The notes beneath the pieces are model-generated. The model did no database searches. It saw nothing but the letters and a program-made list of their open reading frames with translations, and had not been told where the DNA came from. A DNA stretch of 62,974 nucleotides, the filler included, from Kipferlia bialata (taxonomy: Eukaryota): assembly GCA_003568945.1 (NCBI GenBank). It is 7 parts of 7 records of this genome, joined end to end, with 100 filler letters (N's around TTAATTAATTAA, not from the genome) between each part and the next. Parts side by side here need not be neighbours in the genome. Positions count along the whole stretch, not along the records: positions 44,110 to 55,028 come from BDIP01001334.1; 6 more parts are not named here. One strand, 5' to 3'. How positions within the stretch are numbered: position 1 is the first letter of the stretch; every line of letters begins with the position of its first letter. Positions 1 to 62,974 of this stretch are shown piece by piece. A program made the position numbers and the translations under genes.

Positions 1-51
<51 letters not shown>

Positions 52-347
52 AGAGCTAGCATAAAGACATGACTGTTGGGTGTTGTGCACCTCTACCGTG
101 GGGTAGAGGTTCATATAGACAGTATGTCATTCACCGAGTGCCAGAGAGAACTGACTCTGGTATGTAACCAGCCACAACTGTATATATACACACTACTATA
201 TATACTATATACTATATATATCCCTCTCTCACCTGGTGCCTTGACACCACAGGCTCCAGTGCATCCAGACTCAACCACAACTGTATATATATACACACAC
301 TACACACACACAATGTATGTTATATACATATATACATACTGCCTCAC

Positions 348-416
348 CTGGTGCCTTGACACCACAGGCTCCAGTGCATCCAGGGCAAAGGGCAGGGGGG
401 GCAGGGTGTACGACAT
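348..416 (-). CDS. Fe/Mn superoxide dismutase, first exon (rest not found before the contig edge)
   Basis: ATG at 416 reads MSYTLPPLPFALDALEPVVSRHQ then a GTGAG donor; matches the Fe/Mn-SOD N-terminal pattern M-x-Y-x-LP-x-LP-Y/F-xxx-ALEP-x-(I/V)S. Not in the ORF track. Confidence 0.8.
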
Positions 417-888
417 GGCAGGGTGTATATATATAGGGTAAAGAGAGAGGGAGAGGGTAGAGGCTGAATGTCACCAGCTATTCCAACGTGGCAAAACGTT
501 CAATGTCAACCGCTCGTCCCGATGTGTATTATAGAAGCTCGTGTAGCTTCTACAAAATGCCTGAATATAGCTCTGATACTAACTAATCAATACAGACCCT
601 CTCACTTCATCCTCCTGCTGTCTATGAATGCATGCCACACTGATTGGCATTGGGAACTTCTCAATGATTGAGAAGGTGTCACAGCAAATGTAGTGGTTTC
701 CACTCTTTAATAGTGGTACTATGTTTCGCACTAACTAAGCCCAAGTGTGCCTCTCGTGCTTCCTCTCACATACACATGTAATTCTGGCAATTTCAACACC
801 TCCACCCTGGCCCTCAGCCGTGCGTTATGCGTACTGTTCCCTCTCTCTCTGTCCGTCAATGATATAGGTCCTCTCTCTCTCCCTCTCC

Positions 889-3800
889 CTACCCCACCAT
901 CCTCTCACGAGCGTCTGTGTCCGACATAACACACGCCACAATGAACCTGAGGGTGTTAGAGGATATAGTAATGCTGCAAACTATAGTATCTACAGGATAG
1001 TATATAGCATCTATTGGATACCCCGCCACAACGAACCTGAGGGTGTTAGAGGATAAGGGATCGCGGCTCAAATGGGGATGTATGATCCTCAGCCTATATT
1101 GGTACATTCTCAGTTGACGATCTATACCTTGCATTGTCGATATTATATCGTGTGGTATCTATTGGGTACTGTCTACTAAGTGTCAATGCGTATTCATCTA
1201 TGACTCACCTTGCATTGTCGATGATGCACTCTGTGGTGTCTAGGGACACAGCACGGGCATCAACGCCTGGTGTGAGTGTATGCACACATACAGCTACGCT
1301 TGTGGCACTATGAGTACTCACCCTTCCACACTGTGTGCCGGACCTTGCCCCTGTCGCCACTGACACCCAGGGTGTTGTACAGGACATTGACAGACCCGAA
1401 GCAGCATGGGGTTAGTATCGGTATATATGAGTTTTCTTCATGTAACCTCTGATTGGAAGTGTGACGGAACAGTATATACGATAAGTATTCTGACGTGTGT
1501 CTGGTTACTGATGTAACAACGTGCCTGCTCTATACTCCGTGCATGTCTCCACATCTGTGTCCAGATGGAAGCACTTAGGTATGTGGGTCAGAAGCCTCTT
1601 CCACTGAGAGTTAGATAAAGAGGTGCGTAATATAGTGGTCTATCGGGAAGTTCCTGTGACCTGTTACTTGTCACAGACAGTTGTACCTGTTGCGCTGCCT
1701 CTGGTTCAGCCCATGGGGAGTCTAGGAGGAGGGTGGAGGCAAAGGCAGACATCTAGAGGTAAGGCAATGGTATATACGCATATAGGCTAGTCGCAAGTAC
1801 GGGGGCAAGCATACCACGTGTACCGTACAGTCTCAATCACAGTATATATACCGTACGTTGTGTTCATATTGGGCATGTGTCATACCTGCTTAGTGACGCA
1901 TGTGCCTGGTGTCTGTGAGACAGGCAGTATGATGAGCATGCCCCCGGTCCCAATGAGTACATCATCCCCGTCTCTGATGTAGGGGCCTCTCCTCTGGCAC
2001 CCGAAGCAGCACGTGTCAGCTATCAGCAGAGAGCCTAAGGAGTTAGTAATTCGATAGTCAAGCAGAGAGCCTAGCAAGTGAGTGATAGGTTAGGACAACA
2101 CAACCACTCAAGATGTAGCAACATGTTCCTATGTCTCACCTAGCCCCCTGAGTGCCTGTCTTCTGACCCCCTCTGGTAGGCATACCACAGTGTCAGGCAC
2201 AGTGGATATCACAGTGGAGGCAGCGTGGGGGGCACCGATCCTGGGTGTTAACACGGGTCCTAGAAGATATAGAGTGTTGATAGATAGGTAGTTCGCAGTT
2301 AGGGATATCTCAGTGGAGGCAGCGTGGGGAGTACCGATCCTAGATGTTAGTGTGTTAGGATACTGCCCAATTACAACAATTGCCGTGGAACACCTCACCT
2401 TGCCATTGTCTACTAATACTTGGTCTGTCATTCATGTTCCAGTTGACAGGCATTCATGGAATGCTATCACTGCATATATATATATATATACATATATATC
2501 CCACCTTGCTATTGTCTGCATCTGCTGCTTGACATGGGGGTCCATCCTGTCTCTCCTCCTGTCTAGCTCTGTATCTATCTCTGGCACTTCATCCACACCC
2601 TCATCACCTTCACACTCATCATCTCCCTCCACTTCTGCCTTGGTCTGTCTACTTGGGGTCAGTGGCACACCCCCACTACTCACGTCACCCTCTGGATGGG
2701 GCATCTGGTGGCAGGGCATGCAGTAGTTGAACCTATGAATCAGTTATTGTAATGCATATCAATAGATAGAAAACCGATAGACACCCATACCAGAAGACAA
2801 GGCGTGCAGTGGAACCTAGATATTAGATACTATACACTATACTGTTTATATATATAATACCAGAAACCCATACCAGAAGTGTCCGTGTGATGCAGGTGTA
2901 ATAGCATTTGCTGTCCCATGGTGCTCCCTCTGTTGTCTCCTCTGCACCCTGGCCTCTCTCTTCCTCTCTCCCTGTCGCCGGGCTTGCACCTAGGGGTTAT
3001 GTTTCAATATTCGCTATAGTCCTCGATGATACCCCGTACCTACGAGAAGAGTATGCGGACAGTACAATTACTGTTACTAATCAGGTATGTGTGTTATACC
3101 TTTGCCACGTGGCTGGTGAGGGAGAGAGAGAGCGAGTCCAGGCTGGGTCTGTTGACCAGGAAGGACACGCACATGGCACCACGGTCGAAGCTGGGAGTCA
3201 GGACTCTACTGCAATATATATATGCAACTGACCAATTGCCCTCAATTCCCCACCTCTTAGTGAGCATGCCCTCTATGGCGCTTACTGCCTTGGTGTGGCC
3301 TATAGTAAGGACACAGAATGGTTCACTCATATGTTACACATGATTCATGTACTAGTGAGTGTTGTACTAGCACCCACCTTTACTGTTTGGAGCCAGGTAC
3401 AGAAGAGGCACGAGGGAGAACAGGGAGGAGAATGTGTCAAACCTAAGGTGAGTTGAGACCAACTATCAGCTATATTTCATATACCATTAGTGTACTGATA
3501 CTATTGAGACACTGGAGACTCTCCAGTGGATAGTGGTAGTCTACGAACCATGGCGTTGCTATGGCCTCCTGTGCGGGCACTCCCAGTCTGAGGATGGCCA
3601 GTCGGTAGCAGATGTGCCTGCAGTCAGAAAGAGTGTACAGATACACCAGAAGCCCTAGAATGGCTAGTTCTGATTCCTCTCCCCCAGTCCACTCACATGC
3701 AGTCCACCGAGGTCTCGTCATCAGGTGACACATAGGAGTCTCTTTCGCCCTGTTCCTCAGGGTGTGCATCTCCACCTTGCCTTGAGGACTTGGACCTGAC

Positions 3801-4956
3801 CACACCCCTGCTCTCCCTCTCTCTCTCCCTCTCTGTCTTTGTCCTCGGCCCTAGATCATCACTGCTATACCTTACATCACGGAACAGGGCTGTTGTGAGA
3901 ATGGGCCTGAATATAGTTGGGTCAGGGATAATCTCCAATAGAATTACTAGGCCTAGTATATAATAGTATACGATGTTGTGTTAGGTACCACAATATGTAT
4001 ACACTTGTACCTGCCAGCACCGTGGGATATGTATAATTATATGTATATATACATATACACATACATACATACCTGCCAGTACTGTGGGTGTATCTGGGTC
4101 TGCGTGTCTGGATGACAGGATGTGCAGAGACTCCAGCTCATGCCTAGGGTGAGACAGAGAAGGATAGAGAGAGAGAGAGAGAGAGAGAGGACAGGATGTG
4201 CAGGGAGAGAGAGATATCATGATGTGCAGAGACTCTAGCTCATGCCTTGGGTGAGACAGACAGAGAGAGGACAGGATGTGCAGAGACTCCAACTCATGCC
4301 TTGGGTGAGGGGAGAGATCAGGAGCTATACTATAGACACAACAGACAAAGAAAAGGAATACTCATAACCGTCTAGTAGCTCACAGAAACATGTATCTATA
4401 GTCCATGGCTGGTAACGAGTAGCAGAGAGAGAGACTTCCTCCCACAAAGGTACGCTATTAGGTGGGATAGACAACGTATATATAGAATTTCACACATCTA
4501 TGGGAGTCACGTTCTGAGCGAGAGAGAGAGAGAGAGAGAGAGGCAGAGTACAACCCACCATGGCAGACCCTGGCCTGAGACCAGCTGTAGGGTGGGGAAC
4601 CGAAGGAGTTCCTGTGTCAGTATAGATAGATGATAACAGTAAGTGGACTCATATCATGGATGGGTGTACCTGGTGGGAGACTCGTCTCCCCAGCATAGAC
4701 CTCTCCTAAGGAGGTTTCTCTCTCTCCCTCTCTGCGACACACTCTGGCTGGTCTCCGCAGACTCTCTCTCTCTGTCTCTCTCTCTCTCTAACTGCGGGGT
4801 GTAGTGTTTAGGACCTGGATGCTCCAGTTGGGTGTATCTGTGTGCACACTAGCAGGGCTAGCAGTTAAGAGTGTTGCCTAACTGTTGGGTAAATATAGAG
4901 TGTGTTTCCGTGACACGTATCTCTCAGCATCTATTGATACTGAGGGTATCATGTGA
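889..4956 (-). CDS. Multi-exon hypothetical protein, possible weak WD40-like segment
   Basis: Chain of GT-AG bounded exons (e.g. HELESLHILSSRHADPDTPTVLAG; VLTIGHTKAVSAIEGMLTKR; GVDARAVSLDTTECIIDNAR; FIVACVMSDTDARERMVG*). GH-T-x-AV resembles a WD40 start, but no clear WD dipeptide was seen. Confidence 0.5.
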
Positions 4957-5115
4957 TGAGGAAGACGTTCGCAGTAGACACTTTCTCTTGTCCAAGCAAT
5001 CAATTTGACATGACCGAGAGATGAGACAGAAAATCCGACTGAGCAAGGATCGGTGTGAAAGATACGTCTTCTCTGGTCTCACATACAAACACACAGGGAG
5101 AGAGAGAGAGAGAGG

Positions 5116-9422
<4,307 letters not shown>

Positions 9423-9912
9423 GAGAGATGAGAGAGGGAGTTAGTCTTTCTAGTAGGACGTCGTCTATCGGTGTCTACGCTACCTCTCCTCAGCTGAGTT
9501 GATTCCTCTAAATTGACTCCTCTGAATCTATTTCCTCTAAATTGATTCCGCTGAGTTGGATATCCAATTCAATTCTGGGAACCCATGTTTGTCTGGTCAA
9601 TTGTAGTCGTATTACTATCATGTAACAACTGGAAGGAATAGATATATATTGTGTCCCAGTGTTACCAATGTTGGTGAGACTCTCACTGAGAGTCGGTCTC
9701 TCTAGGGGCTCTTCTTGAGGTATCTATATATCTGTAAATATATCTAAATATGCCTGCAATCCCTGTTACTGCCAAATTGGCTGGTGCCAACAATGCTCGT
9801 AGCTACAAGTGGTCCAATGATTATTGTGGTTATACTGGATTCTTGATACTTGGTGTCTATTGCACACAAGTCGTCGTTTAGTACAAGAGTCGGCTGTATC
9901 AAGAGGTATACC

Positions 9913-9952
<40 letters not shown>

Positions 9953-9954
9953 CT

Positions 9955-10087
9955 GCTATTGCAGTGTCCCAAGGAGTGCCAGAGCGACTGAGACCCGGAT
10001 CTCGCTGGTGTGAGTGACCACTAATATATATACTCATATACTAAGGTTTCATATAGGTATATATATGTTCTCTACACTATTCTATGT

Positions 10088-10122
<35 letters not shown>

Positions 10123-10800
10123 GTACATCTCACCTTGGCATATCCGTGTATTATTATAATTCTATATATATAGATATATATATATATGAGTACCTAGGCA
10201 TATCCGTGTCTGAGAGTATGCTCCTGATCTCCTCCACACCCTCCACCAGCTCTCTCTCTCTCTCTCCCTCTACACCCTTATCCTCAGTGTGCATGGGAGA
10301 CACGACACCATCACAAGTCTCTCTCCCTCTCTCTCCCCCTCCGTCACCCCCACCTTGCCCGGTCGGGACAGTCTCTCTCTCCCCCCCTCCCCCCTCTCCT
10401 ACTACCGAGACTGTAACACCATTACCCTCAGATATAGTAGTGGATATACCAGTCGGGTCTTGATGCGGTGCTTGATGTTGCGTGTGTTGCGGGGCGTGTG
10501 TGTGGGTGTCTTGCTCTGTATACTGGATGGGGACGGAGGGAGAGAGCTAGAGTGAGTGATAATACAACACAAGCTATACTAAAGGTATATATATGTATTA
10601 TACTTTAGAAGACAATGTGTCAAGGGTTTTTGAGGACGGATGGAGAGAGCTGGGGAAAGAGAGGGCATATTAGAGTATATATTGAATAGTATATATTAGA
10701 GCAGAAGAGGATATACTGCAGAGGCAAATATGTATATGCTAAACCTCTACGTATACCGGTGGGAGAAAGAAATACTCCTGCATGGAATCGGAGAGCTGCT
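9955..10800 (-). CDS. Hypothetical protein, 3' exons
   Basis: Exons ...ERELVEGVEEIRSILSDTDMP and EIRVSVALALLGTLQ* with canonical splice sites. Confidence 0.45.
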
Positions 10801-10932
10801 ATGAGAGAGGGGAGAGGCGAATATACATATGAAAATACACCGTATGTTACTAGTGAGACAGCAAATAATACGGGAAACAGAGTGGGGGTAGGGGGGGGGG
10901 GGGGGGGGGGAGGGAGGACACCCACCAGTCAT

Positions 10933-11032
10933 NNNNNNNNNNNNNNNNNNNNNNNNNNNNNNNNNNNNNNNNNNNNTTAATTAATTAANNNNNNNNNNNN
11001 NNNNNNNNNNNNNNNNNNNNNNNNNNNNNNNN
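10933..11032. other. Artificial contig linker (N44-TTAATTAATTAA-N44)
   Basis: 100-nt spacer with stops in all six frames. Identical linkers at 21962-22061, 32990-33089, 44010-44109, 55029-55128 and 60811-60910. Confidence 0.98.
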
Positions 11033-11056
11033 TATACTTATAGTATTTGTAATGTA

Positions 11057-12996
11057 CCTCATCCCCGTGCACCTTGACGTCTCTCTCATCCCCAATGAGG
11101 TCACCCTCTAGGATGGAGAGCTGGAGTAAGATGACAATTAACTAAAGACTTAGTGATTAATCACATATTATCTCATCACACCCAAATATATATGAAAACA
11201 AGAGATAGAGAGAACTCCAATGAGGTCACCCTCCAGGATAGAGAGCTGATGTTGAGTGATCATCATACACACATACACTTATATATATATATATATATAT
11301 AGTTATGGATGAGTACCCCTACCTTCTCCTGCATGGCGACTCTCTTGCTGGCTGCCAGGTTCCATAGACTGATATACATGTATATATATATATGTGTATA
11401 ATACATATAATGTATATGTATAATATATATATATATAATGTATATATAGTCTACACATCTATATACCTTCTCCTGCATGGCGACTCTCTTGCTGGCTGCC
11501 AGGTTCCATATGTAGCCCTGGTAGGCATGCATGAAGAGGGACTTGGTGTGCCTAAGGATGAGATGGCACAGAGATACATATCGACCTCTACACATTGGGA
11601 TAGTTCCTATATATGGATATGGATATTGTATGTACTATACACGGTGATGCAGCATTATAGAGGGTACACTATCTTGGGATTGCCCTGCTGTATTTATATG
11701 CTATTCATATGTATATATATACATATCAATATACATATACTATCTATATATATAAGTATATATATACTATGTATATATCTCATACCTTGGAATTGCCCTG
11801 CTGATGTCCATAAAAACACCAGCAGGAACATAGAGTAACAAATCATTATATGTATGTATATCCATTTCTATACATATACGTGTATATAACGTGGACTTAC
11901 CCTGCTGATGATGACAATAACACACTAGTAAACATAAGCTTAGTAAGGCATCACAGTATTCAGTACTCATGTTAATGGCATAATACCTTGGGATTGCCCT
12001 GCTGATGATGTGCATGGCCACAGAGTCATTGACCTGGGGGATAAGACATCATAGGACATAAATATACATAAAATGTGTACATAAATACATAGAGAGAGAG
12101 AGTCATACATATATACATACCTCTGTGAGTGTTGTCCTGGCTAGAGACTGTGAGACCACTTTACTCATTGTCACAATATTCACACATATATACTATATAC
12201 TATATACACGTATATATACCTCTGTGAGTGTTGTCCTGGCTGCCCTGAGGCACTCCCTCACGTGCTCAACGCCTGAGGGTCAGACATATATAGTAAAATC
12301 TCAACAATAGTGTATATGTATTGAGGGGGAGAGCGTACATGCGTAACACCTGATATGGTAACAGATAAACTTACTTGTTACTAAGTCTTGTCAGTGTGTA
12401 TACAGAGACTATCTTCCATAACCCCCTGATCCCCAAAACGAAATCACAATACATATACATGTGTAACACAATAGTTGTACTCACTTCCTGGCCTGGGTCC
12501 CCTAAAGTCCCTGGTGTCCCTGCGGCTGGGGGTTAGAGCGGTAGATCTGCATTGTACATATAAAAATACATATGAACACACATATAGGGTCTCTCAGAGA
12601 GAGCAGAAGAAAAGTCCCTGCTGTCCCTAGGGCTGGGGGTGAGAATGGGGTGAGACAGATACAGAAATAGGAATAAAGTGAATGAATATGAGTGCAATAC
12701 ACCGACTCATGTCCTTCTGTCTCTCCCTCTCCTCCAGATCTCTCTCTCTCTCTCTCTCTCCATACATACACACATATATATATGAGTATATATATGTTCT
12801 AACCTCATGTCCTTCTGCCTCTCCCTCTCCTCCTCCACATCGGCATCTCTCTCTCTCTCTATATATATACATATATTAGTGTGTATATACACCCACCTCA
12901 TGTCCCTCTGCCTCTCCCTCTCCTCCTCCACATCGGCACCGGACAGCATGCGCTCGGCAAGGGCCTAGAGTGAGGGTAAATGTATATATAATGTTC

Positions 12997-13033
<37 letters not shown>

Positions 13034-14821
13034 CTGGCACCGGACAGCATGCGCTCGGCAAGGGCCTTGAGTGAGAAACCAAAACACAGACACATATATA
13101 GANNNNNNNNNNNNNNNNNNNNNNNNTGAGAAACCAAAACACAGACACATATATAGACACTGATAAAGAGCGAGAGAGAGACACCGAACAGCATGCGCTC
13201 GGCAAGGGCCTAGGAGTTAGGGTATAATAGTAGAGAGAGAGAGAGAGAGACTGACACGGGACAGCATGCGCTTGGCAAGGGCCTAGGGACGAGAGTCACT
13301 CACATAAATAGGGGGTATACATATGTCAAAATGTCAAAAGAAATGTACACACCTTGTCCTTGCCGTGTGCACTTGACTTGATGTACAGGGCCAGGGCATC
13401 CATTTGTAGACATATATACAATAAGCATTATATATCCATATTCCAATCTATGTATATATGTAGTATATATGTAGTGTATATATATATACCTTGTCCTTGC
13501 CGTGTGCACTTGACTTGATGTACAGGGCCAGGGCATCCTTGAACCTGCCTAGCAGGATGGCAAGACCTGGAGTAAACATGTAAGTGGATACAAATCTACT
13601 CTTTAGAACAAAGAGTGAAAGAGAGACGTTTAGAAATCTCGTAACCGATCTGGTTTATTTGTGGGCACGCTCAAAACTTGAATATTGCAATAGTAGCCCG
13701 TATACCCAGTGTTATTTGCTACCATTGTATGTATCCACTGAAGAGATATATCACATACCGATCTGGTGAGTGGGCACAAGCTCACTGGTGCCGAAGCGCT
13801 GGAGACCAAAGTAGTTGACAAAGCCTAGAGTGAGAGAGGATAGCCTTAAGTAGAATAAGCCCTGGGAATAGCACTGAAATATATCCATGTACTAGCTCAA
13901 TGAGTATTGGTTCCTATTATGTGTAGTCATTTACATATTGTCCAAAGTAGTTGACAAAGCCTAGAGTGAGAGGAGATACTGATACATAATGACATTCAGT
14001 GGCAGGAACATACAATATCCTACCTGTCTTTCTGATGCTGTGGGTGAAGGTCAGGAAGATACATTATCAATCATTTTCAAATGTGCAATGTACAAATACA
14101 ATCATATACCCTATATACCTGTCTCCCTGATGCTCTGGATGTTGGCCAGGATCTCATTGACCTTGCCGGGGGTGATGGACCTAAGATAAAGATGGAGGAG
14201 TTAGTGTAAACACGGTATCTGAAAGACTCCTTTGCAAAATATTGCAGATACTGAATTGACCTTTCAGGGAGTGGAACAAGAGTAAAGAAATAGTGTATGT
14301 AGCGGTGTTAATACAATACAATTGTGAGCTTCTCTGTAAGTTTCATACCTCAGCACAATGCCGAATCTGTTTCCATCAGAGTCACCGAGGCTCAGGGGCT
14401 TGTCACTGGGGGTAAGCAATATATATATATATACATATAGTGTAACACATATCTACACACATATATCTTACTCTATGAGGCTCAGGGGCTTATCACTGGG
14501 GGTGAGGGATACAAATATCGTATATACTCATTTCTAGAAGTCTGAACATATGAGAAGAACATATGTGTGAATGTCGAGCATCCTTCCCCCGACCGTCCAC
14601 CTCCGAAGAGTATTATTAGACATATGCACTCAGCCATTCTTACCTGAATGTGAAGTTTCCGACCTCCATGCCATCATCCTTCAGGCCTCTCTCTCTCTCT
14701 CTTTACAAATTCTTACATACACCGGTATATATATAAATACCCTACCCCACCTGAATGTGAAGTTTCCGACCTCCATGCCATCAATCTTGTCCACTGCACC
14801 CTGGATGAAGGAGGGGGGGAC
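11057..14821 (-). CDS. PUS7: TruD-family pseudouridine synthase (PUS7-like), middle/C-terminal exons only
   Basis: Spliced motifs MEVGNFTFSDKPLSLGDSDGNRFGIVLR, GFVNYFGLQRFGTS, SLFMHAYQGYIWNLAASKR, LEGDLI. The catalytic GTKD exon is absent from this contig. Confidence 0.92.
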
Positions 14822-14963
14822 CTAGGGGTTAGACATTGTATAGATAGATATATATATTACATTGTACACATACACTGCACCCTGGATGAAGGAGGGGGGG
14901 GGGGGACCTAGGGGTTAGCCACAATGTATATATATAGGAATAGAGGAATACAAATGTGGTAGA

Positions 14964-15000
<37 letters not shown>

Positions 15001-15022
15001 GAAATAAAAAAAAAAAAAAAGG

Positions 15023-15059
<37 letters not shown>

Positions 15060-15060
<1 letters not shown>

Positions 15061-15258
15061 ACACCTTGACAAGATCAAGCGTCACTTGGAGTGAGTAGCC
15101 TTGGATATACATACATTGAATTACATACACACATATATGGGTGTGCATGGGTACCTTGAATGATATGGGGATGCACAGGCTGCCGAGGAGGAAGAACCTC
15201 AGGGGGATGACCAAGGGGGTGTACCTGGGGTTGGAGAGACATACTTATACTTATACTT

Positions 15259-15304
<46 letters not shown>

Positions 15305-15474
15305 TAATGATGGGATCACAAAACCATATTTAGAAGGAATATACATATTCAATATGTACATATACATATACTGTGTCCGTACCACATGTCCTGGTCATTC
15401 TCGTAGTACAGGTACCACTGGCCATCCTGCAGAGAGGACTGGAGGGCGGTGCCTGGAGGTGAGGTCTATATATG

Positions 15475-15516
<42 letters not shown>

Positions 15517-16330
15517 TCCACTGGCCATCCTGCAGGGAGGACTGGAGGGCGGTGCCTGTGGGTTAACGGCGAATATATATATATATATAAATAGAGAGAG
15601 AGAGAGAGAGACCGAGAGAGAGAGAGCACGCACCCAGGATGGAGAATGCGAGCACCAGGGCCCACTGCAGGAGGAAGATGAAGATGGTCCACTTCTGCAG
15701 CAGAGAGTCACTCTTGGTCCACTTCTTGGGGGGCTTGGCCTATGTATTAAGGGTGTAGGGAGAGAGAGAGAGAGAGATATATATAATATGCATTCCACCC
15801 AACCTTGTTGAGCGCGAGCTTTGTCTCCCCAGCTGTGTATGTCACACAACACAGGACAGACCCAGACATCCTGGGATGAGGACAGTAGAAACAGACACAC
15901 ACATACACATGTATATATACATGTATACATATTGAAAGAGAGAGATAGAGAAAGATAGATACATTTAGGGTATATATACGCATGTATACTCAGTAACACA
16001 ACACAGTACTGACCCAGACATCCTGGGGGGGTGAGAGATACATACACAAGAATCGATACAAATATCGGGAATACAGTAATAGAGATTGACACAGTACATA
16101 CTCAGCCAGGGTGAGGACGGGCTATCAAACATACCACCACCACGAAATACTTGAGCCTTTAGCATATATATATACATATATACATATACACAGTACCTCA
16201 GCCTGACCCCACCCCAGAGGGTGTTGTCCACTGTGAGGGGCACCACATTGACTGCATTGGAGGCAGCGATGGTGCCGGAACTGACACGCCTGAGGTGTCT
16301 GGAGGGGGAGAGGGGGCTGGGGGGTGAGAT

Positions 16331-16379
<49 letters not shown>

Positions 16380-16456
16380 TGAGGTGTCTGGAGGGGGACA
16401 GGGGGCTGAGGGGTGAGAAGGTATCCATATACATAAGGACATGGAGAGGGAGAGAA

Positions 16457-16490
<34 letters not shown>

Positions 16491-18251
16491 TACCTGGACC
16501 CTGTGATTGCATCAGTGGGGGCTAGCTCAAGACGGCCTGGGGTGAGACAGGGGAAAGAAAGGAGAGCCTATATATATGATATATATATATGAGAGCACTG
16601 TATCTCTATGACAGGTAGAACCGCGTAACATCGCATTTAGACACCTGTGAACCCGTGTATGTCAGCTGAGGGGGCACAACACAAATACACTATCTTTCAC
16701 TCGTTTTGTGCCAGTATCATCATCTATATCCATATATATTCATATATATACCTGTGAACCCGTGTATGTCAGCTGAGGGTGGGGGCACCACAACCCTGGC
16801 CTGGAGGGACCCGAGTTGAATGGGGGTGAGGGCCTGGGGTGAGGAGGGAAGGACATTGGACCGAGAACACAAATATATATGTACACATAGATGAGTGGGT
16901 ATCCACCTGTGTATCCAATATATGTAATATATATATGTAAGTATACACTTTACACACCTGTGTATCTCCTACACTCATCCTAGTCTTGAGGTTGGTCTCC
17001 CCATCTAGGTTGGCTGTCACTATCTGGGCAGGGGACGGGACGGGGACGGGGGAATGGGGGGAGTCTGTGCCTAGGGGATAAGGGCAATGATAGGTATTAG
17101 TATGAGCAGATATGTACAAATATACATATATATAGGGGAGGGTGAGGGGTCGGTGCCTGGGTGAGTAGACAAGACGGATAGAGAGCCATACAACACAAGA
17201 CATAATATGTCTTATACATTATGACACACCCTTGACGCTGAGCAGGATAGAATTAATACACATAATACACACAGAGCTATGTATGCACATATGCATTGAT
17301 ACACGTATATATCACATACCCTTAACACTGAGCAGCACACTGTCTGCTGGTACCTCCTGGCCATCACTCAGACACAGAATGTCACCTGGGGTCAGGGTAT
17401 GTAAATATATATGACTCTATAATACAAACAATATATAATTGTCATCGGTCAGACACAGGATGTCACCTGGGGTGGGGGTATGTATATATATGACTCTATA
17501 ATACAAACAATATATATATGTCATCGGTCAGACACAGGATGTCACCTGGGGTGAGAGTATGTGTATATATATGACTATATAATACAAACAATATATATAT
17601 ATCATCGGTCAGACACAGGATGTCACCTGGGGTCAGGGTATGTATATACATAAATATATATATATATATACAGATAGGAATATACACAAACTACATACTC
17701 ACAGAACACATACATATTACGACTCAAACACAGATACAACTACATACCCACAGCTATGTCCTTGGATGCCACTCTGTGTGTAGTGCCATCAGGACACAGA
17801 CGCAGGTAGACACGGGCATTGGCCTCCTGGGGGTAAGAAGTATATATATATACATATGAATATATAAATATTGTATAGAGAGAGACACGGGCAGTGGCCT
17901 CATGGGGGGTAAGATATGTACATATATGCAGTAGAAATAGATATAGTTAGATAGCTAGGATTCAATAGGCACATGATGTAAGAGAGAGAGAGATGGACAC
18001 GGGCATTGGCCAGGAGGGTTAGAGAGAGAGAGAGAGAGAGAGATAAGGGACAGAGAGGACTGAAGGAGCTCCATATACATATCCACACATATACCCACAC
18101 CTTGTCCATCTTCTTCCTCCTGAGGTCATCGTACAGGTCCATCTCTCTCTCTCACTCTCTCTCTCTATATATATATAGGTATATATACATATCCACACAT
18201 ATATCCATACCTTGTCCATCTTCTTCCTCCTGAGGTCATCGTAGAGGTCCA

Positions 18252-18291
<40 letters not shown>

Positions 18292-18499
18292 GATATATAT
18301 ACATATCCACGCATATATCCATACCTTGTCCATCTTCTTCCTCCTGAGGTCATCGTACAGGTCCTTGCACATTGTGATGCCAAGGACCATGATGAGGGGG
18401 GCCCAGGTGGTGATGGGGTTGACTGGGATAAGAAGGAGAGAGAGAGAGAGGACCATGATGAGGGGGGGCCTGGTGGTGATGGGGTTAACTGAGGTGAGG

Positions 18500-18549
<50 letters not shown>

Positions 18550-19522
18550 GACCATGATGAGGGGGGCCCAGGTGGTGATGGGGTTCACTGGGGTGAGGGG
18601 GGTGGAGAGAGAGGGGGGGGGGGAAGGACATGAGGGGGTGTACTGGGATGAGGGAGAGGTCGCGACGAGAAGGGTGTCACAGGGTGAGAGGTAGTGGGAG
18701 GAGAGATGATATGTCGGTGGGAGAGTATATCATGTATGTAGTCATGAATGAAAGGGTCTGTATCCCATGTGCACTAGTGATATAGGTAATTGAGAGTGCT
18801 GATAGTGGCCATCAATACCGTGTAGCCAAAACGTCATCAGTACAGGGTGATCAGAGTAGTACACTATCACTCTAACTCACAACCTACAAGTACACTCTAG
18901 GCAATACACATAACATAAGGAATACAAAGAATGGTAGGTAGATAGAGTCGGGGAAGACCACATACACCGAGAGTCGTTTACGCAAACTCAAACTGTGCCA
19001 AATACTCAGAGAGTCATATCCGGTATAATGAGCACTAGAGGGACGGCTACACCTACACATAACTACGCTGCTATATATGTGATCGCTACATACCATATCA
19101 CCAGGGGGGGAATGGGCACAGTGACATGCAGGGTAGAATATGGGGAGTGTTTATACAGGTAGATATGGAGATATGAGGCTACCTGGGGTGATGACGGACC
19201 ACAGTTGGAGGCAGGCAAGGCCCAGGAAGTAGAGGTTCATGAACCTGTGGAACTGCTCATACAGGTTGATGTACACAAAGTTCCACCATCTGTACCTGAG
19301 GGTAAGAGTCAGAATAGTACAGCGTAGACACATAAACGTCGGGGGCCGGAATGAGAGGGAGATATGTACTGATATTTATACTATCACACAGAGTGGGAGA
19401 GTATATCCATGTACGTACCGACTGTTCCGCACAGTGTTGAGAGGAAACTTGGTGTGGTTGGTCTCGTCTCCAAGGTTGAATGAACGCTGCTCATCGCTGC
19501 CAGCTGGCGCTGGACGAGCCAT
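15060..19522 (-). CDS. P4-type ATPase phospholipid flippase (ALA2-like), N-terminus to TM4 only
   Basis: ATG at 19522; YRWWNFVYINLYEQFHRFMNLYFLGLACLQLWSVITPVNPITTWAPL, KDLYDDLRRKKMDK, TANLDGETNLKTR (DGET), FFLLGSLCIPISFKVTLDLVK. No DKTGT exon follows. Confidence 0.93.
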
Positions 19523-19641
19523 TAGAGCGTACTTAGTCACCTTTGTAAGTGCAGTATACCTAAACCCCGTAATGTGGAGTCAGGCAGCTGCTAAAGAGAG
19601 AGAGAGCGTCCAATAGTTGGTCTATTTTTGGATGGAGATAT

Positions 19642-19674
19642 GACCCGCGTTCGAATCCCGGCAAGTGCACTTTT
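19642..19674 (+). pseudogene. Isolated tRNA 3' half (T-arm/B-box plus acceptor 3' strand, tRNA-Gly-like) followed by TTTT
   Basis: GACCCGCGTTCGAATCCCGGCAAGTGCA-CTTTT; T stem has one C:C mismatch; no complementary GCACTTG 5' strand found nearby. Confidence 0.6.
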
Positions 19675-19779
19675 CTCCGTAGAGTACCTTGATCATTCCA
19701 CCTCCTTCCTTTCTAGAGCGTCGTTGAGTCAGATACGCACTCACTGACACAGCGCGCGCTTTGTCTGTACCGTCGGCGA

Positions 19780-21703
19780 GATGGTACGTGTAATAAGTGT
19801 GGGGCGTTGATCTCTGGGTGGTATCTTGGGAAGCCGGTACTGGCGGTACCGATACCGGTACCGCCTAAGTGTTCTTGTATCCCTGCCTTGTATGGGCTAG
19901 TTGGTCCACTATATCACTATATTCTGTTGTATATGTATTGTGGGTTAGGGCTGGGTCCCCATGTGCTACAGAGTGGCATGAGACGTAGAGACATTCCTCA
20001 TAGCATCCTCTCACTGCTGCCTCTCCCTCTCCCTCTGACCCTCAGGACAACGATGACGGACAGGAGCGGCCGTCGCTGCCTGTCACACCGAGGGTGACGT
20101 CCATCAAGGAGCTGTCCAGGGACAGGTGGGTGTATAGACACATATTATTTATAGTGGAGCTATCAAGTGTACTCATATACACTTGATGCTACTACTACTC
20201 TGCCCTATTCATAATGGCTGAATAATATGTATCATCAGGATATATATATGTGTGTGTTAAGGAGCTGTCCAGGGACAGATGGGTGTAGACATGCATATGG
20301 GTATACCTAATGTATTATATGCTGCCTCATTCCAATACTATGATGTACGATATATGCCCATATATTTGTATATACTGTGGTGCTGTCCATGTATGTGTCG
20401 TGTACGTGTGTGATCACTGGAATCTGTATGACATTGCTTGGTTCCTATCAATGTGTATTCACTCCATACTCATATATACCTCTACTCTTCCCCATGAAGC
20501 TTGGATGGCATTAGTGCCGCCATGTCTCCCCACTTCTCTTAGTGCACATAATATTATTGTGTCTTGTGTATATATACCCCCCCCCCCTCCCCCTCTTTCC
20601 CTCTCTATTGACCCTAGGCTAGCCTTCTCCTTTGTGCATGACAGGAAGCTTAGACGGGCATTCACACGCAACATACAGGTATGGATACCGAGAGTTCTCT
20701 CTCTCTCTGTCTCCCTCTACACCCCTATTCTTAGGAGGACTCTCGATCCCCCCCCCCCTATATACTCTCATTCTTAGGAGGCATCTCGCTCTGGGTGTGC
20801 CTTCATGGACATGGACCATTCTCTCTCTCGCTCTCTCTCTCTCTCTCTACACCCTTATTCTTAGGAGGCTTCTAGGTCTGGGTCTGCCTTCATGGACATG
20901 GACCAGGTCCTGTCCATGCACTTTGACGAGATCATGGCATTCACATCGGAGAGGAAACCTCAGGTATGTAGTACACAGTATGTGTAGTATATATATATAT
21001 ATATGACGTATATTATCCCCCCATCTTCACACAGTATTATCTTGTGCTCTCTCTCATTCTCTCTCTCTCCCTCTTACCCCCAGGAGGTGGCTGACCTTGT
21101 GGCCAGCATAGCGCTGGTCACAGACAACACACCCCAGGTACCCGTATATTGATATAGTATATGTTCATATATTTTCATATTTATGTATTGTTAATAGCCC
21201 TGGTCACAGACAACACACGTTCCAGGTGCATGTGTATACATATTACATGTACCCAAATACACACACCTATCATTTGTGCCCACTATACCAGAGTCTATTG
21301 ATATGAGATATAGTTAGTACTGTCCCTCACCCCCAGGTTGTGTGTGAGTTGGTTGCCTCCAAGCTCAGAGACATGGGCATGACGGACGGGGGGGACTACC
21401 TAGGTATATATATATAGTTGTAGATGTATACATACATACATATATGATTGTAAGTAAGTATATATATATGTGTGTGTGTGTGTGTGTTTGTATACTCTAT
21501 GTCAGAGACATGGGCATGACGGATGGGGGGCACTATATACTATATCCTATATATCCAATACCTTCCTCACCCCAGTGCAGATGGGCGAGAGTGTGTTCAA
21601 CGAGGTGCCAGACGATGAGGAGGAGGAAGAGGGAGAAGAGGAGGGAGAGGGAGAGGCAGAGGAGGAGGAGGAAGAAGAAGAAGTACCCCCAGCCACCCCT
21701 AAG
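19780..21703 (+). CDS. Hypothetical acidic protein, 5' part; first coding exon appears to be the ATG alone
   Basis: ATG|gtacgt then in-phase exons DNDDGQERPSLPVTPR..., LAFSFVHDRKLRRAFTRNIQ, EASRSGSAFMDMDQ..., VPDDEEEEEGEEE...PPATPK. Confidence 0.65.
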
Positions 21704-21910
21704 GTACGTATGGATATGTATATATATATATATATGTATGTATGTATATATATGCATGTGACTCACGACTGGTAGTCTTTCCTTCTGACCTATGATGTTA
21801 TCAGTTCTCATCTCCCCCGCCCCCCTCCCCTTCCAACGCTAAATTGTCTCAATCTCTATCTCTCCGTTTATACAAATGAACGTTAGCCTGCCCACCCCAG
21901 GCCTCTAACG

Positions 21911-21953
<43 letters not shown>

Positions 21954-22061
21954 TTCCCTCCNNNNNNNNNNNNNNNNNNNNNNNNNNNNNNNNNNNNNNN
22001 NNNNNTTAATTAATTAANNNNNNNNNNNNNNNNNNNNNNNNNNNNNNNNNNNNNNNNNNNN

Positions 22062-22111
<50 letters not shown>

Positions 22112-22406
22112 AGATCTCACAATATTGGTCATTCCATTTCCAGTCACTCACTTCTAATGGAACACACTACAAGGACTCATGAAGGGTAGCCAATGATCAG
22201 CTACATATGCCCATATCATGCAATATCATATACACTATTATATATAACGGGATGCAGGTGTAAATAGTACTTGAGTCACTTATATATTCAAAAACATGCA
22301 TAAATACAACTGAACTCAGGATATAGAGAGAAACCCACATATACAACATGCATCCAGTGCCCATAACCACACCCATATAATAACCATACCCATATAATAA
22401 CTATAC

Positions 22407-23519
22407 CTGGGTGCCGGTGGCATGGGTTTCTGACCACCTTGGCGCCACAGTCACACATGCCTGGGGTCAGGGGGGGGGGGGCATGCTGATATATACACTA
22501 GGGTGTCTATGGGTGTTCCAGAGATGAACGGGGGTGGGGGTTGATGGATGTCATATGAATATATCCTAAGAGTGAGTACAAGGATACGTGGAGGACACAC
22601 AGCTAGTACTAGTAGTGTCAGGACTTGTAAGACAAGAGTCCACACTATATACGTAGGAGAGAGCATACATAGACTCCATGTGACACATGTATCTACACGT
22701 AGGTGACATACGGACACTATATGTATGTGACAATATGGTCAACAGGGTACATCGGCCAAAATGTATCCTATCCACCACCCAAGCATATATATACGTGTTG
22801 CAGATGCCACAAATATATATATATATGGCAGGTCTCAGCAGCCATATCAAGCGTCTCACCATGCACGGCGCACAGGTTGACCCTGTGGCCCACATGCTCC
22901 TCAGGGTTCCAGCACTCCTCGCAGACAATGGACTGGGGTCAGGTATGGATATGTATACAATGGACTGGGGTCAGGGGCAGCGGTGTAGGTATGGGTATAT
23001 ATGCATACACACATACCATGCCACACAATGCACTGAGGATAGTGGTGTATATATGTGTACCCTCTGTCTTCTGGATATAACCTCATAGCTTGTTTGTCCT
23101 TGACCCAGGGGTACAATCACAGAGTCCCACTGGTCTCATATCATATGTAAACAGTATACACATCGTGTTGTCCCATTTCAAACACACAACATACTCACAC
23201 TCCATGTATGATGACTGACACCCTCCAAACACTATACGTGTCAGTATCCATAGATATATATCCATATATATTACATATACACACATGATACATTCCCAGT
23301 ATATATAAATATATATCCACCTGACCCAATCTGCTCCTAGTATCAGTCGAGCACTGTATACACAACCATAGCGGAACATAGTATATAACACAGTATACAC
23401 ATATATCGTGTACCTGCTCAATGAATATACACGGCATTGTACCTACTCATTGTATACATATTGTGTACCTGCTCCTTGTGACAGTCCATGCAGTGGTAGG
23501 CAGACACGTTGGTCAGAAT
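22407..23519 (-). CDS. UBR-box zinc finger (N-recognin-like) exons
   Basis: Exons AYHCMDC, SIVCEECWNPEEHVGHRVNLCAVHG and GMCDCGAKVVRNPCHRH fit the UBR-box pattern CxxC...CxxC...HxxH...CDCG...CxxH. Confidence 0.8.
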
Positions 23520-23532
23520 CTGGGGTGGGCAT

Positions 23533-23569
<37 letters not shown>

Positions 23570-23589
23570 GGGGGGGGGGGGGGGAGGGT

Positions 23590-23627
<38 letters not shown>

Positions 23628-24945
23628 CAAAGACACTTCACAATACCCAAGACAGCACTAAATACAAACCACAATTGCCGTACAGTTACGTACAAGGAAT
23701 GATAGAAAGGTCAGGCCACCAACACTCCTGCAAGAGACGTACACCGCTAGATCCTGATCTTGACCCTTTCAGCGGAGCAAAAACCTTGAGTTGTCTGTAT
23801 CGTGTAGGGATTCCGGCACCCATCACTTCTTGATGCACAACAGTGGAATACGCTCTTTAACTCATTACCTGTCTATTCAGCCGCAAAACTCGGTGGGTAT
23901 AATAGCTGTGAATCAAACATTCGTGGTATTGGACTGATGCCAGGATGCCCTGCTCTATCGCTATCTCTACCTCCTGCCCTTCGTCTTAGAACTCTTGAGG
24001 GGCACCATGCTCCTGCTGAAGACAGGGGTGTCGTCCTCCCCTCCCTTGTAGGAGTAGCCCTCGAGGTCAAAGGCCTGGGTGAGGTGATTGGGAGTGTGTT
24101 GTGTACTTGAGAGAAGTCACCGTGTAGAGGAATACCCGTACCTCTATAGCCTCCACTCCACACCCTGTTGATCACACACCACCTAACCATGAGACCCCGG
24201 GCGTATAGGGTGAGGGCATACATATGCATATATGTATGTAATCAGAGATGCTGATACGTGTCTTTCACTTGGGCATCGCATACTGCAATGTCGTGTCAAA
24301 GCTATTCACATTAGACTCTAACGACTACAATGACATATGCACCACTCAGCTGCAGCTGAGGAGTAGTTCCAGTCAGTCCTGGCGTACGATCGCCAAACAA
24401 CAGTACATCTCGGCGAGCAAGGGACAGTGTCCCGGACACCGTGACTATTCTCCAATTCCGATCAGAATTCATCCTGGTGTCCAGTATCGTATATCGTGGG
24501 ATTCAGTCGGATGGGTGCACGGTCAGGGCTTATTACTACAAACGCGCGTAGTGTATGAATGGAGTAGGGCGACTGTATTGCATAGATGAATAGATCTTCA
24601 CAAGATTACCACTGATTGGAAGATAGTAAATAGAAATACTTGTTAGTGTATATCTGACATAGAGACTCTGTGTCACATAGAGTATGACACCTAGTGAGGC
24701 GTCACATAGCTGGTGGCTGCGCCATTGCATCCTCCAAGCTAAATTCCTGACGCATATCCTCCAGGGCACGTGGCTGCCAGGTATCCCAAGGGACACCATA
24801 GCTTGGACAATTACCATAGGGACTAAGACGGCCGCACGGGTACGTTATTCCCATCGCGCCGGGTTCCCAGTGGGAACGTCCCACCTCCTCCCAGTGTTTC
24901 ATCACTCCCAGGAAGACACACACTCTCGGTCCGAAAATAGAGACT

Positions 24946-26530
24946 CTACTCTGTGGGTGTGCCTCTCCGTCCCACGTTGTATGCATACTCCATACTGTGG
25001 TCGGGATATATCATGGACTCATCAAACACAACCTCGAGGGCCATGCCACACGGGATATAGGCCGTGATAATCGCTGTGTTTCCAGAGACATGTAACAGCC
25101 GTGGGTTGGAACACGACCCCTCAGCCACGGGTATACCCTGGCCCAACTCGTGCCAGACCTCTGTCTCTCCCGATATTGTGTCATAGGCTATCAGCTTGAA
25201 CCTCATCTCCCACACTGTTTTATCAACCTGGCACCCAATGTATACCATGAACCTACCCACAGCCACCAGGGAATCTCCACCGTATACACCCCAGTCTGGT
25301 TGCCTAACGGTGATATCCTGCTGCCACCCACGCTCTCGGTGATAGGTAGTCATGGTAATGCCATTATCGTCAAACCCTGGGAAGTACGCGGTGTCTCCAA
25401 GCACCCCCGAACATGCCCCAAGCAGTCTCTGTGTGTCAGTGGGTCCCTTATGATCGGCTACGAGACATTGACACTGTGAATATGATATCTAGTCTAGTAG
25501 AGCACACACAAGCTCAGAGGGGTATAGAACGTTCCATACTGTGTCGCTATTACCAGATACTAGTATATATTACTACGGGGTACATACCTTGGGGCTGGTC
25601 GGCAGCTCGGTCCACACTCGCGTGCCTACCCCTGCCTCTGGGTTGAGTAGCCACGCCCTTGTTACCCCCAGTCCACTCCCTGGGTCCTCGTCCTTCAGTA
25701 CCAGAGCACAGCCACCAAGGGACACAATAGGGTGCCACCAAACATCGACATCGACATCTAGGGACTGCGACCCACAGGGGGGCTGACCCAGGTCCCTCCC
25801 AGCCGACACATCCCCCTCCCACGTGTCCAGGGGGTACGAGTGGAAGCTCGGAAGGCCTTCATCTCCTGTGATTAGGGGCCTCCGAAGAGAGAGCAACTAT
25901 GACTGAAAGAACGCATGGGATACAGTGAGAGATGAACACAGAATACTGTCGCCGTCTATATATTCAAACATGAAATTGAATCTGCAACAATACCTTCAGA
26001 GTGAATCAGTATCAACACTTACCGCTATGTGTTTAATAGGGAGGAGCACACCACAAATATAGCCACTATACTGATCTCAATAGTTAACATTAACTGAACC
26101 TGTACGCATAATCCCGGTATAGAGACTGCATACACTCTCTCTTTGCATATATGCCACGAGAGACTCACCGTCTGTTCTTCCCACCAGATAACCCCCCACG
26201 CGGACCAGGGAGGCTGGACTGACATCAGACCACGTGTCCAAGCGGGTCGCTGGCAGGCCACCCGACGTGTGAGTGTCAACTCTTGCGGTGTCTTCATACG
26301 AGTCCCGTACCACACTCACAGTGCCAAACGAGCACGCATACTCGTACTTGTCTATAGCTCCATCGGTCTCAGCCGTGTCCACTCTCTCCCCGCTGACCTC
26401 AGATACAGACACCGCACACTGGGTCTGGCAGGGCATGCTCGGCCCTGAGGTGGGAACACGTATACACACTTGTATCACACACGATGAATTTGAGGCATTA
26501 TACCTGCTCCTTGGAGTGCGTGGCACAGAT
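24946..26530 (-). CDS. Divergent kelch/beta-propeller-like protein
   Basis: Three larger exons rich in beta-type segments (RAWLLNPE...VWTELP; LVAVGRFMVYIG; AYDTISGETEVW), like kelch blades; start not resolved. Confidence 0.55.
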
Positions 26531-26739
26531 GGAAGTATATGGAGTGAAGTAAGAAATCAGTGTGGAGAATCAAAACCCCTATTTTTGTGTGCAAGTTGAC
26601 AAAGGGTTTATAGTGTGTTTGTTGTTTCAGAGAGTCTCTGAGAGACACACATATTTGCTACCCTCTGCTAAGTCAGGCTGGAGCGAGCCAGTGGTGCGTC
26701 TGGGGCCTTTCTGGTTCCGATACTGAACGCTCAGTAGAG

Positions 26740-29281
26740 ATGTTTGCACATACGCTGCACCCGTCTCTGTCTCCGAAGTCGGTGGCTGGGTCTGTGTCCC
26801 CCTATGAGGAGGACACTCTCACTGACGATGCAGCTAGGCTCGTGGCTCTGACTGCTCTGTACCATGCCAGGATGGAGGAAGGGGAGGTAATATAACTCTT
26901 GAGCGTGGGAGTGTGGATTGAGAATCTGTGGAACGAGGAACTGAGTGTCCATGACATTATATAGTAGTGGCTACCATGTTTCTCTTGGTTGCAGCGAGTG
27001 ACATATATATATCCTACCACTAATTTGGACTCTGTATTCACTCTATGCTGTTGCTTACCCCTGCTGCCCCCCCCCCCCCCTCACCCTCAGTGGGATGGTG
27101 CTGCTGCCGTGTACCGCCAGGTCACCTCTCTCGTGCACAGACTGAGGGAGGAGGTCAGGGTGTCTGCGGCACAGAGCATGGACGAACACCAGGAGAAGGT
27201 GCTCCGGTCCCTGTCCAAGGCAGAGGCCACCAGACACAGGGTGCTCGGGATAAGGTACCATGATACTCACAGTGACAGTGTATATACTACACTCTATAAG
27301 TGAAGAGACATATCTTACCACAGGGCTAAGAGAGCCGGGGAACGAAGTGAGCACATGTGCACAGCCCATAACAGGGCACTGTCTGTCAGGTAGTATGGAT
27401 AGTGCGCTCTTATTAACTGATACATGAATACCTAACTGAGTACTCCTCCCTTACTCACCACCTAGGTACCACCGTCTCTGCCGCCACATTGCATGTCTCG
27501 ACAAGCAGGGCGTGTCATCTAGGAGACAGGCTGCCACACAGAGGCAGGGGTGTGCCGATCTTTGCAAGGTTTGGAAGTGGCCAATGTCTTCTATTATTGC
27601 ATCTCTCTCCCCCTCACCCTTCAGGAGTTCAGGCGTAGGTCCGTACACATGAGGCGTCTGTGTCGAGTGAGACGGGATGTGCTGAACGGTCTGGCCACCA
27701 GGGACAGGCAGAGCGAGAGTGCCGCCAGGGCCCGTACCCAGCACGTGCTGGCATCCCAGAGGTATGTGTATTCAGTGAGAATACACCAATACTAATGGGT
27801 AGTCCGTATATATATTCATACATACCTGACACCCCAGGTACATGAGGGGTGCCGGTGACCAGCATGCCATCACAAGGGCCGTGGGGGGTGGCATAGGGGA
27901 GGGACACATGGACAGAAGCGCAGTGGTGTCCAGGCAGATGTCCAGACAGCGCAGCATGAGGGTAGGGAGGGCGGATGCCCCAGAGGCTCTGTCAATAACA
28001 GTAGGGCCCATAGCCATAGAGCACGGGGGAGGGGGAGGGGGCACCCCCGGCCCCATGGCCCTGCCCTCCATACCCAATGTGCTGGTGCACTCCCCCTCCC
28101 TCTCCCCCACTGTGTCTGGGGCCACATCCCCATCGGTGTCTAGGATGAGTGGGGGGCAGCCACCACTAGGCCCTACAACAGCAGCTAGGTTAGCATGTCT
28201 GCTTCTAACACCATAGCCATATACGCATTGGCAGTGTATATATTTGTGTATATTCACTGACCCCAGGAGCAGTAGTGTCCTTGGCCAGCACAACGGCATG
28301 AGTGCTCTGGCCCTAGCCCTCAGGCGCCCCGAGAGACTGCACCCAGTCATATCCACTGCACCCCTGGGGTCTAGCCCAGATGTCCCAGAGGCCGAGGCCA
28401 GGCACAACCTGCTGAGGTACCAGATGGGTTTAGTTGAGTATCGTACATTATCGTGTAGATATTGTGAATGAGTCAACCCTGACCCCCCAGGGACATGGGC
28501 CAGACCACAGCCTCAGAGGCACCTGGGCAGCCGGGCAAGAGGGCACAGACATTGGCAGGCAGACACAGGTATACATATATATTAATGTGTGTGTGTGTGT
28601 TAGTATATCACCATCACTCTCTACTTGATTACATTGTTTGAATGGATTACAGTCCTCACCCTCAGGGTCGCTTCTCATGTGCGTCGACGCGTGCCCTCCC
28701 CCCCAGTCTCCCTTACTGTCCGGCCCCACACGACAGCCGGCCTGGCCAAGCACCTGCTGGTGAGGAGGGGGGAGGCGGATGTCCCGAGACTCACCCAGAC
28801 AGGTATATACGGGGACAGTGCCGGTGCTGATGCCGAGGTGGCGGAGTATGCGTCGTCTATAGTGGCTGGGATAGTGGCAGAGGGAGTGGCTGCAGTGCAG
28901 CAGGAGGGGTCTGCCTCCCACGCTGTGTGTGAGTGGGTGGTTCATGAGTGTGTGTCAGACGCCGTTGACAGTACGGAGGCAGATATCCAGAGACAGATGC
29001 AGGGCATCAGGGGCCTGTCCTCCCGGTCTGCCCTCCTGGCCAATGTCAGGCCCCTAGTTAAGGGTGTAGGGTCGATGGGAGAGGAGGAGGCCTCCACCAC
29101 CCTCAGTGCCTGTCTCTCTCTTGATACCCTCCCCCCACCTGTGGATGGGAGTGCCCTCCCTCCCCCTGCACCTGTCTCTAGAGGTGCCAGCCAGGGGGGG
29201 TCCAGGGTGGGGTCGCGGTCTGGGCTCAGACGCAGCCACTCAGCTGTGGCATACGGCAGAGGCAGGAGCCACAACAAATAG
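26740..29281 (+). CDS. Hypothetical multi-exon protein
   Basis: ATG 26740 MFAHTLHPSLSPKS..., in-phase exons WDGAAAVYRQVTSL..., EFRRRSVHMRR..., last exon ending GRGRSHNK*. Confidence 0.65.
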
Positions 29282-29380
29282 AGCCGTGTACTATAGTAGA
29301 CATTGTTGTGAGGCTCTGACTATAGATATACATATACAATACTATATCTACGACAATGAATTGGAACTTCTATTTGTACA

Positions 29381-31911
29381 TCAGCCGTTCTCCAGCCGTA
29401 TAGCTATATCTGCGTCTCCCACCTCCTCCCCCCGTACAGCCAGGGCCACAGTCAAGGTGATGCCCTGCTGGCTTGGCCCAGTCACCAAGCACAGCTCGTC
29501 CCAGCCCAGTCTGTCTACCCTGGCAGAGGCAGTGTCACCATTGGGCAGAGAGATGGACAGGGAGACAAAGGGGACAGACCCCGATATCAACCCCAGTCTG
29601 GAGTGGGGGTCATACCGCTCCCTGATGGATATGGTGGACCCCTCGCCCTGGCCCATCCTACCCTCCACAGACCCTAGCAGGGTGGCCACACCGGCACACT
29701 CAGGCCCTAGCCCGCAGGACTGCTTGCCAGGCCTCGACCTCACCCTCTGCACCCCCAGCGATAGCATCAAGGGGGAAGGAGGAAGGGGTGGCAGTAATAC
29801 AGCCACCACGCCCTGGCCCACCCTAGGGGTGACAGACAGGGTGAGGGTCCCCTCCAGAGAGAGACCGCATGCCCTATCAACCAGTGACACAGGGTGGGAG
29901 ACTGAGGGGTTGGAGAGCAGCCCCAGCAGGGGTATGGGGCAGGACACCCTCACAGTGCCAGAGGGAGAGGGCACACACGCAGTCAGGACAGCAGCACTCT
30001 CCCTGAGGTACAGCAGGAAGAGAGGGGATAGCGGGACAGGTGTCGACACCACCGACCACCTCCTAGGGGGCAGACCCAGGGCAGACACCAAGGGGGGGAG
30101 GCTGAAGAAGTCCAGCGAGAGGTAGTGGGACGCATGGGACGCAGAGGCAGCGGAGGGCTCAAACAGCACTGACACGGCACTACAAGGGCATAAGGGAATG
30201 CTCTCGACCACCGGTGGCCGCACCACCTGCTGGGGTATGGCCTTGGCACTGTCTGCAAAGGCAGAGAGGGGTGTGGCAGCCCTGATGGACGCTGACCTAG
30301 GGGGCACTGACCCAACGGGTGTGCCAGCCTGTGAGGTCTCTGACACGTCCCATGCACCCATGCCCATACCGCCTAGCCTGGCAGAGGGTGGTTGCACAGA
30401 GGACATGGGGCGGGAGGGGGGCTGCCCCCAGGCCCCAATGTCCCTCTGGGCAGGTGTCTTGGAGTTGGGTGCCTCCATCACAGGGGACAGGGCCATCGAG
30501 TCTGCCTCACCGCTCTTCAGCATGAACTGGTGGGGCATATGCCTCTCTGCCCCCCTCCTGCCCCTCTCCTGCATCTGGAAGGGGATGTCAGGCGTCAGCC
30601 TCGACTGGGGGGGTCTCTCACTGCCAGCACCCATACCCATACCCATGCCTGGGGGTGTCTCTGTGCTCTGTCTACCCTGTCCCATCATGCCCATACCCAT
30701 CATCCCACCTGACACAGACCCACGCCGGCTCAGCTCGTCCTGCCGCTGCCGCATGTCTCTCTCTCTCTCTGCCATGCTTTCTCTCTCCCTCTCCATCGCC
30801 CTCTCTCTCTCAGTCTCCCTGATCTTCATGGTCTCCACCTCCCTCTCTGCCGCCACCAGCTTCCCCTTGGCCGCGTCTGCCCCCATCTGGGCCTCCCCTA
30901 GCTGTGCACGCAGGGCATCCCCTGCCTCCCTATACTCCTCCACCCTGGCCTTGGCCTCATCGAGCTGTGTCTGCAGGCCTAGCCCCTTGGCAAGGGCGGC
31001 CTCCCTCTCTGTGCATGCCTCTGAGACCTCTGTCTCTAGGGCAGCCAGTCGTGCCTGGTCTCTCTCTCTCTGTGTCTCCAGACTGCTGATGGACTCAGCT
31101 TGACTCTCCACCCTGGCCTCAGCCTCAGATGCCCGTGCCTTGAGGGTGGCCACCTCTGCCTCTAGGTCTGCCCTCACCCTAGCACCCTCCTCCTCCCTGG
31201 ACTGGGCAGAGACCAGGTCAGCCTGCAGAGACTCCACGGTGTGGGCAGCACTCAGGGCAAGGAGCTTGCCAGTGTCAACCTGGGGTCAGAAGGAGTTGCA
31301 AACAGAGGGAAATGAAACATCCATGACAATATTCACACACCTGTATTCTCCAATCCACCTGTATTGTCATATCTGTATACACATGTATATGTCCCCACCT
31401 GTGACTGCTGTCCCTGTGCCTCCGCAGCACTCAGCCTTCGCCGCAGGTCCTGTATCTCGGCCTCCAGTCCCGCTCTCTCCAGCCTGTTACGCTCAGCCTG
31501 CTCCATGGAGTCCCTGGGGTCAGACGACAGTCTATACATACACTGATAGATAACTAGCATGTATTGTATGTTTCTCACTCCAACATATAGGAGAACCCCC
31601 CACCTCTCCCCCCTGGTCAGTCTGTCCCTGGCCTTGTCTAGTTGTGTGGCAAGATCCATGGCAGCAGCTGTGTGTCTGGCAGACTCCTCCTCTAAGGCAG
31701 CCCTCTCACTCCTCAGGCTGTCCACTATCACACGCATCTCAGCCAGCTCCCCCTCGGCGTCCCCTCCCCGCCTCTCTCCCCCCCTCTCCCCCTTGGCCCT
31801 CCCCAGCTCCTCAGTCACACTCTTCAGCCTGGCCAGGGTCCGCCCATGGTTGTCGCGGATGGACTCAAACCGCTTCAGCAGATCTCCGTAGTCGGCCTGT
31901 AGAGACGCAAC
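29381..31911 (-). CDS. Coiled-coil plus C2-like protein, RPGRIP1L/MKS5-like (3' part)
   Basis: Long heptad coiled coil followed by YLSLDFFSLPPLVS...PLFLLYLRESAAVLTAC...IPLLGLL, resembling the first C2 domain of RPGRIP1/RPGRIP1L, then a second beta-rich domain. Confidence 0.55.
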
Positions 31912-32029
31912 CTGGGGTGGGTGGGTATAATACAGAGTGGAGAATATTTCCTATGTAGATAGAGAGACTGTGCTAGTAGTAATTTGAAATAGATTGGGGC
32001 GGAAAGAGGGGGGGGGGGGGGGGGGGGGG

Positions 32030-32363
32030 GAGAAGATGGAGGCCACAGACCAGGTCAATGGACATGCCCTACGGTAAGTGATATAACGTATAATTATATA
32101 TATATATATAGTGAGAGAGAGACAGAGGAGATAGAGTGGTAAGGACCTAGATAAACCTCCACAGAGAAACACATACTTAGGTCTTTGGGTCAATGACTAC
32201 ACATATAGAGAGAGATCTGTCCAGAGATAGGGGCAAAGGAGGTCAGCACTTAGAGATACACAGAGCAAGATATGAACACACACCTTTGCCACCAGATCCG
32301 ACACCCTCTGTGCTGCATAGTATGCATTGACAAGGGCAACATCGCCTGGGTGTAAAAGGGTGT

Positions 32364-32408
<45 letters not shown>

Positions 32409-32989
32409 GCATTGACAAGGGCCACATCACCTGGGTGTAAAAAATCCCCAGGGCATAAAAAGTATTCAGTGAGGGAGATAGCAAGGACGTCCAGAGTTTA
32501 GACATAGTCCATATATTTCCCATACTCTGACACCGGATATCATATTTGTTTTGTGTTTTCAGCTGTTCTCTCTCTCACACTCACACACTCTCCCCTTTCT
32601 TCTATCTAAGTGTTTATGTGTAAAGAGAGAGACACACATACCTGAGTGGTGCACTGGCTCCGGTGTGACTGGGTTGCGCTGGCATCTGAACTCAGAGAGG
32701 GCCTGGAATAAGGGGGTAGAGAGAGAGAGAAAGAGAGAGAGAGAGATGGCATCGGAACTCAGAGAGGGCCTAGAATAAGGGTCTAGAGATAGAGATAAAG
32801 CAATGCGTCTGATGGCAACTCTAGTTCATCTATCATCATTGATATTACTATACGTGTAGCATATATGTATCTCTCCCACCCTCTTGATCTAGTCTGACGC
32901 GTATAGCTATATAGTTATATACACATATATAAATACCTTCTTGATCTTGTCTGGCACGTATGGGTATGGGATGAGGCCGTAGCTATACT
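32030..32989 (-). CDS. Hypothetical protein fragment, probably a different gene from 29381-31911
   Basis: Exons YSYGLIPYPYVPDKIKK, ALSEFRCQRNPVTPEPVHHS, DVALVNAYYAAQRVSDLVAK, GMSIDLVCGLHL, the last running into a poly-C tract. Confidence 0.5.
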
Positions 32990-33089
32990 NNNNNNNNNNN
33001 NNNNNNNNNNNNNNNNNNNNNNNNNNNNNNNNNTTAATTAATTAANNNNNNNNNNNNNNNNNNNNNNNNNNNNNNNNNNNNNNNNNNNN

Positions 33090-36000
33090 CCCCGCTGGTG
33101 ACCGGGTTGCTGTACTGGTCGCCGATGTCAGCGGTCAGGGTGAGAGACTCCCCGGCAGGATGAGAGGTCAAACTGGTAGTTGTTCCGATCTCAGAATTAC
33201 TCCCGTCCTGTGCTGCTCCGTGTCCAACTGTGACAAGGGTTGCCACAGATGCATACTGGGTCCCAGATATACACAACTGCATGGTATAGTCATCGGTAGC
33301 TGTGACCTGAGAAGTCTCACCTCTGTACTCTAACGCTGCTACATCCCATAACAAAGCCACTGATGTCACTTCTACCATACTGCTGTCGAACACGCGCGCT
33401 TCTACATCGGACATGTCTCCAGATGGATCGTTGCAGGTATCGATGAGTTCACAGACAACTGATAAGGTATTATCAGGATCATGAGTCGACGGATAGGACG
33501 CAAAGGTGCTGTTGAGTACCGAAATGGGTGCACTCGTAACTAGGACAGTCCCAGATTCACTTATGGCTATGCCGTTCACGGCTAATTCGAGTGAGTATGC
33601 CCCTGCCACTGAAAACACAGTAGTGTGGGTATACTCCCCGGCAGATGTGTGTGTGAGGGTGTATGGACCACAGGAATCAGGCCCACTGGTAACAGAGACC
33701 ACTACTGAGGAGGCGTCAGTGACGGTCCCTCCAAAGTAGTCTGTCACATGCACTGTGAGTGTTCCTTCTGCGCACGCTTCGAGAGTGAGGTCCTCAACAT
33801 AAGTGCGAGACTCGGTCCCATCAGAATACGGAGCAGCAGAGTCCAGAAGTGTCACCTCTGTTTCTGTACATTCAATGGTAGATCCATTTACCTTGGTATT
33901 AGCAGTCTAACAATTGAAAACTTCACATTCTGAATTAAGAAACATTAAGATGTCTATATCAACTGTGATATCTTGAATGCGATTTCTGACAAAAATACTC
34001 ACCTCCATCATGACAAGTACAGTGCCCGGGTTGGAGAATAGGGGGTTACTGTCCAAGACCTCATACAGATAGGTGTCATCCGATACCTGAGCTAGATCTG
34101 ACGATCCAGTCTCAGTTGTGAGCCAACTGTCTTCCGACATCAGATACCGCACACTAGCCGAGGGGTCAGCAACGTCGGAGGAGTCTCTCACATGGAACTC
34201 CATGTTCCAGCTAGTGTTGGTGTATATGGATGGCCACCCGATCTGGTCCGAGTCGATGTAGCAGAAGGTTGGCTCACACGGCAGCACTGTGACTGCAATT
34301 GCAGTGCCAGGGAACAGCATTTGCTCGTCTTCCTCTATCTAGGGTGAATCCACAAATGTTTCTACCTCAATTCTTTGTGGTTTGTACTAAGATGCGTCAT
34401 GTGTATCACTAGACCCTTACCACAAATGCTAGGTACACCACACCGGCTGATGTGAACTCAGGCCAAGTTCCCAAGATGGAGCATCGGTACTGGGTGTCTT
34501 TGTCCTCCTCTTCTGTGGCATAGGTAGAGTACGACGTGAACGCCGCATCAGTGGAGACAGCTAGGTAAACTTCATAGCCCCCAGTCAAGTTCTTAGCCTC
34601 AGCTGTCCTTGGATACAGGTCAATGCTCCAGTCATTGCCCTTCACTACAGCATCAGGGTAACTTGGGTCGACCGACGCAAAGTAGCTGTTAATATCGCAA
34701 AAGTCGTCCTTTTCCAATACAGTGAGTGTGACTGCAGTATTGGATAGGGACACTCCGGCCACGTTGAGCACCAGAGAGTAGAGCCCAATTGTCCGGAACT
34801 CTTCCTCGACATCTTTGGCAGGGGTCGTAGTCGTGTAGTGCCCTGAGCCCTCATGGGTCATTGGTATAGAGAGTGACCCAGAGTGATCGTCAGGCACACT
34901 GGTGACTTCAATGTAAACTACACCACTAGTGACTGGGTTTCCATACTGATCAGCGACATCAGCGGTCAGAGTAAGATCGGTAGATGTTACGTGGGCGGTC
35001 AGATCGGTTCCCTCTATCAGTGAGTTCACTCCGTCGTGTGCCTCACCGACCCCAATTGTCAGCCACGCTGAGATCGAAGACCACTCTTCTCCGTCTACAG
35101 TAACAACGGCTATGTATGTTCCTGCTGTGTGGACATCAAGAGTCCCAAGGTGGTATCTGGACTCAGACTCATCCCAACTCAGATCAAGGGTAGTCTGTAA
35201 CTCATAACCAGCATTGTAAATGTTGACACCCACTCCAGTCTCACCAGCCACCCCGTTCCCACACGCGTCATTGATGTAAACAATCACATCCAAGACATCA
35301 TCTGGATCATGGAGTGCAGCAAACGACGCGATAGAGCTGTTGCCCTCGGACGGTGTTGACGCAGTCACTGTGGCAGAGGTGGTCACACCCATGTCCTCCC
35401 CATTGACTGCCAGACCCAGGGTGTAGATGCCCTCGACAGCAAACTCTGTGGCAAGGGTGGATGTCGTGTACTCACCGTCAGTCGTGTGCATGAGGGTGTA
35501 GGGGCCTTCTATTACAGGGCCGCTGTCTACAGACACGAGGACCGAGGCAGCATCAGAGATGGCCCCTCCGTGGTAGTCGGTGACATGGACAGTGAGTGTG
35601 GCCGAAGAACATGCAGCAAAGGAGAGTGCCTCAATGTATGAACGCGATGTCGATCTGTCAGCATAGGGGTCAGCGGGGTCAGGCAAGACCGTCAGGGCGA
35701 AGACGGAGTCCATATACACAACTGTGGCGGAGTTGCTCACCTGGTATATGAGGCACAATACTAGGCCTAGTAGTAGAATCAAAACTCCAAATGGAGCAGA
35801 GATACCCATGTGTATATACGCACTCACCCTGAATGCCAGGTACACCACACCAGCTGTTGCAAACTCGGGCCAAGTTCCTTGGATAGCACACCGGTACTGC
35901 TCTTTCTCTATCACCTCCGAAGTTGTGTAGGTGGCGTATGAGGCGAACGTCGGATCGATGGAGACTGCCAGGGTCAATACCTCTACAAACTGATCAGGAT

Positions 36001-37021
36001 CACCTACGCTGTCAGTACCACCAGTGACACTATATCAATGAGACACAGGAATTACTAAGCCCCATCGCTATATGCTATTCACTCTCTATACATCACTTCC
36101 ATCACAACTACCGAGAATAGCTGTTCTAGTGTTCGGTATAGAGTACCTTTGTTGGACACAGTGTACATGTCCAGATCCCAGTCAGTCCCTTTAAAGATGG
36201 CGTCAGGGAAGGAGCTGTCCTCTGAAGCAAAGTAGCTGTTAGCCCCGTTGAGATCATCGTCCTCTGTATCATCTGTGGAGTCTCCCTTCACCCGGACCCC
36301 CTCCATGACAACTCCATACACAGGCACAGGTGGGAGGGTCTCGTCAGCGGGATGACTGTCAGACATAGCAAGAGTGGTCGTGGTACTCTCATAGGAGACA
36401 CCGTCAACCTGCCATATTAGATATGTGTAACGGTACTGAGAAGAACATGTTGACTATGTTCACTCGCACAATACAATAACGTTTCATACAATAATAGCTG
36501 TAGTGTCGTAGTTTGCCCCACAAACGTTCGAACGTTTTGTTCTCTACAGTCACTTCTGTTCGGCATCTGTAAAGAGTAACTGTTGACCCTCCAGTGCTGT
36601 AGACTCGACCCACCTTCATCCTCAGACTCAGACCAGACCCATCAGGCACACATGGAAGTGGGGGAAGAGAACACCGGTAGACGTCATGGCCAACATATGT
36701 GCACCCCGTCTCACCTTGGGAGAGTCCCCAGCCTGTGGAGTACTGCACATACACTTCAGAGTGAGGCATGCCGTAACCATCGGTGTCTCGGATATGCAGG
36801 AGTATCTCACACACAGTGTCCCAAGCAGGTTGAGTGGACCACTCAAAGAAGCTGTGGGAGCTGCTAAATACGCATACCCCCACTGGCACTTCAACATCCC
36901 CTTGCAGAAAGGTGGCGTCCCATTTGTGCGAGGATGTGTTGGAGGAGGCCGACACAGTGCTGAGAGAGTAGATCAGTAGCAGAACTGCCAGCAGTCTCAC
37001 AATGAGGTGTCCCGTCCCCAT
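33090..37021 (-). CDS. Large secreted/surface protein with tandem Ig-like (filamin/Big-type) repeats, 3' end off contig
   Basis: Signal-peptide-like MGTGHLIVRLLAVLLLIYSLSTVSA; repeated acidic S/T-rich beta modules (TLTVHVTDYxGG...GPYTLxHT..GEYT; LTLTADxxDQYxNPVTSG; NSYFAS...PDA..KG.DW). Confidence 0.8.
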
Positions 37022-37434
37022 GTATCTGAGAATAGACTCCCCGCCGATGCCTGTTCTGTAGTCACACAACAACAGAAGCATCGTTGGTAGAGAGACAAGC
37101 AGACCCACTGTTGTGTCGTTTGGCAATGTGTACTGAGGGTATCTTTGTCCTTCCAGTCTAACAAACGGTTTCTGCAGTTGCGAGTTAACTTCACAGTTGT
37201 CTCCCAGTCTCAAGTTGAGACTCTTAATTTGACACCGTAGTGCCAATCAGAGTATTCTGTAGAGAGTAGAGCCATATACACTGCCAGTATTACAGTCTGG
37301 GAGGGAACATGATGTCTGGAGTACTATATGCGGTATGCACAATATATTCTAATCACAGTGCCGGAGGCGTCACCGAAATAGTAGGCCTCGAAACAATACA
37401 ATCACAGAAATAGAATGGATTCAGGCTGGATTTG

Positions 37435-39026
37435 CTATCGGTATGTGTCCAACCAAGAAAGTGATCCTTTCCAATACCGAATATCCACCGACATTATTGG
37501 CAAGCGATTGAGTCTGTCCTCTCTCCATCACCTGAATCCATCTCTCCACCTCTATCTTCCCCGGCCCCCTGTTCCAATGTGAACAGAGCAGTGATGGGCC
37601 TCAAGCAGGTGACATGGGCTGCAAACCTACGTGTCACACATCGGTCTATATCTATGGTACCAAGAGATTATGCTACACTAGATATACCAATATAAATGTA
37701 TATATATACATACATATATATATATACACACACACACACACATACATATATACCTATGAGGAGGGTGTCTGAGTGACCCGATGGCACTGGCTACGGCCAA
37801 TAGCCAGTCGGGGGTCAGACAGTAGTCGACAGCTAGGGGTCAGGGGAGTCACATCCTGATAGATACTCACACACTATTATCTCCTCGGGGCACTGCACGA
37901 CACCTGTTCGATATTACTAGGCTGACGCTAGGCTAACACTTACCTTCTGCAAAAACAGTAAACAGGAAAAGGGACAGCTGAACGAGCACAAACCACTGGA
38001 ATATGACCCAGGCGTCCTTTGTTTTGCCCCACAGCAGTATGGTGTCCGCCTGCCATCTGGAGGTGAGGAGACACATGTATAGCTGGGGAGACACATGTAT
38101 ATATATGAGGAGACACATGTATATGTGAGTAGTTGTATGTATATATGAGTAGTCATATGTATATATGAGGGGACACATGTACATATGAGAAGACACATGT
38201 ATATATGAGTAGTCTTATGTCTAGGTGGTGGGGTAAGCTACTATCTGAGCGACACGTACCTCAGAAGCCAGGCTGAGGGGGCTGTGATCAGTTTCTCCAG
38301 ACAGAAGACACTGCAGCTGACGGCGCTGAGTCTCCTCCAGTAGAGAGCGGCCTGAGCACGCCGGGCCCCCTGGGTCTGAGGGTGAGGACTACAACTACGG
38401 ACATACCCTTGTAGAATCGTATTCCCTAGATACCCATAGGACAACAGAGGCCACAGTGCTTATGTTTTGTAATCACATCAACCCTACATACCCTACTGGA
38501 GCACTCGTAGTACTTAAGGGCCCATCTGATCAGGATAAACGTCATCCCCGAATAGAAATAGTTTTGAGCTGTGGTAAGGGGCTGTGAGGTTGAACATAGA
38601 GGTGATACACACACAGAGAGAGGTTGGATCAAGCCATGTCTTAGGTAGAGCCACCTGGAGTACAGAATGTGCATGACGGGTCGACCCCCCCGGTACTGTC
38701 TGTATAGATAGCAGTCCAGGTACGGTCCATGAACGCAAACAGTCCCACCCCAAGTGTTAGATTCGCCACAGCGAGAATGGAACAGAGACGCAACACAGAC
38801 CTACGACCCTGAGAGTCAACGAGAGGAAGATGATTGATGAGGGACGAACATGTACGTGAGACTGACACCTTGAGCACGCCCACCTTGTCTGTCACTAGTC
38901 CCCCTGACCCTACACCTGACCCTACCCCTCCAGTCCCAGTCACAGAGGCCAGCCACACGCCCACCGCAGCACCCTCTAGCAGGTAGGACATATGGGGGAA
39001 CACAGCAAAGTAGATGCCAGCGATCC
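37435..39026 (-). CDS. Multi-pass membrane protein, 3' exons
   Basis: Hydrophobic exons (IAGIYFAVFPHMSYLLEGAAVGVWLASV; LCSILAVANLTLGVGLFAF; AWVIFQWFVLVQLSLFLFTVF), probable stop at 37435-37437. Confidence 0.55.
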
Positions 39027-39122
39027 TGGAGTGAGAAAGTTGAAACCGCCCAGGCATAGAGTCGGGTATACATGTGTGTGTGTGAGTGGGGGGGGGGGGG
39101 GGGGGGGGGGGGTGGCCAGTAC

Positions 39123-39231
39123 CTCTCAATCTCCTTCAGGTTGTCGGTCCCAAACGTCCTGGGGCCTACGTCCTCCAGCTTCTGCAGGTGGGACAGAGCC
39201 CTCTCCTCGCTGAAGGAGGCGTCATAGTTCC
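39123..39231 (-). CDS. M28 metallopeptidase (ERMP1-like) N-terminal exon
   Basis: NYDASFSEERALSHLQKLEDVGPRTFGTDNLKEIE matches the F-S-E-E-R-A..HL..L..IGPR..G pattern at the start of ER metallopeptidase M28 domains. Confidence 0.75.
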
Positions 39232-39982
39232 CTAGGGTAAGGTAGGGGTCAGTGGTCAACAAAGAGTGAAGGCAAGGGGGGGGGGGGGGGGAGGGGGGGG
39301 GGGGGGGGGGGGGCTGAAGAGGGGGGTCNNNNNNNNNNNNNNNNNNNNNNNNNNNNNNNNNNNNNNNNNNNNNNNNNNNNNNNNNNNNNNNNNNNNNNNN
39401 NNNNNNNNNNNNNNNNNNNNNNNNNNNNNNNNNNNNNNNNNNNNNNNNNNNNNNNNNNNNNNNNNNNNNNNNNNNNNNNNNNNNNNNNNNNNNNNNNNNN
39501 NNNNNNNNNNNNNNNNNNNNNNNNNNNNNNNNNNNNNNNNNNNNNNNNNNNNNNNNNNNNNNNNNNNNNNNNNNNNNNNNNNNNNNNNNNNNNNNNNNNN
39601 NNNNNNNNNNNNNNNNNNNNNNNNNNNNNNNNNNNNNNNNNNNNNNNNNNNNNNNNNNNNNNNNNNNNNNNNNNNNNNTTGCCCCTAGCTCTAAGTAGTT
39701 ATCGTCTCCCCCCCCCTCCACACACGTTTCCGTCTCTCTCTGTCTCTCTTTACTTGAAGCCTCACCCACAGGTCCTCAGTGTCCTGCACCCACACAGACA
39801 CATATATTCTTATATATTTATAAATGAATACTATATATATTGTTGGGTGATGGGTGTGTGTACGGGTATCAATACATGATGTATTATCTTACCCGTGAGG
39901 TCCGGCATTCATATATAAATATATATTCAAATATGGATGTGATATATACAATAGTACTTGTATTGTATCATCTTACCCTTAG

Positions 39983-40310
39983 GTCCTTACCACCCTCCGA
40001 CACGACAACGACAACATGCGTGCACTGCTGGAGGGCTGGATGGCAGAGCAGGTATGGATATGGTATATATATACTATTATATCACACACATATATATATA
40101 TATATATATATTATATTTATTTATATTTAGATAGATATAAATATAGTATACATACACCTGTGTGCACTGCTGGAGGGCTGGATGGCAGAGCAGGTATACT
40201 ATGAATACTAATGATGTATACTCTATTATATATGTATTATACATATTGTGTATAATGTACATGTATATACCTGCGTGCACTGCTGGAGGGCTGGATGGCA
40301 GAGCAGGTAT

Positions 40311-40357
<47 letters not shown>

Positions 40358-43300
40358 CATATGTATATGTAGATTGATATAGATATAGATAGATTGATTG
40401 ATGGAGGGCTGGATGGCAGAGCAGGTATAGAGTGCTCATTAGATATACACTACTATATGTATAAAAATAGATATAGATATATAGATCTGTAGATCTGTAG
40501 ATAGATCGATAGATAGATAGTATACATGTATCTACGTGCACTGCTGGAGGGCTGGATGGCAGAGCAGGTATGGATGTATATGTATATATTAATATATATC
40601 TATATATACCTATATATATCTATATATATAGATAAATATAGATATAGATTGATTGATTGATGGAGGGCTGGATGGCAGAGCAGGTATACTATGAATACTA
40701 ATGAGTTGGACGGTAGAGAGCAGATATGTATATAGTATTACTTCTTACACATATATTGTGTGCATAACCTCTCTCTCTACATATCTATGTACATACTGAG
40801 TATCAGCACCATATGTATATATACATACTCCTGATATGTTATGTTTTGAGTGGTATGATATTTTATGCATACTATATACCATGTCTACCTGTATACTATA
40901 CGTCATTCTTATATATGTGTATATGTATATATAGTATCCTAAATGAATATATCTATAATAATCTCTATAGAGTATATAGTCTCTACTCCATATACCTCCT
41001 CTCTATTTCTCTCTCTCTCACTATCCCTCACTTCAATTCCCTCTCACCACTAGGGTGACGTGAACTCTGCCGTTGCCCAGGAGATCCTGGCCCTGCGGCA
41101 GTGTATGAGCAGTGTTAAGGGAGACCTCCAGTACCTGCAGGACAGCACCAACAGGTTGGGTCACAGTATGATATACTATATATGATATATATGATATACA
41201 TATGCTTCTTATAGTGCACAGTAAAGTAGGAGGGTGGTTGTTGATTATTGATATTGGAAGGCATGTGATAAGGGGAATGACCTGTGTTTGAGTTTGTGTG
41301 TGTGAGGGGGGGGGTATGTCTATATCAGCATTAATTGTTATGGTAGAGACTATAGCTTATATTTAGTCTGTGTCCTCACCCCAGGTGCATAGACGACATC
41401 GACACCCTGCAGAGAGGCATGTCTACCCTCCTTCACGGGTACTCAGCTGAGATGGAGACCCTGCCCCCTGATGTGTGCAAGCTGGTGGCCAGGTGCCTCC
41501 TGCAGGAGCAGTGCCTGAGGAGTGAGTTTGGTGCCCACTTCCGCACTGACTTCTATGTCCCCATCCGCACTCTGGCTGACCTCGAGAGCGACTACCTCCG
41601 GCAGCTGCGTGCCGGGGCAGCTAGACACCCCCTGCTTGTGATGCTGGCTGACATGGGCATGGGCAAGACATGGAGTGCCGCCCACCTCGCCCTCTCCTGC
41701 TGCCAGGAGGACAGCCGGCACAACGTGGTGCCCTTCTTTGTGCTACTGAGGGGGGGACTGGAGAGTGCCATGACAGCATACTTCAGCAAGGCCCACCCCT
41801 CAGAGGTCGCTGAGAGGTGCCGCAGCCTGCACAGGAGTGGCAAGACTGCCCTGCTGGTACTGGATGGCCTAGATGAGATGGGAGACAGGGACACGAGGGA
41901 TGCGGTGGTGTGGATCACACAGTTCCTACAGGTGAGTACCGCGGTCGAACTGATACTAGCTATTTACCTAATCCATTATACAATGAGCAATCATCTTTAC
42001 CCTCTAACACTAGGCTGTGCGTGGTGAGGCGCTCCTCTTTGTGTCGTGCCGTGGCTCTGTGTGGGGGCTCAGCCCTGCGGTGTCAGGAGCCAGGGTGACC
42101 CTTGAGGACTACATGTACAGGACAGGGACCGAAACAGGCCACCTTGACTGCTCCATCGAGCTCACCCACCTCTCCCCCACCGAGCAGAGAGCTGCTCTAG
42201 TCACGTATGGCCTGGGCGATGTGAGCCTCCCCCCCTCTCTCCTTGAGATGTGTCGCAAGCCCTTCCTGCTCAGGCTGGTGGCTGAGTACGTGGAGTCTAC
42301 TGGCGTGGTGCCTGACCCCAGTGACGTCAGGTCCTTCATGCCAGTCTTCTACGACCCCACATACGCATCTAGGGACACTGTCCTATATAGGATGGGCCTC
42401 AACCAGGTAAGACTATACTGTACCCAGTTCTATACACTTCTGGGTTAATATGTCCTCTGACCCCAGCTGAGAGTCAAGCGCTACTTGGTACCCTTCCTGA
42501 CACAGCTGGGGAGTGCTGCTGGGAGTATAGTGGAGACCGCCCTCCCCACTGCCTGGATCCATGATATGCACTGGGCAGGAGTCACATCCTGTGGACTGAT
42601 TGATGTGAGAGAGGGCTTTGCCTGTAACGAGCTAGGCATTGTGCATGTCTACCAGCCCTTTGTGCAACATATGATGGATGTTCATGGGATAGGGGATGGG
42701 AGCACCGATATTGTGAAGGGGACTGCCTACAGTTGGCTGCCTTCACTGACACAGAGCGAGGTTGAGGAGAGGGAGAGGGAGAGGGAGAGGGAGAGGGAGA
42801 GAGAGGAGGCAGCTCTGCTAGAGAGACAGAGAGAGGCAGCTCGTGTCTACGCTAAGAAAGAGGCTCGTCTCCAGTCGGAGAGAGCGAGAGTGGCCCGTCT
42901 TAGTGCGGAAAGGCGGGAGAGAGAGCTCCAGCAGAAGAAAGAGAGAGACAGAGAGCAGGAGAAGAGGGAGAGAGTTGAGAGGGAGCAGCAAGAGAAGAGA
43001 GAGAGAGAGGAGAGGGAGCGTGAGGCGGCACTTCTGACGAGGCAGAGGAGGGCAGAAGCAGAGAGACAGCAGAGAGAGAGGGAAGCAGAGAGGAAGAGGC
43101 AGGCCGCACAGGCCAGTGCAGACAAGGCGAAGAGAGGGGCACACTCACAACTTTCTGTACGTGTGTGTTTCCTTCCTATTCTCGTCACCCCTCCCCACCC
43201 CCCACGTCTTGGTGGAGACTCTCTCTCGCATTTACAGTGTAAATCATCATTGCTCTGTTATATCTATGACAATGTTTTAGTTGTATGCTTACTCAGGTGC

Positions 43301-44009
43301 TCGAGGACCTCCAGCAGTACACTTGGGGTCAGAGAGTGATATACTGCATTGAGAACAGAAAGAAATCGGTACGTTATGCATGTATACTGAAATAGAAATG
43401 AATATAAATGATTACATTTTGCATTAATATGAAATAGAATTGATTTGAGAATAGAGCAGCAAAGGTACATTTTGCATGTACTGGCGGCGTGGTTGTTACG
43501 CAATTGGCTTACATACTTCGTACATGGGACCATTGTTTAACCCCATACATTCTAGTTTCAAGTATAGTTGTTGATTCTTTTGGTTGTGTTTGATTCTTCT
43601 AAGAATACCTCCAGCTTCTCATTATTGTCAAGTATAGTTCTCTTTCAGACTCAACCTCGTATAGTCATTTACATATTCATATACTCACAATTCTTAACAC
43701 TACTCTATGCATGTACTAGAACAAGTATAGTATATTGTGTAATGGAAGCATGATCGCATGTTATCTAGTTTCATTGTCACTCGATTGTTTCAGTCCATCG
43801 TGTCACTGTATTCATAGTACTTCCACTCGTACAACTCTTCTAATCTCGCTGTTTCTTTACCCCAACCACATGTGAATCGAGATACTTTTGATAAATTGCA
43901 CACAATATTGCTTCTTCTCATGTATTCACCCAGCTGGACCTTCGTTTCCAGATGATTGGCCCCGACGGTGCCAGGGCCCTTGCCCAGGCCCTGCCCTCTC
44001 TGACCAGTC
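39983..44009 (+). CDS. NLR-like protein: coiled coil - NACHT NTPase - charged helix - LRR (both ends missing)
   Basis: Walker A ADMGMGKT (41647-41670), Walker B LLVLDGLDE (41851-41877), sensor-1 FVSCR, IELTHLSPTEQ, MCRKPFLLRLVA; E/R-rich helix 42760-43140; exon 43934-44009 LDLRFQMIGPDGARALAQALPSLTS is an RI-type LRR. Confidence 0.85.
40021..40690 (+). repeat. Exon-echo array: TGCACTGCTGGAGGGCTGGATGGCAGAGCAG|GTAT, true exon end plus five copies
   Basis: Copies near 40021 (true exon), 40163, 40277, 40402, 40537 and 40661, separated by (TA)n-rich spacers. Confidence 0.9.
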
Positions 44010-44109
44010 NNNNNNNNNNNNNNNNNNNNNNNNNNNNNNNNNNNNNNNNNNNNTTAATTAATTAANNNNNNNNNNNNNNNNNNNNNNNNNNNNNNNNNNN
44101 NNNNNNNNN

Positions 44110-47100
44110 TCTCTCTATTAGGGCCACACCAGCGCAAACCGTGCCCGACCACCCCCCTCCCCCCTCCCCCTACGGTACCACCCCAGTCTCCACATCCCAC
44201 CAGTCCATAGATGAACAGGCGGTGTTGGGTGCCGTCATCAGTGCCGTACACGCCTGCAGCTTCGTGCCCCAGTATCTCTGGGTGGCACACCCGAATATAT
44301 ATATGAATAGGAAGGGGCACGGGAGTGTGTCATTCGATGGGAGGGGCATCGTCAGGCAGACCCTCATGTCGATAGCACTCATCCGGCTGCTAGGTGCTGT
44401 GTACCATGCCCTCCCCCCCCATCACGACATACGGGGTGCCATCAGGTCAGCTCTGGTGTACCTGCACGTGTCTCTGACCTGTGATGTATCACTGTCTCTC
44501 GCCTCTGTCTCCTGTGACACCCACAGTGCACACCGGGCAGCCCAGGAGTCAGGCAGGTCTCTCCCCCGCCCCGTGCTATCCTTGGTGGGGCAGTGTGCCA
44601 GGGCAGTACTGGGGGAGCTGCAGACTCTGCTGGGACGGAACCGCAGTGACACCCTGTCCTATCTGGTGGAGACCTCTCTGATCGTCCTGCCCAGGACCCT
44701 TGACCACCTCCCCAGGGGCCGGGTGTCTGTGCTAGACGTCAGCCAGTGCCTGCGCCACGTATCCCGGTCTCTGCTGTGTATGAGTCTGACGCAGGAGCCA
44801 GGCACCCCTTCGTCTGCGGTGCATCAGGACCTACAGCTGGTGAGGTGGTACATGAAGCAGGTGTGTATGCCGGATGGAGCCACAGCGGTGCAGGGCGACA
44901 CACCCATGGGAAGAGGGTCTGGTACTGGTACTTCGGAGGATGACACGGAGGGGCCCTTCACTGTGGCCTGTAAGACTGTGAGCCACAGCCTAACAGCTGC
45001 TCTCAGCCTCATCCTATCACTCCACCGGCCTTTGCGGCAGCAGTATACAACCGTAGAGAAGTGCAATGAGGTATACACTCGGGGCGAGACTCTCATTTCT
45101 GTCTGTGCGCCTGTTGGGGTGTCTCTGCCGGGTCTGATACTGCCTCTGCTGCACCCCTCCTTCTGCCCCCTCTCCGCCCTGGGTCAGTACTGTGCCTCCT
45201 ACATGGACTTCTCCTATGATGCGTCGATGGTCAGTGCCACAGGGCTGGTGGTGGGACATGTGGAAGAGTGGGAGGGGAGGTGGCAAGCTCATGTGGGCGG
45301 TACAGTGGGCGGGGGCGGGGTTGCTCCCGTGCCGTTTCTGCTCCGGAGTAGTGACCTTGCAACTCAGACTGGGTACACCCCTTCCTCTCTCCTCACGCTC
45401 ATTGCCTCTGTGCTCAAGGCTGACTATGTGGTCAACAAGGCTCTGGAGACCAGCTCAACCCCCCTGGGCGACTGTCTGTGTGTGCTGGGCTCCCCCTCAC
45501 ACAGTATCCCCAGGGTCCACCCCTCTATGCACCTAGAAGTCACTCGGCACACAGGCAGACAGGGGGCACCTGGGGGAGAGAGAGCACACGAAGGGGACAG
45601 CCCTGTCCTCCCCCCCCCTCTCAAGCAGATCAGGTCTATTCTACCCCTCGTGCGTCGCCTGGGCCTGTCTGACACATACAACCTCAGGACAGTTCCCCAT
45701 ACCTCTGGGCTGCCGGGTAAGGTTGTACTAGCAAAGCTCAAGGGGCAGAGGGACAACGACCCACACGCCACTGCCTCCTCGGCCTATGCTTTCAGCCTGT
45801 GGAGCCTGTCACTGGCAGCGGGGTACCTCTTTGTAGCCCAGCAAAGGCAGGAGGAAGAGTCCGGCCAGCGGCCCCGCCCAACCAAGCCTGACATAGAACT
45901 ACCGGCGATGCTGCCCAAGATGATAGTGAATGCCGTCCTGAAAGAGATGGGGAAAGAGGCCCCTGGCGTGTGCGTCAAGTACAGTCAGTCTGTGCTGTGT
46001 GCATGTCTGTCGTGCTGTGGCATGTGGGGCAGTCTGGAGGCGTGTCAGAAGGAGGAAGACAGCCTCGTCTCCTACCTGCCCATCCTCTCAGGCATATTCA
46101 GCCAAGCACACAACGCTGTCCCCCTAGTGGCTGGCCTTAGCATCAAGGTGTGTGGGTCTTCGCCTCCCCCAGCCTCCCTGGTGAGCCTTGCCAGTGCCCT
46201 CCACCTCTGCAGGAACTATCTGGTGTCGGTGTGGCCCCAGGACATGTGTGCCCAGTCTGGCGGCTCTCCTGTTAGGCCGCCACCCCCTGGTGTCTTCTCA
46301 ATAGTGTATGCCACTCTGGTGTGCTTAGGTGCCGACGCACCCTCCTCCCCCTCTTCCCCAATGCCACCAGTAGGCAACCCTCATGGTACCAGAGGTAGTC
46401 TCATCCACCGGTGTCTGGACCTGGTTACTGCCTATGCAAAGAGCATACCGACTCAGGAGGTGGAAGGAGGGACAGAGGCTCCCTTTGTGGGTCCTGTGAG
46501 GGGAAAGGTCAACACCCGTGTGAGGACATGTATGTGTGACATGCTTCTGAGTCTGTGTGACGTGTATGAGGTGGGCATGTCTGTGATGCGTGGGGTGCCG
46601 GCCTGTAATCGGCCTGCATACCGTGAGGATTTCCTCCTCCAGTGCTGGCCTGTACTGTTCTCCCTGCGCCTGTGTATACATAGCATCCTGGACTACAGTC
46701 AGGGACAGGAGGATGAGACATACACCCCCAGGGTCATGGCTAGACTGGCGGGGGTGGCCGCACTCTCTGCCCCTCTGTGGGGGTCCAACAGCTATGACCA
46801 GGCAGTGCAGTCCGCACGGCACCACAGTGCTGGGCTGAGGTCGGGGGCCGACCTTGTGGTGCCAGAGTACAGCACCTGTGAGGGGGTCAGCAGCGTGTGT
46901 TATGCTGCCAGTATGCTCTACTCCAGTCTCTACTCCAGTCTCCGGTCTGTTCCTCTGCAGCTGCATACAGACCTCTGCCTGTGCGGCGCCGTACAGGTGC
47001 TGCTAGGAGTGACCCTGGGTGTACACAGGCAGGGTGAGGGGGTGGGCAGCAGACGGCTCGTGAGGCCCCACCTGGCCAGCCCCCTCCTCTCCTCGCTGGC

Positions 47101-49667
47101 TAGTCTAAGCTTCATACCCACCCTGGGTCCGGAGGCCAGGGCTGAGGAGGTTGTCGGGGTGTTTGTATCTCTAGTCTCTAGGCTAGGCAGGGTGGACGAC
47201 ATCTCCCTCAGAGACGAGGCCCAGGGCACCCTCCTGCACTGCTGTACAGCGATGGAGACGGAGTACACGGGCAGAGAGGCCCAGACCCGGGGTACCAACC
47301 AGGGCTACATCATAGCAGAGCAGAGACAGGTGCTCAGAGCTCTAGAGGCTGTCCTGATATCAGGGTTTCACGCTAAGAAGAGGCGGGGGGGCTACGATAT
47401 GGGGGGGTGCATACTGGGGCCAAGTGACTCTGAGACTGAGGCCGACCGAAGGGCCGCGTCTGCCCTGCTCCATGGGCTGCTGGGTGAGCCTATGCCCCAG
47501 TCGCCCCCCACCCACACCGCATATGGCTCCAGATCGCCTGACATCGATCTCGACTCCTCGTCTAGCGTGTCCTTAGAGGTGTACTCCCTGGGACTCTCTG
47601 CCTGTTCGTGTGTGTGCGCCTCTGTATTGTCTAAGCCCTTTGCATGTGAGGCTGCTGACCTCGTGTCTCTCCTAGCGGCTCCCATCAGGCGGGAGGGCCA
47701 GAGTCTTCTGGCAGAGTGTACTACTGACGCAGGGTCCCTTCTAAGGGGGAGCCTCAGGCCTCGCCCCTCCGAGGGCGACCCCAGTATGGCGGCATCCCCT
47801 AGGGTTATAGAGCCAGACAGAGGTGTCAGAGGCAGAGTGCTCTCACAGACCGTAGCCTCCACCCCCCTTCTAGGCACCCTGGCCCTCCTCTCCCTCGGCC
47901 TAACTAAGACCACCAGTACTGCCACCAGAAAGGTGTGTGAAGCCCAGCTGTATGTGGTGTCCAGGCTGTGTCGCGCTGTGTCTGGGGGTGTTGTGCTGGA
48001 CACCTCTTCTAGACTGGTGTCGAGACAGTCCAACACACTCGTGTCCTCTGGGGGTGCCACCCCTCTAACCTCCACCCCTGCCCTTTCCGTGGCCTGTCTG
48101 GTATATGCCTGCAGGTACCTGGCTGACGTGTCCACCGTATACCGTCTCTCCTCTGGGTACGGCAGGGGTCTGGACTCTGTGGTGCCTGTCCCCCAGTGGC
48201 TATGCACCCAACTGGAGGAGGGCGGCATGGACCAGGCAGACACCCTGCCCGACCTCTCTTGCTTGTCTGACGGCACTGACCTCTTCGACAGGGCCAGCAA
48301 CCAGCGCTGCCAGCCCCTCTCCGACATCAGCCTGCTCAAGCGGTGGTACCACCTCACCGTCACCTCTGTGGGGGAGAGAACGTGGCCCATAGGCACCCAT
48401 GGGAACAGGGGCTTTGTCCAGACAGATATGTCAGGTGGGTCTGGGAGATGCGGTGTCAGTGTTACTGTATTCGGTGCTGTTACGTGTGGTGTTATATATT
48501 GTGTGTTGTGTTCTTCAGCTACTTCAATCATATCTAGTCTCTCTATTATTATTATGCGTTGGTGTAGCCAACCCTGACCGTCAGCGGTAGCCCGTGCCCA
48601 CATATCTGCCGTTTCGTCCTGTCTGTGTGGTCTGTCCACCATGAGACAGGAGGTGTGCGGCAGGGGCCAGGCAGAGCCCGCCAAGGTAGCCGCCAGACTG
48701 TCTCTGGTAGGTGCTGTGTCCGTGCTCTATGCCCTTGTGGAGACACAGCCCCTGCGGAGGGGGTCCCTGTATGGCACTCCTGTCCCTGCCCCTGTGTGTG
48801 CCTCTAGCCAGCTGGAGGAGGTTGGAGATATGGAAGTTAGGGACACGGCCCCCTCTGACACAGCACAGAGGGGTGGGCTCTACGACAGTAGTAGGTTCAC
48901 CCGAGACTCCGTTGTCAAGGGGCGCCGGGACTCCCTTGCCTCAGAGGTGGTTAAGGCAGGGGGGTATGCATCCATGGGTGTGGAGACAGACCCGTCCCCT
49001 ACCCCTCTCATCGTGTTGCCCATGTATGGGGGCCACTCATGTACGCAGGAGTATTATCGGAGTTGTATTCTCTTTGTCTTTGTGCTGTCCTGCCCCCCCC
49101 CCCCCTCTCCCTCTCTCTCCCCCTCTCTGACCCCAGACTCCCTCCCTGCACGGCATATCCTGACCCCCTCCTCAGAGGAGACGCTGGCTGGGATGAGTGT
49201 GCCCCCAGAGACAGGTAGGATGTGTGATTGTACATGTGTTGTATATCAGTATTCACCAATGTGGAAGAATTGAGATTGTATCTACTGGTGAATGAGAGTC
49301 AACGCGATTGCATTTTATGTGGCTATCTCTCCCTTTCTCCCTCTGTCTCTCTCTCATGCCAGCTGAGGAGAGGGCCGCCGATGTGTTGCGCCTCTCTGTG
49401 TCTGTAGCACCTGGTGGGGACAGGCAGCGGGGTGGGTACATGGTGTTGTTCAAGGGGGCAGTGGGCAGGGACTGTATGTTGCTAGCGGCACGGGAGATTG
49501 TTGAGTGTCTGCAGGTGCTACAGCGGTGCGAGCCCGGTTCAGAGCCTAGGATTCGGGGCCTTGTCGTCGATGTACTACAGACGTTCAGTAACGCCCATTC
49601 TAGGTCATGCGACTCTGATCGACAGACAGTGACAAAGCTTCTACACACAATATCCCAGATGAGATAG
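44110..49667 (+). CDS. Very large hypothetical protein (>1400 aa in one exon), possibly helical-repeat
   Basis: Open frame from the contig edge to about 48430, then further GT-AG exons ending TKLLHTISQMR*. Leu-rich helical segments, no recognised motif. Confidence 0.75.
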
Positions 49668-49815
49668 ATAATTTGGGGTGTTGGCGGTGCAATGAAGAGC
49701 CATTTCTCGATGCGTTGATACATAGATGGTTCTGTCCCACTTCTATGAATGTGCATATCATATACTAGTAAGAAGTGAAGGATCTCTGTAATGCTACTAC
49801 GAGAGCTCTATTGCC

Positions 49816-52795
49816 TCACCGCCTCCCCCACTTTGCCTCTCTGGTCTGGTCCATGATGTGCGCTGCCTCCTGCTGGAGTCTATTCAACATGCTCATCTGC
49901 TTGGTATGCGGACTGTCGTGGGGACTGGCGGCCGTGGGCAGACGGGCCTCTGGAGCCACTGGTGTGTGGCGGGTGGTCCCTCTCTCCAGTACGGGTGTCA
50001 CGGAGGGCAGACCATGGGGGGACACGGGGGGGGAGGGGGAGACGGAGAGCTGGGTGGCGGAGAGAGCAGCGGGTGTGTGGGAGCCCGAGGCCTGGGAGGC
50101 TGGCTCCGAGTCTGACTCACTCCTACTCAGTGGAGTGGCAGAGGGAGAGGGAGAGGGCTGGCGGTAGGATGTGTCATGGATGGGGGAGGCCGCATTGGAG
50201 AGCAGCGGGGGAGTCCGTGAACGCCCAAACTCTTCTCTCTCCCTAGCCCTCTCCAGTTCCTCTCTCCGCTCCCTCTCCAACTGGGCAGCTGCCTCCCTCT
50301 CTCTCTCATAGGCCTCCAGAGACGGTGCCGCAGGGTAAACTGGTACCAGGTGGTCTCTGGGGACACGGTCTGTGGACAGCAGGTGCCGATCCTGGGTCTG
50401 GCCCAGCCTGGCACTGTGATAGGGCATGGACTGCTGCAGGTAAGAGCTGGCATAGGGGGGCTCTACAGTGGTGGTGGTCGTGACCTGGATGTTGTCGGTC
50501 TCACCCACCCCTGCACCCCCATACCCTGTCCCATACCCTGCGTCCAGGGGGGCATACCCCGTCTCTCTCTGCATCTCCCTGCCGGTCTGGTACAACTGAT
50601 CTAGACCCTGACCTAGACCTAGACCCTGACCTTGGCCCTGACTGGTGTACATCTGGCGGGTGTCCTGTCTCGCTCTCTCCCTCTCGCGTACAATCTCTGA
50701 CGCTCTTAGCCTGTCAAGCTCTCTCTGCCTCTCAGATGCAGCCCGTCTCTGACTCTCTCTCTCTCTCTCCATCTCCAGCGTCTGTCTCTCCCTCCTTCCC
50801 CTAGACTCAGACTCCATTGGCGACACAGACCGGGAGGGGGGTAAAGAGGCCGCGGGGGAGGGCGAGGGGGGCAGAGAGTGGGCAGGAGAGGCAGTGGGCG
50901 TGGGAGACGGCATAAGGGGCACTGGGGCGGCATGGGACTGTGAAGGAACAGCCTCTGCCTGAGTCCTTGCACCTGTCCTTGTGTCACTCTCTGATCCAGT
51001 CTCTCTCCCACTGCTCTTACCCTTCCTAACGGCACTCTTCCCCTTCCCCTTGGTGGCCTTCCCAGACCTTGTCACAGACGATGCGGGTACGTACACCTCC
51101 CCCCGCTCCTTTACTGTAGACGAGAGTCTAACCTGGCTGGCTGCCTCCCTGTGCCTCTGCTTCTTCAGCTCCCGCTGTCTCTTCCTGCTGGCATAGGCAG
51201 CTGTGGCCCGCATCTTGGAAGCCCCCTCTGTCTCTCCTGTCTCTCCCCCTCTGCCGGGGGTTGTTCTCATGGCCCTGTCCATAGTACCAGTACCAGCCAC
51301 AGCATCAGCGCTGGTGCCACTGGGCCTCTGCCTCATGGTATGACCGGCAGACATAGGGGTCGCCCTCACCCCAGACACAGTCTGCCCAGATAGATATGTA
51401 TCAGATGTATCAGATGGCCCTGCGGCATGTGCACCTATTGAGTGTGGGCGTGTCTCCCCTACACTCTGTGACTGTCCTAGTCCAGTGGACATGGCGGCCC
51501 TGATCAACTCTCTCTCCATCTCCAGCCGGGTACGCAGCTCTGCAGTCTGGGAGGCATGTGCTGCCCGCACACCAGCAGCCCTCTCTCTCTCTGCCCTCTC
51601 TGCCTCTAGCATTGTCGCAGACACCTCAGCACGGGCCCTTCCCAGCACTAGCTGGTCGGTGGCCTCGGAGTGGAGGTCCTGCAGTGAGGGGACAGGGGGA
51701 GTCCGTATATATGTTCACACACACATACATACATACATACCTGTATGGCGCGTGTCATGCCCTGGACCTCTGCCCTGCTCTCTCTCTCCTGTGCCGCAGT
51801 CGCAGCGGCCATGGTGCGCATACCCGCAGTCCACCTGCATGTCAGAGTATGGTAGGAATTATGTATATAACACATTCCGAGGCACTCTGTGACACAGCAG
51901 CAAGGACCAGCCTTAATCCAATACAGAAACACCCACGTACCTGGCAATATCTGCTTGGAGTGCCTGCCTCCCTGTCTCTGTCCTCTCCCTAGAGCGCGCA
52001 TCGGCTAGGCGGCGCTGGGCCTGGGGTAAGGATATGAGTCATTTCATATGATGTGATCAGGAGTGAATGAGAGAACATCCCACCTCTGTCTCCAGCTCTA
52101 TGGCGGCTGCCTCTCTCTCTGCGGCTGCCGCAGCCCGTGCCTCTGTCTCTCTGGTCTGTCTGGCCGTGTCTCTGAAGGCCTGCACCTCCCTCTTGGCCAT
52201 GCCGCTCATCCTGGCCTCTGTGGCCTGGGTCTCCCCATTGAGCCTGTCTAACACAGCAGTGAGGGACCCAGAGGACACGGTGTCATGCTCACACACACCC
52301 TCTCCCTCTCCCTCCCTAGCCACAGGCCTAGTAGCCACAGGCACACAGACTGGGGTAACGGCAGGGCATCTGGGGGGCTCTGGCATGGCGATGGGGGAGA
52401 GAGAGGATAGCAGGGTCTCTGGTCCTGTGATGGATGGGTCTGCGGCACAGTGGGTGCGCCACATCTTGTTGGCCCTGGAGGGTGAGAGGCAGAGACAGTG
52501 ACAGAAGATGTAGAAGGGGAAGTCACTTGTGGGGGTGAATGTGAATATAGTTGATGGAGAAGGGGGGGGGGGGGGGGGGGGGTAGGGCCCACCTGTCATG
52601 TACGTGCTGGGCTGCCACGTTGTCATAGGTATCAGGCACCACCAGTGCAGGGAGGGACAGAGTGAACCATGCCCAGAGCACAACCACTGCACATAGAGCC
52701 ATACACCTCAGGGACATGAGGGGGCTGTGCCGGGTTCCCATGCACCCCTCTGATCCCTGGCCACTAGGGGCCCTCTCCGCACCCGTGAGAGGCAT
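49816..52795 (-). CDS. Coiled-coil / low-complexity hypothetical protein
   Basis: ATG 52795; in-phase exons into the 610-codon terminal exon ending AKWGRR*. Confidence 0.7.
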
Positions 52796-53068
52796 ATTGA
52801 ATGCACTGGATAGTCACCTCCCGGTATTCTAACAGATAGGCCAATGAGAGGAGAGAGAGCAGGCTGAACCGTTCTGTGAACGAGTTGGTGGTTCCACACC
52901 CCTTTTCGATTTCAGTTTTTGAAGCGTTTCGCCCTCTTCGAGACGCTTGAGGATGCGAACCTTCCCTTTGCCAGTCACTGCAAGTCCCGCAAGTCCCGCT
53001 AGAGTGTCTAGGTACCGTAGTTCATCCCTATCCTGCGTCGAGACCTGTGTGTGGAGGGCAGTAGAGAT

Positions 53069-53287
53069 ATGGTGCCGAAGGAGCCGAGAGATACAGGGCG
53101 CCGCCCGGTCACTCTGCTCGAGGATGGCGCCTCCAGTACCTCCAGTGCCTCCAGTGTGTCTAGGCCTGGTCTTAAGGATGTAGAGAGAGGGCCTAGGCGC
53201 CGCCTTGTCACTCTGTTTAGCCGCAAGAAGAGGCACAAGTCCCAGTTTGTGGAGTTCTTTGCATACGCAGAGGCCAGGGGTGTTCAG
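53069..53287 (+). CDS. First exon of a hypothetical gene
   Basis: MVPKEPRDTGRR...VEFFAYAEARGVQ|gtac; donor echo at 53373-53400 confirms strand. Confidence 0.6.
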
Positions 53288-53499
53288 GTACTGTGTATGT
53301 GTACATTGATTCACAGAGTATGTTTGTATATACATATATCAGTGTAAGTATATATAGTGTCTCTATATGTATGTATGCAGAGGCCAGGGGTGTTCAGGTA
53401 CTATATATATAGTTACCTATATTCATATATACACATGTGTATGTTTGTATGACATGCTTTGTATATGAAGAGGCCAGTGGTCATTCCTCTCTCTCTCTG

Positions 53500-53533
<34 letters not shown>

Positions 53534-53669
53534 GTGGGGTGTCAAGGTATTATTGAACTACTATATCGTTGTCGCATCGTAGTGTGAGTCTGGAATTGGT
53601 AGTAGCAACTCCAGTGAATGAACTCCTCCCATCCCCCCCCCCCCCCCCCCCCCCCCCCCTTACACCCAG

Positions 53670-54480
53670 GTTCTGACACTCTACCAGTGAGTGGTGCATC
53701 TCTTCTGGTCACAGTGGTCGGGGAGACACACAGCTATGTGGGGACAGCAGTGGAGAGTGCCACGCCGGGTATGTCTATGTATATATATGATACTGCATAT
53801 ACTCCTGTATCTATAGGAACCGATATTTGCATCAGCTATGTGGGGACAGCAGTGGAGAGTGCAACACCAGGTGAGATATGATACTATATGTACTCATACA
53901 TTTATAAGTACCCGAGATATATGCATCAGCTATGTGGGGACAGCAGTGGAGAGTGCAACACCAGGTATGTAAATATATGTATTTGTTATGCAGATGGATA
54001 GATAGCTTAATAGATATATAGTGTATATAGTGCATATATGCATCAGCTATGTGGGGACAGCAGTGGAGAGTGCTACACCTGGTATGTGGGAGATTGTATA
54101 TAATTATACTGCCATAGTCTACTTGACCCTCTCTCTCTCTCTCCCTCCCTCCCTCACCCCCAGGTCTCTATGAGTACACCCTCACCCCAACTGCAGAGGG
54201 ACTCTATGTGGTGACAGTGGCTGTGTTTGGGGTGTCATCAGGTATCTCTAGCACTAAGTATACATATAGATATAGAGAGAAAGATAGATTTGTTGGTCTC
54301 ATCTTCATACATATCTCTGTACCTACTACCTCTCTCTCTCCCTCTCTCTTCACACCCATAATTATAGGCGCCTCTATTTCCGCCACTCTCTCCCTGGATG
54401 TCTCTTCCTTGTCCATCACACATGGGTCTCAGACATACCTGTTGTCAACAGAGGAAGATACGTGCTTGGAAGGAATACAG
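53670..54480 (+). CDS. Filamin/Ig-like domain exons
   Basis: Spliced SLLVTVVGETHSYVGTAVESATPGLYEYTLTPTAEGLYVVTVAVFG resembles the filamin repeat G-x-Y-x-x-x-x-TP-x-x-x-G-x-Y-x-V-x-V. Confidence 0.65.
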
Positions 54481-54735
54481 GTATGTACACACCACATGTA
54501 GTTATTACTTACCTATTTATACATATGGTAATTGTACATGGATCCCAGACATACCTGTTGTCAACTGAGGAGGATACATGCCTAGAGGGGATACAGGTAT
54601 ATACACCCTATACAAATATATGTACATATAGATATAGCTATTGATAGATGTATATATATATATGTATATATACATGGGTCACAGACATACCTGCTGTCAA
54701 CAGAGGAGGATACGTGCTTAGAGGGGATACAGGTA
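53732..54735 (+). repeat. Two exon-echo arrays (4 copies of SYVGTAVESATP|gt; 3 copies of HGSQTYLLSTEEDTCLEGIQ|gt)
   Basis: Direct repeats near 53732, 53833, 53927, 54043 and at 54421, 54537, 54673. Confidence 0.92.
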
Positions 54736-54974
54736 CTATATCGTTCTCTCTCCCTGATCCTCTATTATCACCCCAGTCTGAGTATGGCCGGCTCTCTCTC
54801 TCTCTCTCCCGTGTATGACATAGTGTTTTATAGTATTCCCTAATGAATATTCCATATATATTCTTGTCCTCTTACTCCAGTCTGAGTATGACATTGGGAC
54901 TCTCTCTCTCTCTCCCTAGCAGATTCTCTCTGTCTCACCCCAGTCTGAGTATGGCCTTGGCTCCTCCACCACTG

Positions 54975-55028
<54 letters not shown>

Positions 55029-55135
55029 NNNNNNNNNNNNNNNNNNNNNNNNNNNNNNNNNNNNNNNNNNNNTTAATTAATTAANNNNNNNNNNNNNNNN
55101 NNNNNNNNNNNNNNNNNNNNNNNNNNNNATCTATA

Positions 55136-56038
55136 CCTTCTGCTGGCTGACACCTTCTCCTTGACCTGGATGGGCAGGGCATCGCCCTCGGGCTCAGGCT
55201 GTGTAAGAATAGAAGTGCTGTATAATATTACATTGATATGTATATATATATGACTCTGACACCAGTATTATGGGCAGGGCATCGCCCTCGGGCTCAGGTT
55301 GATGGTAAGCATACACACTAATCCTTATATATATACATATAGACATATACAGACATACAGAGAGAGGGAGAGAGTAGAGTGTCACCCTCGGGGTCGGCGT
55401 GGTGTAATAGTACAATAACACTCTATCTTTAATAATAACATAGTGAGTATATGCAATAGTACCTTTGCCTGGGGCTTGGGCACGGCAGGGGACACCCCTG
55501 GGGAGGGGGCGCTGGCCTGCTCTAGCCACCTGGCATGAGTACACACATATATATACACTATATATACAAGAAAGTACACTTGGCAAACAGTGAGAGAGAA
55601 TACATACCTCTGCCAGGCCTTGGATGGCTCAGCAGCCACGGGCTCGGGCTCAGACCTTCCAATAGGTAGCTGGAGGGCCTGATACTGCCTGTTGTGCTGG
55701 CCCTAGAAGGTAAGACATATATATTATATACACACACATATATACTGCCTGTTGTGCTGGCCCTGGGGGGTAAGATACATAGCAAGTTCGAGTATATATA
55801 TATAGAGAGAGAGGGAGAGAGAGAGGGGGGGGGCCTGGTACTGCCGGTTGTGCTGGCCCTGGGGGGTGAGGGAGACATATATACTATAAACTCACACTAA
55901 ATGTATATATATACATATGTAAATATTTGTACTGCCTGTTGTGCTGGCCCTGGGGAGTGAGGGGAGACATACTAACTGTACAATGGTATATCAACACTAT
56001 AAGAGTTCTATAAACACATGAAGAGAGAGAGAGAGAGA

Positions 56039-56069
<31 letters not shown>

Positions 56070-56129
56070 TGTGTATACGTGGGGCGTGTGCCTGCTGTAT
56101 ATATATATTAACATTAGTATATATATATG

Positions 56130-56167
<38 letters not shown>

Positions 56168-58502
56168 ACCTGGGGCGTGTGCCTGACGGGGCTGGGGCCG
56201 GGCATGGGCTGGCCCTGGACCTAGGGTGAGTGGTATAGATAAAAATACATACATTCATCAATAAATACAAATACTGCCTAACTAATCATAGATGTAACAA
56301 AGGAACAGAGAGTATACTTACATATATACAATACATATATGTATCTACATATATGTATATACTACATTATATGTATATACATATATGTATATACTACAAT
56401 ACACATACCATCCTGGGTCCTGCCTGGGGGAGTGGGGCAGGCTTGACAGGGGCACGGTCAGTGTGGGCGGGCTTGGTCTGATATATTAGAGAGAGAGAGG
56501 TTGAAAAGTATTGGAGAGAGAAGTGGGAGGGGAATGGAGATTCATATATATAGAGAGAGAGACATACCTTCCTCTCTGGCTTCTTCTGCTCGGTGGTCTG
56601 GGCAGGGGTCTGGGGGGTGAGAGATATAGAGACACAACCAAAAACATATGTACTACTATGATTATTGTTATTAGAATGAAACAATATGTACCTGATTCAC
56701 TGGCTTGACCGACACTGGGAAGGGTGGCACTATAGACATGTGTATATAAACAGTAGCTTATACTATGTTATATATACATACTATTACATTTACACACCTG
56801 GTTGACTGGCTTGACACTGACTGGGAAGGGTGGCACCACAGAGAAGGGCTCAAGGCCACAGAACCTGTTGCCAAGTCTAGTCATCAGAAGGAGAGAGAGA
56901 GAGGATTAATGTAGATTTTGAAATTATTTTAATTGTTCCACACATGATGTGTGTGGGTTTCTGGATACAGAAGGTATACAGTCATTCACATATACTGACC
57001 AAGAGGCGTCCACAATACTGAATCCATATCAATATACATTGACACAAATATCATATACCCTTGATTAGTATATATAGTGGTATATCATATACACATAACA
57101 CCATATATACCTGACGAAGTATGGGTCGGACTCTGCCCTGACAGGGATGTCTATATACACAATGCACTATAGGTATATACACATACACATATATATAAGT
57201 ATACACTGTATAGTAGGTATACATATATATATAGTATATACCTGACGAAGTATGGGTCGGACTCTGCCCTGACGGGGAGGGCGAAGGGGAGGACACCCTT
57301 GGCATACCTGGAGAGTCAGTGTATACATACATACATATACTGTGTGATAGAGAGAGATATCGGGAAGGAGAGGACACCCTTGGCATACCTGGGGTGAGGG
57401 GGGGATAAATACACACATACTTACATATATAAATGAATATGTATATAAACTCACCATGTCCTCATCCGCTGGTTGCTGAAGGGGCCCTGGATCTGCTGGG
57501 AGTTGTCGAGGTAGTACCACTGGGGGAGGTACTGCTGGGGGGCTGGAATAAGGGGCTAGAGAGAGAGAGAGAGAGAGAGAGAGATGTAGTACCACTGGGG
57601 GAGGTACTGCTGGGGGGCTGGAATAAGGGGCTAGAGGGATAGAGAGAGAGAGACATGCATAGACTCTGTATGTACCTGGCCTGTACTGGGGTGCCTGCAT
57701 CTGCATGCCGGGTGGCATGGCAGGGCCCTGGAGGGCGGGGCCTCCTGTAATAAGATGCATCCATATATATATAGAGAGAGAGATAGAGAAAGAGACACAG
57801 GACACAACGTACCCTTGACTGGCCTCTGGGGGTATCCTCTGTACTGCTGCTGCTGCTGCTGGGGTAAGGAAGTACGAATAGTAATACATATATAATAAAT
57901 ACACATATGTATACATACACTCGTATCCTCTGTACTGCTGCTGCTGCTGCTGGGGTGAGAGGGGAAGAGACAGAGAGAAATAAGTGAGCATGAAGCTACT
58001 GGAGCAGGATACATAAATATTCGTGGAAACATACAGTAATGATAATACACATGAGAGAGAGACTCGTACCCTCTGGTACTGCATGGCCATGGCGGGGGAG
58101 GACATGTATACATAGATAAATAGTATATGCGTATACTATACATCATTGTATATATATACATATATATAGTCGTACCCTCTGGTACTGCATGGCCATGGCG
58201 GGGGAGGACTGGGTGAGTCTCTCGCCAGTGGGGACGGGGAGGGGGTGGGAGCTAGGGTAAGACGGGGGTATATGGCGAGAGAGAGGGAGAGAGGAAGGAA
58301 GAGAGACAGAGAGAGGGGACGGGGAGGGGGTGAGAGCTAGAGTGAGTTTTGAAATATAGAGAGAGTCAGTCTCTCTCCTTGGTGTAAAGAGGGGGTAGGT
58401 GGAGAGAGTCAGTCCATACCTCTGCTGAGCGTTAGCTGCCATGGGGGCGGGGTTGGCACTGGGGGTAAGACTCATATTAAGACTCATATTAAGACACCAT
58501 GT

Positions 58503-58533
<31 letters not shown>

Positions 58534-58932
58534 CTGGGCTTGGCTGCCATGGGAAGAGACACAGATATATATGTGTGTGTGTGAACGTATATACATAGAT
58601 AACTATACATTACCTGGGCTTGGCTGCCATGGGCAGGGGCAGAGGGGTGGGTCTAGCGGCACTAGCAGAGGGGGCGGGGGTGGGGGCGGCAGGGGCCTCG
58701 GGCTTGGCAGCACTGAGAGTAAGAGTATATATATAGAGTGAGTGAGGGGTGGCATCATACAAAATCTGATTGGATGAGTTTGCACTAATCTGAGAGAGAG
58801 AGAGAGAGAGAGAGAGAGTACCTTGTGGGCAGAGGGGCAGGGGCGGCAGCGACAGGGAGGGGAAGAGGGGTGGGCTTGGGCTCGGCCTTCTTCTTGCTGA
58901 ATATAAGGGTGTAGACAGAGAAATAAGGGTGT

Positions 58933-58969
<37 letters not shown>

Positions 58970-59849
58970 TGTACCTAGGCACAGGGAGTGGGGCACTGGC
59001 AGCTGGGGCCACCTCCACCTTGGGCTCAGGCTGGGGGTGAGTAATCATGGATGCTATACATACACATATTGTGTGGGGTACACAGACATATATATATACA
59101 GGCTATATATACCTCCACCTTGGGCTCAGGCTGAGAGTGAGCATACCATCCAATAATACAAGTGCACACACACACACACACACTATCTCTCTCTCAGTAT
59201 ATCCATATATATATATATATATATGTATATACATACACACCTCCGGCTTGACCTCTGGCTTGGCAGGGACAGGCAGGGGCAGGGGCACGGGGGTGTCAGC
59301 GGCTGGGAGGTTAGAGGAATAGATCCAAATTGCAATACATATACATATTGTGTATTGTACTAGTATACATTAGTTAAATATTAGAGGGGAACGGGGGGGT
59401 CAGGGGCTGAGAGGTTAGCTCTAGACATGGAGAGAGTATATATATATATTGAATACATAGATAATAAATATACATGCCTGATGTGGCTGGCACTGATGCC
59501 GATGCCGATGTGGTGCCAGGGTATACTATGTATACATAGTATATATAAATAATATATAAATACTTCACATAGTGTGTATATATACATATTGATACCCATA
59601 CCTGGTGTGGCTGGCACTGATGCCGGTGCCGATGTAGTGCCTGGGGCGGCAGAGGAGGTCTCCCTGCTCCTGTTCATCCAAAGACGCAGCCTGGCAATAA
59701 GGGGGTAGAGGGAGAGAGACAGGAATGCATATTAACACAATATTGTGAAGAGAGAGAGAAAGAGAGAGATTACCTTGATGTTGTTGGCTTGGCAGCCTCG
59801 AGAGGGGTCTGGGGCTCAGACTCAGTGGCATCTGGAGGTGAGGATATGT

Positions 59850-59891
<42 letters not shown>

Positions 59892-60545
59892 TCTGGAAGG
59901 AGAGGTAATGGGAGAGTACCTGCGTCAAGGTCGTCCTCGAGGTCATCCTTGGGTGCCTCCTTCTCTGAAGGGTCAGAAACACATATATATACAACGATCT
60001 ATACACTATACACATAGAGAGAGAGAGAGAGAGATGTCCTTGGGAGCCTCCTTCTCTGAAGGGTCAGAAATACAAAAGGGAATACACTATAGACAATATA
60101 AACACATAGAGCGAGAGGGGTATTTGTATCGTTGACATCTCCCTTGTAGGAGGGAGAACATACTTATATATATATATATATATATCATAATATATATAGT
60201 ACGGATACATGCCACATTAATGTATATATAGTATACCTGTGTCGTTGACGTCCCCCTTGTAGGAGGGTGGGATGACAAGGGCGAGGGGGTCATTGAGGGG
60301 GTCAGAGGCACACAGGCTGGGGTAAGAGAGAGCCAGTAATGTATACTTTAGTATGTATAATTCAAACAACTGTATGTACCTGAAGTCCTCTCCCATGCCT
60401 CCGTCGATCGGTAGTACTAATAAAGTGTACACACACATATATAGAACACTATGTATGAAGTATTACCTGAAGTCCTCTCCCATGCCTCCATCCAGGTCAT
60501 CCTCAAGGTCAGACCGGGCACCCATCATCCTGGGGGTGAGTTAAT
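55136..60545 (-). CDS. Pro/Ala/Gln-rich disordered protein encoded by more than 20 small exons (partial)
   Basis: Many short exons with CCCCAG acceptors (MMGARSDLEDDLDGGMGEDF; EKEAPKDDLEDDLDA; PEPKVEVAPAASAPLPVP; QQQQQQYRG). Confidence 0.7.
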
Positions 60546-60640
60546 GGTTTTGCAGCTAACAATATATACTCATACAATAGAGAGAGAGGTCATCCTCGAG
60601 GTCAGACCGGGCACCCATCATCCTGGGGGTGAGAGATGGG

Positions 60641-60678
<38 letters not shown>

Positions 60679-60916
60679 TAGTAAAGGGTGAGACATGGCA
60701 CCCATCATCCTGGGGTTAAGGTGGGCAAGGGTATAGAAGCGGAAAACATATACTCATGGAATAGAGAGAGGGGGGGGGGGGGGGGGGGGGGAGGGGGGCC
60801 CTCTTTTCCCNNNNNNNNNNNNNNNNNNNNNNNNNNNNNNNNNNNNNNNNNNNNTTAATTAATTAANNNNNNNNNNNNNNNNNNNNNNNNNNNNNNNNNN
60901 NNNNNNNNNNAGGCCA

Positions 60917-60952
<36 letters not shown>

Positions 60953-60959
60953 CTCCTAC

Positions 60960-61493
60960 CTCGAGGTGGGGGAGTGACGGGAGACCCTCGAATGACTGCA
61001 CTGCGTTGTGGCTCAGCATTAGTCTGCGCAGCCTAGGGAACAGCCGGGTAAAGTGGAGGGAGGTGACCTCGTTGCACCTGAGGTCCAGCACAGCGAGGGA
61101 GGGGAGAGACACCCTGGGGTGGAAGGTGCCGAGGCTGTTGTCGTGGGCATATATATGCCGCACCCCCTCGTAGGCACCCTGCCTCCCTACCCTCTGATCC
61201 AAGGCAGACTGCAACCCGGCATCACCCAAGCTGAGGTTGGACACATCCACCACACTGTGCCCAGAGTCCCACGTCTCCCCCTCTCCCCTATCCCCTCGGC
61301 CACCTCGGTCTCTGGGTACGTCTCCTGTGCGTGTTGGCCTCTGGTAGTGGGGGTCTGCGTATCGCTCACCCTGCCACATACTGGTATCCACTGGGTCCTA
61401 GGCCCGTGCAGACCAGGATCAGACAGGGGACACTGGAGGAGGCAGAGCCCTTACTGTAGCAGAGTGTCTCTTCAGTGATAGGGCTTCAATCAT
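60960..61493 (-). CDS. Leucine-rich repeat protein (SDS22-like LRRs, possibly AIR9-like), 5' part
   Basis: ATG 61493, short intron, then VRHIYAHDNSL, LAVLDLRCNEVTSL, LRRLMLSHNAVQSFEGLPSLPHLE. Confidence 0.8.
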
Positions 61494-62077
61494 CTCTCTC
61501 TCCTCGCCTACTGTAGAGGCTGATGCCAACCTATCCTAGATAAGACGTCTGAGGTGGACTGTTGAGTGAAACGACTGCTATGTTGTGTGACTAGCTGTCG
61601 AATCCCTCTGAACTACAAAGAGTGAGGATATGGCTTCCACTTGTAGCTCTAAGAATGCAAGTGGGCCCCTCGCCATCATGATGTATTCCATCTTTAATCT
61701 CTTTCAGACAAGAGAATGGTCAGTCACCAGCCTTGTGACTCACCAGGGCTCGATTCTCAATACGTTTCCACTCATTGAAATGTCTATTCCCACCAACCTT
61801 CTGATACTTCAAGTTTTGGGCCTCTTGTAGATCTACCTCCTTGGCCACACAGCTAGTTGTCCAGAGTGGTACCTGTTGAGTCCCCAGCATGTCACTGTAG
61901 TCGCTAGTCTGTAGAGAGCTAGTGTATGGAGAAGTCGGATATCCGGAAACTTTCCGATCAATGATCGCAATATGATGCTGTGCCGCGGCTCGCATCTCCC
62001 GACGAGCTTGCATTTATCAGAGCTTGAGGCTAATTATCACTCAAGACCACTCAAAGACTCAACCAGACCTTTTGGAG

Positions 62078-62884
62078 ATGGATCTGAGTCCCCAAGAGGG
62101 CTCTACCACTCCCCCCGTGCCACAGTTTTCTTTACAGGCCCCTATGTTTCCCACTGAGGCCCCTGTGACACGGCAGCCGACTATTGCAGACCTGCAGGGC
62201 CTTATGCGGCGTGCTGCCCCTTCTACACAGCTTGACCACCTTTTGAGCAACCCTCAAATTGCCTCTATGGCAAGCAGCTTTGCCTCCATGGCCTACTTGC
62301 CTGTTCCTCCCCCTGCTCTGCCCACTGAGGTGGCAGAGGCAGTGTCAGTGTCCCCTAGAGTGACTACTACCAGGCAGACCAGCAAGGTGGGAGTTTTTCC
62401 ATTATCAGTGTGGATATGTGTGTGGGTCACTTTGAAATACACGGTCTACAGTAGGATATGTATGGGCCACACACACCATTATGGTGGTATATTTATGTGA
62501 ATGCGTCAGTTTGGTGAGAGGAGGAGTATTTTGGACCAGTTTCAGCCCCTCTCTTTCATCCTCACATTCAGGGTGCCGCCAAGTCTGAGGTGGATCTGTC
62601 CACACTCACTAAGAAGGAGAGGCAGAGGCTCAGCAGTGCTAGCTACAGGTATGTGGTTTGTATGTGACTCTACCGGACCCCCCCCCCCTTCCTTCCATTC
62701 TGATCTCATCTTTTTGATAGTCCAAGTCTTGACCTCTTCTCTTATTCTCGTAGTCTAACCCTCGCAGGCAGAAGAAGAAGGATGAGCGCAAGCAGATCGA
62801 GGACCAGCTGAACCACCTGAGGATGGAGAACGCCAGGCTGAAGGGGACCAACAGCCAGATGAGAGACACCATCAGCAGGAACAG
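62078..62884 (+). CDS. bZIP transcription factor (3' end off contig)
   Basis: Exons 62078-62386, 62572-62648 and 62768-62884 splice in frame to KKERQRLSSASYRQKKKDERKQIEDQLNHLRMENARLKGTNSQM: basic region plus I/L/L/M heptads. Confidence 0.82.
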
Positions 62885-62974
62885 GTATGGGGCGCCTCTC
62901 CCTCTTTCTCTCTCTCTCACTATATACCCCCCCCCCCCCCCCCCCCCCCCCTTTTTTTTTTTTGGTGTTTTTTT

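Follow-up and report, generated by a model that had tools for sequence, protein, structure and literature searches.

A predicted NLR-like STAND NTPase family of the metamonad Kipferlia bialata with its closest detected relatives in Asgard archaea

Introduction

NACHT NTPases have been described as passing repeatedly from prokaryotes to eukaryotes and expanding afterwards (Kibby et al., 10.1101/2022.07.19.500537); the donors named in the accessible text of that work are bacteria, the term 'Asgard' has 0 occurrences there, and the NACHT Walker B signature is given as D[GAS]hDE. For Asgard archaea, the accessible part of Leao et al. 2024 (PMC11291487) reports eukaryotic NACHT groups of shared ancestry at a tentative tree node, and the searchable parts of its supplements list Kipferlia only for a viperin and an argonaute. 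In a cell-death survey of 67 protists, Table S3 holds 263 NACHT rows, and Kipferlia has no row in any family. No description of the family treated here was found in the literature, in which Table S1 of Kibby et al. lies outside the searchable part.

The window analysed here is a stretch of 62,974 nucleotides, filler included, joined from seven records of the Kipferlia bialata assembly GCA_003568945.1. Its feature of interest lies at the end of the part taken from BDIP01001333.1, where a preliminary description had placed a NACHT-plus-LRR gene with the architecture of animal NLR immune receptors.

Gene structure

The gene is real. In the splice model, seven exons join into 649 codons with 0 stops, and all six introns run from GT to AG with matching phases. 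The encoded order is a coiled coil, a STAND NTPase, an E/R-rich helix, a linker exon of 24 residues and a single RI-type LRR, laid out as follows (features marked SM rest on the splice model).

39329..39678, no strand: scaffold gap of 350 N, likely site of the missing N-terminal hairpin exon or exons (placement inferred)
39983..40051, + strand: exon 1 in its assembled form, covering residues 1-23 with the first part of the coiled coil (SM); matches paralogues P0002, P0003 and P0008
40030..40685, + strand: exon-1 3' end plus donor site in six copies, of which intron 1 holds five (starts 40030, 40172, 40285, 40403, 40546 and 40662)
41054..41154, + strand: exon 2, coiled coil; the donor after 41154 preserves the frame
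41385..41931, + strand: exon 3, end of the coiled coil, Walker A and Walker B; 67% identity to P0001
41647-41670, + strand: Walker A, ADMGMGKT (SM)
41851-41877, + strand: Walker B, LLVLDGLDE (SM)
42014..42406, + strand: exon 4, sensor-1 Arg, then helical domain 1 with the conserved Pro and an RMG motif (SM)
42041-42052, + strand: sensor-1 Arg, VSCR (SM)
42257-42280, + strand: conserved Pro of helical domain 1, KPFLLRLV (SM)
42467..43156, + strand: exon 5, a predicted winged-helix domain reaching about 42685 and, after it, the E/R-rich spacer (SM)
42752-43141, + strand: E/R-rich spacer, predicted single long helix; E and R make up 68 of its 130 residues
43297..43368, + strand: exon 6, 72 nt, 24-residue linker before the LRR; phase-0 AG/GT sites, aligns to P0001 509-532
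43934..44009, + strand: truncated exon 7 with the first LRR unit of RI type (LRR 43934-44008), which shares 60% identity with the P0007 LRR_6 array over 25 aa

The motifs named in the preliminary description all fall in frame within this one model; exon 6 was missing from that account. The domain labels of exon 4 were inferred from the predicted model of P0002 and lean as well on STAND anatomy, which we take to apply here, and the STAND motif labels are likewise presumed for the window residues. Another donor for exon 2 was rejected, as it breaks the frame and brings in 24 stops.

Both gene ends are missing from the assembled sequence. Since exon 1 opens at an acceptor without a start codon, it is not the true start; P0003 and P0007, two partial paralogues, share this starting position. 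At the other end, the LRR does begin at the contig edge as had been described, with one unit present before the record stops at 44009 in a linker of 44 N, a 12-base spacer and 44 N. A frame of 1488 aa from 44111 was rejected as the continuation because this linker lies between, which assigns it to another record. Only the repetitive LRR unit was covered in run X1 (3 of 30 bins), deeply and joined to a further unit, and runs X2 and X3 gave nothing; this coverage speaks neither for nor against the exon joins.

The LRR is predicted to belong to the same polypeptide as the NTPase, on the strength of the open frame and of paralogues P0001, P0007, P0011 and P0012. The closest paralogue, P0001, has the same NTPase-linker-LRR order within one predicted protein, with only about 70 residues between winged helix and LRR; exon 6 and the LRR exon together match its residues 509-555 (55% over 49 aa, E 4e-9). 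The window copy could nonetheless be a sensor-less or decaying paralogue, truncated or not NLR-like, with no N-terminal domain or with its LRR off the transcript. Such a reading would fit the failure to find an upstream exon in the window, the local rearrangement indicated by the five extra exon-1-end copies in intron 1, and the unspliced reading of exon 5, which stays open to a stop near 43339 and contains no LRR; protein database searches returned no identical protein either. It is improbable given an open frame of 649 codons, canonical splice sites at all six introns, intact catalytic motifs, a linker and LRR collinear with P0001, a short end branch (0.25) in the tree and the 350-N gap just upstream.

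NTPase class and fold

All 14 conserved sites scored are present in the window protein, and Walker A, Walker B, the sensor-1 Arg and the Pro of helical domain 1 are all found in the window model. Across the family, the Walker A Lys is kept by all 109 non-Kipferlia members and by 12 of the 14 from Kipferlia; in the former, Walker B has D-G in 108/109 and the final E in 105/109. The window Walker B, DGLDE, fits the NACHT signature D[GAS]hDE. Pfam NACHT (PF05729) scores 24.1 bits on exon 3 alone (E 3.5e-5) and 17.5 bits on P0001, both below the gathering cut-off of 26.7, and passes it on P0013 (32.8), P0014 (36.4), P0025 (32.4) and P0052 (34.1), the last of which also passes nSTAND_NTPase5. The best Pfam match of exon 3 is NPHP3_N (25.4 bits, cut-off 24.8). 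A pattern for the conserved His motif of the winged-helix domain occurs in 0 of 104 family members, but among 28 distant NACHT-like controls it also picks out no more than 3. Of the earlier label, a NACHT-type STAND NTPase, the STAND part holds on motifs and paralogue model, and the NACHT part would follow from the Walker B motif, with Pfam at 24.1 against 26.7.

The fold is that of a STAND NTPase according to the predicted model of P0002 (pLDDT 81.5), which stands in for the window protein (41% identity over 588 aa) and contains an NBD, an HD1 and a winged helix. This model resembles NLR, apoptosome and resistosome structures: Foldseek placed resistosomes at the top, along with CED-4, Apaf-1, NLRP3/7 and Avs4, and the model aligned with NAIP/NLRC4 (8fvu; Z 14.7, rmsd 4.5, 317 aligned) and NOD2 (Z 11.3). 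A family-profile search of solved-structure sequences retrieved no NLR chain at E<=5.

The E/R-rich spacer had been called atypical. The charged stretch is present, and the corresponding region of P0002 (584-690) forms one helix in its predicted model; such a spacer is not peculiar to this gene, as 10 of 89 family members have one, and it recurs in a MORN paralogue and in archaeal relatives. The charge pattern of a single alpha helix is weak here: an i+4 excess was obtained for residues 485-595 (p 0.01) and not for 466-595 (p 0.17), and the dominant signal is i+1 alternation, to which a GA microsatellite contributes.

The Kipferlia family and its tails

The paralogue count came to at least 15 Kipferlia bialata genes, a lower bound because they were drawn from protein databases and not from the whole genome. 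A STAND NTPase with an RI-type LRR in a metamonad, as first proposed, was borne out: all four protein-search matches were from K. bialata, and four other paralogues carry both parts in one predicted protein. Within the family, the N-terminal domain, coiled coil and NTPase are constant and the tails swap. Tails in 14 proteins are LRR (5), ARM (4), RhoGEF-type (3) and MORN (2), where P0008 (ARM, to P0009/P0010) and P0004 (RhoGEF-type) were called by BLAST; P0013 and P0014 end in RhoGEF (DH) plus PH. At least 5 tail changes fall on the tree, and a single clade of LRR-bearing paralogues is rejected (p-AU 0.001). Judged from these sequences, the predicted tails come in four interchangeable kinds, of which the LRR is one. 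Degenerate motifs occur in 5 of 14 Kipferlia proteins, and Walker B and sensor-1 residues are changed in two of the three paralogues with RhoGEF-type tails.

The N-terminal hairpin domain

Full-length paralogues start with a helical hairpin domain that is common to the Asgard proteins and that the first reading of the locus had missed. In it, a basic amphipathic helix leads into an uncharged hydrophobic Gly/Ala hairpin, and a Kyte-Doolittle value of at least 1.6 in a 19-residue window is reached in 48 of 82 N-termini versus 13 of 82 cores. A profile of six Kipferlia N-termini matches archaeal N-termini (best E 2e-15). The domain is closest in Lokiarchaeia: of the top 15 non-Kipferlia matches, 14 fall within a single clade of Lokiarchaeia type; P0088 is not in the tree. 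Paralogue N-termini found no match in the sequence upstream in the window (best, unrelated, E 0.02); for the window copy, whose N-terminal region lies outside the assembled sequence, the domain is assumed from the paralogues. In predicted P0012 it is apparently replaced by an A49-like segment.

In a Pfam scan of 28 N-termini, no coherent or convincing family was found for the domain, and CARD, PYD and BIR were absent from the families listed. Sequence searches gave coiled-coil and apolipoprotein-like matches only, with no usable atlas match. The predicted model of P0008 1-207 (pLDDT 82.5, pTM 0.54) had no Foldseek match at E<=0.001, and its best VIA match (Z 6.8) involved just the coiled coil, the hairpin part being barely covered. 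These results imply neither a new fold nor an absence of kinship.

Asgard relatives and origin

Sequence comparison points to Asgard archaea as the closest detected relatives of the Kipferlia family, and this kinship is the new point. Of 16 non-Kipferlia matches checked at E<=1e-10, all 8 that carry an organism name are Asgard, and no other eukaryote was among the named matches of the family searches. Word-based protein searches missed nearly all archaeal relatives, one of them giving a single such relative, P0024, plus unrelated LRR proteins. The distribution in Asgard archaea is patchy, about 1 in 10 genomes: 22 of 301 sampled from the phylum, and 16/161, 13/87 and 1/83 in further samples, the last being a divergent match in what is likely the class Heimdallarchaeia (class identity inferred). 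In a marker check of five genomes, profilin, taken as an Asgard marker, matched in 1/5 and full-length actin in 5/5; Snf7 against solved structures did not assign classes.

The Asgard proteins share the layout of N-terminal domain, coiled coil and NTPase with varied tails. Among 41 non-Kipferlia proteins scanned, tails were LRR (14), HEAT (4), FHA (4), WD40 (1) and TPR alone (1); Asgard LRRs are of LRR_8 type, Kipferlia LRR tails of RI type. Archaeal contamination of the assembly might be considered, as the nearest named non-Kipferlia relatives are archaeal. It is excluded by the introns, six of them GT-AG here, and is further opposed by the eukaryote-type RhoGEF and RI-type LRR tails and by 14 rows from separate Kipferlia records, the window's included, that form one clade (100/100) versus four archaeal rows.

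Trees were built on subsets of 152, 74, 40, 32 and 18 rows of 160 cores, the supports of the 40-row tree being SH-aLRT only. Kipferlia together with the groups lokiA and lokiB splits from other Asgard members (SH-aLRT 100), the distant matches attach at two different points, and the Kipferlia stem is long (0.75) with deeply diverged members. Kipferlia nested with Lokiarchaeia (p-AU 0.612) and Kipferlia outside all Asgard members (p-AU 0.348) both survive AU tests, which leaves the tree root between the two. Lateral transfer from a Lokiarchaeon, then intron gain and expansion, would be the probable origin as opposed to vertical retention. Inheritance from the Asgard ancestor of eukaryotes, with survival only in Kipferlia or unsampled kin, would suit the second root, the long stem and the eukaryotic NACHT groups sharing ancestry with Asgard proteins in the accessible part of PMC11291487. 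It is rather unlikely, as it requires loss in every other sampled eukaryote and sits poorly with the N-terminal domain being nearest specifically to one Lokiarchaeia-type clade, with the SH-aLRT split and with the single match in 83 likely Heimdallarchaeia genomes.

Proposed function

We propose a STAND ATP switch with a predicted LRR tail that would act as an intracellular non-self sensor, its oligomer bringing the N-terminal hairpin to a membrane; our confidence in this reading is evenly divided. By analogy with known STANDs, the resting state would very probably be a closed ADP-bound monomer, and a ligand bound by the LRR, extended outward by the charged helix, would trigger ADP/ATP exchange and ring formation. 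Tail swapping and patchy distribution suggest that the ligand may be, with about an even chance, an invader-derived or guarded host protein. Because a basic amphipathic helix precedes an uncharged Gly/Ala hairpin, clustered N-termini might, more tentatively, permeabilise the membrane by insertion, in the manner of resistosomes and HeLo domains; alternatively, the hairpin would merely anchor the complex.

Several observations run against a sensor. Asgard genes are solitary with mostly metabolic neighbours, a defence-type neighbour (HepT-like, McrBC) lies within about 4 kb at 2 of 20 loci and is absent from 18, no partner gene is conserved across the 20, and PADLOC on 10 proteins matched no Avs/NLR model. 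RhoGEF-type tails on three paralogues fit ordinary signalling, and the window lacks the N-terminal domain, which is apparently replaced in P0012.

NPHP3 and TEP1 are non-immune STANDs, and the family could likewise form a membrane-anchored ATP-gated scaffold, tethered by the hairpin, whose tails recruit trafficking, cytoskeleton or signalling partners. The DH-PH tails of P0013 and P0014, the degenerate motifs in 5/14 Kipferlia proteins, the 18/20 Asgard loci outside defence neighbourhoods and the NPHP3_N match of exon 3 (25.4 bits) would agree with this, as would the intermixing of defence and non-defence STAND clades in the accessible part of bioRxiv 10.64898/2026.01.04.697583. A housekeeping gene should be conserved, yet about 1 in 10 Asgard genomes match and no further eukaryote is among the named matches, and tails were swapped repeatedly; we consider the scaffold unlikely, if less so than a truncated copy. 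Repeated tail swapping is typical of conflict systems.

In its boldest form, the sensor reading would describe an undescribed NLR-like class with a new membrane-piercing N-terminal effector that evolved in Asgard archaea, entered eukaryotes from them and was rebuilt in Kipferlia as a diversified innate-immune repertoire (LRR, ARM, MORN and RhoGEF-decoy sensors). We doubt that all of this holds; if true, the NLR design arose independently from an archaeal, not a bacterial, source, and a metamonad has a cell-autonomous immune system. The N-terminal domain, coiled coil and NTPase of a concrete family tie one eukaryote to Asgard archaea, and this link makes an Asgard contribution to eukaryotic immune receptors testable. 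The unnamed N-terminal domain is a candidate new effector, and a free-living metamonad gains a candidate sensor repertoire unrecorded in the 67-protist survey.

Comparison with known systems

Plant CC-NLR resistosomes (ZAR1, Sr35, NRC) and fungal HeLo/HET NLRs offer the working model of a helical membrane-acting N-terminus, a STAND and a repeat sensor, and fungal NLRs also swap repeat sensors. Plant resistosomes are NB-ARC proteins, unlike the Kipferlia family, and the N-terminal domain gave no match to the resistosome coiled coil or to HeLo in comparisons that barely covered the hairpin part. The archaeal MNS-type STANDs PAB2304 (2qen) and SSO1545 (2fna) and Avs5 are the tied-best structural match (Z 15.5, 14.6 and 14.1), at about 10-11% identity; the archaeal structures have no hairpin domain or repeat tails.

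Bacterial NLR-related NACHT proteins share the tripartite layout, the D[GAS]hDE motif and LRR, HEAT, TPR, WD40, FHA or MORN accessory domains, as far as the accessible text goes (10.1101/2022.07.19.500537), whereas no Pfam family is a convincing match for the N-terminal domain of the Kipferlia/Asgard family. NLR/NACHT systems in Asgard archaea are described by Leao et al. 2024 (PMC11291487), whose accessible part names no family, domain or eukaryote for the Asgard NACHT link.

With animal NLRs (NAIP/NLRC4, NLRP3, NOD2), the locus has in common the predicted STAND fold, the D[GAS]hDE Walker B and a C-terminal RI-type LRR predicted to lie on the same polypeptide. Full-length Kipferlia paralogues, unlike them, carry no CARD, PYD or BIR, and where animal NLRs have HD2 after the winged helix, P0002 and the window protein have one predicted long charged helix. 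The animal NLR architecture first assigned to the gene does not hold: the paralogues have no death-fold N-terminus or HD2, and the closest named relatives are Asgard archaeal. With such relatives, the LRR fusion appears independent of animal NLRs, and the NTPase-LRR design would have one more independent origin.

Gene model and domain layout

Separate records, linked one to the next by N-linker-N spacers, make up the window, and the NLR-like gene, 39983-44009 (+), lies at the end of one of them. In the splice model, seven exons separated by six introns, all GT-AG, yield 649 codons without a stop.

33090-44009: record carrying the NLR-like gene at its end
39329-39678: scaffold gap of 350 N, same record
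Residues 1-84, splice model: coiled coil
Residues 85-443, splice model: NTPase core
Residues 466-595, splice model: E/R-rich stretch
43297-43368 (+): exon for a linker of 24 residues
End of the splice model: a single RI-type LRR unit, truncated where the record stops

This model reproduces the layout put forward in the preliminary description (coiled coil, NTPase, E/R-rich helix and an RI-type LRR at the contig edge) and contains every motif named there (ADMGMGKT, LLVLDGLDE, VSCR and KPFLLRLV). Left unspliced, exon 5 runs into a stop near 43339. The reading phase is kept through exons 6 and 7, which align as one block with residues 509-555 of the paralogue P0001 (KIPB_008108; 55% over 49 aa, E 4e-9), the core of which is 60% identical to that of the window copy over 431 aa. 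P0001 joins NTPase and LRR within one predicted protein, as do P0007, P0011 and P0012, all four being gene predictions and not transcripts. Because of this phase, the collinearity with P0001 and the joined paralogues, there is good indirect support, at the level of sequence, for the LRR belonging to the same predicted gene as the NTPase.

At 40030-40685 the 3' end of exon 1 (24-35 bases) recurs with its donor site as six near-copies with AT-rich spacing; these may represent alternative donors, a minisatellite or an artefact of assembly. The exon-1 acceptor region has two partial duplicates upstream of 39983, at 39772 and about 39900, one of which reads like the start of the paralogue P0003. 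Other features of the window are:

33091-36453 (-): long frames with weak Ig-like Pfam matches (Invasin_D3, E 8e-7; YtkA), which mark a predicted repetitive surface protein on the record of the NLR-like gene
38819-39328 (-): short coding stretch on the far side of the gap, oriented away from the NLR-like gene; resembles the N-terminus of an M28/ERMP1-type peptidase; no match in a Pfam scan
44111-48574 (+): open frame of 1488 aa on the next record, no Pfam match
60912-61397 (-): further LRR gene fragment (LRR_4, LRR_8; Pfam) on a different record

Paralogues and tail swapping

A protein search with the window gene gave four matches, all from Kipferlia bialata, which is thereby the most likely source of the window. 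A family profile built from five paralogue cores found 117 matches at E<=1e-10 among 1.84 billion representatives, 14 of them named K. bialata (P0001-5, P0007-14 and P0053), so that the paralogue count called for in the preliminary description comes to at least 15 members, window copy included. Several carry the UniRef label 'NACHT domain-containing protein'. The tails of the 14 non-fragment members, including the window copy, are LRR (5), ARM (4), RhoGEF-type DH-PH (3) and MORN (2). The tail label switches at least five times on the family tree, and a single clade of LRR-tailed members is rejected (p-AU 0.001); the window copy clusters with P0001 and the MORN protein P0005, and the LRR-tailed P0007 clusters with three ARM proteins. 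In the prediction for P0012, an RNA polymerase I A49-like segment precedes the NTPase-LRR, which reflects either a genuine fusion or two genes merged by the prediction.

The N-terminal hairpin domain

In full-length members the N-terminus opens with a basic amphipathic helix; next come a Gly/Ala-rich helical hairpin free of charged residues and a small bundle, and the coiled coil follows. A 19-residue hydropathy window of at least 1.6 is found in 48/82 N-termini vs 13/82 cores. Pfam, sequence and structure searches found neither a family nor a fold that matches this domain. A profile of six Kipferlia N-termini, a region separate from that used in the core searches, finds archaeal proteins (best E 2e-15); 14 of its best 15 non-Kipferlia matches fall in one Lokiarchaeia-type clade and one lies outside the tree sample. 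Matching paralogue N-termini to the window sequence revealed no hairpin domain there. The partial proteins P0003 and P0007 both begin at the position of window exon 1, so the intron at the start of this exon is conserved, and the upstream exon of the window copy probably lies in the 350-N gap.

Asgard relatives and origin

Among at least 541 pattern matches listed, the prokaryotic genome scan contained one strong locus, in an uncultured archaeon (E 6e-21), and five weak loci in bacteria. The strong archaeal protein has the full layout, including charged spacer and LRRs, and aligns with the paralogue P0002 from the N-terminus over 623 columns (E 8e-37). Its phylum has a family match in 22/301 sampled genomes and full-length actin, an Asgard trait, in 5/5 genomes tested. 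Of the 103 non-Kipferlia matches at E<=1e-10, 16 were looked up and eight were organism-named, all Asgard (Promethearchaeota, Promethearchaeia, Lokiarchaeota/Lokiarchaeia and Sigynarchaeum/Sigynarchaeota); those relatives without an organism name that are in the tree sit in clades that Asgard members anchor. Beyond these eight, the 103 may include another eukaryote. The sole named distant match is from Kitasatospora (E 9e-9).

By archaeal class, the family occurs in 16/161, 13/87, 1/83 and 1/1 genomes. The first class is Lokiarchaeia, from the names in its clade. The class with 1/83 is likely Heimdallarchaeia, since Snf7 of one sampled genome, G055, is far nearer to human CHMP1B (1e-18) than that of another, G001 (2e-6). 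Tails in 41 non-Kipferlia proteins are LRR (14), HEAT (4), FHA (4), WD40 (1) and TPR alone (1). LRRs in these proteins belong to type LRR_8 vs LRR_6 in Kipferlia, and therefore the LRR fusion arose separately in Kipferlia. The Asgard protein P0055 (L040:4657-8622) has a long extra region ahead of the hairpin domain, with weak DUF11 and adaptor-complex mu-subunit matches. In two related Asgard genomes a VIT-vWA gene is convergent to the STAND gene (L046:1291-3183 and L048:993-2861), and the loci L045 and L050 have unannotated neighbours of similar size.

In a quick tree, the Kipferlia members form one clade (SH-aLRT 100), which together with two Lokiarchaeia-type clades is split from other Asgard by a long branch (SH-aLRT 100). 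AU tests on the root are compatible with both Kipferlia nested with Lokiarchaeia (p-AU 0.612) and Kipferlia outside all Asgard (p-AU 0.348). Transfer of the family from a Lokiarchaeon into the Kipferlia line is favoured, as a reasonably probable origin, because of the N-terminal affinity, because the family is rare in the class that is likely Heimdallarchaeia, and because no other eukaryote is among the named matches. Anoxic sediment is home to Kipferlia and Lokiarchaeia alike. Archaeal contamination of the assembly is ruled out by the introns and eukaryotic tails.

Predicted function

The family combines intact switch motifs (window copy), a STAND fold (P0002 model) and a constant front with a variable tail. 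By analogy, it very probably acts as a sensor switch, in which the monomer would be closed with ADP and opened by a ligand at the LRR, opened monomers would assemble into a ring, and the ring would cluster the N-terminal hairpins on the membrane. A pore-like output of these hairpins is a tentative and rather doubtful extension of the analogy. An anti-invader role of the predicted sensor is about as probable as not. Against immunity speak a defence-type neighbour at only 2/20 Asgard loci with a conserved partner at none of the 20, the lack of a matching STAND model in PADLOC for 10 family proteins, and the RhoGEF-tailed paralogues with changed residues. The latter (P0013, P0014 and P0004) are STAND NTPases joined to RhoGEF (DH)-PH tails, with Walker B and sensor-1 residues altered in P0013 and P0014, and may serve as scaffolds in signalling or as integrated decoys. 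Kipferlia also has viperin and argonaute matches (PMC11291487, supplement file 4), which hint at a wider prokaryote-like defence set.

Relation to published work

The family was compared with published work (PMC7539657, PMC10853773, PMC11291487, PMC8813620, 10.1101/2022.07.19.500537, 10.64898/2026.01.04.697583 and 10.64898/2026.10.28.762692). Protist NACHTs are already recorded (263 rows, Table S3 of PMC7539657). Asgard NLR-like genes have been reported too, together with a tentative node that unites Asgard and eukaryotic NACHTs (PMC11291487), and NLR-like NACHT-ankyrin clusters are mentioned elsewhere (10.64898/2026.10.28.762692). No description of the family, its N-terminal domain or the Asgard link was found in full-text literature that takes in few subscription papers. 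Members may be listed in Table S1 of 10.1101/2022.07.19.500537, in Supplementary Fig. 2A of PMC11291487, or in the clade and cluster tables of 10.64898/2026.01.04.697583 and 10.64898/2026.10.28.762692, respectively. What is notable about the family is its Asgard kinship, its tail swapping and an unnamed candidate effector.

Class and comparison with known systems

The structure prediction proposed in the preliminary description was made for P0002 (94 sequences, pLDDT 81.5, pTM 0.76) and gave a STAND fold. Foldseek matches this model to resistosomes, CED-4, Apaf-1, NLRP3/7, Avs4 and Orc/Cdc6. In VIA-align the best match is 2qen (Z 15.5, rmsd 4.5, 282 aligned), with NAIP/NLRC4 at Z 14.7 (rmsd 4.5, 317 aligned), SSO1545 at Z 14.6 and Avs5 at Z 14.1. 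On the predicted model, the STAND class of the family is secure.

Pfam scores are mixed on NACHT membership, and fold comparison does not decide it. Exon 3 scores 24.1 bits against NACHT, below the cut-off of 26.7, and 25.4 bits against NPHP3_N, above the cut-off of 24.8. The NACHT assignment of the preliminary description is likely from the D[GAS]hDE signature, described as the NACHT Walker B signature in 10.1101/2022.07.19.500537.

The charged spacer, at first regarded as atypical, recurs in 10/89 family members and is a recurrent option, not an oddity of the window gene. The window gene is a real NLR-architecture gene, STAND and likely NACHT, predicted to work like an NLR, and it falls outside the animal NLR family. 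Animal NLRs have HD2 after the winged helix, whereas the P0002 model has in its place a single long helix of about 105 residues.

Follow-up and report, generated by a model that had tools for sequence, protein, structure and literature searches.

The intronic copies described here lie in KIPB_005616, a plus-strand gene on one of seven Kipferlia bialata scaffolds that are joined by N-flanked linkers into the window we analysed (62,974 nt, hereafter the 63-kb window), from which all our echo counts are drawn. Phase-consistent models, obtained with a codon and splice-site model and then curated by hand, gave 11 genes or gene parts with 86 exons and 75 introns. Besides KIPB_005616, whose protein has a weak match to invasin domain 3 (Ig-like) below the Pfam cut-off, these include a PUS7/TruD pseudouridine synthase (14821-11058, minus strand; Pfam TruD match), the first exon of an Fe/Mn superoxide dismutase (416-348, minus; Pfam match), a proline-rich GYF-domain protein (60529-55137, minus; a phase-consistent model of 22 exons with a Pfam GYF match in the chain), a gene that we take to be esterase-like (5259-9422, plus) and another that is presumably P4-ATPase (flippase)-like (18422-15177, minus), a label given from its motifs; its short pieces gave no Pfam hit. 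Reading frames are anchored independently by an RNA contig, by the NCBI models P0002 and P0003 and by the Pfam matches to TruD (in two exons), Fe/Mn SOD and GYF; the other frames, which are the majority, are those of our own models, curated after the differences described below had been seen, and RNA backs only KIPB_005616. ARAGORN found no tRNA in the window. An open frame of 1488 codons at 44111-48574 (plus strand) has no intron, which is unusual for so intron-dense a genome, and acceptors across the whole window carry a branch-point-like motif fused to the 3' splice site, e.g. CTGACCCCAG and CTCACCCCAG, an arrangement that recalls diplomonad introns. The published genome is an Illumina/SPAdes draft with 124,912 GU-AG introns, for which diploidy was inferred from k-mers (PMC5874029).

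The exon at 54368-54480 is covered by an RNA contig over 54366-54477 with no other letters and is matched by the protein. Its last 60 nt (54421-54480) recur at 54537-54596 and 54673-54732, inside the 463-nt intron that follows (54481-54943), and each of the three copies ends at GT. The coordinates, difference counts and silence that an earlier sequence-only reading had reported for these copies all stood. Compared with the exon end, copy 2 has 9 differences in 60 nt and copy 3 has 6, and the two echoes differ between themselves at 6 of 60; every difference is silent, two first-position leucine changes (TTG/CTG and TTG/CTA) included, and the 20-residue translation of all three is identical. Of the single-base changes possible in copy 1, 40 of 180 (22%) are silent, or 22 of 60 (37%) if transitions are considered, and the probability that 11 of 11 distinct changes would be silent is 6e-8, or 2e-5 with transitions only. 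The same probability is 1e-5 (1e-3 for transitions) if the true exon supplies half of the history under constraint. The longest exact run common to the copies is 20 nt, and copies 2 and 3 have the same far junction. A search with the exon peptide returned one protein, KIPB_005616, among 21 candidates, and no second protein with this exon.

Such copies, which we call echoes, repeat either the end of the preceding exon with its donor site or the start of the next exon with its acceptor site. Upstream in the same gene, the exon at 53670-53768 (RNA contig on 53669-53768, no other letters) is the parent of three donor-side echoes of 38 nt each, found by the echo search at 53833-53870, 53927-53964 and 54044-54081, each with three silent and no replacement differences and all with one common far junction. 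The exon between the two arrays (54164-54241, on the RNA contig) gave no echo in the same search. The intron at 54481-54943 also holds two acceptor-side echoes, which qualify the impression that its copies differ only silently: a short one at 54777-54789 behind a full acceptor motif, and another at 54881-54897 with two replacement differences from the true exon start. Both lie outside the window-wide count given below. The true next exon is at 54944-54975, with RNA support to 54968 and a predicted 3' end. Contrary to the proposal that the 60-nt copies had no evident in-phase acceptor, copy 2 has an acceptor-like site before 54549 that could give a 48-nt mini-exon, although its score of 4.9 is below the median of real acceptors (7.4) and the RNA contig does not use it.

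Evidence on DNA continuity and splicing comes from contigs of two short-read runs (X1 and X2) of one sample, possibly the assembly's own. Run X2 is RNA by guess, and its contig behaves as spliced mRNA, with GT..AG joints. Contigs rather than raw reads were compared, so rare variants and isoforms drop out, and read support covers 52900-55020; elsewhere continuity and splicing rest on the assembly and our own models. A 924-nt X1 contig lies colinearly and with no other letters on 54044-54609 and 54680-54967, skipping 70 letters at a repeat on both sides, and its depth is 386.6 compared with 387.2 on the upstream flank. Since the three copies are traversed by a single DNA contig whose depth is that of single-copy sequence, stacked haplotypes are unlikely, and the outcome that had been named as fatal to the sequence-only reading, a single exon copy per molecule, did not occur, as far as short reads can show. 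At 85% likeness no contig of a second haplotype or paralogue lies on the three copies, where depth comes from this contig only, and none of the DNA contig joints listed at the locus skips 116 or 252 nt. A 1550-nt X2 contig joins 53669-53768, 54164-54239, 54366-54477 and 54941-54968 with no other letters, and both of its listed joints have GT..AG ends. It removes 54481-54943 (cut +3) from the first donor to the last of three acceptor-like sites, with its acceptor at 54943, and skips every echo; no RNA contig depth falls in the bin of copy 2. The NCBI model of KIPB_005616, by comparison, splices to the acceptor-side echo at 54881-54897 and ends early.

Two irregularities lie upstream. Between 53480 and 53668 there may be a misjoin or a missing exon at (CT)n and poly-C tracts: the exon at 53069-53287 ends in phase 0, yet 53670 begins in phase 1, the flanking RNA contigs differ in depth (116 vs 31), and the downstream RNA contig begins with 350 nt that have no listed placement on the upstream exon. 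Run X1 has no contig over 53539-53751 and is uninformative there. A DNA contig at 53843-53946, between two identical echoes, has a depth of 209.7, about half that of its flank; one homologue may lack this unit, which is a weak indication from a short, AT-rich contig.

The 60-nt copies are one case of a common structure. We searched the introns flanking each exon without gaps, trimming unanchored ends to five matches and keeping echoes of at least 14 nt; gapped and shorter echoes and the exon at 2691-2505, whose phase is ambiguous, are omitted from the count. This gave 91 echoes in 43 of the 75 modelled introns, with a median of 27 nt and a longest of 61. Echo-bearing introns are longer than the others (median 296 vs 115 nt). 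More than half of the examined introns thus hold copies of neighbouring exon ends that differ mostly silently and are skipped in the main mRNA where this was checked. Echoes and exons differ by 98 silent changes on 601 sites and 35 replacement changes on 2026 sites (78 and 35 distinct changes), a pN/pS of 0.106, or 0.139 under a fourfold transition bias. These values replace an earlier untrimmed count (78 echoes, 64 silent, 53 replacement), because its complexity filter had lost long echoes, the 60-nt copies included, and untrimmed far ends had added chance mismatches. The neutral expectation of 1 is rejected (p 5e-25 to 2e-19), and so is 0.5, the value predicted with constraint on the true exon alone (p 7e-12 to 5e-8). 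A ratio near 1, the second outcome that would have told against the sequence-only reading, was therefore not seen in this window, where pN/pS is 0.11-0.14. Comparisons between echoes gave 35 silent and 18 replacement differences (pN/pS 0.14).

Third codon positions hold 93 of the 135 differences, whereas shifted frames give 11 of 120 and 18 of 116. The differences have no direction in codon preference (34 vs 31) or GC (39 vs 37), as expected of two working versions. Identity with the exon was found in 37 of the 91 echoes, and 74 have no replacement difference. By gene, silent and replacement changes number 24 and 0 in KIPB_005616, 26 and 8 in the esterase-like gene, 12 and 2 in the GYF gene and 10 and 3 in the flippase-like gene. 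The bias is uneven, with 8 and 12 in PUS7 (a ratio of about 0.5, so that the echoes of this gene look neutral) and 9 and 7 in the gene at 4143-889. The ratio is 0.139 with KIPB_005616 left out and 0.038 without the eight most replacement-rich echoes. A donor-side echo in the GYF gene, on the next scaffold (56692-56730, minus strand), has six silent and no replacement differences, among them an AGT/TCG serine switch. This switch, the low pN/pS in echo-exon and echo-echo comparisons and splice sites of real strength support the proposal that the variation arose in functional exons.

The anatomy of the echoes is regular. Donor-side anchoring was found in 46, acceptor-side anchoring in 35 and none in ten; no echo was anchored at both sides. 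Every donor-anchored echo (46 of 46) is downstream of its exon, and every acceptor-anchored echo (35 of 35) is upstream of it. Identity to the parent is about 0.8-1.0 per position on the exon side, a value inflated by the way echoes are found, and on the donor side falls to 0.3-0.55 from five bases into the intron; the flanks are nearer to the parent's intron than unrelated introns are in 23 of 81 echoes. GT is retained in 42 of 46 and AG in 33 of 35, and loss of either is not clearly linked to replacement changes (4 of 17 vs 12 of 74, p=0.49). Echo acceptors score 7.36 compared with 7.39 for real ones (some echo sites were among the predictions used to train the weight matrix), yet they match their own parent at only 65% of positions. 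Orthologous junctions from distant alleles look like this, with strong splice sites unlike the parent's.

Far junctions coincide within 3 nt in 25 of 42 within-array pairs (null 22%; the pairs are not independent), and spacers are detectably homologous in 21 of 40 pairs, often at 70-80% identity. Arrays with common far junctions and drifted but homologous spacers must be old, while their exon parts are clean. In KIPB_005616 the spacers are 68-77% identical with many gaps, those of the three-echo array included, against no replacement change in five echoes; an echo as old as its spacers would carry several, so its exon part must have undergone renewal or selection since. Within an array, decay does not increase with distance from the exon (pN 0.018 for the nearest echoes, 0.006 for the farthest), nor is there any correlation between flank similarity and silent divergence (rho 0.00). 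A 1-kb intron at 40052-41053 (plus strand) holds five echoes of one exon end, each of which matches the exon without a difference for 23-35 nt, among spacers that are 72-88% identical. The sequence-only reading had supposed that variation from functional exons was captured, perhaps by unequal exchange or gene conversion at microsatellite flanks. Microsatellite-like far junctions are enriched, though only modestly (39 of 81 vs 26% of intron positions), and the common far junctions and diverged spacers favour repeated renewal of an old array over a one-off capture.

Where they could be checked, echoes do exist in the genome; they repeat in tandem the end or start of an exon along with its splice site and lie inside an intron of the main mRNA. 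The explanation that we consider slightly more probable than all others together is that an old duplication founds the array and that out-of-register recombination between homologues keeps renewing it from divergent working alleles. The structure would go back to a short stretch around one splice junction that was duplicated in tandem, in many cases with a microsatellite at the join, and the founded unit would be composed of the junction, the exon end, GT and the intron start, or the mirror image at acceptors. Only one-sided duplications would be harmless, because the first donor and the last acceptor remain in use, as seen in two KIPB_005616 introns. Intron DNA probably diverges fast, so that the sole usable homology between alleles would be the 20-60 nt of exon; strand exchange would then often pair an echo with the true exon of the homologue, a misalignment that short exons between unalignable introns would ease. 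Gene conversion or unequal crossover could expand the array and overwrite the echo with an allele already filtered by selection. In that case the replacement differences would have built up only in the brief interval following the latest renewal (about 1/57 of a mutational time unit), and the silent ones would show how far alleles have diverged (about 0.15 or more). An echo that no longer takes part in the exchange would decay as ordinary dead DNA.

A model with renewal rate c, of which a fraction f draws on a homologue, and silent diversity theta, in which pN = mu/c and pS = 2mu/c + f x theta, is fitted by c of about 57 mu and f x theta of about 0.15. The silent counts are described better by exponential, coalescent-like depths with a mean of 0.20 than by a single depth (lnL -122.0 vs -132.4), and copy 2, with 9 of about 14 silent sites changed, falls in the 1% tail of the fitted model. 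By our own derivation, conversion or collapse within one chromosome leaves pN/pS at 0.5, because it removes silent and replacement differences equally fast. Since 0.5 is rejected, echoes are either translated or copied from other working versions; that these versions are alleles is what we infer. Published work describes metamonads as lacking NHEJ and the examined fornicates as having lost Rad51A and having two Dmc1 paralogues (PMC8516963), which would make homologous recombination the likely main route of break repair. Microhomology-mediated template switching (FoSTeS/MMBIR), as described in PMC4888836, is a candidate for the founding of the arrays. More tentatively, and in our view with the odds against it, the exchange could be genome-wide and two-way, with introns as stores of junction alleles that have passed selection and return to the exons by exchange, so that exon ends and splice sites would turn over as cassettes and one inbred genome would hold the record of a hyperdiverse recombining population, in a lineage that lacks NHEJ and Rad51A.

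The donor is the weak point of this explanation. Renewal from alleles requires a silent diversity of about 0.15 or more, whereas the strain looks homozygous at KIPB_005616, and a look for a second isolate yielded none. In two metagenome scans no conspecific locus was found among 188 stretches in one, and two matches among 134 in the other were both remote (28-31% identity) and were left out of the analysis. KIPB_005610 (29384-32950, minus strand) has a twin, KIPB_003089, on another scaffold of 16,882 nt, and all 830 aligned residues of the two are identical, the sole difference being a predicted mini-exon of six residues. This twin could be a second haplotype, a recent duplicate or assembly redundancy. 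If the two were alleles as far apart as echoes are, 10-33 differences would be expected where none was observed; provided that the twin is an allele at all, the strain therefore lacks high heterozygosity at that locus. Selfing or long culture would hide the diversity, at the price of an added assumption.

A homozygous-looking strain without donors is what would remain if the donors had been diverged homoeologues or paralogues from past hybridisation or polyploidy, with misregistered repair between subgenomes followed by a loss of heterozygosity that erased them. The molecular step would be the same as in renewal from alleles, confined to a finite episode instead of drawing on a standing allele pool, and the deep silent divergence (up to 9 of 14 sites, and the AGT/TCG switch) would be explained as well. 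We nevertheless find this unlikely, as three versions of a single exon end occur, no two of them alike (9, 6 and 6 differences), and depths spread continuously from zero instead of forming one or two classes, so that several rounds of hybridisation would be needed. It is less likely still that selection acts on the echoes directly, through present-day translation, with minority transcripts or another life stage putting the echo in place of the true exon end by non-canonical splicing or by frequent deletion of DNA between the repeats. Replacement-free echoes in old arrays and full-strength splice signals fit such a use, which if minor could escape contigs that drop rare variants, and the half-depth DNA contig at 53843-53946 might be read in the same way. 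The RNA contig, however, reproduces the true exon sequence with no other letters in all three exons before the intron as well as in the one after it, and skips the echoes, and no listed DNA joint removes 116 or 252 nt. A canonical in-frame swap of exon ends is available to none of 42 donor echoes and to 3 of 33 acceptor echoes, and in-frame mini-exons are possible for 3 of 42 and 11 of 33. The suggestion that the copies might be expressed by unusual splicing accordingly gained no support from the RNA contig or from the donor echoes.

If the echoes were ordinary dead duplicates that arose in tandem within one chromosome or from its sister chromatid and were homogenised in cis, constraint on the exon together with ascertainment would have to produce the excess of silent changes. 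This account is likely right for part of the echoes, since 37 of 91 equal the exon, the PUS7 ratio is near 0.5 and several echoes are rich in replacements. For the whole set it is quite improbable, and we reject it unless many of our own-model frames are wrong, because it predicts 0.5 between echo and exon and about 1 between echoes. An assembly artefact, with divergent haplotypes or strains stacked in tandem, is the least credible of the explanations. The assembly is a short-read draft with breaks at simple repeats, X1 may be its source run, and there is the possible misjoin near 53480-53668; but a separately built contig crosses copies 1 and 2 unbroken and continues colinearly through copy 3 at flank depth, one contig where stacking would leave separate contigs at half depth. 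Stacking would also not yield partial exons with common novel junctions, and the copies share at most 20 identical bases. Three further ideas were rejected by argument: ribosome bypass; RNA-templated conversion, which would not preserve splice signals; and context-dependent mutation, which would increase rather than reduce replacement changes.

Mutually exclusive tandem exon duplicates, as in Dscam and U2AF1, are whole exons with both splice sites that are expressed and have low dN/dS. Echoes resemble them as exon-derived intronic copies with low dN/dS; in contrast, they are partial, have one splice site and are absent from the RNA contig, which uses the parent only, although contigs drop rare isoforms. 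The silent donor cassettes of trypanosome VSG and the chicken immunoglobulin pseudogenes are converted into an expressed locus. They too are unexpressed partial copies, and they keep a coding character by recombination with an expressed gene, as echoes may do, but they supply amino-acid diversity to one family, whereas echoes supply almost none (74 of 91 lack any replacement difference) and lie about 100 nt from their parents in unrelated housekeeping genes. Interlocus gene conversion is a textbook process, and together with FoSTeS/MMBIR it offers plausible founding and renewing steps for echoes; these processes give duplication and homogenisation rather than silent-only differences, for which a diverged working template would be needed.

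Junction-spanning internal duplication is known from single cases (PMC4974935, PMC3488318), among them the internal tandem duplication across a splice junction in potato RdRp (PMC4974935, where Gao and Lynch 2009 is cited on such duplications). As in the potato gene, the duplicate comprises an intron end and the adjacent exon start and carries the parental splice signals, and echoes likewise are adjacent direct copies of an exon edge together with its splice site and intron flank (46 of 46 donor-anchored, 35 of 35 acceptor-anchored, homologous spacers in 21 of 40 pairs). The potato case, as described there, is a single one that created a new intron; echoes lie unused inside existing introns, 43 of 75, form arrays, and have diverged at silent sites and in their spacers with the amino-acid sequence retained. 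The neutral decay expected of an unused tandem duplicate, with a pN/pS of 0.5-1, is not what we observed overall (0.11-0.14) and fits only some genes, e.g. PUS7. Intron gain of the Rogers type, in which a GT of the first copy and an AG of the second are spliced so that the protein is restored, is also not seen: none of 42 donor echoes and only 3 of 33 acceptor echoes offer such a route, and the RNA joint spans the whole array. In openly accessible main texts, to which our literature search was confined, we found neither for Kipferlia nor for any other organism an account of intronic exon ends that are unexpressed yet carry a coding signature, and the main text of the K. bialata genome paper, as distinct from its supplements, makes no mention of duplications, tandem copies or heterozygosity (PMC5874029). 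The description of echoes is well supported, and the proposed mechanism is somewhat more likely than not.

Echoes mislead annotation, as the echo acceptor in the NCBI model of KIPB_005616 illustrates. The reduced spliceosome (87 of 174 proteins; PMC6679479) appears to pick the exon-flanking sites among equally strong decoys, which suggests a behaviour like exon definition. A protein-level signature in unexpressed DNA would normally be taken as proof of hidden function, but here it may be the trace of recombination with working alleles. Were the proportion seen here, 43 introns in 75, to hold for all 124,912 introns given for the genome (PMC5874029), echoes would number in the tens of thousands. 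If renewal from divergent alleles is true, introns would be an archive of the population's past alleles, and allelic diversity and recombination between homologues could be estimated from one genome of a free-living Giardia relative. The finding would then also bear on sexual recombination in fornicates and on how breaks are repaired with Dmc1-type recombinases and no NHEJ.
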